Virus record (IMG/VR): IMGVR_UViG_3300037087_000760
Location: 1-64,000 of that record
Length of the DNA: 64,000 nucleotides
Reading direction: 5' to 3' (one strand)
Part shown: one piece after another, positions 1 through 64,000 of the stretch
Layout of the letters: every line of letters starts with the position of its first letter
How positions within the stretch are numbered: the first letter of the stretch is position 1
Program-made: the position numbers and the translations under genes
Notes under the pieces: generated by a model
Database searches by the model: none
Seen by the model: the letters and a program-made list of their open reading frames with translations, nothing else
Told to the model about the DNA's origin: nothing

Positions 1-1794
1 GTGAAGAAGAATTGGTTTTTTATAATATTATTAGCTATTGCAGCCCTATCATTAGCTGGAACGGCCGCCTACTTTTCTGTATTTGGAATTTCTAAACTTT
101 TTTACGCAGCCGGATTAGGAATTGTTATCTTAGCATCATCATTAGAATTTGCAAAACTTGTTACAGTATCCTATGTTTATCGTTTCTGGAAAACTATTCA
201 AAAAGGATTGAGAGGTTTCTATATTTTTGCTGTTGTTTTTATCATGTTCTTGACATCAATAGGTATATATGGTTTCTTAACGGGGGCTTATCAAAAGTCA
301 GCCAACAAAATCGAAATAAGGGATTCCCAAATAAGAATTGCTGAAAACAAAAAATCTTTGTTTACAAAACAATTAGAGAGAATAAATACGACAATAGAAA
401 GTGATAACAACCGTATCAATGGATTAAATAACGCTCGTGGAGTACAAGAAAGAAGATTGGATACCTTATATAATAGAAGGCAAAGTAGAAAATTTACGGA
501 AAGTTCAATAACTTCTGATAATGAACAATTAAAATTTCTTAATCAGGATATTACGGAAAAAATGAAACAAGCCAGTTCTGTAAATGATTCTATCTCATAT
601 TATGATCAAAAAATTGTAGAATATAAATCATCTGATGTTTCGAATGAAGTTGGACCTTATAAATTCATATCTGATTTAACAGGACTTTCGATGAATAAAG
701 TGGTTAATATAGTAGCCCTTATACTTATATTAGTATTTGACCCGTTAGCCATTGCCCTATTAATTGGGGTAAATCACCTAACCATGATGGGGAAGAAACC
801 AGAAGAAGATAAAGAAGAACATCCAATAAATATTTTTAAGAAACTTTTTAAGAAGAAGAAAAAGATTATCGAACCTGATGTTGACCATGATACTATTAAT
901 TGGAATGAATCTGAACCAGAACCAAAGAAACCTGAAACAATGTACGATTTATTCGTAGAAAAGAAAGAAAAAGAGAAAGAGAAAAAAGTCATAGATAAAC
1001 CAGAAACAATTCAACAGGAAATACCCTTGGAATGGAACAAACAAACTGAAACAAATGATACCGTAAATGATGTTGTAATTGAAAAAAAAACTCTGGTTGG
1101 AAACGATTTATCAGAAGATTCCGAAAATGAAGATGATTATGAAGAAGTTTTTCAAGAATTAACATTTATCGAACCAGGAACACCAGTTTATCATGAGGTT
1201 TTTGGTAAAGGAAAAATTATAGATGTATATCCAAATCAAAGAGTCAAAATAGAATTTGAATCTGGAGAAATTAAGGAATTAAACACTGATTTTGCTAATC
1301 TTAAAGAAGTAAAACGAGTTAAAAAAGATTGGTTTGATAAATACGCAGAGGAATTAAAAAAAAAGAATGATGTAAATCAAAATTTCTATGTTCAGGAAAA
1401 AGTAATAGATGGTAAATCAATATTAGAATTTACCAATGAAGAAGTTGAACACGAAGAAGAAATTCCTTATATTACTATAAAAATAGAACCACCATCTGTT
1501 GAATCCGAGCCAGTTTCACCCGTTGAATCCGTTATTGAAAAAGTCGAATCCGAAACTGTGGTCGAATCCGAACCTGTGGTTGAACAACCTGAGATAGTTA
1601 AATCTGTCCCACCAGTTGAACCAGTAAAACCACCAGTTGTTGAACCTGATTATTATAGTAAAAGTGTGGAACAAAAAGATGATATTCAGAGTGTTACATT
1701 CGGAAATATAATTAGAGTAAACGAACCCGAATCCGATGGATTATCATCACCGAGAATTGGATTTACAAAAGATAGGAAAGGTAGATTACTTTAA
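1..1794 (+). CDS. Membrane-anchored coiled-coil protein with PcrA/UvrD C-terminal Tudor-like domain and acidic Pro/Val/Glu tail
   Basis: N-terminal TM helices, coiled coil, one more TM, then motif GTPVYHEVFGKGKIIDV...VKIEFESGEIKEL; GTG start sits at the window edge. Confidence 0.6.
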   Translation: MKKNWFFIILLAIAALSLAGTAAYFSVFGISKLFYAAGLGIVILASSLEFAKLVTVSYVYRFWKTIQKGLRGFYIFAVVFIMFLTSIGIYGFLTGAYQKSANKIEIRDSQIRIAENKKSLFTKQLERINTTIESDNNRINGLNNARGVQERRLDTLYNRRQSRKFTESSITSDNEQLKFLNQDITEKMKQASSVNDSISYYDQKIVEYKSSDVSNEVGPYKFISDLTGLSMNKVVNIVALILILVFDPLAIALLIGVNHLTMMGKKPEEDKEEHPINIFKKLFKKKKKIIEPDVDHDTINWNESEPEPKKPETMYDLFVEKKEKEKEKKVIDKPETIQQEIPLEWNKQTETNDTVNDVVIEKKTLVGNDLSEDSENEDDYEEVFQELTFIEPGTPVYHEVFGKGKIIDVYPNQRVKIEFESGEIKELNTDFANLKEVKRVKKDWFDKYAEELKKKNDVNQNFYVQEKVIDGKSILEFTNEEVEHEEEIPYITIKIEPPSVESEPVSPVESVIEKVESETVVESEPVVEQPEIVKSVPPVEPVKPPVVEPDYYSKSVEQKDDIQSVTFGNIIRVNEPESDGLSSPRIGFTKDRKGRLL

Positions 1795-2087
1795 ACTAAA
1801 TCAAGATATTCAGAAGCCCAACTTCTACTACCCCATTGACCACAAACATTACAAGTGTAAATAATATGTCCATGACCAGCATCACTTTTCCCCGTTATAG
1901 CTGGCTTTCCATCCTTAAATGTATGATCACAATCATTTTTGAGTTCATCTATTTTTCTTGTTAAATTTTTCGCAATAATTAAATGATCTTTAATTTCAGC
2001 TTGTAAATTCTTGATTTTTTTTTCGTTTTGAAAATATTTATTCATCATCTGAATTGTATTTTTCTTATATATCATTTTTTTGAACAT
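1791..2087 (-). CDS. Hypothetical protein with C-terminal Zn-ribbon
   Basis: CDH...CNVC motif; true start possibly 2048. Confidence 0.55.
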   Translation of the reverse strand: MFKKMIYKKNTIQMMNKYFQNEKKIKNLQAEIKDHLIIAKNLTRKIDELKNDCDHTFKDGKPAITGKSDAGHGHIIYTCNVCGQWGSRSWASEYLDLV

Positions 2088-2134
2088 AAGATTTAAAAAA
2101 TGTTAATAACTTGTAAAAATCATTTTTCAAAAAG

Positions 2135-2142
2135 AATATATA
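2135..2142 (+). promoter_or_regulatory. Putative late promoter AATATATA
   Basis: Same motif precedes structural genes elsewhere in the window. Confidence 0.55.
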
Positions 2143-2163
2143 AAAGAAAATAAGAAGGTAAAT

Positions 2164-2946
2164 ATGCTGTTATTATCGTCTATCTTTGAAGTATGGGATA
2201 AATTACCAACTCATGCAAAAATTATCATAGCTGTTTCTACTGTTATTTCCACATTAGTTAAACCTACAATTCTTCTTGTTAAGTGGTTTAAAGAAAAGAA
2301 TAATCCACCTCAGATTCCACCTCAGGTTGGTGATGAATTATTAGTACCTTTTTCTATTAAGATATCACCCAAAAGAAGGAAGATAAGATGGTATAAAGAT
2401 AAATTAAATAATCATAATATTTTCTTTCAATTTAATGAATTAATTAAATATGAAATAGACAGTAATAGATTTGTATTTGGAACTTCTGAAAAAACAAGAA
2501 TATTTAGACAAATATTAAGGATCTACTTAGGTGTTTTATCTGATAAAGTTCGTAAATTTTATGATAGTAAGGTCGAATTGGATAGATTAAGTGATAAAGA
2601 ATTCGCCGAACATTTTGATAATTTTATAGAAGATACACATAATCAGATATTCAAAAAATTTAAAGATAATCTATCTCCAGCTATCTATAATTTATTAATA
2701 ATGAATGAAACAAGAGGTTTTGTACATTTTGTTGAGAAACACAAAAAGCATTTTATAACATCTATAAAGGAGATGATCAGACATGATAAAAGACTTTATG
2801 ATAAAACAAATTATCGTAAAGTATGGGAAATGCTATCCTTGTTGAGATTGGTATTAAGTGTGGCTCTTGATGACTACATGGAATTTTATAATGGATTCGA
2901 TGGAGATTTAGACGAAGTTCTCAGAAAATCGAAAGGTAAAGAGTGA
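2164..2946 (+). CDS. Hypothetical protein with N-terminal TM segment
   Basis: 260 aa ORF, hydrophobic N-terminus, late motif upstream. Confidence 0.7.
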   Translation: MLLLSSIFEVWDKLPTHAKIIIAVSTVISTLVKPTILLVKWFKEKNNPPQIPPQVGDELLVPFSIKISPKRRKIRWYKDKLNNHNIFFQFNELIKYEIDSNRFVFGTSEKTRIFRQILRIYLGVLSDKVRKFYDSKVELDRLSDKEFAEHFDNFIEDTHNQIFKKFKDNLSPAIYNLLIMNETRGFVHFVEKHKKHFITSIKEMIRHDKRLYDKTNYRKVWEMLSLLRLVLSVALDDYMEFYNGFDGDLDEVLRKSKGKE

Positions 2947-3116
2947 AACTGTATGAAAAGTTGAAATCTGAAAATTTGGTAGATGATTATAAAGAATTTT
3001 CCCATTTAATATGGATTAGAGCCATCAGGGTGAACGATTATCCTGTGGATGACCCAACACACGAGCTGAAAGAGAACGATCAAATAAAGGTCGGAATTAA
3101 GTCCATAGGTGATTAA
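2943..3116 (+). CDS. Small S4-like RNA-binding domain protein (not in ORF track)
   Basis: GTG start overlapping previous stop; MKLYEKLKSENLVDDYKEFSHLIWIRAIRVNDYPVDDPTHELKENDQIKVGIKSIGD fits the S4 pattern. Confidence 0.6.
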   Translation: MKLYEKLKSENLVDDYKEFSHLIWIRAIRVNDYPVDDPTHELKENDQIKVGIKSIGD

Positions 3117-3559
3117 CCAATTTCACTGGCTGGTTTATTAGTCGTTGGAACAGGTGTATTATTCTGTGGAAGATTCGGATTATTGAATTCGTCTGGCTTC
3201 TGAGTTGGTATAACTCCCCAACTGGAAGATGAAGATGATGTAGACCCCCATTGATTGGATTGATTATTGTTATTATTTAAGATTGGTGCCAATCCACCGG
3301 CCCCTCCGTGTGGTTGACTAAAATATTGGTCTGGGATTTTTGTAGGTGCAAAACTTTCACCCAATACATAAGCATATAAAGGTACATTAGCCATTGCTAA
3401 AAAAACACCCAATGCCGTTAAATCAGCCCCTAATATCATACCAATAATACCTAATATAAAATTGGCAATAATCACAGCGATACAAAATTTTAATCTTGTT
3501 CTTGGTGCCAATGTTTTAAACAATGGTTCGCCGTTATTCTTTTGAACTTTTACTTTCAT
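3113..3559 (-). CDS. Two-TM membrane protein with N/S/P-rich tail
   Basis: Two hydrophobic helices then low-complexity tail. Confidence 0.65.
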   Translation of the reverse strand: MKVKVQKNNGEPLFKTLAPRTRLKFCIAVIIANFILGIIGMILGADLTALGVFLAMANVPLYAYVLGESFAPTKIPDQYFSQPHGGAGGLAPILNNNNNQSNQWGSTSSSSSSWGVIPTQKPDEFNNPNLPQNNTPVPTTNKPASEIG

Positions 3560-3571
3560 GTTTCATTTTTG

Positions 3572-4450
3572 TTATTTTTCATAATTCGGATTATCATCTG
3601 AAAAATTAGGTGGAATATCTAAATCCTCAGGTGGTGTAGATTTATCATGTTCAGGAACACCTTTACTTCCTTGAAAAGTTGGATCATTAATGTTTGGTAT
3701 TGTTAAATCTCTTAATCTTTTCATATCGTGAATATAAGCTTTGAAATATACCTTTTTCATATTTTCAAATTCAATGTTCTCACCACAATCTAATCTATCT
3801 GTATCCACTTTCCAAGATGGATAATAACTTCTTACTGTTAAAGGGACTTTCATAACTTTTTCTCTAGCTGGACCATTATCAACTGGAAGTGATCTTGGTT
3901 GTTCAATGGTTTTATCATCTGGTAAAAATAAAGCTGAATCTATTTTTAAACCGTAATAATCAATACTGAAAAAGAAATAGTTATACATCATATCCAATAT
4001 CTTCGAACTACACTTATAAACATCTCCCTCAGAAGTTAGATGAATTTCGAAATTGAAATTAAATTGAATCGGAATAGCTTTAACTTTGGTAACAATTCTT
4101 TTTAATTCCTTATCAATTTTTACCGTTTTGGGAATATAAATATTCGGATTGGCAAATTCATCTGAAACAGGTCCCCAACTTTCTATGTTTATAACCCCCC
4201 TCGGCCTTACATCCGTACCCAATTCTACTCTCCTATCAGTTATATCATCTATATAAGTATCTAATAAAAATCTTTCTTCCCCTGTCATCGTTGTGTAAAC
4301 AGGTAGAGTTACACAAACTTTACCTGTTTCAAAACGATATACCCATCTCATATTCCTATTCAATGTTTTGGCCAGAGCCACAATAATCATTCTGAAAAAA
4401 TCATTGTCATAATTATACTCATGCCCTATTTTACTTAAATCCGAACTCAT
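3572..4450 (-). CDS. T4 gp15-like tail terminator / sheath stabiliser
   Basis: YDNDFFRMIIVALAKTL...LPVYTT...ERFL and PIQFNFNFEIHL resemble T4-like gp15; late motif upstream. Confidence 0.65.
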   Translation of the reverse strand: MSSDLSKIGHEYNYDNDFFRMIIVALAKTLNRNMRWVYRFETGKVCVTLPVYTTMTGEERFLLDTYIDDITDRRVELGTDVRPRGVINIESWGPVSDEFANPNIYIPKTVKIDKELKRIVTKVKAIPIQFNFNFEIHLTSEGDVYKCSSKILDMMYNYFFFSIDYYGLKIDSALFLPDDKTIEQPRSLPVDNGPAREKVMKVPLTVRSYYPSWKVDTDRLDCGENIEFENMKKVYFKAYIHDMKRLRDLTIPNINDPTFQGSKGVPEHDKSTPPEDLDIPPNFSDDNPNYEK

Positions 4451-4470
4451 TATTAAGACTCTTTTTATTT

Positions 4471-4507
4471 TATATATTAAAATCCCAATCTCAAATTAAA
4501 ATATATA
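4471..4507. promoter_or_regulatory. Divergent pair of late promoters (TTAATATATA at 4471-4480 on minus; AATATATA at 4500-4507 on plus)
   Basis: Motif upstream of both divergent genes. Confidence 0.6.
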
Positions 4508-4527
4508 AGAATAAAAGTATCCCAAAA

Positions 4528-4716
4528 ATGAAACACATAAAAGATTTTCAATTAAATGAAGATAATGACAATTCAACTCTGCAACTTGAAGAAGAGTTAA
4601 AAGAATTATGGTATAAATACATGAGAAAAATTGGTATTGAAGAAACTTGTACTATTTTTCGAAAATTTAGCATAGAAGGAGATAATTTACGATTAAAAAC
4701 GAAAAAAAGAGACTGA
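4528..4716 (+). CDS. Small putative internal head protein (CTS-like N-terminus)
   Basis: MKHIKDFQLNE. Confidence 0.6.
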   Translation: MKHIKDFQLNEDNDNSTLQLEEELKELWYKYMRKIGIEETCTIFRKFSIEGDNLRLKTKKRD

Positions 4717-4722
4717 TTCTTA

Positions 4723-5538
4723 ATGATAACCAAATTCAAATTATTTGAAACATATAAGGAAGATGACAGTGATCTCAAAGGTAGTGAAGAATGGATAGAT
4801 CTTCAAAAAGATGCCAGAAAACAAACCTTATTGGGTAAACATATCAGATATTGTTATGAATTTGAAGATAGAAGATATGGATTTGAATTGGAGGACGAAT
4901 CTAAACTTATGTTTGATGAAAATATGAACTGGATAGAATACGATTTACCAGACAGGGATCATTATATTACTCAAAAAGCAAAAGATGACTATGATTTAAC
5001 TCGATCTTTCAAAGATTGGAAGAATGGAGGGGATGAACCGATATTTCCTACTAAATCGGAAGCTAAAAAATTTATTGATTTTTGTCAAAAATATCTCAGA
5101 GAAAAGCCAAAAATAAAACTCAAATATCTTTTAACAAAAGATTATAAAGAAAAGAAAGTTCCAATGGTTTCCAAAGAAGATATTGAAAAGGTATTATTGG
5201 GGGAAGTTGTCACTATACGAGAAATTGATGACATTGATACAAATAGACGAGTTACATATAAAGATGTGGAATGGACTTGTACCAATATTAATTATGAACC
5301 AGAGGAAAATCGTTTATGGAATTATATACATTTAAGATTTGAAAACAAAGATAAAGATGATTTTTTCTTAGGATTCAATTCCGCATATAAAATATCCTAT
5401 ATTATAAATTTTAACGAACTTGGTGAAAAAGGAAAAGAAGAAATAGAGTTGACTTTCGGTAATGATGATGAAAATTTAATTAATAAAAGATCAGAATTCA
5501 AACCGATAATTAAAGAATTACAAAAATTATTCAAATAA
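4723..5538 (+). CDS. Putative internal head protein (CTS-like N-terminus)
   Basis: MITKFKLFETYKE; 271 aa. Confidence 0.65.
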   Translation: MITKFKLFETYKEDDSDLKGSEEWIDLQKDARKQTLLGKHIRYCYEFEDRRYGFELEDESKLMFDENMNWIEYDLPDRDHYITQKAKDDYDLTRSFKDWKNGGDEPIFPTKSEAKKFIDFCQKYLREKPKIKLKYLLTKDYKEKKVPMVSKEDIEKVLLGEVVTIREIDDIDTNRRVTYKDVEWTCTNINYEPEENRLWNYIHLRFENKDKDDFFLGFNSAYKISYIINFNELGEKGKEEIELTFGNDDENLINKRSEFKPIIKELQKLFK

Positions 5539-5559
5539 AAAAATGATAACAAACTATAT

Positions 5560-5904
5560 ATGGGAAAAAGAATTAAAAAATTTGAAGAATTCGTGAATGA
5601 AGATATGTGGAATCAGGATATGTTTTTTCCCATGACCACCAAAAGTTCACTGGCTATGTATTACAAATGTCTAAATTGTGGTATTCCTTATATTTCAATT
5701 AACAAAGAATTACATTTTTGTGAGGAATGTAAATCATCAAAATTACAAGAAATTGGTGAAGATGAATTCTATAAAATTCTTAAAACAAAATTATCACCGT
5801 CTGGTTGGCAAACTATTCTACAAAAAAAGAGAGAAATAGAAACTGATTTAGTGGATCTTACTTTATTGAATCCGTCCACTTCATCAAGAGCTATGATAAA
5901 TTAA
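5560..5904 (+). CDS. Zn-ribbon protein with CTS-like N-terminus
   Basis: MGKRIKKFEEFVNE; CxxC...CxxC. Confidence 0.65.
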   Translation: MGKRIKKFEEFVNEDMWNQDMFFPMTTKSSLAMYYKCLNCGIPYISINKELHFCEECKSSKLQEIGEDEFYKILKTKLSPSGWQTILQKKREIETDLVDLTLLNPSTSSRAMIN

Positions 5905-5908
5905 AAAT

Positions 5909-6319
5909 ATGAAACATATAATTAATTTTTCGAATTTTGTAATGATTAAAGAGAATCAATCATCTTTAAAGCAAAAACAATTAGAAATAATATTAAAAAC
6001 TAATCCAATGATTGATGATTATCATACTGGAATTAGAGATTTGAAAGATATAAAAACTGCAGAAGAAGCATTTTCAGAATCTATTAAAAATAATGAGAGT
6101 TCTTTTGATGATTTTAGTGTTGAAGATATGAAAGAATCATTAAAGACTAAATTGATTACGGTATATTCATCACATCCAATAAAAAATGGAGTATTCGTTA
6201 CTCCAAGTAAAATGGATGCAAAATCATATGCTGGTAATGGTGAGATTTATCAAAAAAGAGTAAACATATTAGATATCGCTTGGATAGATCAATTTGAAGG
6301 ACAATATGCTAAATTTTAA
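5909..6319 (+). CDS. CTS-like protein with possible ADP-ribosyltransferase-like fold
   Basis: MKHIINFSNF..IKE; ITVYS...FVTPSKMDAKSY...EGQY pattern. Confidence 0.45.
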   Translation: MKHIINFSNFVMIKENQSSLKQKQLEIILKTNPMIDDYHTGIRDLKDIKTAEEAFSESIKNNESSFDDFSVEDMKESLKTKLITVYSSHPIKNGVFVTPSKMDAKSYAGNGEIYQKRVNILDIAWIDQFEGQYAKF

Positions 6320-6957
6320 ATATCTTGATCATTCAATTCGTCCAGTAAAACCTTTTCCCCGAATTTATTTTTTAATCTATCTAACCAATCATCAGTCTTA
6401 ATTTTAACCATCCAAATCTGATGTGATTTATCTTGAGCTTTGGCCTTGCATACTACACCTTCCATCAATCCATAATCATTTCTTTTCACACTATTGATGA
6501 ATTCTTGATTAAGATTACCATGATGAATCAATCTGGGAATTTCCATATGTCCAAAATCTTCTATAAATCTTTTTGGATCTACAAATCCTTTGGTAACAGG
6601 ATTCACATCGAACAACACCAGATTCATCTGATCTTTCGGGTCAATATGTCTACCAGCAAACGAATTTGGGCCATACCATTCACAAAAAACAATAAAATTT
6701 TGAATATTCCTATAATCTTTATTCTTTTTGAATACTTCGGATAGTCCATCTCCATATTTATTCAAAAATAAAGGAATAGCCATTCCAAAATCTGGATTCT
6801 TTGCATCTATCATACATTTACGAGTACCAAATTTATACCATCCTCTTTTCTTTGACCATTCAAAACGTAAATTAGAACCATCCAATTTATCGAAGGCATA
6901 AACCACTTCACCCACTAAACGCTTTCCGTAATAATCTATGTGATCGTATTGTTTCAT
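6316..6957 (-). CDS. RNA ligase (Rnl2-like adenylyltransferase domain)
   Basis: Motif I KLDGSN, CEWYG, FDV, EGVVCK, KIK. Confidence 0.75.
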   Translation of the reverse strand: MKQYDHIDYYGKRLVGEVVYAFDKLDGSNLRFEWSKKRGWYKFGTRKCMIDAKNPDFGMAIPLFLNKYGDGLSEVFKKNKDYRNIQNFIVFCEWYGPNSFAGRHIDPKDQMNLVLFDVNPVTKGFVDPKRFIEDFGHMEIPRLIHHGNLNQEFINSVKRNDYGLMEGVVCKAKAQDKSHQIWMVKIKTDDWLDRLKNKFGEKVLLDELNDQDI

Positions 6958-7232
6958 TTTTCTTTTAATTGTTTTGTTAATTCCTTTCTTCTTTCAATTG
7001 CTTTCTCTTTATCTTCCCATTTTTCAATGAAAGTTTTTTTGAAATAGAATTTGTAATAAATAACATAAAATTTCCCTTCTTTTTCAATAACATATCTCCT
7101 TGTGGTAAATAAAGTCAACTCACTCATTAAGTAATTCCATTTTCCCTCGAAAGCAAAATGATATGTCTTTGTCCCGTATGATATATAGACAGAGAATTTA
7201 CTACCGTTTATATAAAATTTTTTAAAGTTCAT
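6954..7232 (-). CDS. Hypothetical protein
   Basis: Overlaps neighbours in operon-like packing. Confidence 0.55.
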
Positions 7233-9252
7233 TTTCTATTTTTTCATAATGAGAAAAAGTCAAATTGTTTATAGCTCTCCCCTGTGATAATGTTCTAAGT
7301 GTTGTTATAAAACCAAACTTCTCAGCCAAAGGTGATTGAACTTTGAGGATTATAGTCGAATCTGGTAATGTATTAATAGATACTATCGTAGAACGATGTT
7401 TATTAAGTTCACTAATTATATCACTCAAATATTCTTCTGGTGTCGTAATTTCTTCATCCATGATAGGTTCAAGTAAACACGGTTTACCTTTCATATAAGC
7501 CTTCGGAAACGAAATCTTCACACAAGTTTCAAAGGCGTATGGGCTTGAATCCACAACATGAGTAGAACCATCTATGATTGTTACTTTCAAACTTTCGATT
7601 TCGTTACCACCCAATGGACCACTAATCATACATTCTTTAAAAGCCTTTTCGATAGAAGTCATATATTCTCTTGGAATGTTTCCACCTTTAACCTCATTCA
7701 CAAAAATTAAACCCTTTGTATCATCGGATACAGGTTCTATTCTATACTCAATCTCAGCAAACATACCCTTTCCACCAGTTTGTCTTGATAATCTTTCTTT
7801 GTGTGTTACTGGTTGAGTTATTGTTTCTCTATAAGAAACTTTTGGTTGTCCTGTATTACATCCGACATTAAAATCAGTAATCAATCTACTTAAAATCACA
7901 TCCAAATATAATTCGCCCATACCACTAATAATGGTTTGTCCATTTTCATCTATCTTAACAGTAAATGTAGGATCTTCCTCAGTAAGTTTTTGAAGAGCAA
8001 ATCCTAATTTATCACTATCCTTATTTGTTAAGGGTTCAATGGTTATTGAAATAACTGGTTTTGGAACAATCATATTCTCAAAATGGAATGTATCTTTTGT
8101 TTCACAAAGAGTATCACCAGTTCGTAAATCTTTTATTCCAACAATACCACAAATATCACCAGCACCAACAGATTTTACTTCTATTTTCTTATTGGCTTGA
8201 ATGGTAAATAATCTTGAAATTCTTTCTGATTGTCCTGTTCTGGAATTATAAACAACTTGACCAAGTTTAAGCACACCAGAATAAACTCGAATCATAGATA
8301 ATTTTCCAGTATTTTTATCTGTCGAAATTTTAAAAACCAAAGCTGATAATTTTTCATCTTCACTTGGTCTAATTTCAACTTGTTCCGAATCTCTATTGGC
8401 ATAAATAATACCCCTATCAACTGGAGATGGTAAAAAATTCACCACAGCATCAAGTAATGTTTGTACTCCCTTATTTTTCTTAGCAGATCCACACAAAATA
8501 GGAACAATAGAAAAATCTAATGTTAAACTACGAAGATTTTTAATTATTTCTTCATTCGTTATCAATTCAGGTGTTTCCAAATACTTCTCAAAAAAGTCAT
8601 CGTTATGTTCCGAAATAGATTCAATCATTTTAATTCGGAATTTCAATGCCTGATCTAAGTATTCTTCAGGTATTACAGAAACACTATATTCCTGACCTAA
8701 TGTTTCGGAAGCCCATGTAATCAGTTTCATATCTATAAGGTCAATAACACCTTTGAAATTACTTTCACTTCCTACGGGAAGTTGAATCACAACTGGTTTC
8801 GATTTAAGTCTATCTTGAATTTGATGTACTACATTAAAGAAATCAGCTCCAATCCTATCCATCTTGTTTACAAAGGCTATTCTTGGTACTTTATATCTGT
8901 TGGCCTGTCTCCAAACTGTTTCGGATTGAGGTTGTACACCGCCGACTGCACAGAAAACAACAACGGCCCCATCTAATATTCGGAGTGAGCGTTCAACCTC
9001 AATCGTAAAATCAATGTGGCCGGGAGTATCTATAATATTTATCTTATGATCTTTCCAATACGATGTAACAGCAGCTGCCATAATCGTTATACCTCGTTCT
9101 TGTTCCTGAGGCATAAAATCGGTTACTGTATTACCATCGTGAACCTCTCCCATTTTATGATTCTCACCAGTATAATACAATATACGCTCAGTCAATGTGG
9201 TTTTTCCGGCATCGATATGGGCTACTATTCCTATATTTCTGTTAAGATTCAT
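7222..9252 (-). CDS. fusA: Elongation factor G
   Basis: [42 protein letters not shown]; 676 aa. Confidence 0.95.
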
Positions 9253-9399
9253 ATTTAATTTTTATTATATTTTCGAAATTTAATGTCGTTTAAAATGATG
9301 TTTATAAACGACATAATGACCGAAATCAGTCTGTAATGTAGGATATAAACAACAAAAAGTATATGTATAACATATCTTAAATTTTATTTATTTTATTTG

Positions 9400-9474
9400 A
9401 GTCAGAGGAGGGATTCGAACCCACGATTGTACGGTTTTGCAGACCGGTGCTTTTGACCACTCAGCCACCCTGAC
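9400..9474 (-). tRNA. tRNA-Cys(GCA)
   Basis: Full cloverleaf, anticodon loop CT-GCA-AA, T loop TTCGAAT, U73. Confidence 0.9.
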
Positions 9475-9593
9475 GAATTATTCTTCTTTGGATTCCTCTA
9501 ATCTTTTCCTGTCGAATTCTAACCATTCATCCAGTTTTTCATCAGTAAAAGAATTGAGTAATTCTACAAAATCCTCATATAAAGTATCCAAAT

Positions 9594-10214
9594 CTATTCC
9601 TTTTTCCATTTTACATTTAATGACTTATCGAATACTAACAAATATCTATGTTTACGACTTCGAGGTCTCCATTCACCCTCGACATCTTTCACTTTCCCCC
9701 TTGATTGCTTTATATATGTTCCATCTGGTTTTTTAATCCAGAAATCATTTTTGGGTTCTGTTAAACCATAATATTGAAAATTACATGCTTTATATATCGT
9801 ACCTAAATGAAAATCAGCATCAGCATAACTCAATATAACTCTAACTTTCGTATCTTTTCTCAATTGACGAATCGCCCTCGATACAAACCAACTGGTAATA
9901 TTATGTTCTACTTTTTGAATATCTGGATGAACACATAATCTACTCAACTCAAATAAACCCTCTTGATCATTTCTTTCCAATCCTAACATCCCCTTAGAAA
10001 GTTCTGGAACTGGAAAACCAGTGAAAATAATCACACCAACTAATTGTTCATTTTCAAACAGACCGTAATTAAAACCACTTTTAAATCCTCTGGAGATGTC
10101 TTTGAGATAATGAAATTTCAATAATAATTCACCAGCTTGTTCTTTGGTAATTCTACTCACATTGAAATTTTCTTTCATACCCTCATTTATAAACTCCAAA
10201 AATGTTTTTATCAT
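9594..10214 (-). CDS. mom: Mu Mom-like DNA adenine modification protein with CTS-like N-terminus
   Basis: FHYL, GLFENEQLVGVIIF, ELSRL, SWFVSRAIRQL, ILSYAD, HLGTIYKACNF; start MIKTFLEFINE just after late motif at 10220-10229. Confidence 0.8.
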   Translation of the reverse strand: MIKTFLEFINEGMKENFNVSRITKEQAGELLLKFHYLKDISRGFKSGFNYGLFENEQLVGVIIFTGFPVPELSKGMLGLERNDQEGLFELSRLCVHPDIQKVEHNITSWFVSRAIRQLRKDTKVRVILSYADADFHLGTIYKACNFQYYGLTEPKNDFWIKKPDGTYIKQSRGKVKDVEGEWRPRSRKHRYLLVFDKSLNVKWKKE

Positions 10215-10249
10215 GATTGTATATATTAATATACTCAATCATGAATTAG

Positions 10250-10342
10250 AAGCGGGGGTAGGAGTCGAACCCACTATCTAAAGGTTATGAGCCTTTAATG
10301 ATTTATGTTGACGAATCAACAATTCCGTTTCACTCTCCCGCA
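10250..10342 (-). tRNA. tRNA-Met(CAT), initiator-like, with hairpin inserted in D loop
   Basis: AAAGG-CTCATAA-CCTTT arm, T arm intact, 1:72 mismatch; D loop contains TGTTGA-TTCG-TCAACA. Confidence 0.7.
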
Positions 10343-10356
10343 ATGTATTAAAATAG

Positions 10357-10445
10357 TAGCGGATGTAAGATTCGAACTTACGACTTCCTTATGGGAAGTT
10401 TCAGCTTATGAGACTGAGGAGATAGGCCAACTTCTCTAATCCGCG
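10357..10445 (-). tRNA. tRNA-Met(CAT) with long variable arm
   Basis: C1:U72 mismatch, TCAGT-CTCATAA-GCTGA, variable hairpin ACTTCC-CATAA-GGAAGT. Confidence 0.75.
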
Positions 10446-10451
10446 ATGTGT

Positions 10452-10552
10452 GTCCTACTGTTGGTGCGACCAACCTTTCTGGAACTCATTATACCGTAGG
10501 TTAGAGCGACCAACTTTATTAGTTCAATGATATTTCCCTCTGAATTAGTAGG
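10452..10552 (-). ncRNA. Unknown tRNA-sized structured RNA
   Basis: Closed by GTCCTACT/AGTAGGAC; two similar GTTGG-TCGCn-CYAAC hairpins; sits between two tRNAs. Confidence 0.5.
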
Positions 10553-10558
10553 ACTTAG

Positions 10559-10630
<72 letters not shown>

Positions 10631-10635
10631 ATATA

Positions 10636-10884
10636 TTATTTCAATTCATGTCTGCACAATGGACATTCTTTAATTTTTATCAACCAATGAATAGTTCTCA
10701 CTACCGTTTTTTCTGGGTCATCAAAACACACCTTTTCACCATCCCAAATTCCTACGATTGATGTTTTCACAGTTTTACCATTAACTCTTTTTATGTTATG
10801 GTATTGAACTAAATCACCTTTCTTAATATCATCTAATTGTTTACCAATCAGATTTCCGTAATTGTCGTATTTACTTTCTTCCAT
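10636..10884 (-). CDS. Hypothetical protein inside tRNA cluster
   Basis: 82 aa ORF with own TAnnTTTG promoter. Confidence 0.65.
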   Translation of the reverse strand: MEESKYDNYGNLIGKQLDDIKKGDLVQYHNIKRVNGKTVKTSIVGIWDGEKVCFDDPEKTVVRTIHWLIKIKECPLCRHELK

Positions 10885-10888
10885 TTTA

Positions 10889-10920
10889 CAAAGATATAAA
10901 TAAATATTCTAATTAAAAAA
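10889..10920 (-). promoter_or_regulatory. Bacteroidota-type promoter (TATCTTTG with upstream T-run)
   Basis: Matches -7 consensus TAnnTTTG. Confidence 0.7.
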
Positions 10921-10926
10921 TCATTG

Positions 10927-10999
10927 AGATCGGAGAGGGAATCAAACCCCCGTCTCTGAGGTTGCAGCTCAGCACCTATTTACACTCGGCCATCCGACC
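10927..10999 (-). tRNA. tRNA-Cys(GCA)
   Basis: CTGAG-CTGCAAC-CTCAG arm, U73. Confidence 0.8.
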
Positions 11000-11004
11000 A
11001 TTTG

Positions 11005-11077
11005 AGCGATAAGTGGGGGTCAAACCCACGACCTTCAGCTTGGGAAGCTGACACTCTATCAACTGAGCTATTATCGC
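11005..11077 (-). tRNA. tRNA-Gly(CCC)
   Basis: TCAGC-TTCCCAA-GCTGA, U73. Confidence 0.9.
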
Positions 11078-11130
11078 ATCCGTTTGACACATCCTTTGAC
11101 ATCACCCTCTCTCCGTTATATCAAACAGCG

Positions 11131-11202
11131 AGCGAGTAATCAGAATCGAACTGACATCATCGGTATGGTAAGCCGATACACTACACATTGTGCTATACTC
11201 GC
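11131..11202 (-). tRNA. tRNA-Gly(ACC), 31:39 mismatch
   Basis: TCGGC-TTACCAT-ACCGA, Gly-type acceptor, U73. Confidence 0.75.
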
Positions 11203-11277
11203 GAATCAGTACCCGCACTTTCCGCCTTAATTATTCCCTGTTACACTGCGGTTAGGGAGTTGGTTATGATAGACCTG

Positions 11278-11360
11278 AGCGGGAGAAGGGATTCGAACCC
11301 TCACCTGAAGTTTGGAAGACTCCTATGCTAGCTTACGCGACCGTTAAACACCACTCCCGC
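11278..11360 (-). tRNA. tRNA-Gly(TCC) with D-loop insertion
   Basis: GGAGT-CTTCCAA-ACTTC; 19-nt D loop containing GC-GTAA-GC. Confidence 0.8.
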
Positions 11361-11371
11361 GAGTGATTTTG

Positions 11372-11442
11372 AGCAGATAATGAGAATCGAACTCACATCA
11401 AAAGATTGGAAATCTCTTACACTACCATTGTGCTATATCTGC
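11372..11442 (-). tRNA. tRNA-Gly(TCC)
   Basis: AGAGA-TTTCCAA-TCTTT, U73. Confidence 0.9.
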
Positions 11443-11448
11443 GTAAAA

Positions 11449-11553
11449 GGTCAGTATGTCGAATGTATTCGGACTGATTTTCGTTTTGCACATTCCTAAT
11501 CATCTGTCTTAACATCTCAGTTCACCGCCATTGTGCTACCGCGTTTACTGACC
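11449..11553 (-). ncRNA. Unknown tRNA-sized structured RNA
   Basis: Closed by GGTCAGTA/TACTGACC; carries D-arm-like TAGCACAATGG; fills the gap between two tRNAs. Confidence 0.45.
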
Positions 11554-11554
11554 T

Positions 11555-11629
11555 TGGAGCGGGATGCGGGATTTAAACCCGCGACCTGAAGTTTGGTAAA
11601 CTTCCGCTCTATCACTGAGCTAATCCCGC
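11555..11629 (-). tRNA. tRNA-Gly(ACC) with encoded CCA
   Basis: Perfect GAAGT-TTACCAA-ACTTC arm, U73-CCA. Confidence 0.9.
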
Positions 11630-11717
11630 GTGGGAGGCTATCTAAACTCTTTGACCCAATCAGATTTCTCCTGTCATGAGTTAACTTCGCCTTATTAGTT
11701 TTTCGAATGTTTTTTAG

Positions 11718-11789
11718 TAGCCCCGGCGGGAATCGAACCTGCATCCAGAAATTAGAAGTTTCTTGTTCTATCCATTGAACTACGGAGCC
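11718..11789 (-). tRNA. tRNA-Arg(TCT)
   Basis: AGAAA-CTTCTAA-TTTCT, canonical cloverleaf. Confidence 0.9.
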
Positions 11790-11838
11790 ATACTTTATAT
11801 AAACTATTTACCACCATTAAGTTTAATATTAATTATTG

Positions 11839-11916
11839 TAACCCTGAAGGGATTCGAACCCTCATTTTCATCCGTTATGCACAATCGAGTTTAGAAAACT
11901 CAGCCATTACAGGGCT
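11839..11916 (-). tRNA. D-armless tRNA-Arg(TCT)-like RNA with 22-nt variable region
   Basis: Acceptor AGCCCTG/CAGGGTT, TGAGT-TTTCTAA-ACTCG arm and T arm intact; only TAATGGC between acceptor and anticodon arm. Confidence 0.6.
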
Positions 11917-11921
11917 ATTTG

Positions 11922-12003
11922 TACCGATGGAGAGATTCGAACTCTCACTTCCGATGGAAACAAGTTCCTAAAACTTGCGTGTCTACCATTCCACCACACC
12001 GGC
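11922..12003 (-). tRNA. tRNA-Leu(TAG)
   Basis: CAAGT-TTTAGGA-ACTTG, class II variable arm, A73. Confidence 0.9.
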
Positions 12004-12029
12004 TTAAAAAGTTAAATAAGTTGTGATAT

Positions 12030-12124
12030 TGTACACCATACCCAACCCAGAGTCGAACTGGATTAGTTGGGGTCTCGAACCCCGCTTCACACAACCACCT
12101 ACTACCGTTCAGTATTATTCAACC
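12030..12124 (-). ncRNA. tRNA-derived element with two T-arm-like hairpins
   Basis: GGGG-TTCGAGA-CCCC and CCAG-TTCGACT-CTGG plus D-like TACT-GAACGGT-AGTA. Confidence 0.5.
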
Positions 12125-12128
12125 TTAG

Positions 12129-12198
12129 CAGTACAAGCAGGAATCGAACCTACATCCACCCTCTACTGAGGGTACTCTTTCCATTAAGCTACTGTACT
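12129..12198 (-). ncRNA. tRNA-like RNA lacking an anticodon loop (AGTA tetraloop)
   Basis: Acceptor, D and T arms canonical; CCCTC-AGTA-GAGGG in place of anticodon arm; G73. Confidence 0.75.
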
Positions 12199-12262
12199 TA
12201 CACATCAATTTTATTCTAGCTTATTATGATGTGATTTACACTTTTGATGTAAATATCTTTTA

Positions 12263-12330
12263 GTACTCTAAAAGGATTCGAACCTATACTCCTCGCTTAC
12301 GCGAGTGTGCTACCATTACACCATAAAGTC
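12263..12330 (-). ncRNA. tRNA-like RNA lacking an anticodon loop (GTAA GNRA tetraloop)
   Basis: GTGT-AATGGTA-GCAC D arm, CTCGC-GTAA-GCGAG, TTCGAAT T loop. Confidence 0.7.
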
Positions 12331-12430
12331 AACTTTCGTCATTGACACTGACATATCATTTCGGAAAGAACACATATTTTACTCCTTTCTGATTGTCAGA
12401 TCTTACTCGTTTCAAATTCCAGTGTTTTTG

Positions 12431-12503
12431 CAGGCAGTACGGGAGTTGAACCCGCTCCGAACGCCGTGACAGGGCGACATCTTAACCGTTTGACCTACTG
12501 CCT
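12431..12503 (-). tRNA. tRNA-Asp(GTC)
   Basis: CT-GTC-AC loop, G73. Confidence 0.85.
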
Positions 12504-12521
12504 ATGTAGGGGAACATTCTG

Positions 12522-12598
12522 CGGGCCCAGTGGGATTCAAACCCACCTGTTATTCCTGATCGACAGTCAGGTAGACACATCCAGCATCTCCTGAGCCC
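12522..12598 (-). tRNA. tRNA-Asp(GTC), divergent
   Basis: CCTGA-CTGTCGA-TCAGG, 8-nt variable loop, T loop TTTGAAT, G73. Confidence 0.75.
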
Positions 12599-12609
12599 AT
12601 TCATTATTG

Positions 12610-12709
12610 CGGTAGGAGTTGGGATCGAACCAACATATAAAGCATTCATCCTATCAGACTACTTCTGATGTCCATCGGTGGCACCCTATGAACTTTATGC
12701 TATCCTACC
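12610..12709 (-). ncRNA. tRNA-like RNA with intact acceptor/T arm and expanded centre lacking a canonical anticodon arm
   Basis: GGTAGGA/TCCTACC-G, GTTGG-TTCGATC-CCAAC, internal ATCAGA-AGTAG-TCTGAT hairpin. Confidence 0.65.
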
Positions 12710-12729
12710 ATTTATTTTTAGTATCCAAT

Positions 12730-12762
12730 ATGTCAAAGAACATATTATAATGTCAAAGAAAC
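12730..12762 (-). promoter_or_regulatory. Tandem boxA-like antitermination elements
   Basis: Two copies of TTCTTTGACAT on the tRNA-coding strand, 20 nt apart. Confidence 0.5.
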
Positions 12763-12770
12763 ATTATAAT

Positions 12771-12848
12771 TGGCGGTACATTACGGTTTCGAACCGTTGA
12801 TTTTACATGGGTGACAACCATGTTCCTCACCAAGAGGCCTAATGAACC
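12771..12848 (-). tRNA. tRNA-Asp(GTC) with encoded CCA
   Basis: CATGG-TTGTCAC-CCATG, G73-CCA. Confidence 0.8.
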
Positions 12849-12854
12849 ATTTTG

Positions 12855-12985
12855 AGTCGGGAGCAGGAATCGAACCTACAGCTCTGGTTTAGGAGACCGA
12901 AGTAACTGTAACCATCGCCACTCTTTCACAAGAGGGAATATTTAGAACAGTGTTTTTAAGCGTGTTGCCATTACACTATCCCGAC
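12855..12985 (-). ncRNA. 131-nt tRNA body carrying an inserted anticodon-display module (Arg CCT loop)
   Basis: GTCGGGA/TCCCGAC acceptor, D and T arms canonical; insert has CTCTT-GTGA-AAGAG, GTTACTTC then GGT-CTCCTAA-ACC. Confidence 0.7.
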
Positions 12986-12990
12986 ATAAA

Positions 12991-13080
12991 AAGATTTTAG
13001 AGATATTCACCACTGAGTATTGTTTGAAAACAAATTTGCAGTTTGTCGAAGTAACCCAGATAAGTTCACTACTAAATCTT
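12991..13080 (-). ncRNA. Stand-alone anticodon-display module (Cys GCA loop)
   Basis: Closing stem, GTTACTTC, ACAAA-CTGCAAA-TTTGT, AATATC. Confidence 0.65.
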
Positions 13081-13093
13081 CTTTTAAAAATAT

Positions 13094-13167
13094 ACAGAGA
13101 ATGTTTTCAAAAAGTATATTTGGTAAACATTATGAGTGTTTGATGTAACTCTTCGAACCGCTTCTGT
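13094..13167 (-). ncRNA. Stand-alone anticodon-display module (Met CAT loop)
   Basis: ACAGA/TCTGT stem, GTTACATC, AAACA-CTCATAA-TGTTT, AACATTC. Confidence 0.65.
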
Positions 13168-13205
13168 AAATTTCATTCAATATTTTAAAGAACTATACTT
13201 ATTAA

Positions 13206-13243
13206 AAACAAAAAAACCCAACCGTTATTATCCGATTGGGTTC
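13206..13243 (-). terminator. Attenuator terminator upstream of RNA operon
   Basis: AACCCAATCG-GATAATAA-CGGTTGGGTT followed by T-run. Confidence 0.85.
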
Positions 13244-13265
13244 ATTTGTTTATCTTTATATTTTC

Positions 13266-13340
13266 TTAATGCAAAACAAACCCAATCAGAAATCTATCAT
13301 CTCTGCCACAATCCATTCCGATTCTTACTATATTTTCCAT
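13266..13340 (-). CDS. Putative 24-aa attenuator leader peptide MENIVRIGMDCGRDDRFLIGFVLH
   Basis: ORF 3' part TCTGATTGGGTTT is complementary to the 5' arm of the terminator; not in ORF track. Confidence 0.7.
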   Translation of the reverse strand: MENIVRIGMDCGRDDRFLIGFVLH

Positions 13341-13373
13341 TTGTTTCTGCGTTAATTGGGATTTAATTTTGTT

Positions 13374-13434
13374 TATATATTATACTTTAAAAGTCGTATT
13401 TTTCTATTTTTAGTAATTTTTTTCGAAAAAGTTT
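13374..13434 (-). promoter_or_regulatory. Promoters of the RNA operon: AAACTTTT-N14-TAAAAA (13407-13434) and late AATATATA (13374-13381)
   Basis: Both recurrent motifs present upstream of the leader. Confidence 0.55.
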
Positions 13435-13443
13435 AATTTTTCT

Positions 13444-13647
13444 TTAAATAGTTTTCTTCTTTTTAGCCGGTTTGAAATCTTCTTTCATTAATTCATCTAT
13501 GGCTTCTTGTTTCTTCATGGGTTCACTTACAAGATATTTGCCAGCTATAATACCATACTTTCCTGTGGGTTTACCACTATTAAGTAACGGTACTACTTTA
13601 AACCCTAAATGTTGAAACTCAACACGACCAATTTTACCTCTTGCCAT
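13444..13647 (-). CDS. Small basic hypothetical protein
   Basis: Likely start MARGKIGRVEF. Confidence 0.65.
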   Translation of the reverse strand: MARGKIGRVEFQHLGFKVVPLLNSGKPTGKYGIIAGKYLVSEPMKKQEAIDELMKEDFKPAKKKKTI

Positions 13648-13740
13648 TTTACTCCTTTTTTTAAAAAGTTTTTGAGAGTGGGGATACATTCATACCCCCA
13701 TCCTCAAATCCGACCTTTTCACTTTAACACAATCTGAAAA

Positions 13741-13778
13741 CTTTGACAAAGATATGTCAAATATTTGGAAGAAAAAAA
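13741..13778 (-). promoter_or_regulatory. Bacteroidota-type promoter straddled by inverted repeat TTTGACA-N6-TGTCAAA
   Basis: TATCTTTG at 13747-13754 inside the palindrome. Confidence 0.6.
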
Positions 13779-14123
13779 TTATTTCAATATTTTCTTTAAT
13801 TTTCTTTTTCTATATATGTTAATCAATTCTTCTTCTGAACACCAACCAACCTTTTCAAATAATCTATAATACCTATTACCATTGATGATTGTATTTAGAA
13901 GTGTTCCCGGCTTTGTTAAAATTCCAATTATGAGTTTATCTGGATTTTTGATATGTTCAACCATTATTGCATCGTAAGCTCTTCTCAGAATGACATTTTG
14001 TTCTGCCATAACATCCACAATAGCTTTTTTCTTACCGACAGGTGGTATTATTGTAATTTCTTCAGTTGTTTCAAATTTAATGAACTTAGCTGTAAATATC
14101 TCTATTTTAAGATTCTCATTCAT
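13779..14123 (-). CDS. Hypothetical protein
   Basis: Operon-like overlap. Confidence 0.6.
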   Translation of the reverse strand: MNENLKIEIFTAKFIKFETTEEITIIPPVGKKKAIVDVMAEQNVILRRAYDAIMVEHIKNPDKLIIGILTKPGTLLNTIINGNRYYRLFEKVGWCSEEELINIYRKRKLKKILK

Positions 14124-14481
14124 CTTCTTCGAAAACTACTTTTTTAAATATGATTTTTTTATCTAACTCGATTTTATTTTCTTTTATTAAAATTTTTATT
14201 TTCGTATGTACAAAACAATTCAAATGTGAAATTAAAACTGGATCAATTCCTTTTTCTTTTAAAGAAGTCAATGTGGATGTTTGTTCTGTTTTTATTAAAT
14301 GTAATATATATTCTTTAATATAAGAGGGTTGTCCCTTATTCAAATATGAACACATTTCATTAAATCTTCCAATGAACTTTGAAAAATATTTTTTTTGATT
14401 CTTTGGAAGAAGATTAATTCTTTCTGCTATTATGTTTATAATAGGAAATTTATTTGGATCTCCGAAAGTGTCTACATTCAT
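14116..14481 (-). CDS. Hypothetical protein
   Basis: Operon-like overlap. Confidence 0.6.
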   Translation of the reverse strand: MNVDTFGDPNKFPIINIIAERINLLPKNQKKYFSKFIGRFNEMCSYLNKGQPSYIKEYILHLIKTEQTSTLTSLKEKGIDPVLISHLNCFVHTKIKILIKENKIELDKKIIFKKVVFEEDE

Positions 14482-15236
14482 TTGAAATATTCTTTAGCTG
14501 TTGGATAAATGGGAAGTGTTCCAAGATCGTTACGAATGTAATCAATTGGTGGTTGACTTTCCAGAATATCAAGACAAACAAAATCGTCAATCAATTCATC
14601 TTTTGTTGGAAAATTTTTGTATGTTTTCGACAAAGTAAATCTTTGGGCACCTTCTTCAAGTTCAAGTTCCCAACCATTTCCTTCATTAGAAACATTATAA
14701 GGACCAACAATTCCTCTCACAATAACTCTATATTGATGGGCGTATGCTTCTTTTTTAATTAAAATTCCGATACGATTTTCTCCACCATAATCTCTTTCAC
14801 AAATACAAATTAATTGTGTAGCTAATTCTTTCTCATTAAAATATTCATTATCCCAATATTCTTCAATGATTGTGGTGGATTCTTCCATTTTATCAAATAA
14901 TAATTCTTCCGTTTTATTTTTTGGTTTTCTGTCAGTGAAGAATTTTCTTGCCGGTCTGTTCTGAATCCAGTTATTTAATTCCAGATTCTTTCGATCTAAT
15001 ATTTTTGTATGAATGTGTTCAAGATAATCGGTGATATTTTCAAAAGAGAAAATTGATTTATCGTAGATAATTCCACCTTTCATTAGGATATCTACTAACA
15101 TTCCAGATGATTCACTAACTAATAAGGATAATTGATCGTCATTTAAGTTAGAATCAAATTTTTTAGCAGATTCATTCCCAATGGTGAGTTTCTGTTTGGT
15201 ACAGAACTGTAAATATTTAAAAGCCGAATCTTTCAT
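14478..15236 (-). CDS. Hypothetical protein
   Basis: 252 aa ORF. Confidence 0.7.
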   Translation of the reverse strand: MKDSAFKYLQFCTKQKLTIGNESAKKFDSNLNDDQLSLLVSESSGMLVDILMKGGIIYDKSIFSFENITDYLEHIHTKILDRKNLELNNWIQNRPARKFFTDRKPKNKTEELLFDKMEESTTIIEEYWDNEYFNEKELATQLICICERDYGGENRIGILIKKEAYAHQYRVIVRGIVGPYNVSNEGNGWELELEEGAQRFTLSKTYKNFPTKDELIDDFVCLDILESQPPIDYIRNDLGTLPIYPTAKEYFK

Positions 15237-15468
15237 TTTCTAAAGCTATTTTAACATCAGGATATCTTCGATGATTTGTGAAATTACCATTGATTAAGTC
15301 CGCACACATCCAACCATCTTTCACTTTCCAAATGTGTTTCTTGAATTTCTTAAACATGATTGGAAAGAAAGGGTTATCGAACCTTTTATTTAATTTATCC
15401 TGATGATGATATTCTATTTCATATCCCAATGAAATAGCTAATTCTTTTGCTTCCAAATCATCTCTCAT
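15217..15468 (-). CDS. Hypothetical protein
   Basis: Operon-like packing. Confidence 0.6.
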   Translation of the reverse strand: MRDDLEAKELAISLGYEIEYHHQDKLNKRFDNPFFPIMFKKFKKHIWKVKDGWMCADLINGNFTNHRRYPDVKIALENERFGF

Positions 15469-15471
15469 GGT

Positions 15472-15780
15472 TTAATTTTTTACAATTGTATCATTAATTC
15501 GGTGCTCTGATCCAATATGATTAGCAAGTGAGGAACGATTTCCAAAAACGACAACTCGTTTTTCTGAATCGACTAATGTGACACCCCAATATCCCATGGC
15601 TTCATCTTTTCCGATTAAGATAATTGGTGGTTTTAATTCATTCATCACTTTCACTGTATAATTAGTGTAGCTTGAATATGCTCTTCCATTTTCATCCACA
15701 TAAACGGGATCGGTTCTCTCGTAATCACATCCTGTTAAAAGAATGAATCCAAAAATCATTAAAATTAAAAAATTTTTCAT
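15472..15780 (-). CDS. Putative lipoprotein
   Basis: Signal peptide with lipobox LLTGC. Confidence 0.65.
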   Translation of the reverse strand: MKNFLILMIFGFILLTGCDYERTDPVYVDENGRAYSSYTNYTVKVMNELKPPIILIGKDEAMGYWGVTLVDSEKRVVVFGNRSSLANHIGSEHRINDTIVKN

Positions 15781-16019
15781 AATGTTTTTATTAATTGTTC
15801 AGCCTCTGCAATATGAATAAACTCTGTGTGATATAAAGAAATAGGAATAGTATCCACTTTCTGAGTTCCGATTATTTGACACAAATGTATAAATTTAGGA
15901 TCAGAATAACTTTGTTCTATTATAGTAATCTCAGGAAATTTTTCACGAAGTTTTTTGATAATCGCCTCAATTTCTTCTGATGTATATACCCTCGGTTTTA
16001 TCATGATACTATTTATCAA
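15777..16019 (-). CDS. Hypothetical protein
   Basis: Operon-like overlap. Confidence 0.55.
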   Translation of the reverse strand: MINSIMIKPRVYTSEEIEAIIKKLREKFPEITIIEQSYSDPKFIHLCQIIGTQKVDTIPISLYHTEFIHIAEAEQLIKTL

Positions 16020-16743
16020 TTATTAAAATTTGTGACTCAATCATTGTTCCACTCTCTTTGAAAGTACCAGAGGGTACTTTTTGAATTTTAGCACGAACTT
16101 TTTTCAACCAATTTCTGAATTCGGTTTCCTTTTTGTTGTTTGAGGTTTCCCAATGTCTTGAAGCGATAGTAACCAATCTACCACCATCTTTCAAACAATC
16201 ATACATCTTGTAAATGTGGTCTATATCCTGATTTTTCGAGAACGGTGGATTGGCGATAATTTTATCGAAGTGTGTATCACACTCTGTTAAGAAGTCATTT
16301 CCAAGTAATCGGAAACCAACGATTTTATTCAAAAAAGTTTGGTTCACATCCATTAATTCGTATCCCCAAACAGTTCTCGCTCCCCAAGTTTCACGATGGA
16401 TAGCCTTAACAATGGCACCCTGTCCAGCACTTGGTTCTAATACTTCATCATCAATTTGAATTTCAGCCAATTCAACCAGAATATCACTTAATCCCTCTGG
16501 TGTTTCAAAAAATTGAAATTCCTTTTTAAGATTACGACTTTCTCCGTTTGCTATCTGATAAAGTAATTCGGTGGGATCAGTAGGAAAAACAAACCCAAAA
16601 ACCTTTCCACCTTTCCATTTTCCACCAATCAGTTCAAGTGCCTTTGCAACTTCCTGATAAAGCTTTCTTTCCAGTTGTCCATAGGGTAGTTTTACAACAA
16701 AACCCTCAACGGTACATCCTTTTAATACATCTTCCTTAGTCAT
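16009..16743 (-). CDS. SAM-dependent amino (N6A/N4C-type) methyltransferase
   Basis: FFETP, LEPSAGQG, IIANPPF; start moved to MTKEDVLK downstream of promoter. Confidence 0.85.
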   Translation of the reverse strand: MTKEDVLKGCTVEGFVVKLPYGQLERKLYQEVAKALELIGGKWKGGKVFGFVFPTDPTELLYQIANGESRNLKKEFQFFETPEGLSDILVELAEIQIDDEVLEPSAGQGAIVKAIHRETWGARTVWGYELMDVNQTFLNKIVGFRLLGNDFLTECDTHFDKIIANPPFSKNQDIDHIYKMYDCLKDGGRLVTIASRHWETSNNKKETEFRNWLKKVRAKIQKVPSGTFKESGTMIESQILIIDK

Positions 16744-16760
16744 TGTTTCAGTTTGAACTA

Positions 16761-16802
16761 CAAATTTACAACAATAAGCTGAAATAAAAAAATTAATATA
16801 TA
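16761..16802. promoter_or_regulatory. Back-to-back host-type promoter (TAAATTTG, minus) and late promoter (TTAATATATA, plus)
   Basis: Both motifs match their recurrent consensus. Confidence 0.65.
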
Positions 16803-16807
16803 AATTC

Positions 16808-17581
16808 ATGGTCATTCAGAGATTTAACGATATTGTTTTTGAGAAAAAGTTGGATTTTTTCTTATATTCACTTGATGAAGGGTTATCTTTTGAAGATTTT
16901 AAAGATAAGGTGAAAAGATATTTACCGAATATAAAGACAAAAGAACAAGCCAAAAATTTCTTATTGGGTGTAATTAAAAAACTGAAGCCTAAAAAAGTTT
17001 TTATATTTTTTTTAATAAAAGCCGTATTACTTCTTAACTTATTGACAATCAGTGAAACATTTGATTTATTTAAAGGGACACAATATTATAAAGTTGTTAC
17101 TGAATATAGGGAATTCGTAAAGCCAAAAAATGAAAAAATCAAAGAATTTATAGCTAAATTATTCCAAAGAGAAGCTGGTGGAATAGTAAATGCAACAAAA
17201 ACAGATTCCACAGGAACAAATACTTATATCGGGGCTTTTCAATTTAGTAAATCAGCTCTGAAAGAACTTGGGTTGGGACATATCACGATTGATAAATTTA
17301 AAAATAATCCAAATATTTTTCCTTACGAGGAACAAGAAAAAGCATTAATGAAATATATGGATCTGAATGAATATTATTTAAGAAGATATATGAGTTACAT
17401 TGGAAAAGAGATAAATGGAGTTGAAATAACAAAATCGGGTATATTGGCAGCGGCTCACTTGGTTGGTCAGGGAAAAGTAAAAAAATTTTTGAGTAGTAAC
17501 GGTAAAAAAGATCCCAGAGATGGTAACGGTGTAAGATGTTCTACTTATATGAAAGAATTCGGTGGATATGATATTGAATAA
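16808..17581 (+). CDS. Lysozyme-like / lytic transglycosylase domain protein
   Basis: QREAGG, GAFQF, QEKAL, SGILAAAHLVGQG, YMKEFGGY; CTS-like start. Confidence 0.7.
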   Translation: MVIQRFNDIVFEKKLDFFLYSLDEGLSFEDFKDKVKRYLPNIKTKEQAKNFLLGVIKKLKPKKVFIFFLIKAVLLLNLLTISETFDLFKGTQYYKVVTEYREFVKPKNEKIKEFIAKLFQREAGGIVNATKTDSTGTNTYIGAFQFSKSALKELGLGHITIDKFKNNPNIFPYEEQEKALMKYMDLNEYYLRRYMSYIGKEINGVEITKSGILAAAHLVGQGKVKKFLSSNGKKDPRDGNGVRCSTYMKEFGGYDIE

Positions 17582-17582
17582 A

Positions 17583-18293
17583 ATGATAACAAAATTTGAC
17601 GATTTCATAAAGGAATCAATTAAAAATCCGACACTCACAAAGGTTGCCGTCAAGGAATTATTACATGATATACAAAAAATAACTCCATCAATCAAGAGAG
17701 ATAATATCACTTTCAATACTGATTCTTGGATGTGGTGGGAATTGAATATCAGATGGTTAGATATAAAAGTTAAAGAAAAAGTTGAAAAATTGTTAAAGGC
17801 AAGACAAGAAAAGTTATTAAAAAATGGGTTGATAATGGCTTATAGAATAAGTAAAACTCCAGTAACAGAATTAGTAGGAGATGATCTTGACATTGAATTG
17901 ACGGGGGAAATGAATTTTGAAATTCATGCTTTTTTCAAAGACTTATATACAAAAAGGTTCATCCCACCAAAGTATGTATATCATGTAACCAAAGCAAAGA
18001 ATCGTAAATCTATTAAAGAAAATGGTTTAATACCTATGGAATTTTCAAAAGGGAATTGGACATTTGAATCTCTAAGACTTTATTATCCACCAACCGTTTT
18101 TGCAGCACTTGAACCAACTGGTCATTATAATGGATTGTTGGGTGATGATGTCTGGAGAATAGACACAACCAATTTAAAAAATAAATGGTGGGAAGATTTG
18201 AATTTTTACAAACATAAAAAGAAAGATAAAATTGATTATGTGATGACATTTGAACCTATTCCACCAGATCACTTAGAACTTTACAGCGAATAG
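17583..18293 (+). CDS. CTS-like protein with ADP-ribosyltransferase/KptA-like C-terminal domain
   Basis: MITKFDDFIKE; YVYHVT..KNRKSIKENGLIP, VFAA. Confidence 0.55.
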   Translation: MITKFDDFIKESIKNPTLTKVAVKELLHDIQKITPSIKRDNITFNTDSWMWWELNIRWLDIKVKEKVEKLLKARQEKLLKNGLIMAYRISKTPVTELVGDDLDIELTGEMNFEIHAFFKDLYTKRFIPPKYVYHVTKAKNRKSIKENGLIPMEFSKGNWTFESLRLYYPPTVFAALEPTGHYNGLLGDDVWRIDTTNLKNKWWEDLNFYKHKKKDKIDYVMTFEPIPPDHLELYSE

Positions 18294-18295
18294 AT

Positions 18296-18547
18296 TTATA
18301 CTTCCTCTGGATGGGTAGACATCCATTCTATTATTTCATCCCTATTCTTAATAATCTCTGTGGGAATATTATCAAAATCAAAATCGTCTAATGTTATTAC
18401 CCAAAACTTGTCTCTATAAACAACCCATAAAACTAATTGACCATCATCTAACCCGATAGTTGGTTTCGTCTCTGGATTAGTTTTCTGATTGAGTTCAGAA
18501 TATGAAAATTCTAATAATTGAGTTAATTTTTCAAATGAAACATTCAT
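18296..18547 (-). CDS. Hypothetical protein
   Basis: 83 aa ORF. Confidence 0.6.
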   Translation of the reverse strand: MNVSFEKLTQLLEFSYSELNQKTNPETKPTIGLDDGQLVLWVVYRDKFWVITLDDFDFDNIPTEIIKNRDEIIEWMSTHPEEV

Positions 18548-18555
18548 AAAATTAA

Positions 18556-18840
18556 TTATTTTTTATAAATAATACACAAGGGGTCATAATTAGTCATTCG
18601 AATAAGCTTCCTAAATGCCCCTCTGTAATCTTCATTATAAACTAATGGAGATTCATCCGAATCAGATGAAAAAATTTTCTTCAAAAGTTTGTAATTAATC
18701 TCGTATGGATCACCCTTGAAGATAATTCTATCTGTTTTGTTAGTTTCAATAAAATTAAGGATAGCTACATTCAAGTGTTTTTGGGATTTGAATGATTCGT
18801 AAACTATTTTCTCTCTTATGTGAATTTCCACCAAGGCCAT
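18556..18840 (-). CDS. Hypothetical protein
   Basis: AAACTTTG-N14-TAAAAC at 18854-18881 upstream. Confidence 0.6.
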   Translation of the reverse strand: MALVEIHIREKIVYESFKSQKHLNVAILNFIETNKTDRIIFKGDPYEINYKLLKKIFSSDSDESPLVYNEDYRGAFRKLIRMTNYDPLCIIYKK

Positions 18841-18898
18841 ATTTAATTTTCTTGTTTTATCTTAATTTTGTTACAAAGTTTTAATTTAGTTCACAGAT

Positions 18899-19084
18899 TT
18901 ATATAATCGGTTCAAAATAATCCCAACTTTCCCAAACTCTTTCTATGAAATCATTTTTCATATTTTCTAAGTAGGTAAAATCTATTTCTCCGAATAAATT
19001 TTCCAAAATAAATTTTCTTCTTTCATTTATGTATTTTTCTTCATTCAATTGATATTTTGGTAGGTGAGTGAAACGTGCTAACAT
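18899..19084 (-). CDS. Hypothetical protein
   Basis: 61 aa ORF. Confidence 0.45.
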   Translation of the reverse strand: MLARFTHLPKYQLNEEKYINERRKFILENLFGEIDFTYLENMKNDFIERVWESWDYFEPII

Positions 19085-19095
19085 AAACAGTGTTA

Positions 19096-19449
19096 TTATT
19101 TTTTGATTTCCGTTATCTCCATTTTTTCAAATGTGATGGATATTGGTTCATCACCAATTATTTTCATGTAATTCATATTAGAACTTAGCTTTATATTTCT
19201 TTGTCCCTGACCCTCTTTATCACATACTCTTATTGTTAATTCCTGAGGTTTAACACAAGATAGAATATTCTCAAATTTATCATCAGTTTGAAATGTTACA
19301 AGGATATTACACCTGTATAAATCCATTTTTTCTATCTTGACGAAATTACTTTCGAATTTATCCCATGAAATAGTATATGGTGTGAATGATTGAGTATCTT
19401 CAACTCCACTCATGGATGCTCGAACATTTGTAAAATGAGGTAACGGCAT
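19096..19449 (-). CDS. Short tail-tube (gp19)-like paralog
   Basis: N-terminus MPLPHFTNVRAS recalled from huge-phage tail tube proteins; late motif at 19469-19478. Confidence 0.4.
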   Translation of the reverse strand: MPLPHFTNVRASMSGVEDTQSFTPYTISWDKFESNFVKIEKMDLYRCNILVTFQTDDKFENILSCVKPQELTIRVCDKEGQGQRNIKLSSNMNYMKIIGDEPISITFEKMEITEIKK

Positions 19450-19532
19450 AATTGATAGGTTTTATTTTTATATATTAAGCTTAGTTCATTTCCTGTCTAA
19501 AAAAATTAATATATACTAAAAACTATTCAGTC

Positions 19533-20924
19533 TTGATGGATAAATTCAGTAATAAATACATAAATCAGTTCGACATTCTTAAAAACAGTATAGTTGGATT
19601 TGAGTTTGAATTCTATACTAAGCGTTCATTTTATAAATTACTTGAATTGTTGAACAGGGAACTCTCCCCAATTAAAGTTCATGGAAGAAGAAGATACCAT
19701 TCGGATTTCAAACCAGACGAATATAACTTTAAAATTGAACCTGATCTTTCAGGTGGTCCAGACATGGTTGAATTAATTACGGGCCCTATGCCTTATGTAA
19801 ATGCTAAGATAATTTTACTGAAAATATTAAAATTATTACAGGAACACGCAAAAACTGGAGATCGTTGTTCAGTTCACATAAATATATCTTTTGATACAGA
19901 TAAATGTGAGAAAGATGTCAGTGAAGTTAATAAACTAAAAATGATACTTGAAATTGATGAAAGTCTTATCTATAAATTCTTTCCAGATAGAAAAGATAAC
20001 TTTTATTCAAAGTCTATCAAAAAATTAATTCCATTTAAAGGATATAATTATTCTATTGATGCTGTGAATTTAACCTTAAATAATTTTCAATTGACTGATG
20101 ATACAAAATATTATGGAGTGAACCTGAAGGAAGCATTTAATGGACGATTAGAATTCCGTTATATTGGTGGAGATAAATATCAATTCAAGACTCGTGAAAT
20201 TATGGAGTTGATGGATTATTTCATTTCATTATCTTGGAATTGTATAAATGAAGAATTATCGAAAGAAAATATAGAAGATCTGAGAGAATATTTGGAAGAA
20301 AATATTAACATATTCAAAAATTTTACAAAAGTAGAAAATTTTGTCGCTGAATTTCCAACTATCCAATTAGAAATAGATAAGAATGACAGTTTCCTTATTA
20401 TCAAATCTCAATATGATCATATACAGGAAAAGCTTTATGACATCATCAGAAACATATATGATTTAAATAACTGTATAATCAATCAGGATTCAGTTGATAA
20501 CAGATTGGAAATAGTTGATGCCAGCTTTGAAACAATATTTACCCTTAAAGGTATTAATATTATTGATTCAAATGTTACAGGTGGCGAATATATTAGAGTT
20601 GAATTCCATAATGTTGATGTTAAGAATGCCCATATAAGTAACTGTACTTTAATAAACACCGATGTATTTAATTGTAAATTGGAAAACTGTGAGGTTGATG
20701 AAACCTGTACTCTCCGTGAATGTTATTTTGCTGGTGGTAAGATGGATGGTAATTTCGAAAGTGGTATAATGAGAGGGGGTGTAGTAGGTCAAAGGGGTGA
20801 ACTTGGAGCTGGTGTTGAGATTGTTACGGACACTGATTCTTATTTTGGTTCATTTAATGATGAAGAAGAAACAAAAGGTGGGAAAAAAGTAGTTAAGAAA
20901 TTAACTACAAAAGGAAAAATATAA
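19533..20924 (+). CDS. Putative amidoligase (COOH-NH2 ligase) with C-terminal beta-helix/pentapeptide-like region
   Basis: VGFEFEF, IEPDLS, ELITGP, CSVHINISF, KYYGVN, LEFRY; late motif at 19506-19515. Confidence 0.75.
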   Translation: MMDKFSNKYINQFDILKNSIVGFEFEFYTKRSFYKLLELLNRELSPIKVHGRRRYHSDFKPDEYNFKIEPDLSGGPDMVELITGPMPYVNAKIILLKILKLLQEHAKTGDRCSVHINISFDTDKCEKDVSEVNKLKMILEIDESLIYKFFPDRKDNFYSKSIKKLIPFKGYNYSIDAVNLTLNNFQLTDDTKYYGVNLKEAFNGRLEFRYIGGDKYQFKTREIMELMDYFISLSWNCINEELSKENIEDLREYLEENINIFKNFTKVENFVAEFPTIQLEIDKNDSFLIIKSQYDHIQEKLYDIIRNIYDLNNCIINQDSVDNRLEIVDASFETIFTLKGINIIDSNVTGGEYIRVEFHNVDVKNAHISNCTLINTDVFNCKLENCEVDETCTLRECYFAGGKMDGNFESGIMRGGVVGQRGELGAGVEIVTDTDSYFGSFNDEEETKGGKKVVKKLTTKGKI

Positions 20925-20929
20925 ATCCT

Positions 20930-21850
20930 GTGATGATAACATTTTTTAAACTGTTTGAATCAGACCTTATTTATATAAAGGGAGAAAATGGGAAAAACGG
21001 AAAGTCGGTTGTTTATTATGACAAAAAAGAAGGCCCTATTCCTTTCTTATATTATAAAGGAACTGTATATACGGGTGAGATAGGTGGTTCTCATGATGGT
21101 ATAATTGGGTATTATTTTAGTAGTGGGGATATGACTGAAGATTCGAAACAAGGTTCAAAGTATATGAAAGCTTACATGGGTCATACTTCACAGGGTAGGA
21201 TTTACACCAAGAGAAAATATGTAAGTTTTTGGAGAGTACCAGATAAAAAGGAAATGCGTTATGTATTAGGTGAAGTAGAACGACTTACTGGTGAGAAGAT
21301 TTTACATAATGGGTATAAGATACAATTCAGGGATGCTGGTGATGTAAAGGCACAGGAAGTATACGCTAAATTGGATATACCTGAATATCGTGAAACAAAG
21401 ACGATGTTACTGGATGATTACTTATATGAACCCGTTAAAAAAACAACCCCTTTAGCATACAGACAAGCGATATATGGGGAAAATAAATCTTATAAGATAT
21501 TCAAAAATAAAAAATATAAACCACAACTCACAAGTTCTGAACTTGTTGATTTCATATGTGATAATAATTTAAGAGACGCTAACGGTGAATTGGAATATCA
21601 GGATGCTAAAGAAATAGCTTACTGGAGTGAAAGTGGAATTTGGTATCTCAAAGAATTAATAGATCTGAATAAAGAGGGACTGAGTTTTATCTATAATAGA
21701 AAACCAAAATCTTTTGGTATTCCAATCATTGTGAAACATGATGTTGGAAATGATACATATGAAGTATTAGACGGGAAACACAGAATTGGTTATACCCGAT
21801 ATAAAGGAATTCCAACTATAATGGCTTATGTTTGTGAGAATGAATATTAA
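20930..21850 (+). CDS. CTS-like protein with C-terminal ParB/Srx-like domain
   Basis: MITFFKLFES; PIIVKH...YEVLDGKHRI. Confidence 0.6.
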   Translation: MMITFFKLFESDLIYIKGENGKNGKSVVYYDKKEGPIPFLYYKGTVYTGEIGGSHDGIIGYYFSSGDMTEDSKQGSKYMKAYMGHTSQGRIYTKRKYVSFWRVPDKKEMRYVLGEVERLTGEKILHNGYKIQFRDAGDVKAQEVYAKLDIPEYRETKTMLLDDYLYEPVKKTTPLAYRQAIYGENKSYKIFKNKKYKPQLTSSELVDFICDNNLRDANGELEYQDAKEIAYWSESGIWYLKELIDLNKEGLSFIYNRKPKSFGIPIIVKHDVGNDTYEVLDGKHRIGYTRYKGIPTIMAYVCENEY

Positions 21851-22203
21851 TAAGGATTCAAAAGTTTTTTGTTGAAATTCATGAAGATCACCTTCGTTGT
21901 TGAAACATTAATTGGTTGGGACAACAATTTAACTTTATAGAAATCGGAGTTTAATTCTGTACAATCAATTATTTTTTCATTACCCACGAATTCAGTATAC
22001 AACTCGATCATCAATTCATCCTGATAATTACATAATCTTTTACCAGTACTATCAATGGATTTAAATCCAGTATAATTACGAATCATATAGCACACACCAT
22101 TGATAACAAAATCAGTAATCTCGTAATTTTCCAATTCGAAAAAACGATTGAGGGTTCCGAATCCGATATGACGGTGAATTTGATTTATAATATTATGTTC
22201 CAT
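21847..22203 (-). CDS. Hypothetical protein
   Basis: Operon-like overlap. Confidence 0.55.
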   Translation of the reverse strand: MEHNIINQIHRHIGFGTLNRFFELENYEITDFVINGVCYMIRNYTGFKSIDSTGKRLCNYQDELMIELYTEFVGNEKIIDCTELNSDFYKVKLLSQPINVSTTKVIFMNFNKKLLNPY

Positions 22204-22781
22204 TCGAGGCTAAAATATTTACAACAAGGTTCATCCATTTCACTTCTTCTGTAAAATTGAATCAAGATTCTATTTTCACATTCACGTTCATAACTGACAT
22301 CTTCCAAATTGTACTCTTTTCCACAATCACCACATTTAATTTTTATAACTTCATTTTTTGGTAAAATGTCTTTCCAGACAGAACTTGGACAACTGTTCCA
22401 AGTTTCTCCGAAAAATTTATATCCAAGATTAACTCCATCCTTAAAATATAACATTTTTCGAAATAACTGACATTCGTAATATGTTACTATTGTTTGCTTT
22501 TTGAATAACTTTTTTAAGGTAGAATGAATTTCATCGATAGAATCAAATCTGTTGGTTTTATCACCAATTTTCCACAGTGAGAATTTCCAACAGTTATCCT
22601 TTTTATTTAAAGAATCGGCCTCTTTTTGAGTTTTTATGGTCTTTTTAATTTCATTATTATGACCACCATTATAATATTTACGAGGTATAGATTCCTGAAT
22701 CTTTTCATAGGAGCAGTAATAGTGGACGGCTGTAACATCCTGACCTCTAAATGTCGATATGTTGGCTACTATCATTATCAA
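22185..22781 (-). CDS. Hypothetical protein with CxxC motif
   Basis: 198 aa; CGDC...CC. Confidence 0.65.
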   Translation of the reverse strand: MIMIVANISTFRGQDVTAVHYYCSYEKIQESIPRKYYNGGHNNEIKKTIKTQKEADSLNKKDNCWKFSLWKIGDKTNRFDSIDEIHSTLKKLFKKQTIVTYYECQLFRKMLYFKDGVNLGYKFFGETWNSCPSSVWKDILPKNEVIKIKCGDCGKEYNLEDVSYERECENRILIQFYRRSEMDEPCCKYFSLEWNIIL

Positions 22782-23161
22782 AAAGTTTCTAAAAGATCTT
22801 TCAATTCAGATAATAGAATGAAACTGATTTCATAATCAGTTGTATTACCGTAATAATCCTGTCTGTCAGATTCATCCACTATTTTAATCAATTCCTCAAC
22901 TCTTTTGTACTGTAAATAGGTTAAGTTTGGTTTCAATTCATTCAAAACCAAATCCAACACTTTGAATGGTGGTTTACCATTTTCGTTCTTATATGGACGC
23001 AAATAGCTATTTTCGTGATAGCTTCCACCTGTCATACCACCAGTTTCCCATCTCTGATAAATCACTGGTTCTTTTATATTACAAGGAATTCCCCACGGCT
23101 CAGTAAACACACCCTGATCCTCAGGACATATACTGTTTATTTTACTAATATCAAGATCCAT
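22778..23161 (-). CDS. Hypothetical protein
   Basis: 127 aa. Confidence 0.65.
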   Translation of the reverse strand: MDLDISKINSICPEDQGVFTEPWGIPCNIKEPVIYQRWETGGMTGGSYHENSYLRPYKNENGKPPFKVLDLVLNELKPNLTYLQYKRVEELIKIVDESDRQDYYGNTTDYEISFILLSELKDLLETF

Positions 23162-23162
23162 T

Positions 23163-23492
23163 TTATTTTAAAGTAATTAAATAACAATTCGAGGCAAAAA
23201 CATTATCACAATATTCAGCCTTACATTTATATTCACCACTTGGTAAGAGCATTAATATGTCCTGTTGGTCAATCGGAAGATCCAATTGACCCATATTACC
23301 ATCAATAAAAACAGGAATATCATACCCAGCCAATTCCTCAGCATCTCCGTGAATATATGCCTTATTTGTTACAACACTATCCATTACAAAATCACCGTAA
23401 CTTTTAGGTTTAACCAAAGCTGGTTCTTGGTCTTTATCAAATATACCCAATAATGACATGGGTTTTGTGGTTGTAAATCTTAACTGTTTCAT
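23163..23492 (-). CDS. Hypothetical protein
   Basis: 109 aa. Confidence 0.6.
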   Translation of the reverse strand: MKQLRFTTTKPMSLLGIFDKDQEPALVKPKSYGDFVMDSVVTNKAYIHGDAEELAGYDIPVFIDGNMGQLDLPIDQQDILMLLPSGEYKCKAEYCDNVFASNCYLITLK

Positions 23493-23887
23493 ACAATCTT
23501 ATTTTTTAATAAATCCTTGTTTGCTTTTTTAATAGTTGGTCTTATTTTGGAATTGGTCTTTGCTTTTCCAACAGTATATAAATCAGTCGAAACTAATTTG
23601 TTATCATCATTGGATAAAACAATGAATTCATCCCCAGCATACCTTATAAATATATCCTTTTCGAACAATAAAGTTTTAATTTTTCTGACAATCAACCTTA
23701 TATGTTCGTCCCCATTAAAATGCCCACCTTCATTAACTTTCTTTAATCCATTAATGTCAATGAAGTACATAAAGGTATAATCTGTTAATTTGACTTCCCT
23801 GAATAAGAAATGACGATTATAGAGCTTGGTCATATCATCATGAAAAGCCATGTACTCTAATTCTCTTATTCTTTTTTCAGTAATCAT
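23489..23887 (-). CDS. Stand-alone, C-terminally short GGDEF-like domain (AGDEF)
   Basis: HDDMTKLYNR, IDINGLKKVN, GHFNGDE, RYAGDEF. Confidence 0.8.
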   Translation of the reverse strand: MITEKRIRELEYMAFHDDMTKLYNRHFLFREVKLTDYTFMYFIDINGLKKVNEGGHFNGDEHIRLIVRKIKTLLFEKDIFIRYAGDEFIVLSNDDNKLVSTDLYTVGKAKTNSKIRPTIKKANKDLLKNKIV

Positions 23888-24171
23888 TTATTTTTATATT
23901 GAAAATATTTTTCCCGAAATTGTTTTTCACCCTCGATGAATAACACATCCTCGATTTCTTGGGAAATTTGATCATCAGTATCTATTAATTCAAAAATCGA
24001 AAAAAATTCATTTTTATAATACCACTTATAATACCCGATATGACAAAAAATTGTTGATTCCAAGAAAACAACAGACATTCTCTCTGGTGTTTGGTGAATT
24101 ATTCTAATCTTAAAATATTCTTCGTCTTTAAGAGAATGACATATGTAATCGGTATGTGATTTTGTTTCCAT
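23884..24171 (-). CDS. Hypothetical protein
   Basis: Operon-like overlap. Confidence 0.55.
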   Translation of the reverse strand: METKSHTDYICHSLKDEEYFKIRIIHQTPERMSVVFLESTIFCHIGYYKWYYKNEFFSIFELIDTDDQISQEIEDVLFIEGEKQFREKYFQYKNK

Positions 24172-24176
24172 GATGA

Positions 24177-24494
24177 TTATCTACAAAAGTGAAACCAAAC
24201 TTTTTCAAAAGTTTCCGTACTTTCAAACATGATACCTATATATTGGATATCATCGTCAATTGAACGGGGGAATAATGGAGGATTGAGGGTATAACCAACA
24301 ATACTATATTTATCTTCATAATATTTAATTGGTATCAATTCTTCATCATCAGATAGTCGATAAATTTCAGGACAACCCATTCTTCTTGCACTATTTTCGG
24401 AAGTGAAGAGAGAACTGTTAAGTTCTTCATATTTCTCCCACCATTTATTTTCTTCGATAACAGGCTCGATTAATTTGGTTGGTTTCATAAACAA
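24177..24494 (-). CDS. Hypothetical protein
   Basis: 105 aa. Confidence 0.6.
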   Translation of the reverse strand: MFMKPTKLIEPVIEENKWWEKYEELNSSLFTSENSARRMGCPEIYRLSDDEELIPIKYYEDKYSIVGYTLNPPLFPRSIDDDIQYIGIMFESTETFEKVWFHFCR

Positions 24495-24913
24495 TTTTTT
24501 TCAGAATCTTGTTTCCACTTTTTTATTTGTTTAGGTATCTCAATTTCATACAAAGTAGATTTACTTTTTTGTAAGTCAAATATTTTGTTGTGGTAGTAAG
24601 TTACTGCTTGTGGATTATGCCATATAACGATATCCCACTCTTTAAAGTCTTTTTCAGGAAACAACCAATTCATAAACTTTATATGAGATATCATTTGTTC
24701 GTGACTAAAACTAAATTCAGGATGAAATTTACCCCAAGCATCAAATTGTTCGTGATAATAATATTCTTTGGTTTGAAGTAAGATCAACTTCACAAGATTC
24801 GAATTGGTCTGATTATAATAATTTCTGGTTGTTATTTTCTTATACCTATATTGAATTATCCTGATGTGAATAATCGCGAAAGGTATCAGAAGTTTATTTA
24901 AAATGTTGTTCAT
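24485..24913 (-). CDS. Hypothetical protein
   Basis: 142 aa. Confidence 0.6.
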   Translation of the reverse strand: MNNILNKLLIPFAIIHIRIIQYRYKKITTRNYYNQTNSNLVKLILLQTKEYYYHEQFDAWGKFHPEFSFSHEQMISHIKFMNWLFPEKDFKEWDIVIWHNPQAVTYYHNKIFDLQKSKSTLYEIEIPKQIKKWKQDSEKNCL

Positions 24914-25197
24914 ATTTCATCTTTTAATTCAGGAAAACAAGCCACAAATTCTTTGATTTCAAAATGTGTCCACCATTCTATTTCATTTGTGAGAAACATT
25001 ACAGCGATAGTATCTTCTTTTGATCTACAAACGATATTCTCTCCATGACACCAACCAATGGCGTATTCACGGATCAAACCCTTATTGGATATTATGACAT
25101 CTTCTCTGGTTTCGAGTTTCAACATTTCTGTTAAATTGCCAGCTCTCCATGTCAACCAATTGAATGATTGCCCTTGAAGATGTTCTATCGGTCCCAT
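24910..25197 (-). CDS. Hypothetical protein
   Basis: 95 aa. Confidence 0.6.
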   Translation of the reverse strand: MGPIEHLQGQSFNWLTWRAGNLTEMLKLETREDVIISNKGLIREYAIGWCHGENIVCRSKEDTIAVMFLTNEIEWWTHFEIKEFVACFPELKDEI

Positions 25198-25403
25198 CTG
25201 TGAGGATCGTAATCAAAATAATCAGTGATAATGATGGAGGCGAGAATACACTTTTCTTTTTTCCCCTTAACCTTCACCTCGGACTCAACTATACCAGAAA
25301 TACCCCTGTTAAATTTAACATTGGTTTTAGGTTTCCACAAACCCTCTTTAACATACTGTTCGTAGGTTGATTTGTCCGTTCTGATGACTTTAATTTCGCT
25401 CAT
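25185..25403 (-). CDS. Hypothetical protein
   Basis: TATTTTTG promoter at 25429-25436 upstream. Confidence 0.6.
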   Translation of the reverse strand: MSEIKVIRTDKSTYEQYVKEGLWKPKTNVKFNRGISGIVESEVKVKGKKEKCILASIIITDYFDYDPHRWDR

Positions 25404-25489
25404 GGTAGATGATTTTTAGTTTGAACTACAAAAATACGAAGTTTTCTCCGAATAAAAAAATAATATATAGAAAGAAAAACTATATTACC

Positions 25490-25738
25490 ATGAAATATAT
25501 TAAATTGTTCGAAGATTATAGTAGTGAAAAAATAGATACTCGTTTAGTTTCTGGTGTTAAGGCCAATGATGTGGTTAGTTATTTTGATAGAAATGTTGAT
25601 GATATCGGGGCACAGTTCATAGATTTCGATACAGTTGAATTGATGGTCTATAATACCGATGATATGACCCAAGATGAAATTGATGAAAAATTAGACGGAG
25701 CTGAGGATACTATTTTTAGTGCACACTTAAAAAAATGA
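25490..25738 (+). CDS. Small putative internal head protein (CTS-like)
   Basis: MKYIKLFEDY; late motif at 25461-25469. Confidence 0.65.
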   Translation: MKYIKLFEDYSSEKIDTRLVSGVKANDVVSYFDRNVDDIGAQFIDFDTVELMVYNTDDMTQDEIDEKLDGAEDTIFSAHLKK

Positions 25739-26294
25739 AATATATTTCTTTCATATAACTCAACTCTTCCTCAGTAAAGGTAGGTTCTTCTCCATTCCTT
25801 GTATTTATAGTGTTCTTATAGATTGAGAATGATTTTTCTCTGTGATATTCTATATTTTCAAAGAATTCCGTAACACCAGAATCATCTACCTTTAAGAAAT
25901 CAAGTAAAACATGAATCCAATATTCACTCAAATCCTCATAATAAAGAAGAAGTTTTTCACCTTCAAAATTATCGAAGAACTTAACAAGATTCCACCACTT
26001 TACAAATTCTGGTTCAAATTTTTCCCATTTACAATCCATCGAGTTCCAGATACATTCTTTATAATCCCTCAACAAGAAAACCACTTTATCTGAATCTTTA
26101 ATTTCATTTGGAATGATTTCATGCCTTTTTATGATAATAGGTTCAGTTGAAAGAAGTGAAATATTCGATTTTTGACCCATGCGCTCACTTATAGAGAACT
26201 TTTCGTGACCCCAAGTGGGTTGGTGTGTCAAATACTCTAAAATGTATCTCACCCAAGTATTTCCACTTCTATTATAACTAACGAGATAATTCAT
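25716..26294 (-). CDS. Sulfotransferase family protein
   Basis: LVSYNRSGNTWVRYIL (5'-PSB), LLRDYKECIWNS (3'-PB), LLLYYEDL. Confidence 0.75.
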   Translation of the reverse strand: MNYLVSYNRSGNTWVRYILEYLTHQPTWGHEKFSISERMGQKSNISLLSTEPIIIKRHEIIPNEIKDSDKVVFLLRDYKECIWNSMDCKWEKFEPEFVKWWNLVKFFDNFEGEKLLLYYEDLSEYWIHVLLDFLKVDDSGVTEFFENIEYHREKSFSIYKNTINTRNGEEPTFTEEELSYMKEIYFIFLSVH

Positions 26295-26487
26295 TTGTTT
26301 TTTGGTGATTCAAATAAGAATTCACAATATAACTACCAAGAAAAACCCATGATATACTGGATAATATATCCCAAATGGCGATATAAGGACCATATTTCTG
26401 AATGTCTAATACAAGGGCTAAGATTATACTAATAATCGCAATCCCCGATATTCCAAATATGATAACTTTCAATTTCAAATTGTTCAT
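26278..26487 (-). CDS. Small two-TM membrane protein
   Basis: Two hydrophobic helices. Confidence 0.6.
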   Translation of the reverse strand: MNNLKLKVIIFGISGIAIISIILALVLDIQKYGPYIAIWDILSSISWVFLGSYIVNSYLNHQKTNELSR

Positions 26488-26607
26488 CTCTTTTTATTTA
26501 ATATTATGAAAAATAGATAAGAGTTGTTGTTACTATAAAGAATATCAATGCCACCCAATATCCCGTAGGACTTCCCAAATATTCCGATTTGATTTTTATT
26601 TTCATTC

Positions 26608-27240
26608 TCATTGAATTGTGGTACATTGACCAGTTTTATAATCTATTTGGTATACAACATTTTTTCCATCAACATGACCCTCAACAAAAATGTAAGAATC
26701 TGAATGGATTGAGGATGAATTAATATAAGAATTTGATGAATATTTACCATCCAGAATAACTTCACCAGTTTTCAGATTGTAGTATGTACCACCCATTGTG
26801 GCAATAACACCCTTATTGAGATATAAAGAATCCAACATATTTTCGGCCTTTAAACAGACTTTACCTGTTTCATCCACAATAACATGAGTACCGAAATCAT
26901 AACCCTCTGCACTTTTTTTATCTGGTTTGTAAAGTATCAGGCTACAATATCCATCTCTGTATCCCGAACACATTCCACCTTCTCTGAAAATTTCTTTACT
27001 GATAGGTATTCCATCTTTACACAATATACCATAATTACCAACTTTACCACGAGGGGTTGGAGTTTCGAGATATTTAAGACTGAAACCATTTTTGAGGTCT
27101 CTTGAAATTGTCGATTCTTTATCTTCCGAAAGATTCGATCCGAAGAAATTTCCCAAAAAATTGAAATCTCCGAAATTTGCTCTCATGAAACTATGGAAAA
27201 TTTCATTCACATCAACAATGTTATCGTTTTTCTTTTTCAT
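26608..27240 (-). CDS. Hypothetical protein
   Basis: 210 aa. Confidence 0.65.
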   Translation of the reverse strand: MKKKNDNIVDVNEIFHSFMRANFGDFNFLGNFFGSNLSEDKESTISRDLKNGFSLKYLETPTPRGKVGNYGILCKDGIPISKEIFREGGMCSGYRDGYCSLILYKPDKKSAEGYDFGTHVIVDETGKVCLKAENMLDSLYLNKGVIATMGGTYYNLKTGEVILDGKYSSNSYINSSSIHSDSYIFVEGHVDGKNVVYQIDYKTGQCTTIQ

Positions 27241-27246
27241 AATATG

Positions 27247-27531
27247 TTAATTAAAGATTTCAGCATCGAACCAAGAATCGAATCCCTCGATTTTGATTTG
27301 ATAAAAACAAAATATATTTACATCGCCAACTTCCGAAATTTTTAAAGGAGTTTCAGTTGGTAAACATTTTTCTTCCTTGAAATGAGTTGGTTTATAATCC
27401 TTTGGAAGAATTACGGCATCACCAACCTTAAAGGTCTTGAATTCATCCCTTTCTTTTTTCAAGGAATTGAAATAATCAGACGGATTATCAAATCCATGTG
27501 ATTTTGCTATTTCTCCAATTGTTGTTGTCAT
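27247..27531 (-). CDS. Hypothetical protein (SH3-like tail)
   Basis: FKVGDAV... Confidence 0.55.
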   Translation of the reverse strand: MTTTIGEIAKSHGFDNPSDYFNSLKKERDEFKTFKVGDAVILPKDYKPTHFKEEKCLPTETPLKISEVGDVNIFCFYQIKIEGFDSWFDAEIFN

Positions 27532-27537
27532 ATAATA

Positions 27538-28524
27538 TTATTTATGTAAGTCCCTGTATTTGTTGTTATAAGAAATACAAACGTCAAGGCAGTTTCCTCT
27601 ACAAATTGGATCTTCAAAACAGTTATGTTCATCGAACCATTTCTTTCTATCTGATCTCATATTTTCAGAAACCTCTCCAATTGGTTGACCATATTCTCTC
27701 ATATAAATAACACAAGGAAAATGGAAATTTCCGGCTATAACAGAATCATCCAAAACCAATGCACATTTCGATGAATCAGTTTCAGACATGCCTCTTACAT
27801 TGATTCCGTTCCTGAAATGATTTACCCTGTATTTAAGGATCGGGTACTTATTCAATAATTCTTCAGGTACTTGACCAAGAGCTTCAATCGGTTCATTCCA
27901 TTGGGCTGCCGAAATAATACGAATATCGGATACCCCCCTTGAATCAGCAAACTTGATTGTATCAATAGTTTTCTGAACATTATCGGGTGTTAAAACAACA
28001 CCAACTGTAACATAAGTGAGTTTGGAAATATGTTTGATATTTTCAACGACTTTTTCAAATGAACCAATAACCCCACCAGACATTTTTTCTCCATCATCAG
28101 CACAACAGGCATCCAATGAAATTGAGAAGTCATTAACTCCAGCCTCAATCAATTCATCGTATAGTGTAGTTCTGTTAGAACCATTGGTAGAAATGGCAAT
28201 TCTTTTAATACCCTTTGACTTAGCGTACTTTACGATTTCAATAATATCGGGATGTAATGTAGGTTCACCACCAGAAAAACGAATGTTCTCCAGAGGTAAG
28301 GGTTCACACCACAAATCGATGTTTCTTTTAATTTCTTCCAGAGAAAGCATTTTGAATTTACGATCACCGTAGATCCAAGCTTTCAAACCACGACAGTAAG
28401 GACATTTGAAATTACAATATTCAGTGATAATCATCTCACATCTTTTCATTTGAGATGAATCAGACGAATTTTTGGCTCTTTCGTCAGAAAGGGAATAGAA
28501 ACCTATATTCTTTAAATCAGTCAT
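27538..28524 (-). CDS. Radical SAM protein
   Basis: CNFKCPYC, FSGGEPTL, ISTNGS, C-terminal Cys cluster. Confidence 0.9.
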   Translation of the reverse strand: MTDLKNIGFYSLSDERAKNSSDSSQMKRCEMIITEYCNFKCPYCRGLKAWIYGDRKFKMLSLEEIKRNIDLWCEPLPLENIRFSGGEPTLHPDIIEIVKYAKSKGIKRIAISTNGSNRTTLYDELIEAGVNDFSISLDACCADDGEKMSGGVIGSFEKVVENIKHISKLTYVTVGVVLTPDNVQKTIDTIKFADSRGVSDIRIISAAQWNEPIEALGQVPEELLNKYPILKYRVNHFRNGINVRGMSETDSSKCALVLDDSVIAGNFHFPCVIYMREYGQPIGEVSENMRSDRKKWFDEHNCFEDPICRGNCLDVCISYNNKYRDLHK

Positions 28525-28577
28525 AGGATTTTAATAATTAGAGTGTAAAATTACTAAAATTCTATGACATAAAAAAA

Positions 28578-30581
28578 TTAAAGATTAACTTTCTTATTTT
28601 GAATGCTATTTTTTGATACAACCCTGACGATATAAGTACCATTAACTACATTGGTAGGAATGGTATTATTTTCATCATATATCTTCAAATGTTGAATTTC
28701 TTTACCCAATACATCATAAATATAAACATCAGATTCACCTTTATTATTAGTGATATAAACATTCTTATCATAAGAATAGATGTTTAATGATGTACTTACG
28801 ATATTATCGTTCACACCCGAAAGAGTACTTCCGAAATGTACCAGAAAACGATTGGGAATATCTGAAGTATCAGCCGTGAAAGTATATATTGGTTGTGTTT
28901 TTAAATTGATAATTTTATTCAATTTTGTATCTTCTAAAGTTACTTCATTTGAAAATGATAATTGAGTAGCTGTTAAAATATAACTTCCAGAAACCCCGAC
29001 AACCAAACCAACCTTTACGGTGGTGGCGTCCGATTCTGGAAATGTGTTTATACATTCCATTTCATTATCTTTTAATGAATAAATCTGAGGAATATTGGAA
29101 CTACCCATCCATTTTTCGACCATCCAATAATTAGGATTTCCTATCACATCATTATTGAATTTTATAACTGTTTCATCTGATGCATTGTTTCCTTCAACTT
29201 TTAATCGAAGAGAATTCGGAGTTGCCACCGTAATTTCCTTATAAAAAGGTCTGGAATTGTGCCTTCTACAATTATTATTGAATTGAATATATCCATTCGT
29301 ATATGGTTGATCAACCTTAACAAAGAATCCTTGCATCGGGGCTATGAACCTTGAACCACCATTTGTACTATCAGAATTATATCCATTTAACTTACCGATA
29401 TAAACCTTATAATAATAATTACCATTAACATCATAATCTAAAACCCAGCAATGAGGTAACATATTGGAAACATATATTTCTTGAGATTCCCAATTAATAG
29501 CACTCGGATATGGATTACCAATTAAATTATAACCACCACCAGTATTTGGGGTTCTTGTTAAATTTACTTGAATTTGTCCATTATTCAATCCCTGAGTGGT
29601 ATAGAAGGTATCAACTTTTGTAATACTATTACCGTTTCCATCAGATGACCAAACTTCATATCCCCTTCCAAGTGGTAATGGAATGTTAGTTGGAACAATA
29701 TATTGACTCCAAACACCAGCTACTTCGTCATAGTATCGTAAATAATCATGAAGAAAGGTATTGGAGACGGCATTTGGAATAGGTGATGTAATATAATGCC
29801 ATTGACCACCTTTAATATATTGTTCTACTTTAGTTGTTCCATTTAAAGTTATCTTATTGTCATTTACTGTTGTGTCAGATAAGATTGATGCGGTATTCGT
29901 TGAATTAGATTCCAAGGTCAAATTATATCCATCGAAAGTACCCATAATGGTTGTTCTTGTAATCGGAGCCAATTTAAAATTAACCTTTTGACTATTGGTA
30001 TTGGTAAGTAGATTTATTTTATTATCCACAGTTAAACCAATGGTTGTAATATATAGTGTTGTGGAAGATGATACTGATTGTAGAATTACACTTTTATCAT
30101 TACCATTACCTGTTTTTTGAATGTATAACGAACCAATGATCTGATTCGGTACATTGGTAATAGTAATATTACTATTCGTACTGATTACCAACTGATCATT
30201 ATTCTGTGGTGTATTACGAGTTGGATTCCAATTTGAACCCGTTTGCCAATTACCATTATTAGAACCGATCCATGTATATGTGGTTTGACTAAATCCAACA
30301 TTACACATCATCATAAAAAGAATCAAATAAAATGTTTTTTTCATAAAATTTGGATTTTTTCTGTTTTTTATTTCTTCATAGATTTTATATGCACCATAGG
30401 TTACACCCAATACAATGAGTATTACAACTCCATCATCTATTGGTGCACCAACTGGTGTTCCACCACCCGGAATCGGATTTCCACCGGGATCTGGGGGATT
30501 GGGTTGATCAGCTAATGAGGTAATACAAATACCGATAGTAAACAAAATCAGCAATACAAAGTTTTTCAGTTTATTTTTCAT
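28578..30581 (-). CDS. PID-CTERM-type peptide fused in frame to a T9SS type A sorting-domain secreted protein
   Basis: GAPIDDGVVILIVLGVTYG; second signal peptide from 30344; C-terminal VYIYDVLGKEI...GTYIVRV; TACCTTTG promoter at 30610-30617. Confidence 0.8.
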   Translation of the reverse strand: MKNKLKNFVLLILFTIGICITSLADQPNPPDPGGNPIPGGGTPVGAPIDDGVVILIVLGVTYGAYKIYEEIKNRKNPNFMKKTFYLILFMMMCNVGFSQTTYTWIGSNNGNWQTGSNWNPTRNTPQNNDQLVISTNSNITITNVPNQIIGSLYIQKTGNGNDKSVILQSVSSSTTLYITTIGLTVDNKINLLTNTNSQKVNFKLAPITRTTIMGTFDGYNLTLESNSTNTASILSDTTVNDNKITLNGTTKVEQYIKGGQWHYITSPIPNAVSNTFLHDYLRYYDEVAGVWSQYIVPTNIPLPLGRGYEVWSSDGNGNSITKVDTFYTTQGLNNGQIQVNLTRTPNTGGGYNLIGNPYPSAINWESQEIYVSNMLPHCWVLDYDVNGNYYYKVYIGKLNGYNSDSTNGGSRFIAPMQGFFVKVDQPYTNGYIQFNNNCRRHNSRPFYKEITVATPNSLRLKVEGNNASDETVIKFNNDVIGNPNYWMVEKWMGSSNIPQIYSLKDNEMECINTFPESDATTVKVGLVVGVSGSYILTATQLSFSNEVTLEDTKLNKIINLKTQPIYTFTADTSDIPNRFLVHFGSTLSGVNDNIVSTSLNIYSYDKNVYITNNKGESDVYIYDVLGKEIQHLKIYDENNTIPTNVVNGTYIVRVVSKNSIQNKKVNL

Positions 30582-30717
30582 ATAATTTTTTAGTTATTTA
30601 GAATTTCAACAAAGGTATGTAATATTATTGAGATAAAAAAATTTCAATAACAATCAGTATAATAATAAATTAGGTGGAAAAATTATTTAGATGGGTAAAA
30701 AAATTATTTAGAAATGA

Positions 30718-31038
30718 TTATAAACAATTACATTTTTTACGAGTATTTTCGTAAACCCAAGTTCCACACTTACGGCAACGATACCCAGCATATCCAGAAC
30801 TTCTTTCAAAGATCCAATCACCCGTTGATTGTTTTTCATTCGTGGCGATCCAAGACATATAGTTAGTGGTTAATACTTCACCAGAGTTCTTATCAAAAAG
30901 AACAATCTCTTTTCCTATATTCCAGAATATACATAAACAAAGAGAACCATCCTCAAAGAGAATTTGAGTCATCGTTGGTGTCGTTTCGTATCTACCTCTG
31001 TTATCATAGAAGTAAACAGGCTTTTTCGTGTCAATCAT
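30718..31038 (-). CDS. Hypothetical protein with C-terminal Zn-ribbon
   Basis: CRKC...CNC. Confidence 0.6.
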   Translation of the reverse strand: MIDTKKPVYFYDNRGRYETTPTMTQILFEDGSLCLCIFWNIGKEIVLFDKNSGEVLTTNYMSWIATNEKQSTGDWIFERSSGYAGYRCRKCGTWVYENTRKKCNCL

Positions 31039-31214
31039 ATTTTTTTTATTTAGATTTTTTCCATCTACCTTGTCCTACTCTTTTGTGATAATCGTCCAAT
31101 GCTTTTGATTCAGCGATTAACCTTTCAGATAATGAAAGAGTAATTGGATATTTGGTTATTCCTTTATGTGGTCTTTTACCACCCATTAAATTTCTGTTGT
31201 AGTCCATAATGATT

Positions 31215-31403
31215 TTATTTTATTGATTGAAACTCAGTTGCTACTTCGAAAATGATTTCTTCTTCGGGGGAATCACCTTTATCGGTCATAACACCGAAAT
31301 GATCAGCACAGGATTCACCAAGTAAAGTCATATTCACTTCACCATTACCATCAATACAATCCTGAACATTTTCAGACATCCATTTTCTATACTGATTTTT
31401 CAT
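31215..31403 (-). CDS. Hypothetical protein
   Basis: TAATTTTG promoter at 31426-31433. Confidence 0.6.
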   Translation of the reverse strand: MKNQYRKWMSENVQDCIDGNGEVNMTLLGESCADHFGVMTDKGDSPEEEIIFEVATEFQSIK

Positions 31404-31462
31404 AGCTTATTTTGAATATAGACCACAAAATTACAATAAATTAGCTTGATAAAAAAATAAAA

Positions 31463-31509
31463 TGTCATACTCTGTCAATATTTTTTTCAAAAAATGTCAT
31501 TTTTTGTCA
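31463..31509. promoter_or_regulatory. Four direct TGTCA repeats, putative operator
   Basis: At 31463, 31473, 31495 and 31505, between divergent promoters and upstream of an RHH-domain gene. Confidence 0.5.
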
Positions 31510-31552
31510 TTTTGACCCGAAGTGTTTGAATATATAAGAATAAAAATGATTT

Positions 31553-32815
31553 ATGAAAACAACAAAAACATATTCAATTGATGAAGATATATACAAATCT
31601 TTTGAAAAACTAACAGAGAGATTAAACAAGAATAAAAGTTCTATCATCGAAAATTCAATTATTGAATTTCTTAAAGAAAATGGAGTTTCAAATTATAGTA
31701 CATATTCTTTAATAACTAATCCTAATTATGAAGTTACGATTGAAAACCAAGATGAAACTTTTACATTTTTGAGTGATGGTAGTAAGATATTGAATTCAGT
31801 ATTCGAACAATCTTTTAAGAAAGTAGAAAAAATGAATTTATCAGATCCCCCATCTATACTCATACTTCCACCATTGGTTATTAAATTATATATCAAAGAT
31901 TATGATAAAAAAATATCGTTTATAAATACTATCAATAAATATAAAGATGGTGAAAAATATTCCTTGATTGGTAAAAAATTCAGATCTATTATAAATAATA
32001 AAATTTTCAAGGTAATGGAAGATGGAAAGAAGCATGTTTCCGTTGTTGAAATTATAGAGGGTATAGATTCCGAAAAACTCAAAGTAAATGATCCATATTT
32101 GAATATAAAGAAAGATTTGTTTTTTACTTCTTTTAAAATGATGGAAGAACAAGTTCATATGGGTGTTGGTGATTATGCCTTTGAATATTTGGGTACATCC
32201 AGAATAGACGGGGCTCCGATTTTCAAAGTAGGAGGTGGTCTTTTTCATGAATTCTTTTCCGATGATTTTGATAAATTCAAAAAATACATAAGGGAAAGAG
32301 AATATGTTACCATTTATTCTATAAACAATACAGGGAGTGATAAGGTATTTTTAATTGTTGATGAAATTGAAAAACTACCAATGTTAGAAGATTTAATACC
32401 GAGATTTGATTCAGAGAAATATAATGAAGTAGAGAAAAGTAAAGAAGAAAGAAAAATATTACAAAAGGCCATTGAAGAATCCTTGGGATCTGGTATCGAG
32501 GCAACTATGGCCAAAGATGATGCGGGAAATGATACGATGAATAATATGAAATCATCATATGAAGTCATATTGGATAATATATTATTTACTAATCAATCTG
32601 AAGATAAAACAAATAAATTTATACAGTTAATGAAAGAATGTTTATATGATATTCGTAAAGGTGATTTTATAAATGAATTTGAAACATCCAATCAAATTGT
32701 AAAATTTATTAAAAGTTTGGGAGTAATAGAAACATTAGATCCAAATAGTGAAATTTCTAAAGTTAAATATCAACTATTAAGAGAAATCATAAAAATACAT
32801 AATCAAAAATACTAA
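31553..32815 (+). CDS. Protein with N-terminal ribbon-helix-helix domain
   Basis: KTYSIDEDIYKSFEKLTERLNKNKSSIIENSIIEFL. Confidence 0.65.
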   Translation: MKTTKTYSIDEDIYKSFEKLTERLNKNKSSIIENSIIEFLKENGVSNYSTYSLITNPNYEVTIENQDETFTFLSDGSKILNSVFEQSFKKVEKMNLSDPPSILILPPLVIKLYIKDYDKKISFINTINKYKDGEKYSLIGKKFRSIINNKIFKVMEDGKKHVSVVEIIEGIDSEKLKVNDPYLNIKKDLFFTSFKMMEEQVHMGVGDYAFEYLGTSRIDGAPIFKVGGGLFHEFFSDDFDKFKKYIREREYVTIYSINNTGSDKVFLIVDEIEKLPMLEDLIPRFDSEKYNEVEKSKEERKILQKAIEESLGSGIEATMAKDDAGNDTMNNMKSSYEVILDNILFTNQSEDKTNKFIQLMKECLYDIRKGDFINEFETSNQIVKFIKSLGVIETLDPNSEISKVKYQLLREIIKIHNQKY

Positions 32816-32816
32816 C

Positions 32817-33782
32817 ATGAAAAATATAAACATAACAGACTTCGAGAATGTACTATTTGATATTTTTCCAGCAAGCAGAGAAAAATATGAAATTATGTAT
32901 AATGATTTTAGATATGATGAATATGGTATGGAAGTAAAAACTGATGACATACCTGAAAATGTCATAATTAAAATAAGTAATCCAAATGATAAAACATATC
33001 CGAATGTATATGGACCTGCCGGTTGGACTAAGGTAGGTGATATGAAACCTTTGATTATCGATAAAAAAACATTGAATATCAATAATGGTAGATTCGATGA
33101 CCAAATAATAAGAACCCTGTTGTTGGAAGCCATTGAAATGTATTTTTTCAAAAAGGCAGAAGAATTGGGTGAATTAAATAGGATATGTAAACATGCACCA
33201 TCAACAGAAAAATTCGATTTGAACATACCAGAATTTAAAAAGAAAGATTTGGTTATCAAAGAAATGGACGAAAATCGTGTAGTACTGAAAAGATGGAATG
33301 AAAGTGAATCTATATCCAGAAGAATATTACCTCAGATGATAAGGTGTGGAAGTTGGATAGCGACAAACGGTAGAATTGGACCGGGGAATTATCTGATTAT
33401 GAATAAGAGTACACATAATTATTTAGAACCATATTTCGAAAAATTAAATGGTGGATATTATAAGAAAGAACAGTTTGAAGAATATTACAAATCCTGTAAA
33501 TACACTCAAGATGTATTACCTGAATCGAAAAATCTTGTCGCTAAATTATCCAGTTTTAATATAATTGTGGATGATAGAGTTCCAGATGATAAAATAATAG
33601 AGGGTAGGAAAAATGGTCAGTATAAAATAGGAATAAATGCCGTTATATGGTGTAATGATGATGGTGATGTTTTTTATGAAGATAGAGAGAATGAGATTGA
33701 ATTGAGATATAATGTAGTTGATGTTGGATTTTTTCCTTGGAATCAGTTTTACACGATTCATTTAACCAGAGAGGAAAATTAA
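32817..33782 (+). CDS. Truncated major-capsid (gp23/gp24)-like paralog
   Basis: IATNGRIGPGNYLIMN, FNIIVDD, ELRYNVVDVGFFP resemble the gp23 C-terminal half. Confidence 0.55.
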   Translation: MKNINITDFENVLFDIFPASREKYEIMYNDFRYDEYGMEVKTDDIPENVIIKISNPNDKTYPNVYGPAGWTKVGDMKPLIIDKKTLNINNGRFDDQIIRTLLLEAIEMYFFKKAEELGELNRICKHAPSTEKFDLNIPEFKKKDLVIKEMDENRVVLKRWNESESISRRILPQMIRCGSWIATNGRIGPGNYLIMNKSTHNYLEPYFEKLNGGYYKKEQFEEYYKSCKYTQDVLPESKNLVAKLSSFNIIVDDRVPDDKIIEGRKNGQYKIGINAVIWCNDDGDVFYEDRENEIELRYNVVDVGFFPWNQFYTIHLTREEN

Positions 33783-33793
33783 TATATAGAGTC

Positions 33794-34324
33794 ATGATTA
33801 AGACATTTGAAAAATTCAATTTATTGAAAGATGTAATGAATAAGTTCAATAAACTTGCTCATGTTACTCGACTATCATTAAATAGAGAGATGGAAAGAGA
33901 TTATCATCAATTGGTTCGTAAATTCAATATCCCTGATGTCGCTGTTATAAATAAAATGGCACCGACAACAGTATCAGAATTGGAAAAGGAATTAGATACA
34001 ATAATTGTAAAATATCCACAATTAACTGAAAGTGTGGAAATTAAGGATGATAAAATAGGAAAGGAATTTTGGTTCGAATATCATTGTAACGAGGGTGAAG
34101 ATAGTCCAGATTATCCAATGTATCTTCATTCACATCAGAAATGTACCATACTTTCGATATCTGAACCGGGAATTGGAGAAACTGATATCGAAAGATATGA
34201 AAACGCTGCCCAAAGATTATATAAGGTAAGATTCAGTGATGGTTTCGAATGGGATGCATTTGAGGATGAAATACTGGATTCAGAAGAAGAATATCAAAGA
34301 CCAGATCCACCAAAAAAGAAATGA
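33794..34324 (+). CDS. Putative internal head protein (CTS-like)
   Basis: MIKTFEKF; late motif at 33779-33788. Confidence 0.65.
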   Translation: MIKTFEKFNLLKDVMNKFNKLAHVTRLSLNREMERDYHQLVRKFNIPDVAVINKMAPTTVSELEKELDTIIVKYPQLTESVEIKDDKIGKEFWFEYHCNEGEDSPDYPMYLHSHQKCTILSISEPGIGETDIERYENAAQRLYKVRFSDGFEWDAFEDEILDSEEEYQRPDPPKKK

Positions 34325-34328
34325 CACA

Positions 34329-34700
34329 ATGAAACATCTAAAATTATTTGAAGAATATAAAACAAAAATAGGTTTCATATGTACAACATTTGTATCATCA
34401 GAAATTGATGTGGTAATACCAAAGAAAAAAGCCGATGGATATTTAAAATCAGCCTTTGGAGGGATAAACAATACTAATGATCGATGTAGAGAATTTCTAA
34501 ACTTATCCCCCGATTATATAGCTGATGTTTTTGATACTGAAGGATACTTATCAATATCAATTAAATCAAGATATTGGTCTGAAAGGAAAGAAAAAATTAC
34601 AGAGGAAATAAAGAATATACTACTCAAGATTTTTCCTTATGTTACAGACTTCAAAGAAATTGGAAGAGATGAATTTTATGAAATAATAATGAATAGATGA
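34329..34700 (+). CDS. Putative internal head protein (CTS-like)
   Basis: MKHLKLFEEY. Confidence 0.65.
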   Translation: MKHLKLFEEYKTKIGFICTTFVSSEIDVVIPKKKADGYLKSAFGGINNTNDRCREFLNLSPDYIADVFDTEGYLSISIKSRYWSERKEKITEEIKNILLKIFPYVTDFKEIGRDEFYEIIMNR

Positions 34701-35251
34701 AAACAGTAAAAGAATGTTTAAGAACATTATCAGAAAAAAATATTGACACGAATATCAACAGAACTATTAAAATCTTGTGTGAACAACTTGATGATGATCA
34801 ACTGGAATATAAATTAACGAATGGAGTGAAACTGGACAATCAAATGATTAATCTATATTTTCTAAAAAATGTGGGATTCAAATGTGATAATATTTGGGTA
34901 GAAAAATATGGACACCTACCGATCTGTAATTTTATTGAAAAGACATTAAATCAAACATACAAATCAGAGAATAAACCAAAAAGAACTGAATTTCCTTTCA
35001 TTTTCAATGGTACTTTATATCGTATACCGACAAATAAAGAACTACAAGAATTTGAACGATATCCAGATCTCACTCCTCAACAAGTTTTGGATGAATTCAA
35101 ATATATATGTATTGGAAAGGGAATTCTGAACCTTGAAATTAAAAATCAAATTTGTGATTGTATTCAGAAATTAATTGGTTTATATCCAGATGATTTGAGA
35201 TACAAAGAGTCTTTTTTATTGGCCAAAGGATTGACAGGTGGAAGATTATAA
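34697..35251 (+). CDS. Hypothetical protein
   Basis: ATGA overlap, 184 aa. Confidence 0.65.
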   Translation: MKTVKECLRTLSEKNIDTNINRTIKILCEQLDDDQLEYKLTNGVKLDNQMINLYFLKNVGFKCDNIWVEKYGHLPICNFIEKTLNQTYKSENKPKRTEFPFIFNGTLYRIPTNKELQEFERYPDLTPQQVLDEFKYICIGKGILNLEIKNQICDCIQKLIGLYPDDLRYKESFLLAKGLTGGRL

Positions 35252-35494
35252 TGATTTTAAAATCTCTACAATGATTTCTTTTTCAGAATCAGTCAAATCA
35301 CCATGAATTTGATTATATTGAACAGTTAAAAATCCCAGATCGTCTATATTTGCATACAGAGTGGAAATTTTTAATTTTTCATTGAGTTTATCTTCAAATT
35401 TTAACAACTGACTATCATTCAGTCGTTTTATCTTTTCACAAGAAAAACCTTTAAGTGAATCATCTATATCTGTTATTTTAATATTCTTTGGCAT
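35246..35494 (-). CDS. Hypothetical protein
   Basis: Operon-like overlap. Confidence 0.55.
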   Translation of the reverse strand: MPKNIKITDIDDSLKGFSCEKIKRLNDSQLLKFEDKLNEKLKISTLYANIDDLGFLTVQYNQIHGDLTDSEKEIIVEILKSL

Positions 35495-35660
35495 GATCTA
35501 CTTTTTTATCTCGTTTTCTGTCGTATTTCTTTTTGTTTTTATGAACCTTACTTTTCGGTCTGATACCACTTTCAATTTCCATCAAACGACTAGCTCTACG
35601 ATTAGCTTTTAACCTATCGTTCTTAGTGAATTTGATTTTTATGGTTTCACCCTTTTTCAT
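35478..35660 (-). CDS. Small basic protein, ArfA-like ribosome rescue candidate
   Basis: SKVHKNKKKYDRK resembles ArfA VEKNKKGKGSYxRK. Confidence 0.4.
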   Translation of the reverse strand: MKKGETIKIKFTKNDRLKANRRASRLMEIESGIRPKSKVHKNKKKYDRKRDKKVDHAKEY

Positions 35661-35953
35661 TATCTTATTGAGTATAAAATCATTTTCAAGAATTCCTCTG
35701 TTTCACAAACACCATGATAAACTTGTCTTGTTCCACCATCCTGAGAGATACCAACAAATGGAATTTTTCCATATGTGAAATTGACATAAATAATCACTCT
35801 TCCTTTTGGTTCAGGAAAGTTCTTATTGTAATCGGTATTATAATGTTTCGTGGCATCATTTGAATACTCCAAATAACCATCTTTATCCGAAACACAATCG
35901 AACCCTAATTTTTTCATATTTTCGGGTTCTAAAAAACTTTTTCTATTTTCCAT
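35660..35953 (-). CDS. Hypothetical protein
   Basis: 97 aa. Confidence 0.6.
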   Translation of the reverse strand: MENRKSFLEPENMKKLGFDCVSDKDGYLEYSNDATKHYNTDYNKNFPEPKGRVIIYVNFTYGKIPFVGISQDGGTRQVYHGVCETEEFLKMILYSIR

Positions 35954-36191
35954 TTTTATCTTCGACTTTTACGACTACATCACACCATTCAGCTACCCAA
36001 TCGATTACTTCATCACTACCCTCTCTTTTCACATAAACACGATTGTTATCCAAAAAACCGTATTCCACAACTTCTGCGAGTGGTTCTTCACCATGCTTAT
36101 AACCCGGCATGAATGATAATCGTACTGTATCACCAACTCTTACTCCGTAATATCTGCGGCGTTCTTCATTATCCCAAGTTCTGGTTTTCAT
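35943..36191 (-). CDS. Hypothetical SH3-like protein
   Basis: Start MKTRTW downstream of TACCTTTG at 36218-36225. Confidence 0.6.
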   Translation of the reverse strand: MKTRTWDNEERRRYYGVRVGDTVRLSFMPGYKHGEEPLAEVVEYGFLDNNRVYVKREGSDEVIDWVAEWCDVVVKVEDKNGK

Positions 36192-36249
36192 ATTAATAGT
36201 TTTTGAATTTAATACTACAAAGGTAAGACAAATAGCTGAAATAAAAAAA

Positions 36250-36597
36250 TTATGATGGTGTAATTGATGGTGTAAATGATGGTGTATATTTGAAGTTTGT
36301 TCCATTTGACATCAATCCCCAATATGGAATAGATTCATCTGTTTGTTTAAATCCTAATCGTTCTATACTTAAAAAAATATAAGATACGACACAGCATATA
36401 TAAATTACCTTGTTATAAAAAGTTTTTACCAGTTCGTTCAATAGAACATTGAAATATCCATTTCCTCTATAATGATTATTGACAAATGTTCCCATCAAAA
36501 TAATTTCATCATCAATTGTTATATATTTCAGTTCACCCATCTCTTGTTCATTATCATCGAGTAAAACAATTTGATCGGTGTCATGTTTAATCTTCAT
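36250..36597 (-). CDS. GNAT-family acetyltransferase
   Basis: FVNNHYRGNGYFNVLL, ERLGFK. Confidence 0.7.
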   Translation of the reverse strand: MKIKHDTDQIVLLDDNEQEMGELKYITIDDEIILMGTFVNNHYRGNGYFNVLLNELVKTFYNKVIYICCVVSYIFLSIERLGFKQTDESIPYWGLMSNGTNFKYTPSFTPSITPS

Positions 36598-37096
36598 TCC
36601 ATGATGTAACTATTTTAAATCCTTCAATTGGTAGGTTTCCCAATGTATCCATATAATCTTGATATTGGGAATCAGTAACTTCTTCGGGAATTACTGCTCT
36701 ATCAATTTTATTTTCAATATCCTTTTTAATTCTTCTTTTAGCTTCTTCACGAGAAACATAAAAAACAAGTGCAATCTTTTTAAAATCAACTTCTTTTTCT
36801 ATATCATTTATGAATGAAATTCTCTTTTCAGTTTGTATATTGGTAGCATCTAAGATAACATTCTTACCTTTTTTCAAATTGTGAATAATCATTGCTTTCG
36901 CAAATTGAAAAACATCCGAGTTTATTATTTGATTACTTATATCACCAGATAAATCTTTTCTTATCTGGTCAGTACTGACAACAATAGTATTCTTCCATTT
37001 TGGTTTGTTTTCTTTGATCCATGTAGATTTCCCACTACCTGAGATTCCTACCATAATAACCAATGTGGGATTCAAAAATTCTTTATAATTGTCCAT
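36587..37096 (-). CDS. P-loop kinase (AAA_33 / Pnk kinase-like)
   Basis: GISGSGKST, VSTDQIR, ILDATN. Confidence 0.8.
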   Translation of the reverse strand: MDNYKEFLNPTLVIMVGISGSGKSTWIKENKPKWKNTIVVSTDQIRKDLSGDISNQIINSDVFQFAKAMIIHNLKKGKNVILDATNIQTEKRISFINDIEKEVDFKKIALVFYVSREEAKRRIKKDIENKIDRAVIPEEVTDSQYQDYMDTLGNLPIEGFKIVTSWNED

Positions 37097-37153
37097 ATTG
37101 TTTTATCTTTTTTACGAATTTAAAATATTTCTCATTCATAAAAAAATATTATT

Positions 37154-40100
37154 TTAAAATTTTATGATATAGAATCTTCCTTGGTCAATGATATAATAAC
37201 CAAAATCAGTCGTGAAGTATCTATAATCCAAACTATTAAAATTAGTATTGACCAACATGAAAGACCTACCTTCATTATAATTGAATAACTTATTATTTGT
37301 CATTCCGAGTCCATATCCATTATAAGATTCCGTTTCAATATACATATAAGGATCTACACTTGCATCAATATTGAAACTATAAGAAAGTAAATCTTTTTTG
37401 TAAAGTTCATGATATTGTACTGGTTCGAGTTCATTTGTTGACTGATTCAACCTGAATGTTTTTATTTTAGCAGTATAGTAATCCGGCATCGTACAACCAG
37501 TAATCATATAGAAATTAACCGTCATTAAATAATCAGTTCCCGTATTCAAGGTTTGAATGTAATCGAAATTAACAGCATTAACCTGTTGAGTCACTGATAT
37601 TTTTCTGACACGATTCGATGGATCGTAATCCATGTACATAGTCGCCACAGTTTGTTCGAGACCAGTAATATCAAGAATATTAGCTGATAGTGGAATTATA
37701 TTTCTCCTTAACCATTTAACCAATCCAGTAAGTTTTGTCTGTACCTCGGCTAATGAATATAAGTTAATATAATTTCCATCAAAATCTGTAATATGATAAG
37801 TTAAATTGAATAAGTTAGTTTTTTTATAGTTCATAGAATCTGGTTCATGAGATGTCCATCCCGGAACACTTCTATCGAATATATTTTCAATCAAAATCTT
37901 ATGAAGTTTACCATACAACAAAGAACCCTGTTTGATATTTCGATAATATTCATATAAATCCAAATCATTATATCCAAAGTAATTAATAGCATTAATAAGA
38001 GCACGATATGAACCAATATAATTATATATCTCTGGATGAACGGCTAATAATTCTTTTCTTTTTCTGTTTAGAATTGTAAAATCAATACCAGCATCTTCGA
38101 TATCACTTTCTTTATAAATTGGATAGGCATCTAATCCCAAATTAGATCCCAACATTTTCAAATTTTGATCGAATCTGTAATCTTCTATTTCAGTTTGTCC
38201 ATATAATTGAATTGTCGCTATAAGAGATGGTTCTACTTTAATTATAAAATCATATGTCTTACCTGATGCTGATGTATCAAAGAATGGTAGATTTGTATTG
38301 TCTACTGTTATTTTATTTTTTGTTAAATCGACAATCTGACTAATAGCGTAACTTTCATATAAAGTTTCTCCCGTTACAGTTATTTCAAAAAAATTCAATG
38401 ATATATTCAGCCCTACATCTAAACCAGTGTTATTAAAACTGAAAAATATATCATCAGTAATATAAGATATCGTATTTCCACTGATTAGAAAATTAACTTT
38501 TTTACCTATTTTGTTTGATGTTGTTCCAGTAAATGTTGTATGTTCGATTTGTTCAATTCTCATTGTATCTGTAATCACACCTTCATTCGGTGTATTGAAT
38601 CCCAAGAAAATTTCAAGTGGAATTGGATGATAATCATAAAAATTAGCAGCATTATATTCTTCTAATGGATATAACAATTCGTTAAAAATAGTTTGTTGAT
38701 ATTCTGGATTTGCTATCTCCAATGGATTAGTGTTTACATTTCTATTCAAAAAAACCAAATTCGTATAACCTGAATTAAACAATGGTTTTGGGCCTATATA
38801 AGTCAGATTTCCGTTTGGTTGAATTTGGTCACCTGAATAATCATAATAGAATATACTTTCGTCATACGGATCTTCCCAACTCATTTTATAATAAACCTGT
38901 TTATTGTAGTTTCCTCTTGGTTTTCTTAAAAATTCATGAATTGATATAGTAAGATTTTCAGTATAATTATTATCACTCGACCATCCGAAAAATGGACCCT
39001 GATATGATAATTGAATTGTATCTTCAGTTAATCTTAATATATTATATTGCTTATTATTTAATGTATGAGTAGAACCACTGACGGATATAATCATACCCGT
39101 AGTCAATTCAAAATCAAATAAATTCTGAGATACAGAAAATAATTCATTACTCGATATAACCATTGAATGATTTATCGTATTTTCTATTATGGTATAAGTA
39201 GAATAAGAATTAACCTTAATCTCCAAATTTATAATTTCTACATTCGGATATTGACCCTCTAATGTTAATGTATATCCACTCGTTGTTGTCCCACTACTCA
39301 GTGTAATTCCATTTTGATCAAACATTGTAAAATATTTGTCTATAAAACTATTTATGGTATCTATTGTACAACTGGTGACAGTTCCAGAAAGAGGAACATA
39401 AAAATTATTTTCATTTATTGTTAATTGAATTCCATAATTTACAGAATCAATTCCCAAATCAAATAGAATTGTTGTTTTGAAATTGTGGGCCAATAAAGTT
39501 GTATCATAAAGATGTATTGTTTCGTTTTGTAATTGTTCATTTACATTGAAATAATAAGCATCGGTTACTCCCGTCATCGTTGTTCCACTATCATAATAAT
39601 CAAAGTTTTTACCAATTGTAAGAGGAATATTATTTATCGAAGATTTGGCTGAAAAATATGGATGCCAATTATAATCCAATCCACCCAAAACCATGAAATT
39701 ATTAGTCCCATTATTCCAATGAAAACAATCAAATCCATAACGATTAAACATATTTGCATATTTATTTCTTATGGCTGTTATTGTGTTCTCATAGAAATAG
39801 GTTGTATTACCAGAATTTAAGATGTCTTGATTTACAAAGAGTTTATTTGTTGTGGAAAAACAAGTTGTGAAACCTGACCAAATGACTGTTGGTGGACAAG
39901 CGACAGCGTTTTGTTGAGCATATAATTTTTTAATCCTTTTTTTATTAATGGTTTTATCAATTTTATATGTATATCCACTCTCAGGAATTATATATTCAGC
40001 CACTTCAATTCTTCCATTTTGAATATCCAGAACTTGGAAACTTCTATTATCATGAAATGTTAATCCCGAAAGATTTGGAATGGCTGTTAAATGTATAATA

Positions 40101-41149
40101 TCATTATAGGTAAATCCAGTAATTGTACTTGTAGTTTCTATATAATTCAATCCATTCAGAACATAAAATTTACAAGTATCAGTTGTTAAATATTGAGTAT
40201 CAGCAAAACCTGTTATTGTAAATGTTGGATTATTTGGATGTATATATCCACCATTTATATCTTCGAATATCACGGTTTGACCAGTAGACACAAAATCAAT
40301 AGTTGTGTTTATCCCATTCATAAACTCGATTGTAGTTCCACTATATCCAGTATCATTATAAGTTATTTTAACATTTCCCTCATACAATTCGGGTCTTTGT
40401 GTAAACAATTCAATTTCCATTGAGATCGTACCACCTGTTACTCCACTTAAAAATAAAAAATCATAAAATTTATTATTTAAAATATTATAATCATTATATG
40501 TAAATACTCCATTATTTGAAGAACTATTAACTACGGATATTTTTTTATTTTTATAAAAATTCAAATTTGTTATATCAACTAATTTTTGTTGACCATAATC
40601 TAATACCTTAATAATATTAGCAGAAGATACTGTTCCACCACTGTTCAAAGTAAAATCAAAAGTATAGTTATCTGTTTTAGTTTCGACTAAAATGGCATTT
40701 TTTCTATGACCGAGAACATCAAAAAATGTTATTCCACTTGATATGAAATCATTATTTCCAATTCCAGTTCCAGTTACATTATTAAAATAAACAACACTTC
40801 CAATTGTAAACTTTTTATCGAAATCAGTTCCGTAAATCCATTTAGAATAAAAATTTGGATTACTATTTACTTTTTGAATATTTATAATATCTTGATTTTC
40901 AAATGTTTTACCAACAAAAGTTGTTCCACTCCAATTGAATAACTGTGATTCTCTTAAATCAAATTCAGAATTAAAATTATATGGTTTAACATCTTCAAAT
41001 ACATAAATGCAAAGGGTTCTAAATGTATCACTACTATTTTCATCAAAGAATATTTTTCCACTCCAAGTTTGTCCTGTCGGATCATATATGAAGTTATATG
41101 GAAATCCTTCTTTATTAAAAAACATTAGATTGTCAAATTGTGAGTTCAA
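37154..41149 (-). CDS. Large virion structural protein, probable baseplate wedge
   Basis: 1331 aa, T/S/G/N-rich beta character, GSYRALINAINYFG; late motif at 41169-41178. Confidence 0.6.
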   Translation of the reverse strand: MNSQFDNLMFFNKEGFPYNFIYDPTGQTWSGKIFFDENSSDTFRTLCIYVFEDVKPYNFNSEFDLRESQLFNWSGTTFVGKTFENQDIINIQKVNSNPNFYSKWIYGTDFDKKFTIGSVVYFNNVTGTGIGNNDFISSGITFFDVLGHRKNAILVETKTDNYTFDFTLNSGGTVSSANIIKVLDYGQQKLVDITNLNFYKNKKISVVNSSSNNGVFTYNDYNILNNKFYDFLFLSGVTGGTISMEIELFTQRPELYEGNVKITYNDTGYSGTTIEFMNGINTTIDFVSTGQTVIFEDINGGYIHPNNPTFTITGFADTQYLTTDTCKFYVLNGLNYIETTSTITGFTYNDIIHLTAIPNLSGLTFHDNRSFQVLDIQNGRIEVAEYIIPESGYTYKIDKTINKKRIKKLYAQQNAVACPPTVIWSGFTTCFSTTNKLFVNQDILNSGNTTYFYENTITAIRNKYANMFNRYGFDCFHWNNGTNNFMVLGGLDYNWHPYFSAKSSINNIPLTIGKNFDYYDSGTTMTGVTDAYYFNVNEQLQNETIHLYDTTLLAHNFKTTILFDLGIDSVNYGIQLTINENNFYVPLSGTVTSCTIDTINSFIDKYFTMFDQNGITLSSGTTTSGYTLTLEGQYPNVEIINLEIKVNSYSTYTIIENTINHSMVISSNELFSVSQNLFDFELTTGMIISVSGSTHTLNNKQYNILRLTEDTIQLSYQGPFFGWSSDNNYTENLTISIHEFLRKPRGNYNKQVYYKMSWEDPYDESIFYYDYSGDQIQPNGNLTYIGPKPLFNSGYTNLVFLNRNVNTNPLEIANPEYQQTIFNELLYPLEEYNAANFYDYHPIPLEIFLGFNTPNEGVITDTMRIEQIEHTTFTGTTSNKIGKKVNFLISGNTISYITDDIFFSFNNTGLDVGLNISLNFFEITVTGETLYESYAISQIVDLTKNKITVDNTNLPFFDTSASGKTYDFIIKVEPSLIATIQLYGQTEIEDYRFDQNLKMLGSNLGLDAYPIYKESDIEDAGIDFTILNRKRKELLAVHPEIYNYIGSYRALINAINYFGYNDLDLYEYYRNIKQGSLLYGKLHKILIENIFDRSVPGWTSHEPDSMNYKKTNLFNLTYHITDFDGNYINLYSLAEVQTKLTGLVKWLRRNIIPLSANILDITGLEQTVATMYMDYDPSNRVRKISVTQQVNAVNFDYIQTLNTGTDYLMTVNFYMITGCTMPDYYTAKIKTFRLNQSTNELEPVQYHELYKKDLLSYSFNIDASVDPYMYIETESYNGYGLGMTNNKLFNYNEGRSFMLVNTNFNSLDYRYFTTDFGYYIIDQGRFYIIKF

Positions 41150-41201
41150 AATAGAATTGTTTTTTCTTTATATATTAAAAGAGGTGAGTAGTAAAAACAT
41201 T

Positions 41202-41969
41202 TTAATACATTCTATTTGGTGGAATAAAATCTCTTTTCCATCTATAATGTCCATTTGTTATTCTGAATTCACAATAATAAGCTGATAAACTGGATATTAC
41301 TGATGATATTCCACCAATCAAATATGGAAAATTAAGAAGGGGCATTGAATAAGTTGGTGTTATTTTTTTAGTCGCCACTATTTTCCCATTAAAAAATAAT
41401 CTTATCGTATCAAAATATCTGGATACAGCCACATGATACCAATTTACAGCGTCGGGCCAAATACTTGTAATTCCTGACATGGTTAAAAAGAAGTCCCATG
41501 AACCAGCATTTTTTACCCCAAAAGTTAATCCTGTACTGTGGGTTAATAACGGGGAAATCCCACCATCAATAAAAAAACCGTAGAAATTATTTGAATTGAA
41601 AACACAACCATTACTTCCAAAATTTTGTCCGACTGCTGATATAGGACCACCACCAGTTACTTTTATCCAAAAATCTATGCAGAAATTATTTGTTCCAAAA
41701 TTCCAATCGCTTGTGTTAGTATCACAAGATAGTACACGAAATCCACCACCGAATGATGTTGCATTCCAACATGGACTATTATTGAAAACTCCACCAGTTG
41801 AAGATTGTGTTACTCCAGTTAATGTACATTGATGGGGGGAAGAAGATCCTCTCGACACATCCCAAAAATAAGGTTTTGGTGGTGGAATGGGCGTTATGAC
41901 AGTTTCATTTCCATGTGATAAAAATGTACAGAATTTATCATTACCAAATCCATTTTTATGTGTTATCAT
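41202..41969 (-). CDS. LamG/concanavalin-A-like virion protein
   Basis: FCIDFWIK, WYHVAVSR, LFFNGK, EFRITNG. Confidence 0.8.
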   Translation of the reverse strand: MITHKNGFGNDKFCTFLSHGNETVITPIPPPKPYFWDVSRGSSSPHQCTLTGVTQSSTGGVFNNSPCWNATSFGGGFRVLSCDTNTSDWNFGTNNFCIDFWIKVTGGGPISAVGQNFGSNGCVFNSNNFYGFFIDGGISPLLTHSTGLTFGVKNAGSWDFFLTMSGITSIWPDAVNWYHVAVSRYFDTIRLFFNGKIVATKKITPTYSMPLLNFPYLIGGISSVISSLSAYYCEFRITNGHYRWKRDFIPPNRMY

Positions 41970-43141
41970 ACATAAGGTATTATTTCAGGAACATCATTTA
42001 TAAATGTTAAAGCAACAGTTAAATCAGAAGCATCTGCCCCAACAGGAAAAATACCACCTTTTTGTGTGGTAGTTAATTCTAAAACATCACCCATTTTTAT
42101 GTTGTATTTATTAATATCAATTCCAATATCAGTAGAAGTATATGAAATGGAATTCATCTCAATTCCATCACCAGAATTATCCGTGCTAACCTTCTTCGAA
42201 TTAATTGTAGCATTTATTTTTGGTTGTATAGTTGCATTGGCATCGGATTTATGAACCCCCATTATTCTAACTAAAAGAGCAGAGTATTTTTGCCACTCAT
42301 ATCTAAATAAATTTAAATCGGATAATAAAGTTAATCCAGATACCATAGCATAAGATCCAGATATATTAAAATATTCATCTAAAACCATTTCCGGATTTCC
42401 ATAATATAAATTTTGTATATCGGGAAGATCACCAGTAAGAGGTGCACCAGCGATATAAATTGTATCCACTGTCATTCCAGTAATAATTCCATATTTCGAA
42501 ATCGAGGCTGTATTTCCACTATCAAAAAAGTATTTAAGAGGTGTTCCTATTTTTAAAGGACCGGGAGTTGTATTCGTATCCAGCCATGTCGTATCTGTAA
42601 ATGTGATACTATTTAAAGTTGTTGGAGTGATTGTAAATCCAGAGGGATTAATTAATGTCCAACGATCAGATGCTGTTGGTGTACTTCCATTCATACCAGA
42701 AGTACCAGCTGTTCCATTAACACCAACACCACTCGTTCCACTCGATCCACGGCCACTTGTTCCTGAACTACCTAAAAAAGTACCATCTTTCCCAGAACTA
42801 CCACTTGTCCCATGAGTACCAAGAAAACTACCATCTGCACCAGAAGTACCAGCTGTTCCACCTGTTCCCTGAGGTCCGACAACAGATAATCCACTTGTTC
42901 CAGCCGTTGCACTTGTTCCAGCACTTCCACTTTTACCTGATGTACCTGAAATACCACTCGTTCCATTTATACCAGCTGTTACCCCACTTTGAATATAAGT
43001 AATATTACCGTATTCATCCATTTGGGCTAATTTTCCACCCAATTGTGTTCCACCTGAGGTATCATATCCAAGAAGAAGCCACCCATCTCTGGGAAATTCT
43101 ACTTGTGTAAAATCTTGTACTTTAAGTTTTAATATACTCAT
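41966..43141 (-). CDS. Tail-fibre-like protein with GTSG repeats
   Basis: G-T-S-G-x repeat tract; late motif at 43162-43171. Confidence 0.65.
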   Translation of the reverse strand: MSILKLKVQDFTQVEFPRDGWLLLGYDTSGGTQLGGKLAQMDEYGNITYIQSGVTAGINGTSGISGTSGKSGSAGTSATAGTSGLSVVGPQGTGGTAGTSGADGSFLGTHGTSGSSGKDGTFLGSSGTSGRGSSGTSGVGVNGTAGTSGMNGSTPTASDRWTLINPSGFTITPTTLNSITFTDTTWLDTNTTPGPLKIGTPLKYFFDSGNTASISKYGIITGMTVDTIYIAGAPLTGDLPDIQNLYYGNPEMVLDEYFNISGSYAMVSGLTLLSDLNLFRYEWQKYSALLVRIMGVHKSDANATIQPKINATINSKKVSTDNSGDGIEMNSISYTSTDIGIDINKYNIKMGDVLELTTTQKGGIFPVGADASDLTVALTFINDVPEIIPYV

Positions 43142-43178
43142 TTGACTGTTTTCTTTTTGATTATATATTAAAATTTGA

Positions 43179-43206
43179 AAACTTCTTTTGAATTAAAGAA
43201 TATAAT
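43179..43206 (+). promoter_or_regulatory. AAACTTCT-N14-TATAAT promoter
   Basis: Member of recurrent 14-nt-spaced class. Confidence 0.6.
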
Positions 43207-43211
43207 AATCA

Positions 43212-43392
43212 CAAGGAGCCTGAATCTCTCTTGTCGTTTGTGGTGTCTCAACGAATGATGACACGGCTTCGATGGCTCGGCATAAAACCATTCGGTTTTC
43301 TCTTTCACTGATGTGCGAAGGTTACAAATATGTTTGAAAGAGTTTCACGATAGAAATGACCCCGATTTTTTCAGGTAAAATCGGGGTTTTTT
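43212..43392 (+). ncRNA. Unknown ~180-nt structured RNA
   Basis: GAGCC/GGCTC, GTGTC/GACAC, AAAACC/GGTTTT, CTCTTTCA/TGAAAGAG stems; own promoter and terminator; no ORF. Confidence 0.6.
43359..43392 (+). terminator. Intrinsic terminator
   Basis: ACCCCGATTTT/AAAATCGGGGT plus T-run. Confidence 0.85.
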
Positions 43393-43423
43393 ATTTTCAT
43401 AAATCGGCTAAAATAAATTCCTT

Positions 43424-43451
43424 AAACTTTCAATTTTTTTCTGAATAAAAT
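43424..43451 (+). promoter_or_regulatory. AAACTTTT-N14-TAAAAT promoter
   Basis: Recurrent class. Confidence 0.6.
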
Positions 43452-43457
43452 AAATAT

Positions 43458-43881
43458 CAGATAATTCAAAGGGAGTTGCTACCCAATGGATATTTGGTCG
43501 TGTACCCCAGACGTAACTGAAGTCGTTTGTAGCAGATCGTTAATTGTTACCCATTGAAAGGTGGAAAATCCTACTACACCTGAAAACATAGTGGGTAGTC
43601 TGTTTCACTCAACGAAGCCGCCCTAGCCTTTGAGGCGTAATCAAAGGACAATTTTTTCTTTTTATTGTCTAAAAAGATCGGTATATGTCCTCTTCCGTGA
43701 ATTAGGATTGTGTTGACTCTGAACACATAAAAGATTGAGCGGATTTTAGAACATCTATCCTTCAGGATGTCCGGCAGTTCATACGACAATGAAACTTTTT
43801 TATTCCTCTTTATCAAAACAAGTAGGAAGTTTTTAGCTAAAAATTACCCCCCGTCATATTTCAGGTATGTCGGGGGTTTTT
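43458..43881 (+). ncRNA. Unknown ~420-nt highly structured RNA
   Basis: Many hairpins and long-range complements, GC higher than flanks, own promoter and terminator, no credible ORF. Confidence 0.6.
43846..43881 (+). terminator. Intrinsic terminator
   Basis: CCCCC-rich stem with GGGGG partner plus T-run. Confidence 0.8.
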
Positions 43882-43887
43882 AATTTT

Positions 43888-43915
43888 AAACTTTTTATTT
43901 TTCCTACCTTATATT
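43888..43915 (+). promoter_or_regulatory. AAACTTTT-N14-TATATT promoter
   Basis: Recurrent class. Confidence 0.6.
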
Positions 43916-43939
43916 AAGAAAAAATCTCCTAAAATAATT

Positions 43940-44479
43940 ATGAGTACAATTGATCAATTCAGAGAAGTAATACAGAACTGCCAGCGTGTTTTTGTAGGGA
44001 AGATGGAAGATTATGGTCTTTCATGGAGAATACTCAGACCATCATCATTAACAGACCAAATTTTTATTAAAGCCAGTCGAATAAGAAGTTTGGAAGAAAA
44101 GAAAACATCAAAGATAAATGAGGGAGTAGAGCCAGAATATATTGGAATGATAAACTATTCGGTAATGGCTATAACTCAAATGAAATTTCCTTATAATGAA
44201 AATCCTAATTTATCAAAAGAAAATGTATTAGACATCTACATAACCGAGACAAATGAAGCTTTAGAATTGATGTTGAATAAAAATCATGATTATGATGAAG
44301 CTTGGAGAAAAATGAGAATTAGTAGTTTAACTGATATAATATTACAAAAACTTTTAAGAATAAAACAAATAGAAGATAACGATGGAACAACAAAAGTGTC
44401 AGAAGGATTAGAAGCCAATTATTATGACATCATTAATTATTCCATTTTTGCCCTGATAAAATTATCAGAGATTAAATAA
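43940..44479 (+). CDS. DUF1599 (nucleotide-modification-associated domain 1) tandem protein
   Basis: KMEDYGLSWR...RIRSLE...INYS and KNHDYDEAWR...RIKQIE...INYS. Confidence 0.8.
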   Translation: MSTIDQFREVIQNCQRVFVGKMEDYGLSWRILRPSSLTDQIFIKASRIRSLEEKKTSKINEGVEPEYIGMINYSVMAITQMKFPYNENPNLSKENVLDIYITETNEALELMLNKNHDYDEAWRKMRISSLTDIILQKLLRIKQIEDNDGTTKVSEGLEANYYDIINYSIFALIKLSEIK

Positions 44480-44535
44480 TACAACAAACAACAAACAAAA
44501 CAACAAACAACAAACAAAAAATAATCAACAAAACA
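44480..44535 (+). repeat. CAA/CAAA low-complexity tract in 5' leader
   Basis: ACAACAAACAACAAACAAA duplicated. Confidence 0.7.
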
Positions 44536-45423
44536 ATGAAAGAAAGAGAAACAAAGATTGGAACTTTCAGAATCGTCCAGAACGATACTGGATTAACATT
44601 TTATCATGATGATACTGGAATATGGTATTCACTCACACCAAATTCAGTAGAAGAACTTAAAAAATTTCTTACATTATCTGAAAAAAAGGAAATTTCTTAT
44701 TTAGATAGAACATATTTAGATAAAAGAAGAATATTAAGACAATTATCCATAAAAGATGAAATAAGAAATTATGTCAATATAATGTCCGATAAAGTATGGG
44801 AAAAATTATTATCTTCCATAGAACATACACAGAAATTTAATTTTCTTGAGGAACTTCAATTATATTTTCACATTAAATGTTTATTAATTGATGGGTATTT
44901 AGCTTTCGAAGTGGTATACAATGAAAAACAAACGGACATTATCGACTTATCTCCAATAGATCCTTGTAGTTTAACACCTATATTTCATTCATCCGCTGGT
45001 GAAAGAAAAAATGATTTTGATTGGATACAACATAATGATAATGAAAAACTTAAAAGAGTTTTATCTCAAAATCAAGTGATTTATATATCATACTCACCCG
45101 ATCATGAATATGGTCCGACTTCTTATGTTGAAGAATTAAAAGAGTCGTATGAAAAAGTTAAGACATTGGAAAATGAATTGATGGCATCAAGAATGAATCT
45201 TCCCGGTAATGTTGGAGAAAAATTGGGTGGAGAAATAGCTTTCAAACAATTAAAAAGAGCTGATAAGAAATTACAATTTATGTCTAAAATTCCTAAATCT
45301 ATTTTGAAAGAAGAAAAAACTTTTAGTGATGATGTAAGATATAAAACATTCTTGAATAGAATATGTAATATATTTGAAACTGATCTAATAGGAAAATTAA
45401 TCGAACTAAAAAATAATCTTTAA
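44536..45423 (+). CDS. Truncated portal (gp20)-like paralog
   Basis: IDGYLAFEVVY, IIDLSPIDP, QVIYISYS, SYVEELKESYEKVKTLE resemble the gp20 N-terminal half. Confidence 0.6.
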   Translation: MKERETKIGTFRIVQNDTGLTFYHDDTGIWYSLTPNSVEELKKFLTLSEKKEISYLDRTYLDKRRILRQLSIKDEIRNYVNIMSDKVWEKLLSSIEHTQKFNFLEELQLYFHIKCLLIDGYLAFEVVYNEKQTDIIDLSPIDPCSLTPIFHSSAGERKNDFDWIQHNDNEKLKRVLSQNQVIYISYSPDHEYGPTSYVEELKESYEKVKTLENELMASRMNLPGNVGEKLGGEIAFKQLKRADKKLQFMSKIPKSILKEEKTFSDDVRYKTFLNRICNIFETDLIGKLIELKNNL

Positions 45424-45426
45424 AAC

Positions 45427-45765
45427 ATGCCAAAATCAAGGACAAATAAAAAGAGACAAAAAAAAGTGGTGGCTTATAAATCGAAAATTCAAGCTAATAA
45501 GAGAAGAATAAGAGAAGTATTCTTAAAAGGATTACAAGAAGCACATGCTAAAAAAATGGATGATCAAATAAAATCTGGTCAATCAACTGGAACTACCGTA
45601 GAAGGATTAGATGAATTCAATTTGGAAAATAATTCTGAAACACCACAGGAACAATCACAGCAACCTGTAATTGAAGGATTATCTGAACTTGGTGATTTGG
45701 GTGAAATTCAACAAGTGGAATTGAAGGGTGCACCACCTGATTCATTTTCTGGTATTGTTAAATAA
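45427..45765 (+). CDS. Hypothetical protein with basic N-terminus and acidic tail
   Basis: MPKSRTNKKRQKK. Confidence 0.65.
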   Translation: MPKSRTNKKRQKKVVAYKSKIQANKRRIREVFLKGLQEAHAKKMDDQIKSGQSTGTTVEGLDEFNLENNSETPQEQSQQPVIEGLSELGDLGEIQQVELKGAPPDSFSGIVK

Positions 45766-45800
45766 AGAAACCCTGTGAAAATTTCACAGGGTTTTCTTTT
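45764..45800. terminator. Bidirectional terminator
   Basis: AAACCCTGTGAAA/TTTCACAGGGTTT between convergent genes. Confidence 0.85.
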
Positions 45801-45832
45801 TATTAATCTTTTTTGAATATTTCACAATGTTT

Positions 45833-46900
45833 TTAATCTAACCTTGTTCCACACATAGGACACCATCCATAATTTTTATTTCTAACTCTATATCCACATC
45901 TCTTATTAGGACAGTATTCTCTTCCTTGTGTTTTCACATAAGATGTATTATTAAAATTAGCGTTCGGAATTATATATGGATTATCCTGAAGTTTGAATGG
46001 ACCCGATTGATAAGGTGCTGATTGAAATGGAACATTATCATTTTTCTTTTCTGAGAATGGTAACAATTTAAAACAATAAGTTTTAATAATTGAACCACAA
46101 GTAAATTCAGTTTCCGAAAAATGTTGATTGGATTTCTTACCTTTTTCAATACGACCAGTTTCACTTAAACTCTCTGATAATAAACCATTGAATTTTAGAT
46201 TACCTCTTACATTCAAATCTCCATTGATATCAACATTACCTTTTAAATTAATATTGTTATTTAGATTTGTTGTGTATTTTCCATTAACATTGGTGGAATC
46301 TGAACTCAAACCGGCCGAACCGATATTCGGACTATTCGGACTATTTACTGACCCCCAATTTTTACCTTGATCACATACATTAATTTGTTGATCATATAAT
46401 GGATCACCACAGTAATATATTGGCCATGAAGGTGGAGTATATGGTGTTGTCCCCGGCCATGGTGTCGGCCATGGTGAAACTGGTGGAACATATGGTGGAT
46501 TGTTAATAATAATCGGACCATTTGTCCATGTATTCATACCATTCAATTTAGATTCATTCCAAAAAATGACTTCTAATTTCCCATTACCTTTAATGGCTTG
46601 TTTTGTTAATGGATTATTCTTGTCTACAAGATATGTATTGAATTTTAATTTCCTATTCGTACCGATGAATCGTTCAACAATAACGGATTGACCGGGATTA
46701 AGGACTAATATTGAATTGTCCGTTTCCGACCCATTCATTTTTAATTGAAAACCAACTCTCTCTGATAAAGGATTGTAGACTTTTAGCTGAAATTCATCTC
46801 CGTCATTAAGATAAATTTTGTTTTTGTTTTTTCCGTATAATTTGCGTTTTTGACCATTGACGAGAATTTCGCAAGACGGTGTTAAATAATTGTAATTCAT
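45833..46900 (-). CDS. Hypothetical protein with Ig-like N-terminus, Pro-rich linker and C-terminal Zn-ribbon
   Basis: FQLKVYNP...; CPNKRC...CPMCG; AAACTTTT-N14-TATAAA at 47028-47055. Confidence 0.65.
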   Translation of the reverse strand: MNYNYLTPSCEILVNGQKRKLYGKNKNKIYLNDGDEFQLKVYNPLSERVGFQLKMNGSETDNSILVLNPGQSVIVERFIGTNRKLKFNTYLVDKNNPLTKQAIKGNGKLEVIFWNESKLNGMNTWTNGPIIINNPPYVPPVSPWPTPWPGTTPYTPPSWPIYYCGDPLYDQQINVCDQGKNWGSVNSPNSPNIGSAGLSSDSTNVNGKYTTNLNNNINLKGNVDINGDLNVRGNLKFNGLLSESLSETGRIEKGKKSNQHFSETEFTCGSIIKTYCFKLLPFSEKKNDNVPFQSAPYQSGPFKLQDNPYIIPNANFNNTSYVKTQGREYCPNKRCGYRVRNKNYGWCPMCGTRLD

Positions 46901-47061
46901 AATTACCTCTCTTTCTTTTATTTTTATTTGTGAAAAACCAATTTCTTTGACGCTTTTGAAGGCAGTCTCTAAAGCAACTATAATGTTACTCGAAATCTGT
47001 TAATTCCAAAAAAGATTAATACATTCTTTTATATGTCTAAGAACTCAAAAAGTTTTACTTT

Positions 47062-47304
47062 TTATCCCCAATTTGTTATTGAAGCCCTATCATCCCAAGC
47101 GAAAATAAAATAGTCCGTTACCGTATTTGCTCCTCTTGGTGGTAAAGCATATTCAAGTTTATAACTATTGGCTGAAGTGGATACCTTTCGTGATATTTTC
47201 CATTTTTTATCACTTGTCGCTGTTGACGGCCAAGCATACCCACTATATGTCAATCCACTACTTACATAATCCTGAATTTTTACTTCATCTAAAAAACCTG
47301 CCAT
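47062..47304 (-). CDS. Small putative virion protein
   Basis: KWKISR...FAWDDRAS pattern. Confidence 0.5.
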   Translation of the reverse strand: MAGFLDEVKIQDYVSSGLTYSGYAWPSTATSDKKWKISRKVSTSANSYKLEYALPPRGANTVTDYFIFAWDDRASITNWG

Positions 47305-47332
47305 TTTGATTTGATTGTTTTGTTATTATATA

Positions 47333-48664
47333 TTATTTTTTCTCTACTCCCTTTTTAATAACTCCCTTTTTAACATCTTTCTTTCCCTCACCTTCTTCTT
47401 CTTTAGGTTGTTTTTCTTTATCATAAACATCAGGATAAAGTTTTCCATCAGTATCAACATTAAATTTCAATTTAAAATAATCATTGAAGTTCATTAAATC
47501 ATTTTTTTGAAGATTATATTCCCTATTTATATTCAACAATTTATCTATGTAGTTTGAAATTTTATCTACAAATTCATTAAATAAAATAACTGTCTGTTCA
47601 TTAAAAACACCAAATGATCTTTTCTTTTTATGATTGAATGAACTGAGAATAACTTTCAACATATATTCAATCTTTTTACTTGATTTGGCATGTTCGATAG
47701 TTTTTTTATTCAACAACATATCAGTATTCAATTTGAACTTTTCATCTTTGAAAAAATCAGGAATAACAATAGTCCATTTATCAATACTATCCTTGATATT
47801 CTCAATATATTCATTAAAGATCTGACTAATCAATTCTATATAGATTTCATCTTTTGTATTGGCTTTAACTTTAAATTTTTTGATGTCAATCAATTGACAA
47901 AATTCTAAAAAGTTAAGAAGAATTTGACTGTATATTTCAACATAATTTGTATCATTAGTAAAGGACATTCTTTTATATAATGGATTTAATAGTTCAAATG
48001 AATATTCATCATTCCCGTCTATCTTCATAATAATTTTTTCGAGATTATTATTGAATTCATCATCTATCATCAGGAATGAATTTTTAAAATTCGGATTTAA
48101 TAACTCATAGAAGAATTTAGCAAAATTATTTTCTCCAAAAACATATTTGAGATCTTCATCCGAGGAATTTAAAAATAACGCAATAATCTCTAATTGTTTC
48201 TTACTCAATTTACCTTTAAATATAACTGGTAAACTATCTACATCCATTAGGGCTGCAAATTCTTTCAATTCATCATAATTATATTTATATTTTTGTCCTT
48301 TTACGATACAAACGAGAATCAATCCGTTTTTTGGAGTTTTACTATATTCGATATTGGCCGGATGCAAATCTGGGAAATATTCAAAACAAAACCACCAGTT
48401 AGGATTTAATAAATCGGTTATATATTGTGGTAATGAGTTGAAATAATAATAAGCCGGATTATAAAATTTTTGAATAGCTAAATCAATAAAATTCAAAGGG
48501 TCATTCCTTAAATTTTTTGGCTTAATGATGAATCTTTGTCCATCATATCTGACGAATATTCTACTACCTTGAATATCTTCGTATACAAGAAGTTCTTTAT
48601 CACTAATAATGTTGATGAAATCGTCACCTTTTTCGATGGTGTTTAACTTGAAAACTTTTGTCAT
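47333..48664 (-). CDS. Ligase-like nucleotidyltransferase-fold protein with degenerate motif I
   Basis: VYEDIQGSRI in place of EKxDGS; FCFEYF; late motif at 48705-48714. Confidence 0.5.
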   Translation of the reverse strand: MTKVFKLNTIEKGDDFINIISDKELLVYEDIQGSRIFVRYDGQRFIIKPKNLRNDPLNFIDLAIQKFYNPAYYYFNSLPQYITDLLNPNWWFCFEYFPDLHPANIEYSKTPKNGLILVCIVKGQKYKYNYDELKEFAALMDVDSLPVIFKGKLSKKQLEIIALFLNSSDEDLKYVFGENNFAKFFYELLNPNFKNSFLMIDDEFNNNLEKIIMKIDGNDEYSFELLNPLYKRMSFTNDTNYVEIYSQILLNFLEFCQLIDIKKFKVKANTKDEIYIELISQIFNEYIENIKDSIDKWTIVIPDFFKDEKFKLNTDMLLNKKTIEHAKSSKKIEYMLKVILSSFNHKKKRSFGVFNEQTVILFNEFVDKISNYIDKLLNINREYNLQKNDLMNFNDYFKLKFNVDTDGKLYPDVYDKEKQPKEEEGEGKKDVKKGVIKKGVEKK

Positions 48665-48758
48665 GATTAATTTTTTTGTTTTTAAATTAATGTAATTCTG
48701 GATTTATATATTAAAAATCGAAGTTCAAAATTAATATATATCAGAAAAAGTTTACTCC

Positions 48759-49166
48759 ATGATGAGATTTGAAGATTTTGTGATTATCAATGAGAAAATT
48801 GATTTGGATGATGTATCCATTAGCGTTGATAATGCCGATCAAAATTTCATGTCTAATCTAATAGATAATTTTTCTTTCATTGTATCAAAAAGAATCATTA
48901 AGAATATTAGGCCAAAAAAAATAACAGGATATTTAAAAAGGCAAGATGGGAAAGGGGATAGATCCACTTTAAGTATTATTATGAATAACAAGGATTTTAT
49001 AGTGGGTACTTTTTCTAATGGAAATCTTGCGATTAGTATTAATAGTGAAATTATTTATGATGTTGATAGAAAAGATTTTGATGAAAATAAATTGGTAAAT
49101 AAACTATCAGAAGAATATGTTAAATACTTGAAATCAAATAATTATCAAGTAAAAAGAAATAATTAA
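48759..49166 (+). CDS. Putative internal head protein (CTS-like)
   Basis: MMRFEDFVIINE; late motif at 48731-48740. Confidence 0.65.
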   Translation: MMRFEDFVIINEKIDLDDVSISVDNADQNFMSNLIDNFSFIVSKRIIKNIRPKKITGYLKRQDGKGDRSTLSIIMNNKDFIVGTFSNGNLAISINSEIIYDVDRKDFDENKLVNKLSEEYVKYLKSNNYQVKRNN

Positions 49167-49169
49167 AAT

Positions 49170-50390
49170 ATGAAAAATTTACAAAATTTTGAAGAATTCA
49201 GAAATGAAGTTTTAGCTGATGAATTAATGAATGAGGGTATATTCAGTGATGCTTTGAAAAGTATTTGGAGTTTCTTCAAAGGATCATCTAAAAAATTTCA
49301 AGATAGTATTACCAATTTCACAAAGAAAATAGAAACTCAAAAAGGGTGGGATGCTGTTTATAAAACAACAGAAGCTGAAATAACGAATCTAAATCAAATT
49401 TTAACTGATGAAATCAATAACGCTCAGGATGTTTCTCAGGTTCGTAAATCATTATTTAATTTTCATAGAAATGTATTTTCCGAATTATTAATAGTGGCAA
49501 AAAAAATGGGGCCTAATGATCCTCAAGGTTATCTAACTCCAATAAAGTTATTTAATGGAACACCATTTTGGAAAATGTATAATTTTGATAAAACACAGAA
49601 ATTTGTAAATAATCTCCCGAAAGCCATAGACGCCTTAGTATTAGATATGGCTGGTAAATCTGGATTCTCAAAGGATGAAGTTCAAAAATCCATAAAACAA
49701 TATCCGAATCCAGCTGATATTCCAGAGAGTACAACTACCCCTCCAGTGAATACAAATCAACAACCGACTACTAATACTACAAAACAACCAACAACCCCGG
49801 CTCCAGCAAATACGAACTCTCCGACTCCGGCCCCAGCTCCAGCACCCACAACACCAGCTCCGACTAACGCTGGTTACATTTTGAATTTTTCTGAATTCAA
49901 TAAATTATATGAAGCTGGAGAACAACAACCCCCAGCAAATGCGGCCCCAGCTTCACCAGAGGCTGGAACTGGTACGAATACTACTAACCAGACGAATACT
50001 AATACTAACCAACAAAATAAAACCAATACTACGACTGATCAAAATAAGACGAATACTAACCAACAAACGAATACGACTGATCAAAATAAGACCAATCAAA
50101 ATACGGATATGACGAAATTAAAAGAACAGATCATCACTAATTCGAAATCTAATTTTCTTGGACAAATTGTTCAGAAAAAACTAAAAGATTTCAAATCAAA
50201 AGTGGTCAATCAACAAACAACAGGAGCTAACACTGATCAGGGTACGGAATCCATAGCCAAATCCATGAAGGCCTCCAACAATTTACAAACTAAGAAAAAT
50301 ATTTTGGATGCCGTTAAAAATTCCAATAAGGATACTTTAAAAAAGATAAGAGATATTGTTGGTGGAAAAGATAAGTTAGGTGCTTTATAA
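49170..50390 (+). CDS. Putative internal head protein with two CTS-like motifs and P/T/N/Q-rich linkers
   Basis: MKNLQNFEEFRNE...MNE and internal ILNFSEFNKLYE. Confidence 0.7.
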   Translation: MKNLQNFEEFRNEVLADELMNEGIFSDALKSIWSFFKGSSKKFQDSITNFTKKIETQKGWDAVYKTTEAEITNLNQILTDEINNAQDVSQVRKSLFNFHRNVFSELLIVAKKMGPNDPQGYLTPIKLFNGTPFWKMYNFDKTQKFVNNLPKAIDALVLDMAGKSGFSKDEVQKSIKQYPNPADIPESTTTPPVNTNQQPTTNTTKQPTTPAPANTNSPTPAPAPAPTTPAPTNAGYILNFSEFNKLYEAGEQQPPANAAPASPEAGTGTNTTNQTNTNTNQQNKTNTTTDQNKTNTNQQTNTTDQNKTNQNTDMTKLKEQIITNSKSNFLGQIVQKKLKDFKSKVVNQQTTGANTDQGTESIAKSMKASNNLQTKKNILDAVKNSNKDTLKKIRDIVGGKDKLGAL

Positions 50391-50392
50391 AC

Positions 50393-50423
50393 AAAAAAGT
50401 CGGGAATGACCCCGACTTTTTTT
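50393..50423. terminator. Bidirectional terminator
   Basis: AAAAAAGTCGGG/CCCGACTTTTTT. Confidence 0.85.
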
Positions 50424-50856
50424 ATTTGATTTCGATTTGTTTTGGATCTGATTTCGGAAGTAGTTTTTTCTTTATTGAAACCTTTAATACTCCATTTTCA
50501 AATTTAGCATCGAATCCATCTCCATCAATATCATCAGGTATGCTGAAAGAGCGTTCGAATGATTGTTTGGAGAATTCTTTTCTGGTATAATTCTCATCGG
50601 AGTCATTTTTTTCTTCCTTGTGTTCACCCGTAACAGTGAGAATTTTTTCTTCAATGTTAATTTTTAATTCTTCTTTGGTGAACCCCGGAGCACTGACTTC
50701 AATCATGTATCCATCTTTTTCTTCCGAAATATTTACCAATCCATTTGATTTACGATACCATTCGTAATCATTATCGAAAAACCTATCCAAGTAAAAACCA
50801 AAAGGTTTTTCGAAAGCATTTCTAATTAAACTTTTCATATAAATATCTCCTTTCAT
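50422..50856 (-). CDS. Small heat shock protein (Hsp20/alpha-crystallin)
   Basis: VNISEEKDGYMIEVSAPGF, FERSFSIP, AKFENGVL. Confidence 0.92.
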   Translation of the reverse strand: MKGDIYMKSLIRNAFEKPFGFYLDRFFDNDYEWYRKSNGLVNISEEKDGYMIEVSAPGFTKEELKINIEEKILTVTGEHKEEKNDSDENYTRKEFSKQSFERSFSIPDDIDGDGFDAKFENGVLKVSIKKKLLPKSDPKQIEIK

Positions 50857-50927
50857 TGATTAATTTTGATTTATAATTATCAAAATTTATACCCATTCTT
50901 TTTCGATGTCAATATGTCAGTTTTATT

Positions 50928-52187
50928 TTATTTCTTTTTGTCATTTTGTCCTATTCTAAATCCCATAGAATTCTTAGAATCTCTTACTCCATGACTCATT
51001 ATTTCACTATTCTTCTTCATAGAATATACTTCAGCTAAAGACAGTTCTGTTTTTATGACAGCTGGATCTAAACCAATTTTTTCTGCTATCAACTTACAAT
51101 CAGCTTTACTTAGTTTATGAAATTCTTTTCGGGCTATTAATCTCTCAGGTCTTAATAAAGCATCATCCAATTCATTTAAATCAGTGTTGAATGTCGCTAT
51201 AATCTGAATTGAAAGAATATCATTTAAAATACCATCAGTTAGATTAAGTAAATTGGTTATACCTAAGTTTCTGGTCGAATTACGAGAGGCAAGGAGAGGT
51301 TCAGCATCTTCAATGAGTAATATAGTCCTTTTGCCATTTTCGAGGGTCCAATCGGTTATAAAGTTGAAAAAAGAGGGTTCTGTGATGGACTCTATCATAG
51401 TCGGTGGGAAATACAGAACCTTTTTGTTAATTTTTGTTAATCTCTGGAGCAAATATCGAATGTAATATGTTTTTCCAGTGCCGGGATGACCATGTAATAA
51501 AACCAATCCCTTATCATCTTTTGTTAATCTTCTTATTAATTTTTTATTAAATTCTTCAAAATTAGCACCATAGTAAAGATCAAGATCTGGAATTTTCACT
51601 TTCTTATCAATAGTAAACTCTCTGACATATAAATTTCCATTATCAACACTTATAAGTCCAATGGAATTTTTAGATATCTCATTAACAACAGATTTCTTGA
51701 AAATTTCGAATACTATTTTTTCTAAATTCATATTATGATTCTTTGAATCAGGTGGTGGACTTACCAAGTAATTTGAACTTATTAACTCTGTGTCTTTATC
51801 CAATTTTACATCTAACTCTGGGTTTGTATAAAAAACCGATGATGAATTTGCGTAAATGTTAATCAAGTAACCTGTATCAATCATCCAAACTTCTCTACTG
51901 GTTTGAGAAATATTATTTTTTACATCAAAATATGAATCTCTGTAAATGAGTTTACATTTTTTAAATTCTTTGAATATTTCTTTTTTAATTAAATCTAATC
52001 TGAAAAATTGACCATCATCATGCACTATCTGTATTGTATGAGGTTGTTCTTTAAAACGATTATAGTATTCTTCCAAAACATTGAAATCATCAAGAGATTT
52101 ACTTTTCCCATTGAATTTAAGTGTGGTTAGAATTGAATTAGAGTTATCCCCGTAATATTTGTTGTTGTCTTTAGTTTCTTTTAACAT
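50928..52187 (-). CDS. AAA+ ATPase
   Basis: GHPGTGKT, LLIEDAE, NLTDG, ATFN, DALLRPERL. Confidence 0.9.
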   Translation of the reverse strand: MLKETKDNNKYYGDNSNSILTTLKFNGKSKSLDDFNVLEEYYNRFKEQPHTIQIVHDDGQFFRLDLIKKEIFKEFKKCKLIYRDSYFDVKNNISQTSREVWMIDTGYLINIYANSSSVFYTNPELDVKLDKDTELISSNYLVSPPPDSKNHNMNLEKIVFEIFKKSVVNEISKNSIGLISVDNGNLYVREFTIDKKVKIPDLDLYYGANFEEFNKKLIRRLTKDDKGLVLLHGHPGTGKTYYIRYLLQRLTKINKKVLYFPPTMIESITEPSFFNFITDWTLENGKRTILLIEDAEPLLASRNSTRNLGITNLLNLTDGILNDILSIQIIATFNTDLNELDDALLRPERLIARKEFHKLSKADCKLIAEKIGLDPAVIKTELSLAEVYSMKKNSEIMSHGVRDSKNSMGFRIGQNDKKK

Positions 52188-52297
52188 CGATTTTCTATTT
52201 ATTTTTAGGAATTTTTAGTTATATATTCCAAAAGGTTTTATTGTTTTAAAAAATCACTATTGTAAAATTATATATAGTTATAAGATAATGAAAAATT

Positions 52298-52684
52298 ATG
52301 AGAGTAGAGATTAAAAATACAAAATGGCATGACCGTCTTAAAGGTGGTAAAGCTGATGGAAAAAAACCATCTGATTATAACCCTGATGAATTAAATGTTG
52401 GTGCAAAGGTTCAACGAGAACATACTAATGATCCCAAAATAGCCACAGAAATTTCAATGGACCATGAGGAAGAAAATCCAACTTACTATGATGAACTAAT
52501 TATGTCAGGAATAGCTGATGAACAAGATGCTATTGATACCTATGGTAAAATAAAAAGTGATGATGATAAAAAGAAAGCCATTGATAAAATTCAGAAACAT
52601 TTGGATAAAGAGAGAGATAAATTGGATGTTAAAGAAAGACACATTTTGAGATTTCAAGAATATCTAAGTGAGAGGAAAAAATAA
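52298..52684 (+). CDS. DUF5661-like protein
   Basis: GAKVQREHTNDPKIATEISMDHEEENPTYY; C-terminal ILRFQEYLSE. Confidence 0.65.
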   Translation: MRVEIKNTKWHDRLKGGKADGKKPSDYNPDELNVGAKVQREHTNDPKIATEISMDHEEENPTYYDELIMSGIADEQDAIDTYGKIKSDDDKKKAIDKIQKHLDKERDKLDVKERHILRFQEYLSERKK

Positions 52685-52685
52685 A

Positions 52686-53129
52686 TTATTTCTTTTTCTG
52701 AATTTTCAATAACCATTTCACTCCATCAACAAATCCTTCTCTTTTTTGACGAAGATAACTGTTTACTTTACATATGTCTTTTACAGCTTCTACGGATGGG
52801 TGTTTACTTAACATTTTTTTCGGGTCAAGTTCTCCCCAATTTTCTTCGGCCTCTTTTTCAGCCTTTATCAAAATATCTTTAACCGTTTTTATCTTTTGTT
52901 CAAGTAGCCATTTCACTCCAAAAATGAAACCATCCCTACTTCCCTGTGCGTAGTAATTGATATTTTGGAAAAATTCCCCAAAAAAATCCACCCCTCTTAG
53001 TTTTCTCATTTCACGATCACTTAATTTCGGATATTTTCTCTCTGAGGCTTTCTTTGCCTTAATTAAAAGTGTATCTTTCATGATTATTGAACTTTGATTT
53101 CTTCTGATTTTTTTTGGTTTCGGTATCAT
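52686..53129 (-). CDS. Hypothetical protein with duplicated domain
   Basis: KAxxxAxxxW/Y...GFxxGVKWLL twice; start may be shorter. Confidence 0.6.
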   Translation of the reverse strand: MIPKPKKIRRNQSSIIMKDTLLIKAKKASERKYPKLSDREMRKLRGVDFFGEFFQNINYYAQGSRDGFIFGVKWLLEQKIKTVKDILIKAEKEAEENWGELDPKKMLSKHPSVEAVKDICKVNSYLRQKREGFVDGVKWLLKIQKKK

Positions 53130-53262
53130 GTGTTCTTTTCAATGTTAACTTATCGTGCCCGAAGTCGTTAATTTTATGTTTTTTTTCCCAGTGAGTAAGA
53201 AGCCCAGCGGAAACGACAAGAACAACAATACCTATAATAGTAGTAATAACCATTCCCGACAT
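53059..53262 (-). CDS. Small membrane protein
   Basis: N-terminal TM. Confidence 0.45.
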   Translation of the reverse strand: MSGMVITTIIGIVVLVVSAGLLTHWEKKHKINDFGHDKLTLKRTHDTETKKNQKKSKFNNHERYTFN

Positions 53263-53270
53263 ATCTTTTT

Positions 53271-53471
53271 TTATAAATGTTGATTATATTTAAATTTCGA
53301 ATTGTTTCCTGTAAGTTCAATTTGTGTAACTTCGAATAACCCACCATCCCTTTCATAATGTTCCGTCCATGCATGTCCACCTTTTTCCTTGAGAAGTTTC
53401 TTTGCTGTGCTTATTTTACAAAGAATTGGTTCAGTTTCTTTATTCTCTTGATAATATGTGAATCGTGCCAT
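53271..53471 (-). CDS. Hypothetical protein
   Basis: TACTTTTG promoter at 53498-53505. Confidence 0.65.
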   Translation of the reverse strand: MARFTYYQENKETEPILCKISTAKKLLKEKGGHAWTEHYERDGGLFEVTQIELTGNNSKFKYNQHL

Positions 53472-53572
53472 TTTAGTTTGATTGATTATTTATTCAACAA
53501 AAGTACAACAATTAGCTGAATTAAAAAAATTTCTTTAAAACAAAAATACTAAAAACTCATATAAATAAAGGT

Positions 53573-53740
53573 ATGACAACAAAAGAGATAAGAAATATAC
53601 CATGTTTGGGATACAAGGATGAATATAATGGAGATTTCGATTGTTTATATGAGAAACCCCCAGATTGTGAAAACTGTATCGTTAACTATCCTCGTACAAA
53701 AGGTAATATCGATCCAAGAACAGGGAAAAAACATAAAATA
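53573..53740 (+). CDS. Small Cys-rich protein (not in ORF track)
   Basis: 55 aa, C..DC..DCENC; TATAAATA upstream. Confidence 0.55.
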
Positions 53741-53748
53741 ATAGAAAG

Positions 53749-54186
53749 ATGAAAAAGTATTTATTAATTTTTTTGATGTTATTCCCAATCTTAGGAATAT
53801 CACAAACCAAAGAACAAGTTAAAGATTTAATCAAGAATAATAATCTGATTGGAATGTCTAAAGATTCTCTGGTTACTAAATTCCCAGATGGTTTCAATTC
53901 AGATACTTTAAATGGAATTAAGTATGATGTAGTCAAGGGTAGAATAAATAAGATCTTGGTGACTTGCTTCTTAACCCAAAATAAAAAGAATGAACAGCAA
54001 ACTTGTTTTCATTGTAGATTCTTTATCGTTATTACTGTATTACAATCCAGTGATATAAGTAACATATTGAATACCAATTTTAAAAGAATTAAAAATCAAT
54101 GGGAACAATATCGAGAAAAAGATACCTTAAATTGGTCAAGTAAAGAAACATTGTATACAGTTACATTAGAATCTGTAAAAAAATAA
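53749..54186 (+). CDS. Secreted hypothetical protein
   Basis: Signal peptide MKKYLLIFLMLFPILGISQ. Confidence 0.65.
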   Translation: MKKYLLIFLMLFPILGISQTKEQVKDLIKNNNLIGMSKDSLVTKFPDGFNSDTLNGIKYDVVKGRINKILVTCFLTQNKKNEQQTCFHCRFFIVITVLQSSDISNILNTNFKRIKNQWEQYREKDTLNWSSKETLYTVTLESVKK

Positions 54187-54212
54187 ACTTTTGATAAAAG
54201 ACATTGTATAAT
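54185..54212 (+). promoter_or_regulatory. AAACTTTT-N14-TATAAT promoter
   Basis: Recurrent class. Confidence 0.65.
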
Positions 54213-54218
54213 AAATAC

Positions 54219-54415
54219 AGGTCCCTGACTATACCTGTCGTTTTCTGTAAGTGTACGACAACAATTACCGTCTTAGAGTTTTCACGACACTAAACTCCGT
54301 CTTAGAGTTTTCACGACACTAAACTCCGTTTTTACTCTCATATAGTAGAGCTTTTTCCGTAAAAAATCAAACCCCAATGAAAGGTCAGGGAGAATTTCAT
54401 TGGGGTTTAACTTTT
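54219..54415 (+). ncRNA. Unknown ~190-nt RNA with tandem repeats and terminator-loop pairing
   Basis: Own promoter; 5' TCCCTGAC complementary to terminator loop GTCAGGGA; terminator AAACCCCAATGAAA/TTTCATTGGGGTTT. Confidence 0.6.
54268..54329 (+). repeat. Exact 29-bp tandem repeat, 2 copies plus 4 nt
   Basis: CCGTCTTAGAGTTTTCACGACACTAAACT x2 + CCGT. Confidence 0.95.
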
Positions 54416-54427
54416 ATAGAAAATTTT

Positions 54428-55159
54428 TTATTCCTTATGTGGAATCCTCCATGAAAATCCACAGTTAATGAAAACTGTTGACATACCACTACCATAAGAC
54501 AAATCAAATTGAAAGTCATCAGTAATAAAATAGTTAAAACCTAAATCACCATATATAAAAGGGGATGTTTTAGATGAAAAGAAACTATATGATTCAATGA
54601 ATGATCCAAATTTCGAAGTAATACTATAACCCAAATTAATACAGTAAAAACCCTGAGAGTATGGATTAATACCATCATAAAGTATTCCCACATTACCAAG
54701 AACAGTAAATTTACCAAATCCTTTCTGAAGAATAAGTGAACCCTGTGGTGAATGATCGGGAATAGAGAATTCTGGTTTACCAATATTAGGTAAATTTAAC
54801 ATTCCAAGAATAGCAATATCAGGGAGGTACTTTATATCTTGAATTATGGGAATTTTTACACCGAAATATAAAGCTTTTATACCAGCTATCTGAGAATTGG
54901 TAAGTAAATCGCCAAAGTCTGTACCGAAACGAAATTCCAGATGTTTGTACATACCAAATCTAAAAAGATTTGTATTACAAAGTTGATTGATTGGATAACA
55001 ACCAAATCCATTGTATCCCCAGCCAGATTCATAATCTGTTCTATGTAATCCGACTGAATATGCTCCGTTTGAAAATCCCGGGCGATCAGGAGAAAAAGAT
55101 TGAGAGAAAAGTAATATTGGGAAAAGCAAGATGATTATGAGGAAAGAAAATATCTTCAT
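54428..55159 (-). CDS. Outer-membrane beta-barrel (MetA-pathway/transporter-like family)
   Basis: Signal peptide, DRPGFS..AYSVG...ESG, alternating beta-strands, aromatic C-terminal strand. Confidence 0.7.
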   Translation of the reverse strand: MKIFSFLIIILLFPILLFSQSFSPDRPGFSNGAYSVGLHRTDYESGWGYNGFGCYPINQLCNTNLFRFGMYKHLEFRFGTDFGDLLTNSQIAGIKALYFGVKIPIIQDIKYLPDIAILGMLNLPNIGKPEFSIPDHSPQGSLILQKGFGKFTVLGNVGILYDGINPYSQGFYCINLGYSITSKFGSFIESYSFFSSKTSPFIYGDLGFNYFITDDFQFDLSYGSGMSTVFINCGFSWRIPHKE

Positions 55160-55165
55160 AAAGAA

Positions 55166-55495
55166 TTACTTTTTAAATGATTCCGAATGTCTCACACCAA
55201 CTGGTTCATAAAGATATTTGGTGATTAATACAACTGGCACGACCACAGTTTCAGAGAAAATGACGGATAAAACAATATTACCTGTACTCAGTTCGTAAAT
55301 AACATCAGGATTTTTTTGAGAATCTTCATTTCCCAGACCATATGGTTCAACAACGACTGTTTTACCATCGATGACAAGTTCTTTACTGGAAGCAAAACCA
55401 CCAGATGAAATTACCCAAACGGCCATGATGATAACAAGGATTAATCCAAGAAACCATACACCGCAATAACCACCTACTAAAGTTCCTGTTTTCAT
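55166..55495 (-). CDS. Membrane protein
   Basis: N-terminal TM. Confidence 0.65.
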   Translation of the reverse strand: MKTGTLVGGYCGVWFLGLILVIIMAVWVISSGGFASSKELVIDGKTVVVEPYGLGNEDSQKNPDVIYELSTGNIVLSVIFSETVVVPVVLITKYLYEPVGVRHSESFKK

Positions 55496-55643
55496 AAAAT
55501 TTTTTAGATTAATAAAAGACGAATAAAAAATATTGAAAGACCAATTACAATTAATAAAGGGAATGAGAATAAAAGATATCCCGTAAATAGTAATCCAATA
55601 CTCAAAGCAATAAAATAAGATGTCGGATTAATAATTTTCTTTA

Positions 55644-55856
55644 TCATATTGTCCTAATTAAACTTCCGTTTTTATTGATAATCTTGACTTTACCACTGAA
55701 AAGTTGAACCTGAACACTTTCATTGGTAACATCATACCAATCGGCTCTTTGAGCGTCGCCACCCGAATAAGCTGTTCTTATTTTGTTCATTGTCTGGGAG
55801 TTGTAAACTTCGACATTCCCTTTGACTATTTTTAAGATCTTATTCATAATGAGCAT
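55644..55856 (-). CDS. Hypothetical protein
   Basis: TACCTTTG promoter at 55873-55880. Confidence 0.65.
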   Translation of the reverse strand: MLIMNKILKIVKGNVEVYNSQTMNKIRTAYSGGDAQRADWYDVTNESVQVQLFSGKVKIINKNGSLIRTI

Positions 55857-55907
55857 TCTTAAATTGTATCTACAAAGGTAGGGATATTTTTCGAAATAAA
55901 AAAATTA

Positions 55908-56660
55908 TTAGTCAATGGATTCCAAAATAAATCTTTGGGAATTACCAATTAAACGCTCTTTAGCGTTATAATATTCTCTGATACAGTTCCCACAAAAAGA
56001 GCAAGTTGAATGTCTTTCACAACAGGTATAAACAAATGGATTCTTTCGGAAATTTTTCATTATCTTATCCATTTCAGTTTTCTTTATACACCAATAACTA
56101 TTGATCGTTCTTTTTTTCCAAATATAATTTTTCTTGTGTTCATCTGGTACATCAGATGAATAATAGGCCATAAAAGTCAATACGACAGCCACTCCTTTTG
56201 AAGTGTAATATTCGATAGCTGGTTTCACTACATTATCAAGATTCCATGTATTAACACGAATACGGACAAACATCAAATTGTCTGGAATAGTCTTTAATTT
56301 ATGAAATGATTTATCGGTTTTAAGACTTGGATTAATGGTCAATACAACTGGTGCCGAAAAATTACCCAGATCCTTTGGAATGCTTGTATTGTAAAATCTG
56401 TCTTTAAATTGTTGAGTACTGGATTCAACGATATCTCTATCAACATTTGAATCATTACCATCATTAACTCTCACAATTCTATCGTTTGATAAATCAATTG
56501 GTGGGATATGAGGTAATGTTTCTTCTAATGGTTCTAAATAGGATCTTCCACTTTGAAAGAAACAATCTGAACATCCTACTGGACATCTACCAGATTGTGG
56601 AATACATTCAATTATTCCTGAACCTTTTACTTTGGGATTCCATAACCAATCTTGTTTCAT
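55908..56660 (-). CDS. Atypical radical-SAM-like protein
   Basis: CPVGCSDC motif; C-terminal CC...CxxCxxC. Confidence 0.65.
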   Translation of the reverse strand: MKQDWLWNPKVKGSGIIECIPQSGRCPVGCSDCFFQSGRSYLEPLEETLPHIPPIDLSNDRIVRVNDGNDSNVDRDIVESSTQQFKDRFYNTSIPKDLGNFSAPVVLTINPSLKTDKSFHKLKTIPDNLMFVRIRVNTWNLDNVVKPAIEYYTSKGVAVVLTFMAYYSSDVPDEHKKNYIWKKRTINSYWCIKKTEMDKIMKNFRKNPFVYTCCERHSTCSFCGNCIREYYNAKERLIGNSQRFILESID

Positions 56661-57238
56661 TTGATAAAATCGTTGATTTTTTCTTCACTTCTGAGTACTA
56701 ATTTAACTTTCTCTTTCAATTTTTTAGTTTCAATATCCTGATAGTATTTTCTTTGTTTTAATAAATCTTTTAATGCCGTTTGAATATCCACTTGCCATGT
56801 TTTAGGTGATAATGTGTAAAACCCATCATATCCTGTGCTGGATGTATCTAAATTTAGATAATACGATTTATCAGCTGCTTCATCAGAAATAGATGCCGAT
56901 ATACCGAATGGTACGGTTTTATGGTGGAATCCTATTCTGTTGAATTTACCATCTTTGCCTTTGGGTGTATATTCTACATCGCAATAATCGATAAAATCTA
57001 CTGCCCATTTAGCATTAAGTACTTTTAAATACTTGTATTCCTTTCCTTTGTTTTTATCCCCATCCCAAGCAAAACGAATACCAAGTATTCTATCTTTATT
57101 TGTCAATTGGGATAATTTGATTTTATTAGAACTGTTTGCACGATCAGCCCTATCTTTTTCAATTTGTTTCAGACGATTATTAATCGTTGTTTGTAATGAA
57201 ACAAGTTCTTCCTTTGTAAGATTATCAATATTTTCCAT
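56657..57238 (-). CDS. Hypothetical protein
   Basis: 193 aa. Confidence 0.65.
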   Translation of the reverse strand: MENIDNLTKEELVSLQTTINNRLKQIEKDRADRANSSNKIKLSQLTNKDRILGIRFAWDGDKNKGKEYKYLKVLNAKWAVDFIDYCDVEYTPKGKDGKFNRIGFHHKTVPFGISASISDEAADKSYYLNLDTSSTGYDGFYTLSPKTWQVDIQTALKDLLKQRKYYQDIETKKLKEKVKLVLRSEEKINDFIK

Positions 57239-57241
57239 AAT

Positions 57242-57916
57242 TTATAACATCATTCTTTTTGTGATTTCAATAAGAACCTTAACATCAAGTTCACAATATT
57301 GCATAATTGCATCGTAATCTTTTTTTAACCAATAATATTCATGTACTTTACTACCATTTAAAATGTTCTTAGAGGATTCTATACCCAAATCATAAGCGAC
57401 TTCATCCATTGATGGATTTACCCTCTGAATCTTACCACTACTTTTCCAGACATCAAATATATCCAGATTCCATGTTTCCCATGGCTTTTTATCTACTGTG
57501 TTAATGTTCGAAGGAATTTCCAATCCATACTTATAAAACTTTTTAGTTATCCAAGGAATATCAAAATTCTTTATATTGTATCCACAAATTCTTTTTTTAC
57601 TACCAACACTATCAAATAATTTCTTGATATTGTTCATCAAGGCTTCTTCATCCCCATCTCTATTTAAAAAAGAACCGATTTGAGAAACACCATTTTTGAA
57701 TATACCATACGATACACATACAATCATCCCATGTTCAGCCATCAATGGAGCTTTCATTGGGTAAAGTTGTTCATATGGTTCTTTCCATTCATCTTTGAAA
57801 ACCTCACATTTTCTCAGGAATAAATCATAACCACGATGATCTTTTCTTTTTAAAGTTTCTAAATCTGGATACTTTGAGGTCGTTTCTATGTCAAAATAAA
57901 AAAAGTCGGTGTACAT
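57242..57916 (-). CDS. 3'-5' exonuclease (PolB proofreading-like, DEDD)
   Basis: FDIET, GYNIKNFD, YCELD; AAACTTTT-N14-TATAAC at 57937-57964. Confidence 0.85.
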   Translation of the reverse strand: MYTDFFYFDIETTSKYPDLETLKRKDHRGYDLFLRKCEVFKDEWKEPYEQLYPMKAPLMAEHGMIVCVSYGIFKNGVSQIGSFLNRDGDEEALMNNIKKLFDSVGSKKRICGYNIKNFDIPWITKKFYKYGLEIPSNINTVDKKPWETWNLDIFDVWKSSGKIQRVNPSMDEVAYDLGIESSKNILNGSKVHEYYWLKKDYDAIMQYCELDVKVLIEITKRMML

Positions 57917-57972
57917 AATAAAATATAATTTTTCTTGTTATATACACCGACATCAGAAAAGTTTGTGAATAT

Positions 57973-58422
57973 TTACCACCATTCAAATATTGGTAAATCC
58001 CAAGGATTTTCTACTCCCTCTGGTTCTTCAGCATCGTAATGTTTACCATCATAATATATCCACATATGAGCTGGTGGTTCTTCATCCATTAGTTTTTCAT
58101 CTGGATAACCATACCTATCTAACATATTTTTACTCCATTCAATATCATCATGTTTAATCATTACATCATTGTATGTTGATATTAAATGTTGTTTTTGTCT
58201 ATCATCTGTCGGTGTAAACATAGAAGATGTTAATGTTTCAAGTTTATCAGGAAATCTATCTTGAATTTCATCAATAAAGTCAACACAATGACCACTATTA
58301 ATATCCGAATATGATTTTATTTTACCTTTAATAAATTCATCTCTGACGGTTTTAATTATTTTAGTCAGATTCGAGAGTGTTTCTTCTTTCTCGTTCATAA
58401 ACTGTTTAAAGTTATCAATCAT
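57973..58422 (-). CDS. Putative internal head protein (CTS-like)
   Basis: MIDNFKQFMNE. Confidence 0.6.
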   Translation of the reverse strand: MIDNFKQFMNEKEETLSNLTKIIKTVRDEFIKGKIKSYSDINSGHCVDFIDEIQDRFPDKLETLTSSMFTPTDDRQKQHLISTYNDVMIKHDDIEWSKNMLDRYGYPDEKLMDEEPPAHMWIYYDGKHYDAEEPEGVENPWDLPIFEWW

Positions 58423-58781
58423 AAAGATTCTATGGATTTTAAAAGATCTGCTTTATGATATGGTTTACAAATTATATCATCAAATTTAAATTTTTTAACA
58501 TAATCAACATCCTGAATAACTTCATCTATCCCCGAAATCAATATAATTGGTACTTCCATTATGTTCTTTATTTCATTTGTTATCATTAAACCATTCTTAT
58601 ATGGTAATCTGTAATCAATGATAACTAAGTCAATAGATTTCTTTTTGAATATATCTAATGCCTTTTCCCCTGTTACACATTTGAAAACTTTAGCTTTTAA
58701 AGATTTCAAATGGCTTTCTGCTATTTTCATATCGTTTTCGTTATCTTCAACGATAAGAACATTTTTTCCTTTTAATAACAT
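58419..58781 (-). CDS. Single-domain response regulator receiver (CheY-like)
   Basis: LIVEDN, DLVIIDYRLP, IILISG, CKP. Confidence 0.9.
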   Translation of the reverse strand: MLLKGKNVLIVEDNENDMKIAESHLKSLKAKVFKCVTGEKALDIFKKKSIDLVIIDYRLPYKNGLMITNEIKNIMEVPIILISGIDEVIQDVDYVKKFKFDDIICKPYHKADLLKSIESL

Positions 58782-58809
58782 AATAGTAAAGATTTTTCTT
58801 TCTATATAT

Positions 58810-58849
58810 AAAAAAAAGGTCTAAAATTTCCATCTTAGACCTTTTTTTA
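58810..58849. terminator. Intrinsic terminator
   Basis: AAAAAAAGGTCTAA/TTAGACCTTTTTTT. Confidence 0.8.
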
Positions 58850-58866
58850 TTCAAAAAATAGTTTTA

Positions 58867-59250
58867 TTATTTTTTCATAAATTCCTCTGTCGTTCTATAA
58901 CATTGATCAATAAAATCACTTTTGATAAAAGTTTTTCGGATTTTCTTTCCATTTAAATCTCTTTTATAAGGAAAAGGCCAAACATCATCTTCATGATAAC
59001 ATTCAAGATAACTCAACATTATAAATGACAGTAAAGATATTCCAATAATAATAAGTGGAATTAACCAAAGATCTGATGAAAATAAAAAGACATTTGATGT
59101 TTCTCTGACTTCTTTGGTTGTGGCACCCAAGGCATATTGAATTGGTTGAGAAAAACTATCAGCCATTGCAATACAAAGAGATAAAATAAGAGATACTATT
59201 CCAGTTGTGGAAAAACAAGTCTTAATTAATGAATAGTCCTTTTCGTACAT
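58867..59250 (-). CDS. Two-TM membrane protein
   Basis: Hydrophobic helices. Confidence 0.55.
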   Translation of the reverse strand: MYEKDYSLIKTCFSTTGIVSLILSLCIAMADSFSQPIQYALGATTKEVRETSNVFLFSSDLWLIPLIIIGISLLSFIMLSYLECYHEDDVWPFPYKRDLNGKKIRKTFIKSDFIDQCYRTTEEFMKK

Positions 59251-59410
59251 CGGTTATGACTTTGCAGTTGACATTACTTTGTAATGAATACTCAATGGTT
59301 TCACAGTTTCCATTATTTTGTAATGAACACTCGAATTGGTCACTGGAATATGGCCATCTTCCTTTTTCTGATCTTTTTTTGAATTTTTCATTTTATGATT
59401 GTATTATGGT

Positions 59411-59821
59411 TTATAAATCCCAAACTTTATCCATGAAACGATTCCATGTGGAAGTTGAACCAAATTCCTTGATCAGTTCTTCCATCGCGGTATCATAATC
59501 TTTATCACCCTCACGGCCGGGAATTGAATTGGCGAAATAACCATCCCCGTAACAAATATTACTACCTGTATTATCTGGAGGGAGTCCGTTGAGAGTTTTC
59601 AACATATCTTTGATATGTTCTTTTCTTCTGAAATTGAGAGGTTTATTTTTATTCTCTCTGCGTTTGTGAGCCAACCATTGTTCATGGTCTTGTTTCTTTT
59701 TCTCTTCGGCTTTCCGAATGGCTACCATTTCATCATTCCTTTTCTTAACATATAATGTCAAGGGAAGTTGAAGTTCGTGTGCTTTTCTTGTGAAAATATT
59801 CATCGGTTTATAATTTGACAC
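59411..59821 (-). CDS. Hypothetical protein
   Basis: TATCTTTG promoter at 59824-59831; real start probably 59803. Confidence 0.65.
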   Translation of the reverse strand: MSNYKPMNIFTRKAHELQLPLTLYVKKRNDEMVAIRKAEEKKKQDHEQWLAHKRRENKNKPLNFRRKEHIKDMLKTLNGLPPDNTGSNICYGDGYFANSIPGREGDKDYDTAMEELIKEFGSTSTWNRFMDKVWDL

Positions 59822-59858
59822 TACAAAGATACAACAAACCTCTGAAATAAAAAAATAA

Positions 59859-61814
59859 TTAGCTTTTCTTCTTTTTCAATTGATTATATAATTTCATCTT
59901 CTCGGTATCACTCAATGTATCAAAAGCAGCCTTCATGTCCTTAACATCAGATCTGTTTTTTTGATCGAGAACACGAGTATCTGATTGATTTTGAACACTT
60001 TCTTGATTTTTTGATAATTCAATATGATTTGTGATATTACTGAAGTATACAGTTGGAAGAGCGGATTCATTTGAATTAATATACTTAACATCAACCGAAT
60101 CCCCCTCTTTCGTCATATAGATTTCGACCACATTAGAAGTACTAAGTACGATAGCTTTCTTCATCTTTTTAAACTGAATGTAGTGAGTATTATTTTCACC
60201 AATTCCTATACGCCAAACGACATCACGAATTTCAACCATATCTTTTGTAGCTTCAGTAGATAGTTGTGTACTGGAATTCATAATTGTTTTTACAAACATC
60301 TGTAAAGCCTCACGAGGGGTTTTACCGATAGCGAATGCCTTATTTTTAGTCGAAACAATACCAAGATTCTGAAAATTAGCGTGTCCATTATTATCCTTGG
60401 CCAATATCGGTACAAGTGCACACATTTCACCATAAATATTTTCATAGACAATCTGTTCAGAGGCGTACCAATTTGGAAAGTTCTTAATGGCTGTTTCAAT
60501 TGTACCAATAACAGAAGATTCAGTTTGACCACCCTCAGTAGTGTAAAAAATACTTTGCCCAGTTCTTGCGTCCGTATAAATCAACCCCACCATTGTTTGA
60601 TCACTTTTAATTGATGTTACAGGTGTAACATATACACAACGGCCATCAATTGAATAATTCATAACTGGTGTTTCTGGTTTTAATAAGTTATTTCTACCAC
60701 CCCACCATACAGCGTTACCCCAACCATCTTTTAAATCACCCCAAAGAGTAATATAATACTGAACAAGATCTTTTGGAATTACACGGTCAATCCAAGAGTA
60801 TTTGGGATTTCCATTATCAATTTCACTTTTCGGAATAAATGTATCTTCACCAGTTTCAGGATCAAAAAGAATAACACCCTGAACAACGGCACCACACCAA
60901 AAAATAGATGGTTTGGAAGCAGTTACAGTCCACCATACTCTACCATTATCATCTTCTTCGAATGTGAAATCTTCAAGATGATAATTGAAATATTTCTTAT
61001 AAAGTTTTCTTTCGATATTATCACCGAAAAATGCACCGAATGTATATTTCATTTTTTGATTTGACTTCACCAAAACAGGTTTTGCATTCGGATCAGTGGC
61101 TGACACTTTTACATAATCCGTAACATAATTTGTATTGAACCATCTGAAAATATTAGAAAAATCAATTGGAATGAGGTAGTAATAATCATTTTTTATTTTC
61201 TGTAATGTACTATGATTCTCATCCAGTTCAAATTGAGAACCAAGTGTATGTCCACTACTATCACTCAATGATGTTGATGCTAATGAAAAGGCGAGATCAT
61301 ATGTAACTAATCTGATATGTGTTGGGTCAATAGATTGTTGGTCTTGTGACCAATGTTGTCTTGTTTTATTATCCATTTTACCGATAAGATCGGCGTATTT
61401 ATGATCTTGATTTCCCCAGAATGCCCAACTAAATATCCATGTGGAAATTAACAAACTAATAGAAATTAAAGAAACCCACATAGGAATTTTATAGGAATTT
61501 TTTGATGGTTGTTTATTATCTCCACCTCTTTGATTACGCCAATTAGAACTATTATCTTTTTCATTGAAATAAATACCAATAGCGACAATTGCTGTTATGA
61601 ACCACCAAACCATGAGGATAATAAAATATGTACCCAATAATGGATAGGCTATAGATGGCATTCCAAGATAGACGATGAAAAATGAAATTAAAAAATACGC
61701 ACTACCCGAAATAAACATAGCCGTAAATCTTTCACCACTCTTTTTCAATGAATAAAGAGGGGCTATTCCAAGAATAGCCATGACTAACGAAATTAAAATT
61801 GATAATCCAAACAT
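59859..61814 (-). CDS. Multi-TM membrane protein with large extracytoplasmic domain
   Basis: Four N-terminal TM helices, 651 aa. Confidence 0.75.
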   Translation of the reverse strand: MFGLSILISLVMAILGIAPLYSLKKSGERFTAMFISGSAYFLISFFIVYLGMPSIAYPLLGTYFIILMVWWFITAIVAIGIYFNEKDNSSNWRNQRGGDNKQPSKNSYKIPMWVSLISISLLISTWIFSWAFWGNQDHKYADLIGKMDNKTRQHWSQDQQSIDPTHIRLVTYDLAFSLASTSLSDSSGHTLGSQFELDENHSTLQKIKNDYYYLIPIDFSNIFRWFNTNYVTDYVKVSATDPNAKPVLVKSNQKMKYTFGAFFGDNIERKLYKKYFNYHLEDFTFEEDDNGRVWWTVTASKPSIFWCGAVVQGVILFDPETGEDTFIPKSEIDNGNPKYSWIDRVIPKDLVQYYITLWGDLKDGWGNAVWWGGRNNLLKPETPVMNYSIDGRCVYVTPVTSIKSDQTMVGLIYTDARTGQSIFYTTEGGQTESSVIGTIETAIKNFPNWYASEQIVYENIYGEMCALVPILAKDNNGHANFQNLGIVSTKNKAFAIGKTPREALQMFVKTIMNSSTQLSTEATKDMVEIRDVVWRIGIGENNTHYIQFKKMKKAIVLSTSNVVEIYMTKEGDSVDVKYINSNESALPTVYFSNITNHIELSKNQESVQNQSDTRVLDQKNRSDVKDMKAAFDTLSDTEKMKLYNQLKKKKS

Positions 61815-61843
61815 AGTTTTTGTTTTTAATAACGGTTAATAAT

Positions 61844-62083
61844 TTATATTTTATTGTAATCTTTTCGTTCAACTCCATTGTAATCTTCGGGATAATCATC
61901 TTTGATTTCTCTCCAATGGGTTACAGTAAACTCTCCATTTTCAATATTTCCTCTGATAATATCCTCTGCTCTGACATTCGTAATTCGATAACTATGATTG
62001 TGAGGATCATATCCATACACATCATAAAAAGGATTCTCTTTTGTTAATCGAACTTTTTCTTCACGAATATTAATCCATTTCAT
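61844..62083 (-). CDS. Hypothetical protein
   Basis: MKWINI...VTHWREI pattern common in phage small proteins. Confidence 0.6.
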   Translation of the reverse strand: MKWINIREEKVRLTKENPFYDVYGYDPHNHSYRITNVRAEDIIRGNIENGEFTVTHWREIKDDYPEDYNGVERKDYNKI

Positions 62084-62094
62084 TATCCATTGTT

Positions 62095-62646
62095 TTAATG
62101 TGCAATCCTTATTACACCTTGTTCTTTACAAAATTTACACCTACATGGTGCTGGACTATGATCTTCTGGGCTTCCATTCGGTTCCGCACCATGCCATCTC
62201 CAACGATCTTCGGCACCCATCAAACAATAAACACCATCATCCTTACCAGTTGTCATTTGATACTCATGATTTAATGTTTCTTTTCGGTAAATAAAATCTT
62301 CAAAACTTCTTAGAACTTCTTCATTTGATTTACCTACATCAAAAGTCCAATGTTCGAACCATGTTAAACACCAAACTTCAAACTCTACAAACTTGATGTC
62401 GATGGTTACATCATTAATATTTTTAATGTCAAGTTTATATTTATCCCACCATTCAACAAAAATTTCTGAAAGTTCCTTTTCGGATTTTTCTTCTTTAAAC
62501 ATTCTTCGAAAACTGGTACTATTCCAAATTCTACCCTCTGGTAAATCTTTATACCAATTAGGATAATTTGGATCTTGAATTCCATCTTCACTCCATCTAA
62601 CAGAGAATGAATAAATGGGAAAAGCTTGTTCTTTATTAATTTCCAT
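62095..62646 (-). CDS. Hypothetical protein
   Basis: 183 aa, C-terminal CRCKFC. Confidence 0.65.
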   Translation of the reverse strand: MEINKEQAFPIYSFSVRWSEDGIQDPNYPNWYKDLPEGRIWNSTSFRRMFKEEKSEKELSEIFVEWWDKYKLDIKNINDVTIDIKFVEFEVWCLTWFEHWTFDVGKSNEEVLRSFEDFIYRKETLNHEYQMTTGKDDGVYCLMGAEDRWRWHGAEPNGSPEDHSPAPCRCKFCKEQGVIRIAH

Positions 62647-62649
62647 AAT

Positions 62650-63453
62650 TTACTTATAATTAGGGATAATCTTGGTTAAATATTCCCATTCCTGAGAAAA
62701 TATTGGTGGATCAACAACAACCCATTTACCATCCACTTTTACGATAGCACGGCCACGCTTTAAACCAGTTGGTATTTTATCCCAATTCTGACCTTTCTGA
62801 AAAATCATTTCTTGTTGTTGTTTGGAATTTTTTCCATTTAATTGAGATCGTGAAGAATGTGGATATAAGGATTGTGCCACCGATGAAATACTATTTCTGG
62901 TGGCATCTCCCTGACGCCAAACCAGATAGTTGATAACATCAGTCGGGGATGGAATGGTGAATACTCTGGAATCAAAACGAGCACCTTTATTTTTTTTAAT
63001 GAGTTTTATGACATCAGATAGTTTAACTAATCCCAATAATTCATCAAATTCCAATGAATTCATTGATGCCGCTAATAACCAAATATAAAATTCTTTATTG
63101 AATGTTTCAGTTACAATGGAAGCGGAATTACTACAAATCTTCTGAACAATTCCATCCCACCAAGGCATTGTTTTAATATCATCAAAATCGGTCATGATGA
63201 TAGAAATTTCATCCGATTGAACAAATCCAATTTTACAACCCTGAGCTTCTTCACAAAGAGCAATAGCGGATTGATTCATCATATTCACAAAATTTTCATC
63301 AAATGGTCTTTTGAACCTCTTAGTGAATGTGTGGAAAGCACGACCATCTACACGGATAAGAGTATATGTTCTCTGAGGGAGTTTACCACGAGTGACTTCC
63401 TCATAATTTTTCATTCTTTCCCCTAAAGAATCTTTCTCTGGTTTCTTACTCAT
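62650..63453 (-). CDS. thg1: tRNA(His) guanylyltransferase Thg1-like protein
   Basis: IRVDGRAFHTFT, QSDEIS, FDSR, WRQGDATRNSI; TATTTTTG promoter at 63479-63486. Confidence 0.92.
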   Translation of the reverse strand: MSKKPEKDSLGERMKNYEEVTRGKLPQRTYTLIRVDGRAFHTFTKRFKRPFDENFVNMMNQSAIALCEEAQGCKIGFVQSDEISIIMTDFDDIKTMPWWDGIVQKICSNSASIVTETFNKEFYIWLLAASMNSLEFDELLGLVKLSDVIKLIKKNKGARFDSRVFTIPSPTDVINYLVWRQGDATRNSISSVAQSLYPHSSRSQLNGKNSKQQQEMIFQKGQNWDKIPTGLKRGRAIVKVDGKWVVVDPPIFSQEWEYLTKIIPNYK

Positions 63454-63512
63454 AAAATATTTGTATTAATCAATCTAACAAAAATAGATTATTTATATGA
63501 ATAAAAAAAATT

Positions 63513-64000
63513 TTAAGCCAATAATTCTATTTTTCCTTTCAAAATATCTTTCCAACGACACGACTTTCCAGTAATGTGATCAGTTACAACATCTTCTCTT
63601 ATTCTATAAGTCCTTCTTTTTTGACCTCCCCTACTTCCATTTCCAATTTGGTCATTACGAAAATTCTTATTCTTCTCGTAGTTTTTCTTATCTTCGATTA
63701 CTTTTAGTTTCTCATATAATCTCTGATAAGCTATTTCTTCATTTTTTGTTTGGTCTCTTGTGTCTTGACATTTAATTTGAATTCCAGTTGGAATATGAGT
63801 TAATTGAACACAAGAGGCCACTTTATTCACATTCTGACCACCAGCTCCAGAACTACGGATATATTTCTTAGTTATCTCATTATAATTCAACTGAAGGTCT
63901 GTATTAACTTCTGGGTTCATAATTGCCACCGTTACGAAGCTGGTTTGAACCCTACCATTCTTTTCGGTAGGTGGTATCCTCACAAAACAGTGTGATCCAC
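63513..64000 (-). CDS. prfA: Class I peptide release factor, RF1-like (5' end outside window)
   Basis: PPT, SSGAGGQNVNK, QIGNG, RTY, VTDH; frame stays open to the window edge (GSHCFVRIPPTE). Confidence 0.85.
   Translation of the reverse strand, partial: GSHCFVRIPPTEKNGRVQTSFVTVAIMNPEVNTDLQLNYNEITKKYIRSSGAGGQNVNKVASCVQLTHIPTGIQIKCQDTRDQTKNEEIAYQRLYEKLKVIEDKKNYEKNKNFRNDQIGNGSRGGQKRRTYRIREDVVTDHITGKSCRWKDILKGKIELLA

What the first reader, a model, noticed from the sequence alone, without database searches (positions are those of the whole stretch)
7222..9252. Full-length phage-encoded EF-G directly downstream of the tRNA operon
Seen: all GTPase motifs are intact over 676 aa, in a phage context on the tRNA strand. 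Known: EF-G is uncommon in phages, and some bacteria have recycling-specialised EF-G paralogs. Inferred: it may replace a host factor targeted by defence, or act in recycling with the RF1-like and ArfA-like proteins.
Basis: partly seen in the sequence, partly recalled or inferred. Interest (0 to 1): 0.6.

Follow-up and report, generated by a model that had tools for sequence, protein, structure and literature searches.

The report
Huge-phage EF-G lacking its terminal helix
A giant bacteriophage from peat carries its own intact copy of the ribosome translocation factor EF-G, a kind of gene already reported in huge phages in 2020, and this phage lineage's version has lost one small helix and changed a few residues that are invariant in cellular EF-G.

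Summary
Window 7222-9252 (-) is an intact 676-aa ORF that passes NCBI's EF-G equivalog model. It has all five EF-G domains, all G1-G5 motifs, the catalytic His and the two domain-IV tip residues. It starts 146 nt downstream of a same-strand array of 14 tRNA genes.

The contig is a real phage, not a host chimera. It is a 211-kb fragment related to the 735-kb huge phage of Al-Shayeb et al. 2020. Both flanks are phage genes, and contigs from other peat studies bridge both junctions.

Phage EF-G is already known. That paper lists EF-G in huge phages, and its 735-kb genome holds a 77 %-identical orthologue.

New here:
- The gene belongs to an old phage lineage that is sister to Bacteroidota EF-G and under purifying selection.
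- The lineage has lost the C-terminal helix of domain IV.
- The window's clade also carries Tyr where 182/182 cellular EF-Gs have His (S. aureus H457, a fusidic-acid-resistance site).
- EF-G is the only translational GTPase in five complete huge-phage genomes, and none encodes RRF.

Most likely it is a working translocase that supplements or replaces host EF-G. The recycling-module idea is not supported. No ArfA or RRF was found, and the "RF1-like" gene is a truncated half, 54 kb away.

The parts
7222..9252 (-). EF-G coding sequence (676 aa, P0001), canonical fusA type without the C-terminal helix of domain IV
   Evidence: ORF and translation; TIGR00484 855 bits over the cut-off, five Pfam domains; PDB EF-G at E 4e-217; fold search returns only EF-G, best TM 0.85; tail loss
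9253..9398 (-). 146-nt A/T-rich leader between tRNA-Cys and the EF-G start. It holds a perfect 10-bp inverted repeat (9283-9314) and has no Shine-Dalgarno-like run before the ATG.
   Evidence: Sequence read directly; RNA fold -24 kcal/mol, z = -2.55 against shuffles; function not tested
9399..12848 (-). Array of 14 tRNA genes (Cys, Met x2, Cys, Gly x4, Arg, Leu, one with an odd anticodon loop, Asp x3) upstream of EF-G on the same strand; Rfam adds a further tRNA at 12263-12330
   Evidence: ARAGORN; Rfam. tRNA arrays also precede EF-G in the relatives L002, L006 and L007
9594..10238 (-). Mom-like ORF (214 aa) lying inside the tRNA array
   Evidence: Pfam PF25680 at 4.6e-29; phrog_1384
6954..7232 (-). 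Small ORF (92 aa) overlapping the EF-G stop by 11 nt. Its homologue in relative L007 lies directly upstream of EF-G instead.
   Evidence: ORF list; 55 % identity to L007:9600-9866; no family hit
6316..6957 (-). RNA-ligase-like gene (213 aa, nucleotidyltransferase domain), a conserved downstream neighbour of EF-G
   Evidence: PF09414 at 9e-9, phrog_548. The orthologue directly follows EF-G, with overlapping stop and start, in L006 and L007 at 52-78 % identity
13214..13243 (-). Terminator-like hairpin (11 pairs plus a T-run) just upstream of the tRNA array; possible upstream boundary of the transcription unit
   Evidence: Consensus scan only
6187..6205 (-). Terminator-like hairpin about 110 nt past the ligase stop; possible downstream boundary. 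It lies inside the convergent ORF 5909-6319, so it is weak.
   Evidence: Consensus scan only

Best explanation
The gene encodes a functional, canonical-type elongation factor G that belongs to the phage itself. The phage is a huge, Mahaphage-type phage from peat whose host is probably a member of the Bacteroidota. An ancestor of this phage lineage captured the gene once, from a Bacteroidota-like host, and it has since been inherited within the lineage. Shown: it has been kept under purifying selection with every catalytic element intact. Inferred: it is probably transcribed with the upstream tRNA array and the downstream RNA-ligase-like gene as part of a phage translation module. Inferred from the family: during infection it binds host 70S ribosomes at the GTPase centre, hydrolyses GTP and drives tRNA-mRNA translocation. 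With host RRF it could also split ribosomes. This would top up or replace host EF-G so that a very large phage proteome can be made, for instance in starved hosts that have turned canonical EF-G down. The lineage has lost the C-terminal helix of domain IV. The window's clade has also re-made the switch-II/domain-III pocket (V->I80, H->Y449, D->S455). I infer that these changes alter its release kinetics or make it insensitive to ligands that act on cellular EF-G at those sites.
For: Family and intactness: TIGR00484 over its cut-off, five domains, alignment to solved EF-G over 670 residues, EF-G-only fold hits. G1-G5, His79, Phe82, Gln491 and His565 are invariant in all 15 distinct clade members. 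Selection and composition: pairwise dN/dS is 0.09-0.15, and GC3 of 0.17-0.21 matches the 30.6 % GC genome. Phage ownership: a 77 %-identical orthologue sits in the curated 735-kb phage. About 18 ORFs of that phage's EF-G region have homologues across G000. The left-flank genes hit the same phage at 69 % and 54 %. Contigs from other peat studies bridge both junctions, with only one base difference in one run. Lineage: under LG+C20 the clade groups with the 634- and 642-kb phages and L015 (99*), and that group is sister to Bacteroidota EF-G (99*). No cellular genome of about 185,000 species exceeds 55 % identity. Module: in L002, L006 and L007 the order is L7/L12 - tRNA array - small ORFs - EF-G, and the RNA-ligase-like gene follows EF-G directly in L006 and L007 (not found in L002); G000 has a true L12 (TIGR00855 over its cut-off). 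EF-G is the only trGTPase in five complete huge phages. Prior report and hypothesis: Al-Shayeb 2020. Bacteroides lowers fusA expression under carbon limitation (PMC6989115).
Against: No expression data exist: no RNA run holds the stretch. No activity was measured. The protein lacks a structural element, the terminal helix of domain IV, that 180 of 182 cellular EF-Gs have; the two exceptions look like fragments. It also carries changes at positions invariant in cells, one of which (H457Y) costs fitness in S. aureus, so normal function cannot be assumed. The starvation rationale is an analogy from gut Bacteroides, not from this host. The host itself is not identified. The operon boundaries rest on consensus scans only.
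Confidence: 0.7

Rival explanations
1. It is an inhibitor-insensitive replacement. The phage, or a host defence, disables cellular EF-G through the C-terminal helix or the switch-II/domain-III pocket. The phage's own EF-G, lacking the helix and carrying Tyr449, Ser455 and Ile80, escapes and keeps translation going for the phage.
For: Changes sit at positions that are 182/182 conserved in cells: His->Tyr at S. aureus 457, Asp->Ser at 463, Val->Ile next to the catalytic His. H457Y is a top fusidic-acid-resistance change that contacts the drug. The missing helix is part of the docking site of FusB-type EF-G-binding proteins. Tails shorter than any complete cellular tail occur in about five separate phage EF-G lineages. 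EF-G is the only trGTPase these phages carry.
Against: No candidate inhibitor was found, and there is no FusB-type protein in the record. The 634- and 642-kb phages share the tail loss but keep His at 449, so the traits are not one package. The changes could be neutral, compensatory or tuned to ribosome kinetics. The literature on EF-G sites is dominated by fusidic-acid work, which inflates the apparent coincidence.
Confidence: 0.15
2. It is a recycling-specialised EF-G. It works mainly in ribosome splitting and rescue together with the phage's RF1-like and ArfA-like proteins, in the manner of mitochondrial EF-G2 or P. aeruginosa EF-G1A.
For: EF-G takes part in recycling in all bacteria. Very similar paralogues can divide the two roles (PMC3832671, listed). 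A release-factor-like gene lies in the same window.
Against: There is no RRF in this record or in any of five complete EF-G-bearing huge phages. There is no ArfA. The RF1-like ORF is only positions 181-333 of RF1 and lies 54 kb away, not in the module. The translocation-critical tip residues Gln491 and His565 are invariant in the clade. Scores for EF-G2-type models are far below their cut-offs.
Confidence: 0.1
3. It is not a phage gene: a host fusA on a chimeric assembly, or host DNA at the edge of a prophage call. The record is flagged 'provirus' and the gene lies 7 kb from its end.
For: IMG/VR labels the record 'provirus'. Several 'phage' database records with EF-G are evidently host DNA, for example L011, which sits next to Helicobacter.
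Against: Genes on both sides match huge phages best. Composition matches the phage. Orthologues occur in a curated circular 735-kb phage and in 89- and 104-kb phage contigs with the same neighbours. Independent runs bridge the junctions. No cellular genome has a close copy.
Confidence: 0.02

Closest known systems
EF-G of the 735-kb huge phage LR756501/LR756503 and other Mahaphage genomes (Al-Shayeb et al. 2020, Nature 578:425)
   Same: It is 77 % identical over the full length, lies in the same clade, has the same missing C-terminal helix and the same Tyr at position 449, and is preceded by a tRNA array. That paper lists 'elongation factors G, Tu and Ts, rpL7/12' in huge phages.
   Different: The local gene order differs. 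In the 735-kb phage L7/L12 lies 2.8 kb upstream of EF-G, whereas here it lies 147 kb away. The paper reports presence only. I found no description there of the lineage, the tail loss, the pocket changes or the neighbours.
Canonical bacterial EF-G (FusA; e.g. T. thermophilus 1DAR/4V5F, E. coli b3340, Bacteroidota fusA)
   Same: Five-domain architecture, all GTPase motifs, catalytic His, domain-IV tip Gln and His. Identity is 50-57 %, and the protein is over the TIGR00484 cut-off.
   Different: It lacks the C-terminal helix of domain IV and the short G-domain insertion of Bacteroidota. It differs at 20 positions that are at least 95 % conserved in bacteria. It is not in an rpsL-rpsG-fusA-tufA operon but behind a phage tRNA array.
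Bacteroides EF-G2 (fusA2) and other EF-G2-type paralogues (T. thermophilus EF-G2 1WDT, mitochondrial EF-G2)
   Same: Each is a second EF-G-family factor available to the same ribosomes, used under particular conditions.
   Different: The phage protein scores 438 bits against the Bacteroidota EFG2 model (cut-off 1000) and 314 bits against T. thermophilus EF-G2, compared with 725 for EF-G. It is not a member of those subfamilies.
Ribosomal protection proteins Tet(M)/Tet(O)/Tet(W), often carried on streptococcal phages
   Same: They are EF-G-like trGTPases found in phage records.
   Different: Identity is only 27-29 %. The tet_protect model scores 402 bits against a cut-off of 775.
S. aureus EF-G fusA-class mutant H457Y
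   Same: Tyr at the homologous position, which is 449 here, 457 in S. aureus and 465 in E. coli.
   Different: Here the Tyr is the natural, conserved state of a whole clade on a background only about 46 % identical. Resistance is an inference and was not measured.

Membership tests
Canonical EF-G (FusA, TIGR00484) | Score over the curated equivalog cut-off | tested here: met
   855.1 bits against a cut-off of 659.4, profile positions 10-678 of 691 (858 bits)
Canonical EF-G (FusA, TIGR00484) | Five-domain architecture (G with G' insert, II, III, IV, V) | tested here: met
   Pfam domains are contiguous over residues 4-675. The AF2 model has mean pLDDT 75. The top 50 PDB fold hits are all EF-G, best TM 0.85.
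Canonical EF-G (FusA, TIGR00484) | G1-G5 nucleotide-binding motifs and catalytic His of switch II | tested here: met
   [18 protein letters not shown] (His79 = E. coli His92), NKMD and GSAKKNKG are present and invariant in the clade
Canonical EF-G (FusA, TIGR00484) | Domain-IV tip residues that contact the decoding centre (E. coli Gln508/His584 in this alignment) | tested here: met
   Gln491 and His565 are present in all clade members. Loop I is [11 protein letters not shown], close to the Bacteroidota KQTGGRGKFAD.
Canonical EF-G (FusA, TIGR00484) | C-terminal helix that completes domain IV (S. aureus 675-693) | tested here: not met
   Only 3-9 residues follow the conserved HY motif, against 14-26 in 180 of 182 cellular EF-Gs. 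The role of the helix is taken from PMC3352095.
Canonical EF-G (FusA, TIGR00484) | Ribosome-dependent GTPase and translocation activity | not testable with these tools
   This needs biochemistry. Only conservation and dN/dS of 0.09-0.15 speak for activity.
Huge-phage (Mahaphage-type) EF-G lineage | Groups with the EF-Gs of curated huge phages to the exclusion of cellular EF-G | tested here: met
   The 14-row clade includes LR756501 (99-100*). With LR745206, LR756502 and L015 it is one side of a branch at 99* under both LG+G4 and LG+C20.
Huge-phage (Mahaphage-type) EF-G lineage | Encoded on a phage genome among phage genes | tested here: met
Bacteroidota EF-G2 (NF058620) and EF-G2-like (NF009377) | Score over the curated cut-off | tested here: not met
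   438.5 against 1000 and 401.4 against 890
Tetracycline ribosomal protection proteins (NF012153) | Score over the curated cut-off | tested here: not met
   402.6 against 775
Recycling module (EF-G with RRF, ArfA or ArfB) | Co-encoded RRF or ArfA | tested here: not met
   PF01765 is absent from G000 and from five complete huge phages. PF03889 is absent.

The most novel reading that the evidence does not exclude
Phage EF-Gs are escape versions of the translocase. Loss or shortening of the domain-IV terminal helix appears in about five separate phage lineages but in no complete cellular EF-G in my set. In this clade the fusidic-acid pocket is also re-made (Tyr449, Ser455, Ile80). These changes could make the phage factor blind to a still unknown protein or small molecule, of phage or host origin, that shuts down cellular EF-G during infection. 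Under that reading, translation elongation becomes phage-controlled.
Probability: 0.12. Interest if true: 0.8.

Novelty: new member of a known kind. Interest (0 to 1): 0.4.

Why it matters
Phage-encoded EF-G has so far only been listed in gene inventories, and I found no paper testing what it does. This copy shows that the gene is not a recent host pick-up. It is an old phage lineage gene kept under selection beside tRNAs, an RNA-ligase-like gene and, in relatives, ribosomal protein L7/L12. EF-G is also the only translational GTPase these giant phages bother to carry. The lineage is a natural experiment on EF-G. It does without the terminal helix of domain IV, and the window's clade carries, as its normal state, a residue that in staphylococci gives fusidic-acid resistance at a fitness cost. 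If the protein is active, it offers a compact EF-G for studying how domains III to V control release from the ribosome. It would also make the question of why a virus takes over elongation directly testable.

Tried and rejected
(1) Complex prediction of EF-G residues 1-290 with the C-terminal domain of the phage L7/L12: score 0.22, under the mark of 0.34, so no verdict. It is not evidence either way.

(2) A single-protein scan of IMG/VR found no relative. A scan with the clade alignment was needed.

(3) 'Relatives' cannot be drawn for a virus record.

(4) A 110-row tree with the mixture model did not finish in two runs. I used 64 rows under LG+G4 and 38 rows under LG+C20 instead. In the 64-row set I kept every fourth Bacteroidota row and at most six rows per other phylum. 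Duplicate and partial loci (L008, L010, L014, L021, L026, L029, L031, L032, L118) were left out.

(5) With a Tet-like outgroup and LG+G4 the clade fell at the base of the tree. I treat that as long-branch attraction, because the better model places it as sister to Bacteroidota and the AU test did not reject that placement (p = 0.27).

(6) The G' subdomain is not unusually diverged, so there is no sequence sign of special co-adaptation to the phage L12.

(7) ArfA, RRF and FusB-type proteins are absent.

(8) Stop-codon recoding: there is no suppressor tRNA and coding density is high under table 11. No other genetic code was used.

(9) Expression: none of the listed holders is an RNA run.

(10) Sigma-70-type promoter hits were not clearly above shuffles, at 42 against 32.4 +/- 5.9, and Bacteroidota promoters differ from that consensus, so no promoter is claimed.

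(11) The large representative search (search of protein representatives) was not used, because the family was never in doubt.
Full report
THE OBSERVATION

Window 7222-9252 on the minus strand is an uninterrupted 676-codon ORF that starts with ATG.
- It scores 855 bits against NCBI's EF-G equivalog TIGR00484, whose cut-off is 659.
- Pfam finds the GTP-binding domain, domain 2, domain III, domain IV and the C-terminal domain in order over residues 4-675.
- It aligns to T. thermophilus EF-G over residues 5-674 at E 4e-217.
- An AlphaFold model (mean pLDDT 75) finds only EF-G structures among its 50 best PDB matches, with TM up to 0.85.
- Models for EF-G2, Bacteroidota EFG2, Tet protection proteins, RF3, LepA and BipA all score far below their cut-offs.
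- The motifs [22 protein letters not shown] and GSAKKNKG are present, as are the catalytic His79 (E. coli His92), Phe82, and the domain-IV tip residues Gln491 and His565. All are invariant in the 15 distinct members of its clade.
- Fourteen tRNA genes lie at 9399-12848 on the same strand. The last one ends 146 nt before the EF-G start codon.

IS IT REALLY A PHAGE GENE?

The window is the first 64 kb of a 210,983-bp IMG/VR virus record. The record is flagged 'provirus' and estimated 71 % complete. Because the gene lies 7 kb from the record's end, I tested for chimerism in five ways.

1. Content. The record has 67 tRNA genes in five clusters, 30.6 % GC and dense coding under the standard code.
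2. Relatives. The best phage match of EF-G is a 77 %-identical gene in the curated 735,411-bp phage LR756501. About 18 ORFs from the 42 kb around that gene have homologues spread over 100-195 kb of this record.
3. Flanks. The two tested genes to the left of EF-G (window 1-1794 and 3572-4450) have their best matches in the same 735-kb phage, at 69 % and 54 %, and in other huge phages. To the right lie the tRNA array and a Mom-like gene with phage family hits.
4. Composition. The gene's GC3 is 0.21, like its orthologues and unlike Bacteroidota housekeeping genes.
5. Independent assemblies. The stretch is held by peat metagenomes from 12 studies. In four runs not marked as a possible source, contigs tile it with one base difference in one run. 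Single contigs bridge both the ligase/ORF92/EF-G junction and the EF-G/tRNA-Cys junction.

No cellular genome among about 185,000 species has a copy above 55 % identity. The chimera reading is rejected.

WHAT IS ALREADY KNOWN

Al-Shayeb et al. 2020 describe the 735-kb genome and its 'Mahaphage' clade, with predicted Bacteroidetes hosts. They state that huge phages encode 'elongation factors G, Tu and Ts, rpL7/12', and propose that these maintain translation efficiency during infection. PHROGs also holds a 'translation elongation factor' family that this protein matches. So a phage EF-G is a known kind of thing, and this gene's orthologue has been public since 2020. I found no paper that studies such a protein further.

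LINEAGE

The word-index protein search gives about 15 clusters at 72-83 % identity, all 667-696 aa and mostly from long unnamed metagenome contigs. It then drops to at most 57 % for Bacteroidales/Bacteroidota EF-G of 700-704 aa.

In trees the window's protein sits in a 14-row clade with the 735-kb phage (99-100*). That clade groups with the EF-Gs of the 634-kb and 642-kb huge phages and IMG/VR contig L015, at 99* under both LG+G4 and the site-heterogeneous LG+C20 model. Under the better model the whole group is sister to Bacteroidota EF-G (99*). This agrees with the predicted host phylum, and the AU test had not rejected it under the simpler model (p = 0.27).

Other phage EF-Gs are separate acquisitions:
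- The 636-kb phage's copy lies inside Bacteroidota, next to Marinoscillum.
- The 484-kb phage's copy lies next to a Rhodothermales genome.
- Eight IMG/VR contigs (L017-L025) form a strongly supported clade of their own (100*); L016 joins it only under the simpler model.
- L011 sits beside Helicobacter and may be host DNA.

Pairwise dN/dS within the window's clade is 0.09-0.15, with dS saturated. The picture is one old capture, long vertical descent and steady purifying selection.

HOW THIS EF-G DIFFERS FROM CELLULAR EF-G

First, the tail. After the conserved HY motif near the end of domain V, cellular EF-Gs have 14-26 further residues in 180 of 182 cases. One exception (L055) is cut by a contig end and the other (P0074) comes from a 3.4-kb contig, so both look like fragments. 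The window's clade has 3-9 residues, and the 634-kb phage, the 642-kb phage and L015 have 3-4. Those residues form the C-terminal helix, which is structurally part of domain IV, touches domain V, and forms part of the docking site of FusB (PMC3352095). Tails shorter than any complete cellular tail (4-13 residues) also occur in the separately acquired phage lineages L017-L025, L119, L013 and L027. That suggests a repeated trend in phages.

Second, invariant positions. Twenty positions that are at least 95 % conserved in bacteria are fixed differently in the clade. Some are 182/182 conserved in my cellular set:
- Val->Ile80, next to the catalytic His.
- His->Tyr449, which is Tyr in 14 of 15 distinct clade members and Gln in one.
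- Asp->Ser455.

Position 449 is S. aureus 457. H457Y is among the highest-level single fusidic-acid-resistance changes, sits on the drug-facing side of domain III, and carries a fitness cost (PMC12493156). The sequence shows a resistance-type residue as the natural state. Whether this protein is actually insensitive is an inference and was not measured.

Third, divergence is otherwise even across domains. The G' subdomain, which meets L7/L12, is not singled out. Loop I of domain IV resembles the Bacteroidota version, so its differences from E. coli are inherited, not phage-specific.

NEIGHBOURHOOD

In the two longest relatives (89- and 104-kb contigs) EF-G is followed directly by an RNA-ligase-like gene, with overlapping stop and start. 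It is preceded, on one strand, by small ORFs, a tRNA array, a ribosomal protein L7/L12 homologue, a cold-shock-domain gene and, in one of them, an aminoacyl-tRNA synthetase. The 735-kb phage has L12 - tRNA array - small ORF - EF-G.

In the window the same ligase is present at 6316-6957 (78 % identical to L007's). A 92-aa ORF sits between it and EF-G, and its homologue in L007 lies upstream of EF-G instead. The L12 homologue, a true L7/L12 by TIGR00855, has moved to 156 kb, beside another tRNA array.

Terminator-like hairpins at 13214-13243 and 6187-6205 bracket the minus-strand block tRNA array - EF-G - ORF92 - ligase. These are consensus hits only, and the second lies inside a convergent ORF. 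The 146-nt leader has a perfect 10-bp inverted repeat and folds better than shuffles, with z = -2.55.

WHAT THE PHAGES DO NOT CARRY

In this record and in all five complete huge-phage genomes examined (484-735 kb), EF-G is the only member of the translational GTPase family. None of them has RRF. L12-like hits occur in the three genomes with the tail-less EF-G, strong in one and weak in two, and in neither of the other two. There is no ArfA. The only RF-1-domain gene, at 63513-63983, matches positions 181-333 of RF1. It keeps a PxT-like PPT and the GGQ motif but lacks the N-terminal half.

HOW IT MOST LIKELY WORKS

Shown: it is an intact, conserved, phage-owned EF-G of canonical type in a translation-gene neighbourhood.

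Inferred from the family: it binds the host ribosome's GTPase centre, hydrolyses GTP and drives translocation. With host RRF it could also split ribosomes.

Inferred from context: it supplements or replaces host EF-G while a very large phage genome is expressed. One concrete rationale is that Bacteroides lowers canonical fusA expression under carbon limitation and switches on EF-G2 (PMC6989115). A phage that infects starved Bacteroidota in peat would gain from bringing a fast translocase. I put 0.7 on 'active translocase that supplements or replaces host EF-G'. The starvation rationale is only one possibility within that.

The escape or insensitivity reading gets 0.15, recycling specialisation 0.1 and contamination 0.02.

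VERDICT

This is a new member of a known kind, with interest 0.4. The finding as stated is real but already reported in outline. I did not find the lineage's missing helix, its resistance-type pocket residue, the conserved tRNA/ligase/L12 neighbourhood or EF-G's status as sole trGTPase described anywhere, and they give concrete experiments. The drug test I propose is limited to a reconstituted in-vitro system.

Noticed in passing
window 63513-63983 (-); open frame to G000 64040: Half-size release factor. It matches RF1 positions 181-333 of 347, keeps a PxT-like 'PPT' and the GGQ motif, but lacks domain 1 and the N-terminal half of the codon-reading domain. No N-terminal piece was seen in the 3 kb upstream.
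   Followed up: partly
G000 156045-156422 (+), outside the window (L009:1330-1704): The phage encodes a true ribosomal protein L7/L12 (TIGR00855, 93.9 bits against 84.4) next to a tRNA array. In the relatives L002, L006 and L007 this gene lies 3-5 kb upstream of EF-G on the same strand, so the two have been separated in this genome.
   Followed up: partly
five complete huge-phage records (LR756501, LR745206, LR756502, LR756504, LR756508): EF-G is the only GTP_EFTU-family protein in each of them, with no EF-Tu, IF2, RF3 or LepA, and none has RRF.
   Followed up: yes
loci L017-L025, L119, L013, L027: Independently acquired phage EF-Gs also have C-terminal tails of 4-13 residues, shorter than any complete cellular tail in the set (14-26). 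This looks like a repeated trend in phages.
   Followed up: partly
loci L015 and L027: Two phage EF-Gs look degenerate at the tip of domain IV. L015 has an insertion in loop I and has lost the loop-II His, and L027 has lost both tip motifs.
   Followed up: no
window 12128-12198, 12263-12330, 11130-11202, 11555-11629, 10356-10445; G000 90792-90874 and others: Odd tRNAs. One has a 2-nt anticodon call and one a 4-nt call (gcca). Rfam calls an extra tRNA that ARAGORN misses. There are two tRNA-Gly with anticodon ACC. About ten class-I tRNAs are 81-92 nt long, which could mean inserts or introns.
   Followed up: no
window 9594-10238 (-): A Mom-like DNA-modification gene (PF25680, 4.6e-29) sits inside the tRNA array.
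   Followed up: no
window 6954-7232 (-) and L007:9600-9866: A 92-aa ORF of unknown function lies downstream of EF-G here but directly upstream of EF-G in L007, at 55 % identity. It is a small gene that stays with EF-G but changes sides.
   Followed up: partly
window 62650-63453 (-): A Thg1-like tRNA-His guanylyltransferase (phrog_4717, 2.6e-71) lies next to the truncated release factor.
   Followed up: no
window 10425-10621: Summed contig depth jumps from about 5 to 290-470 over one tRNA-Met gene in all four peat runs. This tRNA sequence is therefore shared with abundant other organisms in the samples.
   Followed up: no
L007:2935-4152 and L007:13161-14048: A TnpB/Cas12f-like IS605 OrfB gene and a LAGLIDADG endonuclease gene lie within the translation module of the relative.
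   Followed up: no
window 16009-16815 (-) and 27538-28524 (-): A DNA-methyltransferase-like ORF that matches segments of giant phage proteins, and a radical-SAM enzyme.
   Followed up: no

Follow-up and report, generated by a model that had tools for sequence, protein, structure and literature searches.

Intact glycine tRNA genes with the "missing" anticodon ACC in a large uncultivated peat phage

[quoted passage not shown] Glycine is the one four-codon box in which A34 is reported absent from all organisms (PMC8007984, PMC6720975). tRNA-Gly(ACC) is listed among eight universally missing tRNAs; phage-encoded tRNAs are said to lack the same genes as bacteria, and these genes are considered prohibited (PMC8007984). 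The reason for this absence is treated as an open puzzle (PMC8007984, PMC6720975, PMC4928997). Natural tRNAs with an unmodified A34 do exist for other amino acids, such as the Mycoplasma tRNA-Thr(AGU) (cited in PMC11066159), in which A34 is encoded in a four-codon box of an AT-rich genome with no fitting deaminase. The ACC anticodon itself has been studied in laboratory constructs in E. coli, namely an engineered tRNA-Gly(ACC) (Boren et al., 1993, as cited in PMC11066159) and an orthogonal tRNA-ACC (PMC11066159). These experiments show that it is chargeable, active in elongation, strong on GGU and weak on GGC. Large AT-rich phages, including T4-like and huge phages, reportedly carry large tRNA arrays that match their codon usage and are accompanied by translation genes (Al-Shayeb et al., 2020), but these sets are reported to use the same anticodons as bacteria (PMC8007984, citing Morgado and Vicente 2019).

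Here we describe a phage in which this rule does not hold. The window analysed is the first 64 kb (64,000 nucleotides) of a single 210,983-bp virus contig from peat metagenomes (IMGVR_UViG_3300037087_000760), which has 30.6% G+C and is rated by CheckV as about 71% complete. The stretch 7000-13000 is found in 15 sequencing runs from 12 studies, none of which is on record as RNA. A first-pass annotation had proposed five glycine tRNAs with the anticodons CCC, ACC, TCC, TCC and ACC, of which the second ACC copy was perfect and carried CCA, and none with GCC. This observation is confirmed, except that one of the five genes is aberrant. The genes of the cluster and its neighbourhood are as follows (window coordinates).

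6316-6957, minus strand: RNA-ligase-family gene (Pfam PF09414, 36 bits), directly downstream of the elongation factor G gene
7222-9252, minus strand: full five-domain elongation factor G (EF-G) gene (Pfam GTP_EFTU, EF-G_D2, EFG_III, EFG_IV and EFG_C)
11004-11077, minus strand: tRNA-Gly(CCC), reader of GGG, Rfam 65.6 bits
11130-11202, minus strand: tRNA-Gly(ACC) #1, cloverleaf with a C31-A39 mismatch, loop UUACCAU, U73, UCC-like backbone with a 4-nt variable loop, Rfam 56.3 bits
11278-11362 (approximate), minus strand: aberrant tRNA-like gene with a Gly(UCC) anticodon arm, normal acceptor and T arms, and an enlarged, irregular D region, Rfam 27.4 bits
11371-11442, minus strand: tRNA-Gly(UCC), reader of GGA/GGG, Rfam 68.5 bits
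11555-11629, minus strand: tRNA-Gly(ACC) #2, all stems perfectly paired, loop UUACCAA, discriminator U73, CCA encoded, GCC-type backbone, Rfam 67.5 bits

ARAGORN and the Rfam model RF00005 agree on the four sound genes, and each of these folds into a cloverleaf on its own (z -4.3 for ACC #2). The aberrant copy lies below the Rfam threshold of 29 bits, matches model positions 7-64 only, is not called by ARAGORN and has a fold z of -1.1. In order to find a conventional Gly-GCC we searched the entire contig, and none was present among the 67 tRNAs called by ARAGORN or the 74 Rfam matches, which lie in several clusters. A permissive ARAGORN run (introns allowed, 80% threshold) produced 427 calls, mostly spurious, and was replaced by a targeted stem-loop scan, in which no GCC stem-loop lay in a tRNA cluster on the coding strand. 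The one loop that contains GCC belongs to an 83-nt tRNA-like gene at contig positions 90792-90874, with an 8-nt loop containing GCCA. We rejected this gene as a hidden Gly-GCC, since its acceptor stem starts A1-U72, U2-A71 and its discriminator is G, so that it lacks glycine identity. About 29% of the genome is unseen, however, and a GCC gene in the missing part cannot be excluded.

A sequencing error at the anticodon, which had been named beforehand as a condition that would refute the observation, is ruled out. Among Logan contigs from four peat samples not marked as the possible source of the record, one sample (X10) covers 10583-13000, a second (X12) 10640-11908 and a third (X9) 10583-11847, each with zero differences, and no variant letters are reported anywhere in the glycine region. 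It might still be argued that the ACC genes are assembly artefacts or decaying or neutral variants without a role in decoding, given that ACC #1 has a C31-A39 mismatch and the lowest score of the four, that an aberrant copy lies in the same cluster, and that single ACC copies inside bacterial Gly-GCC arrays (locus L126) look like point mutants. We consider this very unlikely, as ACC #2 is flawless, two unrelated backbones carry the same change, A34-bearing orthologues in other contigs show compensatory stem changes, and the contig holds no GCC gene to do the job instead. ACC #1 may nevertheless be a weaker tRNA.

The EF-G gene next to the cluster places the phage in a lineage. A tight group of EF-Gs, 72-83% identical to it, lies on phage-like contigs that include LR756503.1, a 735,411-bp uncultured huge phage, whereas the nearest cellular EF-Gs, at 55-57% identity, are from Bacteroidota, which points to a Bacteroidota host. 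The RNA-ligase-family gene occupies the same neighbouring position in five related contigs (L251, L252, L253, L308 and L311), and a role in tRNA repair is conceivable. The closest EF-G relatives (81-83% identity; L308, L309 and L311) lie on contigs that end before, or lack, the glycine cluster, and only LR756503.1 gave a direct comparison of glycine clusters. A search of IMG/VR with EF-G peptide patterns found no close relatives. PHROG and Pfam scans of the 20 largest proteins gave no capsid, portal or terminase, so the phage could not be classified in this way. The record is labelled a provirus in IMG/VR, but composition is uniform along the contig and no host-like flank was seen.

In LR756503.1 the glycine cluster reads GCC-TCC-CCC and is followed by Arg-TCT, where the phage described here has ACC/TCC/ACC/CCC; the two Gly-CCC genes are 80% identical. 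ACC #1 aligns with the Gly-GCC of LR756503.1 at 74% identity, with an identical 5' strand of the anticodon stem and the same 4-nt variable loop. ACC #2 is only 53% identical to ACC #1, and its nearest relatives are Gly-GCC tRNAs, with 81% identity to that of Tunturiibacter phage Tunturi_5 and 77% to that of LR756500.1. All three IMG/VR tRNAs that share its D arm carry GCC, as does every other example of this backbone that we found. A34 has therefore replaced G34 twice, on two unrelated glycine tRNAs within one genome. Compared with these GCC tRNAs, which have the same identity elements and the same place in the glycine cluster, GGU would be read by a Watson-Crick pair instead of G:U wobble, and GGC would no longer have a proper reader. 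Orthologues of ACC #1 that carry A34 occur in further contigs (L301/L315, L314, L316 and L265/L293/L318), and their anticodon-stem pairs differ in a compensating way.

Both ACC tRNAs carry all six elements of the bacterial glycine identity set, U73, G1-C72, C2-G71, G3-C70, C35 and C36 (PMC9976931, Table 1). Position 34 is not part of that set, and human tRNA-Gly with ACC or ICC is charged normally (PMC4928997). The contig encodes no GlyRS-type class II synthetase and no CCA-adding enzyme, so that host enzymes would have to serve. With respect to modification, TadA recognises U33-A34-C35-G36 with a strict preference for G36 (PMC10586758). The phage's own Arg-ACG, at contig positions 72554-72628, has such a loop (CUACGGA), whereas both Gly-ACC loops have C36 and Leu-AAG has A35. 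A search for a phage TadA gave only one deaminase-fold (CDA-fold) gene in the contig, at positions 195282-195626, whose best PDB matches are dCMP deaminases (7fh4, 2w4l, 1vq2, 4p9c) and include no TadA. Of 15 orthogonal A34 tRNAs tested in E. coli only 3 showed inosine, and tRNA-ACC is not among the three that the text names as modified (PMC11066159). Even the broad eukaryotic ADAT handles tRNA-Gly(ACC) very poorly (PMC4928997). We therefore infer that A34 stays unmodified.

The alternative is that A34 is deaminated to I34, either by a host TadA of relaxed specificity or by a phage enzyme encoded in the unseen part of the genome, in which case the resulting ICC would read GGU, GGC and GGA, as eukaryotic I34 tRNAs do in other codon boxes. 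The presence of Arg-ACG, which needs TadA, and of Leu-AAG is compatible with this route, and some bacteria are reported to hold further A34 tRNAs, some of them inosine-modified (PMC11066159, PMC8007984). However, I34 reads GGC well and does not explain why ACC-bearing phages avoid GGC in particular. Inosine remains possible, but we regard it as unlikely.

The codon usage of the phage matches an A34 reader. In 296 crudely called genes, glycine codons are GGT 47%, GGA 41%, GGG 10% and GGC 2% (54 of 3185), and the GGC share of GGC+GGT is 0.035 in frame, against 0.21 and 0.40 in the other two frames, which shows that the depletion is codon-specific. A caveat applies to this genome, as all NGC codons are depleted (TGC 6%, AGC 7% and CGC 8% of their pairs, in addition to GGC) and GpC stands at 0.54 of expectation. 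The loss of GGC may here have a cause unrelated to the tRNA, with A34 simply tolerated, or may have come first and merely made A34 affordable. We considered that GGC avoidance is simply GpC avoidance, and this may hold for this genome, but it does not hold for other ACC-bearing phages, in which GpC is normal at 0.98 while GGC is still the rarest C-ending codon.

To assess how widespread such tRNAs are, we searched with a pattern for a Gly-type D arm followed by the loop TTACCAA. In IMG/VR it hit 50 stretches, of which 49 are called as tRNAs with anticodon ACC, nearly all in loci of 25-38% G+C and often next to Gly-UCC, while the matching GCC pattern gave at least 120 hits. In 185,579 bacterial and archaeal species genomes the ACC pattern hit 69 stretches, of which only 6 are such tRNAs, most of them on short MAG contigs or single variants inside GCC arrays. 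Altogether, the same kind of tRNA occurs in at least 52 other IMG/VR contigs. Among 21 diverse phage Gly-ACC tRNAs, 15 of 23 base pairs show compensatory changes while the ACC loop is kept, which points to selection on the tRNA, although the search pattern itself fixed the loop. Three of the IMG/VR ACC tRNA families, as well as ACC #2 of the window, have no close homologue carrying ACC among 50,697 deposited phage genomes, which probably explains why surveys of reference genomes missed them. Our full-text searches, which covered only open-access papers and preprints and cannot prove absence, found no report of natural phage Gly-ACC tRNAs.

Loci that carry ACC also avoid GGC. The pooled GGC/(GGC+GGT) is 0.074, against 0.213 in GCC-bearing loci of similar G+C, with normal GpC in both (0.98 and 0.96). 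When loci are grouped by tRNA sequence family, the medians are 0.045 for 11 ACC families and 0.182 for 15 GCC families (Mann-Whitney p = 9e-4). Loci that carry both ACC and GCC use GGC normally (L265/L293, 0.245), while L301, which has ACC only, has 0 GGC among 86 GGY codons. There are exceptions to this link, as LR745206.1 has a GCC tRNA yet a GGC share of 0.03, and L314 has an ACC tRNA yet a share of 0.19. The specific avoidance of GGC favours unmodified A34, which reads this codon weakly (PMC11066159).

We propose, with moderate confidence, that the two ACC genes are functional phage glycine tRNAs in which A34 took over from the usual G34. In this view the host's glycyl-tRNA synthetase charges them, A34 most likely stays unmodified, and the tRNA reads GGU by a Watson-Crick A:U pair. 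Together with UCC for GGA and CCC for GGG, the two ACC tRNAs would give the phage an exactly matching tRNA for each glycine codon it uses and none for GGC, which has been almost purged from its genes. The genes and their integrity, their standing in for GCC, the codon usage, the recurrence in other phages and the rarity in cells are established by the sequence data, whereas expression, charging, the absence of inosine and actual decoding are inferred. What is new in comparison with the laboratory constructs is that these are natural genes, kept in several phage lineages and matched by the codon usage of the genome, and in comparison with described phage tRNA sets that a codon-adapting tRNA uses an anticodon thought not to exist in nature.

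The interpretation given in the first-pass annotation is thus partly supported. Its background statement, that bacteria use GCC and that A34 is largely limited to Arg, is correct but understates the case in light of the reported universal absence of tRNA-Gly(ACC). Its proposal that ACC substitutes for GCC is supported, and of its two decoding routes unmodified A is better supported than inosine. Its third proposal, that ACC would resist GCC-specific cleavage, is not supported by any evidence obtained here. According to such a scenario, A34 would make the phage tRNA invisible to a nuclease that recognises the G34 loop of host tRNA-Gly(GCC), which could be a host defence or a phage shut-off factor, and GGC-free phage genes would stay translatable while GGC-rich host genes stall. 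Phage tRNAs that evade anticodon nucleases through loop changes occur in T5-like phages, and the near-complete tRNA set (67 or more), the EF-G, the nearby RNA-ligase-family gene, which hints at tRNA damage and repair, and the near absence of GGC are circumstantially compatible with this idea. However, no nuclease specific for tRNA-Gly(GCC) is known to us, the other G34 tRNAs of the phage (Cys, Asp, Asn, Tyr, His, Phe, Val, Thr, Ala) are unchanged, and a plain codon match explains the data, so that we consider this explanation doubtful. In its broadest and equally unlikely form, we speculate that AT-rich phages run a private glycine decoding channel, purging GGC and reading GGU with an A34 tRNA that no cellular system uses. 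This would make them independent of host tRNA-Gly(GCC), which could then be destroyed, by host defence or by the phage itself, without harming phage translation, and ACC would be the visible half of a codon-level strategy for host shut-off or defence escape.

Natural ACC genes that look functional and recur across phage lineages show that the ban on this anticodon is not absolute. They offer a ready-made system to ask what an unmodified wobble adenosine does on a bacterial ribosome, why cells avoid it, and how a tRNA set and codon usage co-evolve, the sign of co-evolution here being the near-loss of one sense codon. In practical terms, annotation and host-prediction pipelines that assume bacterial anticodon rules will misjudge such phages, and a natural GGU-specific tRNA may be useful for codon reassignment work.

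Within the tRNA set of this phage, A34 appears only in four-codon boxes (Gly, Arg, Leu), while the equally T-biased two-codon boxes keep G34, which fits the view that A34 is tolerated only where misreading is harmless.

Many of the phage's tRNAs with class-I anticodons (Met, Val, Thr, Glu, His, Lys, Asn) are 83-92 nt long and carry a hairpin-like long variable arm, several with GAAA or UUCG loops, and most of them sit next to a normal-length twin with the same anticodon. Long versions of Gly-UCC and Gly-GCC occur in other phage contigs (L301, L315, L318). Three 75-nt tRNAs have Leu anticodons (TAG, CAA, TAA) but lack the long variable arm that Leu tRNAs normally have; these sit beside normal 83-86-nt Leu tRNAs, and the relatives L251 and L252 show the same pairing. 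In addition, three Rfam tRNA matches are about 128-130 nt long, which suggests tRNAs with insertions or introns. A permissive ARAGORN run reads one of them as a TTA (ochre-reading) anticodon with a 37-nt intron. The genome otherwise reads well under code 11. Two tRNA-like genes have abnormal anticodon loops, in which ARAGORN reads a 2-base 'gt' and a 4-base 'gcca' anticodon, respectively; the second has a long variable arm and lacks the glycine identity elements. The positions of these genes are as follows:

Window 10356-10445, and contig positions 70817-70903, 71243-71328, 73120-73203, 89071-89154, 90879-90963, 91234-91316, 156996-157087 and 157419-157505 (beyond the window): class-I-anticodon tRNAs with a long variable arm.
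Contig positions 169169-169243, 169253-169327 and 169469-169543 (beyond the window): 75-nt tRNAs with Leu anticodons and no long variable arm.
Contig positions 89296-89423, 89549-89678 and 155311-155439 (beyond the window): Rfam tRNA matches of about 128-130 nt, the last read by ARAGORN at 155311-155440.
Window 12128-12198, minus strand, and contig positions 90792-90874, plus strand: tRNA-like genes with abnormal anticodon loops.

Anticodons with A34 are not restricted to glycine. Further A34 tRNAs occur in four-codon boxes in phage contigs, namely Val-AAC, Pro-AGG, Thr-AGT and Leu-AAG (L251, 8174-8247; L265, L293, L318; L054, L313; L046, L052; and contig positions 169819-169901 of the present phage). 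Relatives of this phage have Leu-GAG where it has Leu-AAG, so switching between G34 and A34 seems common in this lineage. Other phage contigs in IMG/VR (loci L259, L260, L267, L272, L274, L275, L280, L282, L285, L287, L291 and L299), with a GC content of about 0.35-0.40 and many of them from one metagenome (3300045988), carry ARAGORN-called A34 tRNAs in split codon boxes: Tyr-ATA, Phe-AAA, Ser-ACT and Asn-ATT. These, too, are listed in reviews as universally missing.

The phage also encodes the following proteins:

Window 7222-9252, minus strand: full five-domain EF-G.
Window 9594-10238, minus strand: Mom-family protein gene (PF25680, 102 bits).
Contig positions 151761-153890, plus strand, and 146079-147851, plus strand (beyond the window): TonB-dependent receptor (Plug plus beta-barrel) and NAD-synthetase-like protein.

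The EF-G belongs to a clade of 72-83% identical EF-Gs on phage-like contigs, including the 735-kb LR756503.1; in relatives it lies near ribosomal protein L7/L12, a class-I aminoacyl-tRNA synthetase and release-factor fragments. Its nearest cellular homologues are Bacteroidota, at 55-57%. The Mom-family gene lies inside the tRNA cluster, between tRNA-Met and tRNA-Cys, and in the relative L311 a 245-aa gene occupies the same slot between tRNA-Met and tRNA-Cys. The TonB-dependent receptor points to a Gram-negative host.

Across the whole contig, window included, short palindromes are strongly avoided: CTAG is at 0.02 of expectation, ACGT at 0.03, GCGC at 0.08 and TGCA at 0.29, whereas GGCC is not avoided (1.26). 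GpC is at 0.54, and all NGC codons are depleted in frame. This looks like avoidance of restriction sites plus a bias against C at codon position 3 after G. IMG/VR labels the record a provirus, but G+C and dinucleotide bias are uniform from end to end, with no host-like flank and no terminal repeat; the contig looks like a fragment of a larger lytic-type huge-phage genome.

Follow-up and report, generated by a model that had tools for sequence, protein, structure and literature searches.

A family of phage arginine tRNA genes with a predicted rebuilt D arm

Here we show that an unusual tRNA-like gene in a virus of bacteria, lacking a D hairpin and situated beside a canonical tRNA-Arg(UCU), is not a decaying copy but belongs to a widespread and previously unannotated family of phage-borne arginine tRNA genes. 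Comparative evidence indicates that the D arm in this family is replaced by pairing between a short connector and the long "variable" region, a predicted fold that lies outside the cloverleaf said to hold for all known bacterial tRNAs (PMC11551756). Our favored explanation, in which we have reasonable but not full confidence, is that the element encodes a functional AGA-decoding tRNA-Arg with an alternative core; this function is inferred from sequence comparisons rather than from measurements of expression, charging or three-dimensional shape.

The window analyzed here comprises 64,000 nucleotides, the first 64 kb of a 210,983-bp IMG/VR virus record (IMGVR_UViG_3300037087_000760; about 31% GC and about 71% complete) recovered from peat metagenomes. 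The whole record carries 67 ARAGORN tRNAs in five or six arrays. The array of interest is flanked by a phage-encoded EF-G with all five domains (window 7222-9252, minus strand), whose closest cellular relatives are Bacteroidota at about 55% identity, and by a Mom-family protein (9594-10238, minus strand). EF-G relatives of 72-83% identity sit on other huge-phage contigs, including the 735-kb phage LR756501. An earlier note had described the element as having intact acceptor, anticodon and T arms, a D arm reduced to a few nucleotides and a 22-nt variable region, and inspection of the sequence confirmed this description and its coordinates exactly. The features of the element, with helices in the connector and variable region as predicted from the family, are as follows:

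11839-11916, minus strand: whole non-canonical tRNA-Arg(UCU) gene, 78 nt including the discriminator A at 11839
11910-11916, minus strand: acceptor stem, 5' strand (AGCCCUG), pairing 7/7 with 11840-11846, with one G·U
11903-11909, minus strand: connector UAAUGGC in place of the D arm; U8 and A9 form the outer helix, and U11, G12, G13 and C14 the inner helix
11886-11902, minus strand: anticodon arm, with a 5-bp stem (UGAGU with ACUCG, 5/5 with one U·G) and loop UUUCUAA (U33, A37); the anticodon UCU is at 11893-11895
11878-11882, minus strand: 3' strand of the inner helix inside the "variable" region (G35, U36, bulged G37, C38, A39), pairing with connector positions 11-14
11871-11877, minus strand: D-loop-like bulge UAACGGA, with a G18/G19-like GG followed by an A20-like A
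11869-11870, minus strand: 3' strand of the outer helix (U47, G48), pairing with A9 and U8
11864-11868, minus strand: AAAAU junction strand leading into the T stem, equivalent in position to a 5-nt variable loop
11847-11863, minus strand: canonical T arm (GAGGG-UUCGAAU-CCCUU)
11840-11846, minus strand: acceptor stem, 3' strand (CAGGGUU)
11717-11789, minus strand: neighboring canonical tRNA-Arg(UCU), 49 nt downstream (ARAGORN and Rfam, 63.2 bits)

Standard gene finders do not recognize this element. ARAGORN made no call in standard, intron, low-threshold or mitochondrial modes, and the Rfam tRNA model (RF00005) gave no hit up to E = 10. The minimum free energy (MFE) fold is likewise unremarkable (z = -1.1). 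Several simple origins could nonetheless be set aside. A recent duplication of the canonical neighbor was rejected by inspection, as the two sequences share little beyond general tRNA features; an intron-containing or permuted canonical tRNA was rejected because no simple excision restores the cloverleaf order and the intron mode of ARAGORN finds nothing; and an attP-type tRNA fragment was rejected because both acceptor strands are present.

To determine whether the element is unique, we scanned the whole record for paired acceptor stems and T arms, which revealed about twenty tRNA-like elements that ARAGORN misses. Three of these have the architecture of the candidate, with a 7-8-nt connector and a 24-25-nt "variable" region: Arg ACG (record coordinates 72864-72945, minus strand), Ile GAU (156660-156741, plus strand) and Ile UAU (157096-157175, plus strand). 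Each lies in the same tRNA cluster as a canonical gene of the same anticodon, 5 nt to about 240 nt away, and their variable regions share a D-loop-like motif, (G/A)UAAC(U)GG, and end in AAAU. The Ile(GAU) form has a homolog in one IMG/VR contig.

Having found paralogs within the record, we next asked how widely the design is distributed. An exact 28-mer of the candidate found nothing in IMG/VR; however, a pattern taken from the shared motif plus the T arm hit 40 IMG/VR contigs, 37 of which parse to one build with connector consensus UAGCCGAG, anticodon loop CUUCUAC/A and a 23-nt variable region. The candidate's own variant of the pattern hit 9 more contigs, all with Arg anticodons. Pooled, the motif scans of IMG/VR yielded at least 125 parsed elements in 123 viral contigs, corresponding to 82 distinct sequences with anticodons UCU (38), ACG (23), UCG (17), CCU (3) and GAU (1), such that 81 of the 82 carry Arg anticodons; 57 of the 82 have all stems perfect. 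Because the patterns fixed the bulge motif, NAAAU and part of the T stem, the invariance of those parts among hits is circular, as may be part of the Arg bias (through the required A after GG), and only the unconstrained parts (connector, stems, anticodon and inner helix) give independent evidence. The same kind of pattern applied to one genome for each of 185,579 prokaryote species gave only 5 true hits, all on MAG contigs with phage-like arrays, indicating that the family is essentially viral. A blastn search with the type-B element (one of two alignment types described below) found no match in GenBank phages.

Membership of the candidate in this family was assessed with covariance models. 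A model built from type-B sequences only, without the candidate (R1), scores the candidate at 44.6 bits (E about 1e-9) and the three paralogs at 33-76 bits, whereas every canonical tRNA of the three records searched scores at most about 37 bits, and all but one 33 bits or less. A second model that includes the candidate (R2) separates the two groups even more cleanly (46-85 bits against 32 or less), with the candidate at 85.2 bits. The same DNA, with no differences, is moreover found in contigs of several peat-metagenome runs. Together with the homologs in more than 120 contigs and in cultured phages, these results refute the idea that the element is a chance resemblance or an assembly artifact, despite its modest fold z-score and the silence of the standard tools.

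We then examined alignments of the family for evidence of a common fold. In a 21-sequence type-B alignment, connector positions 10 and 11 pair with variable-region positions 48 and 47, with pair types GC16/AU4/CG1 and CG15/AU3/UA2/UG1 and no unpaired cell, and positions 12 and 13 pair with 38 and 37, with one CG↔GC swap. Overall, 99.4% of cells are paired, against 72% in shuffles and about 45% when the partner is slid, and RNAalifold finds the outer helix (4 bp in type B) unaided. In the type-A alignment, which includes the candidate, pairs 11-39 are CG5/UA4 and pairs 12-38 are GC7/CG1/UA1, and the outer-helix strand is invariant; all seven acceptor pairs and all five anticodon-stem pairs covary in the family. 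The candidate's own sub-family of 17 sequences, with connector UAAUGGC or similar, supports a 4-bp inner helix with a bulged G: connector position 4 with -1 is UA in 17/17, position 5 with -2 is GC14/AU2/CG1, position 6 with -4 is GC5/GU11, and position 7 with -5 is CG12/AU1. The candidate's connector is identical to that of 13 of the other 16 members of this sub-family (12 from IMG/VR plus LR756501).

These compensatory changes indicate that the connector is the 5' strand of a helix whose 3' strand is split by a 7-8-nt bulge, UAAC(U)GGA, with the anticodon arm nested inside. In this proposed fold the RNA is a three-way junction of acceptor, T arm and an extended anticodon helix of about 11-13 layers, rather than a four-way cloverleaf. 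The D arm is not simply lost; its loop motif and a D-like stem are rebuilt around the anticodon arm. The bulge resembles a D loop, in that it retains a GG like G18 and G19, which in canonical tRNAs ordinarily dock on the T loop, and a following A like A20, ordinarily the major ArgRS identity element. The same AAC(U)GG motif forms the D loops of canonical tRNAs in this genome, although in the Ile(GAU) variant the A after GG is U. For the candidate, six pairs are possible (U8·G48, A9-U47, U11-A39, G12-C38, G13·U36 and C14-G35), but nearest-neighbor energies do not favor them (-9.3 kcal/mol for the proposed fold, against -16.6 with three arms only and -19.1 for the MFE fold), and only 36 of 82 members recover three or more such pairs by MFE folding. 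For this copy the fold therefore rests on homology and covariation, not on thermodynamics. The geometry is also a concern, as the anticodon helix attaches at the acceptor/T junction rather than at the elbow, so that the anticodon-to-CCA distance may differ from that of a canonical L shape.

Canonical bacterial and phage tRNA-Arg shares with the element the 7/5 acceptor/T-arm configuration, the 5-bp anticodon stem, a loop of the form C/U-U-NCN-A-A/C with Arg anticodons, a GG-A motif like G18, G19 and A20, and a position inside phage tRNA arrays; here, however, only 7 nt lie where a D hairpin (3-4-bp stem and 7-11-nt loop) should be, and the order of elements becomes D-like stem 5' strand, anticodon arm, D-loop-like motif, D-like stem 3' strand. 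ARAGORN does not call the element as a tRNA-Arg, and two IMG/VR family members were called only as "tRNA-???". Metazoan mitochondrial D-armless tRNAs (mt-tRNA-Ser(AGY/GCU) and nematode mt-tRNA-Ser) likewise have no D hairpin and use a 4-8-nt connector to join the acceptor stem to an extended anticodon helix, giving three helices and an expected Y-like or boomerang-like shape (PMC7609411, PMC11551756). The present element differs from these in residing in a phage of bacteria, in its fully canonical T arm (GGUUCGAAUCC), in its Arg rather than Ser identity, and in having a region of 20-25 nt, rather than 3-5 nt, after the anticodon arm that carries the D-loop-like bulge and pairs with the connector; no co-evolved translation machinery is evident, in that no ArgRS was found in the three phage records searched. 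Class II tRNAs (Leu, Ser, Tyr, Sec) and allo-tRNAs also have a long stretch (over 20 nt) between the anticodon and T stems, and are, like this element, non-standard tRNAs found by metagenome mining (PMC5389517), but they keep a D hairpin and a variable region that folds on itself, and the acceptor/T configuration here is 7/5 rather than 8/4 or 9/3. A 3-bp variable hairpin does appear in the candidate's MFE fold, but is absent from the RNAalifold consensus of the family. Finally, the synthetic D-armless "mini HisT" shows that a bacterial aaRS (E. coli HisRS), EF-Tu and the ribosome can use a tRNA without a D hairpin, without adaptation (Edelmann et al., NAR 2024, PMC11551756); that molecule, however, is an artificial, plain deletion of bases 11-25, is unstable and needs a pnp mutation in the host, whereas the phage family is natural and conserved and keeps a D-loop-like motif and a compensating helix.

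To test conservation in relatives, we examined loci carrying related EF-G genes. A search for related loci with the neighboring EF-G found no relatives, and contigs carrying EF-G homologs of 78-82% identity did not contain the element, their arrays being different or absent, so that synteny-based conservation could be tested only in LR756501. This phage has an 85-88% identical ortholog at 363026-363102, again upstream of a canonical Arg(UCU). The element is the best-conserved stretch of the array between the two phages (85% over 93 nt), while the two canonical Arg(UCU) genes are only 57% identical. The connector, bulge and junction strand are identical to those of LR756501 and of IMG/VR members despite about 23% EF-G protein divergence between the two phages, and the difference between A1-U72 and G1-C72 is compensatory. 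The earlier note had stated that its reading would be refuted by an element unique to this genome with decaying stems (a pseudogene); with homologs in more than 120 viral contigs, an ortholog in LR756501 and copies in cultured Streptomyces phages, this is not the case.

A related possibility is that the family is functional but that this particular copy is a redundant paralog drifting towards a pseudogene and kept only by recency. The canonical Arg(UCU) 49 nt away makes this copy dispensable in principle, and a third, insert-bearing Arg(UCU) gene lies at 88936-89063 of the record. The LR756501 ortholog, moreover, has three mismatched stem pairs (acceptor 6-67 U·U, first anticodon-stem pair A·C and second T-stem pair U·C), which hints at relaxed selection where a canonical copy is present, and the connector-variable helices are weak by energy. 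The array also holds several other degenerate tRNA-like pieces. Elsewhere in the window are a 100-nt element with a perfect 7-bp acceptor stem and T arm but an unexplained interior and a stretch with two T-arm-like hairpins in a row (12610-12709 and 12038-12114, minus strand), as well as two tRNA-Gly genes with the unusual anticodon ACC and two tRNAs whose anticodon loops ARAGORN cannot read (11130-11202, 11555-11629, 12128-12198 and 12263-12330, all minus strand). However, all 17 pairs of the three standard stems are intact in the candidate, which together with its conservation makes this reading unlikely. Contigs of four peat runs show no variants in the element and so provide no population-level test.

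Evidence bearing on function comes from cultured phages. Fourteen records from 12 Streptomyces phages (Gilsonvirus and relatives, including Comrade and Gilson) carry the element with no annotation. In the complete genome of Comrade (NC_048728.1), the 34 annotated tRNAs include Arg gcg, tcg and cct, and three Thr, but no canonical Arg(UCU); the element at 72400-72473, 4 nt after the annotated tRNA-Arg(gcg), scores 69 bits with R2 and is the only UCU gene. AGA occurs there at 12 per 1000 codons and makes up 20% of Arg codons in the part of Comrade sampled, compared with 64% in the peat phage. In many IMG/VR arrays of about 20 tRNAs, the element similarly fills an otherwise empty Arg(UCU) slot, with no ARAGORN-called Arg(UCU), and often accompanies Ile(UAU), Leu(UAA) and Met genes; the tRNA-Ile(UAU) genes that regularly accompany it in small phage arrays are of unusual length (89-94 nt; IMG/VR loci L018-L052, for example L020:3334-3427). 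No ArgRS gene was found in the peat phage record (only about 71% complete), LR756501 or Comrade, so charging would be by the host enzyme. We infer that the element is transcribed within the minus-strand tRNA array, processed and given CCA, charged by the host ArgRS through the A20-like A, C35 and U36, and reads AGA, although no RNA run holds the sequence, the public runs that do being DNA.

An alternative, which we consider unlikely but cannot exclude, is that the RNA is made and folded as proposed but serves mainly as a decoy, sponge or nuclease-resistant stand-in directed at host or rival-phage systems that cleave or sequester tRNA (anticodon nucleases, PARIS, retron, Schlafen or OLD-type effectors), with the altered core changing recognition. 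Phage tRNAs that neutralize tRNA-targeting defenses are documented (for example PMC11464382 and PMC11555353), and the anticodon loop is kept perfectly tRNA-Arg-like, as a decoy would need. The genome also keeps "structural doublets" for many anticodons, a pattern that fits diversification of tRNA shape. Versions of Val, Thr, Glu, Lys, His, Asn and Met tRNAs of 83-92 nt with class-II-like variable hairpins lie beside versions of 72-77 nt, and tRNA-Leu genes of 73-75 nt without the long variable arm lie beside ones of 83-86 nt, next to a truncated class-I aaRS-like gene (record coordinates 70737-73298, 89071-91316, 156751-157505 and 169169-169990; aaRS-like ORF at 167377-168351). A tRNA-Gly(UCC)-like gene with a D arm followed by a roughly 13-nt insert before the anticodon stem (window 11278-11360, minus strand) sits directly beside the canonical Gly(UCC) at 11371-11442; the same build occurs in LR756501 (locus L062, 2840-2920) and at record coordinates 73226-73305 (Glu UUC), and may be a second non-canonical class. 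In addition, tRNA genes of 128-131 nt (window 12855-12985, minus strand; record coordinates 88936-89063, 89296-89422 and 89549-89677) have a canonical D arm and a conserved insert of about 55 nt before the anticodon stem, which may be an intron or an extra domain; their anticodons include Arg CCU and Arg UCU, ARAGORN calls only a truncated 68-nt piece, and there is no Rfam match. Against a decoy role, the element is the only UCU gene in Comrade and in many IMG/VR arrays although AGA codons are used, which argues for decoding, and the A20-like A and a full acceptor stem with discriminator are kept, features needed for charging rather than for a cleavage decoy. No defense or counter-defense gene is consistently adjacent, insofar as could be seen without a systematic examination. 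The earlier note had offered either a decoy or a functional non-canonical fold in which the variable region compensates, and the comparative data support the second.

It is also conceivable, though very unlikely, that the element is a tRNA-like processing signal (RNase P/RNase Z punctuation) or another cis element of the polycistronic tRNA transcript, with no role after cleavage. The acceptor-T minihelix is intact, which should be enough for RNase P, RNase Z and CCA addition, and the element lies between two tRNA genes with short spacers. A punctuation signal, however, does not need a conserved anticodon stem-loop restricted to Arg anticodons or a covarying connector-variable helix, and neighboring tRNAs provide their own processing sites.

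A 2024 study states that all known bacterial tRNAs are cloverleaf and L-shaped and that natural armless tRNAs exist only in mitochondria (PMC11551756), in agreement with the earlier note's statement that D-armless tRNAs are a mitochondrial feature; a 2020 review of non-canonical tRNAs mentions no phage case (PMC7609411), and we found no description of this fold in the literature searched, which did not extend to subscription-only papers. In the strongest reading, which we regard as about as likely as not, these are translationally active, naturally occurring non-cloverleaf tRNAs that work on ordinary bacterial ribosomes with the host ArgRS; they would then be the first natural tRNAs outside mitochondria without a D hairpin, with a rebuilt core maintained in phages as an adaptation, for example to escape host or rival tRNA-targeting nucleases or turnover, and a design that in this huge phage has been copied onto Ile anticodons. 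A conserved, covarying, Arg-specific tRNA family with a different junction topology, spread over more than 120 viral contigs and present in cultured Streptomyces phages, would overturn the 2024 statement for viruses of bacteria. It would also open a direct test of how much tRNA core geometry ArgRS, EF-Tu, RNase P, the CCA-adding enzyme and the ribosome really require, and give a natural scaffold for orthogonal or engineered tRNAs. Finally, it would show that standard annotation (tRNAscan-type models, ARAGORN) misses real phage tRNA genes, so that "missing" Arg(UCU) genes in phage arrays are explained.

What the first reader, a model, noticed from the sequence alone, without database searches (positions are those of the whole stretch)
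12129..12330. Two tRNA bodies whose anticodon loop is replaced by a tetraloop
Seen: both have canonical acceptor, D and T arms, but CCCTC-AGTA-GAGGG and CTCGC-GTAA-GCGAG with perfect 5-bp stems. The sequences are unrelated to each other, so the loss appears to have happened twice and been kept. Inferred: these cannot decode. They may be decoys for body- or elbow-recognising proteins, uncharged-tRNA mimics, or non-ribosomal aminoacyl donors. They are the structural complement of the anticodon-only modules 700 nt away.
Basis: partly seen in the sequence, partly recalled or inferred. Interest (0 to 1): 0.8.

Follow-up and report, generated by a model that had tools for sequence, protein, structure and literature searches.

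The report
Anticodon-less tRNA look-alikes in a huge phage
Two genes in a huge phage's tRNA cluster fold like tRNAs but have only four bases where the codon-reading loop should be. One of them belongs to a family kept in five related phages while that loop shrinks, so it is probably a working RNA that has stopped decoding.

Summary
On the minus strand, A (12198..12129) and B (12330..12263) both pass Rfam's tRNA threshold. Each has a 5-bp anticodon stem closed by 4 nt (AGUA, GUAA). Independent peat-metagenome assemblies carry identical sequence, so this is not an assembly error.

A is not a dead gene. Together with two upstream hairpins it forms a roughly 125-nt unit found in five related huge phages, including the 735-kb LR756501. 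All 34 scored base pairs hold in all five copies, and 10 show compensatory changes. The anticodon loop alone drifts: 4, 5, 6, 7 and 7 nt, never with U33. Two copies still carry GUC, and the unit usually sits among tRNA-Asp genes, so A is probably a tRNA-Asp paralogue that stopped decoding. An EF-G tree suggests the loop shortened at least twice.

B is a singleton with two mismatches and a GNRA cap. It may be functional or decaying.

Function is inferred only. I favour a tRNA-Asp mimic that works through its body, most likely as a decoy in a tRNA-targeting arms race. The main rival is a processing or stability handle.

The parts
12129..12198 (-). tRNA-like A: a full cloverleaf whose 5-bp anticodon stem (CCCUC/GAGGG) is capped by AGUA. 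The discriminator is G and no CCA is encoded. It is probably a tRNA-Asp paralogue.
   Evidence: Rfam tRNA 43.8 bits. 21 of 21 pairs form. Orthologues occur in four other phages. The sequence is identical in independent assemblies.
12201..12233 (-). Leader hairpin hp2 of the A unit: a 7-bp stem and a 19-nt A/U-rich loop whose flanks are conserved. It ends 2 nt before A.
   Evidence: Folds. Conserved in all 5 family members, with 2 compensatory pairs. A sigma-70-like -35/-10 match overlaps it, so a promoter reading is not excluded.
12235..12253 (-). Leader hairpin hp1 of the A unit: a 7-bp stem with an invariant CAAAA loop.
   Evidence: Three pairs show compensatory change across the 5 members.
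12263..12330 (-). tRNA-like B: a cloverleaf whose 5-bp anticodon stem (CUCGC/GCGAG) is capped by the GNRA tetraloop GUAA. It has G1.A72 and U50.U64 mismatches, discriminator C, and no encoded CCA.
   Evidence: Rfam tRNA 39.7 bits. Pair list. No orthologue in the relatives' loci or in the phage collection.
12430..12848 (-). Three canonical tRNA-Asp(GUC) genes (12430-12503, 12521-12598, 12771-12848) just upstream. This is the cluster A's family belongs to in related phages.
   Evidence: ARAGORN and Rfam. In LR756501, L304, L305 and L311 the A unit adjoins a tRNA-Asp gene: called directly upstream in L304, L305 and LR756501, and directly downstream in LR756501 and L311.

Best explanation
A, and perhaps B, is a gene for a tRNA-shaped small RNA that no longer decodes and works through its body.

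Shown:
- A, with its two-hairpin leader, is a conserved structured RNA present in five related huge phages.
- Its acceptor, D, anticodon and T stems and both leader hairpins are maintained by compensatory substitution.
- Its anticodon loop lacks U33 everywhere and varies from 4 to 7 nt.
- It sits in the tRNA-Asp cluster in most members, and two members still carry GUC.

Inferred:
- It is transcribed with the array and folds into the L shape. All the tertiary-contact bases are present.
- It is trimmed and CCA-tailed like its neighbours, none of which encodes CCA.
- It is then bound by something that normally binds tRNA-Asp or its GUN-anticodon relatives.

The mechanism I favour, at roughly 30%, is a non-cleavable or harmless substrate mimic. 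It would occupy a tRNA-targeting host nuclease, or another protein that handles tRNA-Asp, during infection.

B would be a younger, lineage-specific example of the same kind, or a decaying copy. I put that at about even odds.
For: Conservation of A:
- Covariance model R1 finds the unit only in the window, LR756501, L304, L305 and L311, at 92-167 bits.
- On that alignment 170 of 170 cells pair, 10 of 34 pairs carry compensatory changes, 0 of 500 shuffles reach this, and shifted registers pair at only 32-47%.
- Between the window and LR756501, the A unit is the only part of the 3.8-kb array that still aligns apart from three tRNA-Asp bodies.
- Many pairs are G.U, so the structure works only on this RNA strand.

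Loss of decoding and origin:
- The loops are AGUA, AGUGA, ACGUCU, AAGUCGA and AGAACGG, none with U33.
- ARAGORN calls the L304 copy tRNA-Asp(GUC).
- The EF-G tree places LR756501 with L305 and L311 (support 97/94) and apart from the window, implying independent loop shortening.
- The anticodon stem, which RNase P does not need (recalled from the literature), is still kept. It has two compensatory changes specific to the window lineage.

Context:
- The order tRNA array, EF-G, RNA ligase (PF09414) is conserved in the relatives.
- The arrays next to EF-G are rich in multiple divergent Asp, Asn and Tyr tRNAs.
- The window also encodes a Thg1-like tRNA 5'-end enzyme.
- tRNA-targeting immunity, and phage tRNAs that escape it through changes in the anticodon arm, are documented (PMC10264068, PMC12445682, PMC11555353).
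Against: - There is no expression, processing, CCA or binding data. The one metatranscriptome laid on the region shows nothing specific.
- No tRNA decoy of this kind has been described in the papers I could search.
- A decoy must compete with a very large pool of cellular tRNA.
- The equally conserved leader hairpins are not explained by a decoy role. They fit a processing or composite-RNA role better.
- The family has only five members, and the alignment used for pair counts was fitted to the model.
- B lacks any comparative support.
Confidence: 0.55

Rival explanations
1. Processing or stability handle, in the manner of MALAT1/mascRNA. The tRNA-shaped part exists to recruit RNase P and the 3'-end enzymes. 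Cleavage at its 5' end would release the conserved upstream two-hairpin RNA with a defined 3' end, or the fold would stabilise a composite RNA. The released tRNA-like piece would be a by-product.
For: - The 54-nt leader is as conserved as the tRNA-like part and covaries, whereas the flanks of canonical tRNAs in these arrays are not conserved.
- In crAss-like phage cr10_1 and two IMG/VR contigs, a tRNA-like element with a 4-bp/4-nt anticodon hairpin lies 29 nt downstream of a permuted tmRNA.
- Other viral families of short-armed tRNA-likes have conserved hairpins just upstream.
- T4's species 1 RNA, in the T4 tRNA cluster, is also an acceptor plus T-arm frame carrying other structure.
Against: - Any neighbouring real tRNA could serve as a cleavage signal.
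- RNase P does not need the anticodon stem, yet that stem is maintained.
- hp2 ends only 2 nt from the cleavage site, which should hinder RNase P rather than help it.
- The leader could instead hold a promoter.
Confidence: 0.25
2. Decaying tRNA pseudogenes. Small deletions in the anticodon loops of duplicated tRNA genes in a fast-evolving array produced both elements, and they have not yet been lost.
For: - A single 3-nt deletion in a normal tRNA gene would give exactly 'perfect stem plus 4-nt loop'.
- Loop length in A's family varies as if unconstrained.
- B has two mismatched pairs and no orthologue.
- The array holds several other degenerate tRNA-like pieces.
- Phage genome papers routinely list such calls as pseudo-tRNAs.
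Against: - For A, five orthologues have no broken pair in 170 cells and 10 covarying pairs. The sequence around it has diverged beyond alignment.
- U33 is absent from all five copies, which suggests decoding was lost before they diverged, yet the body was kept.
- For B the only counter-evidence is weak: the cap is a GNRA loop, about a 3% chance for a random 4-mer.
- GNRA- and UUCG-capped tRNA-likes recur elsewhere.
Confidence: 0.1
3. Non-ribosomal aminoacyl carrier. The RNA is still charged (A by AspRS, through G73, G2-C71, G10 and the remaining GU) and hands its amino acid to a transferase rather than to the ribosome.
For: - The top four acceptor pairs are identical in the window and LR756501, and the discriminator is G in four of five copies.
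- The T stem is invariant in all five.
- That pattern fits sequence-specific recognition of the acceptor/T-arm half.
Against: - From what I recall of the literature, bacterial AspRS depends strongly on G34-U35-C36 and C38, and the window's copy lacks C36 and C38.
- No tRNA-dependent transferase turned up among the window proteins I scanned.
- L305 has discriminator A and no GU in its loop.
Confidence: 0.06
4. Unusual but working decoders. On this reading the elements have a 4-bp anticodon stem with a 6-nt loop (A), or otherwise read codons in a non-standard way.
For: ARAGORN's own reading of A is a 6-nt loop with a 2-nt anticodon. tRNAs with 4-bp anticodon stems are reported as frequent in bacteria (PMC13092985).
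Against: - A 14-nt arm cannot give a 7-nt loop with a symmetric stem.
- Opening the loop would break C-G closing pairs.
- There is no U33 in any family member.
- Loop length and sequence differ in every orthologue.
Confidence: 0.03

Closest known systems
Phage T4 species 1 RNA (rnaC), a small stable RNA in the T4 tRNA cluster
   Same: It is encoded inside a phage tRNA gene cluster on the tRNA strand. It ends in a T arm plus acceptor-like stem while the rest departs from a tRNA. As far as I recall, its function is still unknown.
   Different: rnaC is 139 nt, with large structured inserts where the D and anticodon arms would be. A and B keep the whole cloverleaf and lose only the loop. There is no sequence relationship. 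The window's elements at 12611-12709 and 12855-12985 resemble rnaC more closely than A and B do.
mascRNA (the tRNA-like small RNA cut from MALAT1) and the tRNA-like parts of murine gammaherpesvirus 68 TMERs
   Same: These are tRNA-shaped, non-decoding RNAs. From what I recall of the literature, they are recognised by RNase P or RNase Z and the CCA-adding enzyme, are not aminoacylated, and serve as processing modules for an adjoining RNA.
   Different: They are eukaryotic or animal-virus systems. There is no Rfam match to RF01684. For A and B, processing has not been shown.
Canonical phage tRNA-Asp(GUC)
   Same: A's family lies among tRNA-Asp genes. It shares A1-U72, G2-C71, U3-A70 and G73, and a near-identical anticodon stem, with LR756501's tRNA-Asp. 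Two orthologues keep GUC.
   Different: A's family has no U33, a loop of 4-7 nt, and a conserved two-hairpin leader that real tRNAs in these arrays lack. It has diverged more than them: about 75% identity against 93% for the best-matching tRNA-Asp pair.
tmRNA tRNA-like domain
   Same: It is a tRNA mimic without an anticodon that is processed and handled as a tRNA. In crAss-like phages a short-armed tRNA-like sits beside a permuted tmRNA.
   Different: tmRNA lacks a real D stem and anticodon arm, carries G3.U70 and has a tag reading frame. A and B have neither G3.U70 nor a tag frame, and no tmRNA model matches them.
Rfam RF02435 SpF41 sRNA (Streptococcus)
   Same: Its Rfam consensus is a tRNA-like fold with a 5-bp/4-nt hairpin in the anticodon position and a GGUUCGAAUCC T arm. 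It is found in strain-specific regions of streptococcal genomes (PMC6064168).
   Different: A scores only 16.4 bits against a gathering score of 52, so it is an analogue and not a member. The function of SpF41 is also unknown.
Phage tRNAs with altered anticodon arms that escape tRNA-targeting defences
   Same: Both involve phage tRNA-array genes changed in the anticodon arm, with RNA repair genes nearby (PMC10264068, PMC12445682, PMC11555353).
   Different: Those tRNAs still decode and rescue translation. A and B cannot decode.

Membership tests
tRNA (Rfam RF00005), functional decoder | Cloverleaf with a 7-bp acceptor stem, D arm and T arm, scoring above the family's gathering score | tested here: met
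   A scores 43.8 bits and B 39.7 bits against 29. Pairs are listed.
tRNA (Rfam RF00005), functional decoder | 7-nt anticodon loop with U33 and a three-base anticodon | tested here: not met
   The loops are 4 nt, AGUA and GUAA. No member of A's family has U33.
tRNA pseudogene (neutral decay) | Loss of constraint: stems break at the neutral rate in orthologues | tested here: not met
   For A, 170 of 170 cells pair in 5 orthologues, 10 pairs covary and 0 of 500 shuffles reach this. For B the test is inconclusive because no orthologue exists.
tmRNA, standard or permuted | tRNA-like domain with G3.U70, a tag reading frame, and a match to a tmRNA model | tested here: not met
   Position 3-70 is U-A in A and C-G in B. 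ARAGORN finds no tmRNA in the window. There is no tmRNA Rfam match beyond a trivial 15-nt hit.
mascRNA / menRNA (RF01684) | Match to the family model; cut out by RNase P and RNase Z and CCA-tailed | tested here: not met
   No Rfam match at E up to 10 over 12100-12360. Processing cannot be tested with these tools. The resemblance is in how it might work, not in family membership.
SpF41 sRNA (RF02435) | Score at or above the gathering score of 52 bits | tested here: not met
   16.4 bits, E 3.9.
A-unit family (defined here: hp1 + hp2 + tRNA-Asp-like body) | Full-length match to model R1 with both leader hairpins and all four tRNA stems paired | tested here: met
   Window 167.1 bits, LR756501 164.3, L304 133.9, L305 133.7, L311 91.6. 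The next best hit is 45 bits. The first two trained the model, so only the other three are independent.
Decoy or inhibitor of a tRNA-targeting nuclease | Binds the nuclease and protects host or phage tRNA | not testable with these tools
   Only context is available: a conserved EF-G/RNA-ligase/tRNA-array module, a Thg1-like gene, and multiple Asp/Asn/Tyr tRNA variants.

The most novel reading that the evidence does not exclude
Huge phages keep a dedicated tRNA-Asp mimic without an anticodon (the A unit). It would act as an RNA decoy or inhibitor against host nucleases that attack GUN-anticodon tRNAs. tRNA look-alikes whose anticodon stem is capped by a short stable loop would then be a widespread, overlooked class of phage and bacterial small RNAs, not annotation noise.
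Probability: 0.2. Interest if true: 0.85.

Novelty: new variant of a known kind. Interest (0 to 1): 0.62.

Why it matters
Phage tRNA genes are now seen as weapons in a contest over host tRNA-cleaving defences. Annotation pipelines, however, discard tRNA-like calls without an anticodon as "pseudo" or "undetermined".

This case shows that at least one such element is a conserved structured RNA with its own leader, kept in five huge phages while its decoding loop erodes. That turns a class of ignored calls into candidates for a function that does not involve decoding, such as decoy, processing module or carrier.

It also gives a concrete test object. The unit is about 125 nt, has known orthologues, and yields clear predictions for end-mapping, CCA addition, charging and protein binding.

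The pattern scans suggest that similar capped-stem tRNA look-alikes are common in viral contigs. At least a few also occur in bacterial and archaeal genomes.

Tried and rejected
1. Assembly error. Rejected, because two independent runs give identical contigs.
2. Expression. The only same-study metatranscriptome laid on the region showed generic tRNA matches and nothing specific. This is uninformative.
3. More A relatives by exact DNA patterns in IMG/VR. Three patterns found only the window's own contig. The metagenome scan with EF-G gave 72 loci but no A unit by BLAST or by model R1. What worked was EF-G homologues followed by contig look-up.
4. B orthologues. None in the phage collection or in 11 relatives' loci. 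L130 shares B's stem (CUCGC/GCGAG), but the rest differs and the contig is unrelated, so I treat it as coincidence. An apparent 82% match to an L005 tRNA-Val came from free end gaps in the alignment.
5. B as a tRNA-His-like element (C73, with a possible G-1). The register does not work; I checked this by hand on the sequence.
6. A as tRNA-His (GUG in LR756501's loop, and a Thg1-like gene in the window). Rejected: the discriminator is G in four of five copies, GUG is not conserved, and other orthologues carry GUC.
7. Known RNA families. Only tRNA matches, with weak hits to SpF41 and an antisense plastid element.
8. Other short-armed families. Several viral and cellular families were inspected. 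Many hits turned out to be tmRNA ends, coding sequence or 15-nt arms that could still hold a 7-nt loop, so I use only the clear capped cases as context. An Acidobacteriota family and a Bacteroidales family next to integrase or recombinase genes do not fold as clean cloverleaves and were set aside.
9. Literature. Seven searches found no description of anticodon-less tRNA genes in phages. PMC10690425 notes tRNA-like candidate RNAs that ARAGORN calls only sometimes.

Full report
**What the window is.** The window is the first 64 kb of IMG/VR contig IMGVR_UViG_3300037087_000760 (211 kb). It is a low-GC phage genome (about 30% GC). The same sequence occurs in many peat-metagenome runs. Its nearest relative in the GenBank phage collection is the 735-kb uncultured phage LR756501. 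The phage's EF-G is 72-83% identical to EF-G of a clade of uncultured relatives, and next closest (54-57%) to proteins that, where named, are Bacteroidota EF-G.

A tRNA array runs on the minus strand from about 9399 to 12990. It holds 13 canonical tRNAs and several odd tRNA-like pieces. Genes around it include:
- EF-G (7222-9252)
- an RNA ligase (6316-6957)
- a Mom-like gene inside the array (9594-10238)
- a Thg1-like tRNA 5'-end enzyme (62650-63453)
- part of release factor 1 (63513-63983)

**The observation.** On the minus strand, A (12198..12129) and B (12330..12263) score 43.8 and 39.7 bits on Rfam's tRNA model, against a gathering score of 29. In both, the model's 7-nt anticodon loop is filled by 4 nt. 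The anticodon arms read CCCUC-AGUA-GAGGG and CUCGC-GUAA-GCGAG.

A pairs at all 21 cloverleaf positions. B has G1.A72 and U50.U64 mismatches. Both keep the bases that make the tRNA elbow and core, as read directly from the sequence. Neither encodes CCA, and nor do the canonical tRNAs beside them whose 3' flanks I read. A 14-nt arm cannot form a 7-nt loop with a symmetric stem, so neither can present an anticodon.

Contigs from two other peat runs in different studies reproduce 10583-13100 and 11901-12528 without a single difference. The short loops are therefore real sequence. These are assembled contigs, not raw reads.

**A is part of a conserved unit.** Between the window and LR756501, EF-G is about 75% identical at the DNA level. 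Apart from three tRNA-Asp bodies, the only part of the 3.8-kb array that still aligns is a 129-nt block covering A and the 54 nt upstream of it.

That upstream stretch folds into two hairpins:
- hp1 (12253..12235) has an invariant CAAAA loop.
- hp2 (12233..12201) has a 19-nt A/U-rich loop.

The LR756501 copy has anticodon stem CCGCC/GGCGG and a 5-nt loop, AGUGA. Compared with A, 7 of its 21 tRNA pairs are changed: 4 on both sides and 3 on one side. None is broken.

**Finding more members.** A covariance model of the unit (R1) found nothing more in 0.9 Mb of loci fetched through EF-G from JGI metagenomes. Contigs fetched through closer EF-G homologues gave three further members: L304 (133.9 bits), L305 (133.7 bits) and L311 (91.6 bits). 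The best unrelated hit scored 45 bits.

Over the five sequences, all 170 pair cells form standard pairs. Ten of 34 pairs carry compensatory changes, and 0 of 500 column shuffles reach either figure. Shifted registers pair at only 32-47%. One caveat applies: the alignment was fitted to the model, and two of the five sequences trained it. Many pairs are G.U, so the structure exists only in RNA of this strand.

**The loop is what varies.** The five anticodon loops are as follows:

| Member | Loop | Length |
|---|---|---|
| window | AGUA | 4 nt |
| LR756501 | AGUGA | 5 nt |
| L311 | ACGUCU | 6 nt |
| L304 | AAGUCGA | 7 nt |
| L305 | AGAACGG | 7 nt |

None has U33, which is close to universal in working tRNAs. 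Two keep GUC, and ARAGORN calls the L304 copy tRNA-Asp(GUC). In four of the five genomes the unit adjoins a tRNA-Asp gene. That gene lies directly upstream in L304, L305 and LR756501, and directly downstream in LR756501 and L311. In the window, B sits directly upstream and the tRNA-Asp cluster lies further up.

LR756501's neighbouring tRNA-Asp shares the first three acceptor pairs, G73 and a near-identical anticodon stem with the unit. A is therefore most simply a tRNA-Asp paralogue. It probably lost a proper anticodon loop before these phages diverged and has kept everything else.

An EF-G tree puts LR756501 with L305 and L311 (support 97/94), apart from the window. If EF-G tracks the phages, the loop shortened independently in at least two lineages.

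The tetraloop is thus an end state of erosion and not a conserved design. Body and leader are under selection. The window lineage also made two compensatory changes in the anticodon stem itself, so that stem is still needed.

**B.** B has no detectable relative in the phage collection or in the eleven relatives' loci. It occupies the place just upstream of the A unit where three relatives have a called tRNA-Asp, but it does not resemble that tRNA. It carries two mismatches.

Its cap is a GNRA tetraloop on a GC-rich stem, about a 3% chance for a random 4-mer. That fits a recurring pattern (next paragraph) but is weak evidence on its own. I rate functional and decaying as about equally likely.

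A 19-codon reading frame (12375..12316) begins upstream of B with AAGGAG six bases before its AUG and overlaps B's first 15 nt. This is read directly from the sequence and I did not follow it up.

**The wider picture.** I scanned for a tRNA D loop and T loop set 2-5 nt too close together to hold a 17-nt anticodon arm.

Many hits are tmRNA ends, coding sequence, or 15-nt arms that could still hold a 7-nt loop. Clean cloverleaves with capped stems do recur:
- GAAA caps in L094 and L133
- UUCG caps in L104, L283 and L148 (a 488-kb contig)
- a GCAA cap in L248, which also has G3.U70, an encoded CCA and a tRNA-Gly directly downstream
- a crAss-like family with CUGG-UUAU-CCAG

The crAss-like family includes cr10_1. 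There the element lies 29 nt after a permuted tmRNA that passes Rfam's threshold. The tested examples also pass Rfam's tRNA threshold.

Two homologous copies in one viral family have completely different stems, CUCGG and UUUGA, with 5- and 4-nt loops. Rfam's SpF41 sRNA consensus is itself a tRNA-like fold with a 5-bp/4-nt hairpin.

The T4 tRNA cluster carries species 1 RNA, an acceptor plus T-arm frame with foreign inserts. The window has two similar elements at 12611-12709 and 12855-12985.

Seven literature searches found no account of anticodon-less tRNA genes in phages. One survey lists tRNA-like candidate RNAs that ARAGORN calls only sometimes (PMC10690425). Phage genome papers list "pseudo-tRNAs".

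**How it most likely works.** What is shown is a conserved, strand-specific, tRNA-shaped RNA with a conserved leader and a loop that cannot decode. Everything beyond that is inference.

The body keeps what RNase P, the 3'-end enzymes, the CCA-adding enzyme and elbow-binding partners recognise. I therefore expect it to be matured with the array.

Two readings compete:

1. *A tRNA-Asp mimic that occupies a protein which handles tRNA-Asp or its GUN relatives. I favour this slightly.* The family derives from tRNA-Asp. GU survives in four of five loops despite the length changes. The anticodon stem is kept although processing does not need it. The T stem is invariant.

   The context also fits. The array next to EF-G is rich in several divergent Asp, Asn and Tyr tRNAs in all relatives. 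EF-G followed by an RNA ligase is conserved, and a Thg1-like enzyme is present. That is the profile of a phage under attack on its tRNAs (PMC10264068, PMC12445682, PMC11555353).
2. *A processing or stability handle for the leader RNA, as in mascRNA.* This explains the conserved leader and the crAss tmRNA arrangement. It does not explain why the anticodon stem is kept, or why a real tRNA would not serve.

Plain pseudogene decay is hard to hold for A but open for B. Charging as a non-ribosomal donor, and unusual decoding, are minor possibilities.

**Verdict.** The finding is real. It is a new variant of a known kind, the non-decoding tRNA mimic, with an untested function.

Noticed in passing
window 11130-11202 and 11555-11629 (-), with 11004-11077 and 11371-11442: The array carries four tRNA-Gly genes. 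Two have the anticodon ACC (A34), which is unusual for bacteria or phages.
   Followed up: no
window 11279-11360 (-): A tRNA-Gly(UCC)-like cloverleaf has about 10 extra nt between the D arm and the anticodon stem. Its Rfam tRNA match is only partial, at 27.4 bits.
   Followed up: partly
window 11448-11554 (-): A structured RNA of about 107 nt is closed by a 9-bp stem (z -2.15). I found no link to A or B.
   Followed up: partly
window 11839-11917 (-): A tRNA-like element has an acceptor stem and T arm but no D arm, plus a hairpin GAGUU-UUCUA-AACUC.
   Followed up: no
window 12042-12083 (-), within 12004-12128: Two T-arm-like hairpins (GGGGUUCGAGACCCC and CCAGUUCGACUCUGG) sit back to back inside a longer stem, directly downstream of A. 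A similar pair of T-arm hairpins lies at the permuted tmRNA of cr10_1.
   Followed up: partly
window 12611-12709 and 12855-12985 (-): Two elements have a perfect acceptor stem and T arm, but 60-80 nt of other structure stands where the anticodon arm (and in one, the D arm) should be. They resemble T4 species 1 RNA. The second has the same T arm as A.
   Followed up: partly
window 12316-12375 (-): A 19-codon reading frame has a strong ribosome-binding site (AAGGAG, 6-nt spacer) and ends inside B's D loop.
   Followed up: no
window 6316-6957, 7222-9252, 62650-63453, 63513-63983 (all -): The phage encodes an RNA ligase (PF09414), EF-G, a Thg1-like tRNA 5'-end enzyme and part of release factor 1. 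The order tRNA array, EF-G, RNA ligase is conserved in the relatives.
   Followed up: partly
window 9594-10238 (-) and 23489-23887 (-): A Mom-family gene sits inside the tRNA array, and a small GGDEF-domain protein lies further along.
   Followed up: no
L305 6927-7390, L306 7922-8381, L306 8825-9048: The homologous tRNA arrays of two related phages contain GOLLD RNA, each copy with an embedded tRNA-Lys. One array also holds a group I intron. The window's array has neither.
   Followed up: no
L306 7406-7472 and L001 about 8680-8745 (-): A D-arm-less tRNA-Tyr(GUA)-like element with a 4-bp anticodon stem and CUGUAAA loop is shared by two relatives. It is another conserved odd tRNA-like.
   Followed up: no
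L003 1204-1561 (crAss-like phage cr10_1, MT774382): A permuted tmRNA (Rfam 49.6 bits, tag GNNFVTDYTQLAVA) is followed 29 nt later by a tRNA-like with a 4-bp/4-nt anticodon hairpin. The arrangement recurs in L097 and L120 with a covarying pair.
   Followed up: partly
L248 4997-5066 (Hyphomicrobiaceae MAG): A clean cloverleaf has a GCAA-capped anticodon stem, G3.U70 and an encoded CCA. It lies directly upstream of a tRNA-Gly(GCC) gene.
   Followed up: no
window 10356-10445 (-): A 90-nt tRNA with a CAU anticodon is unusually long for tRNA-Met.
   Followed up: no
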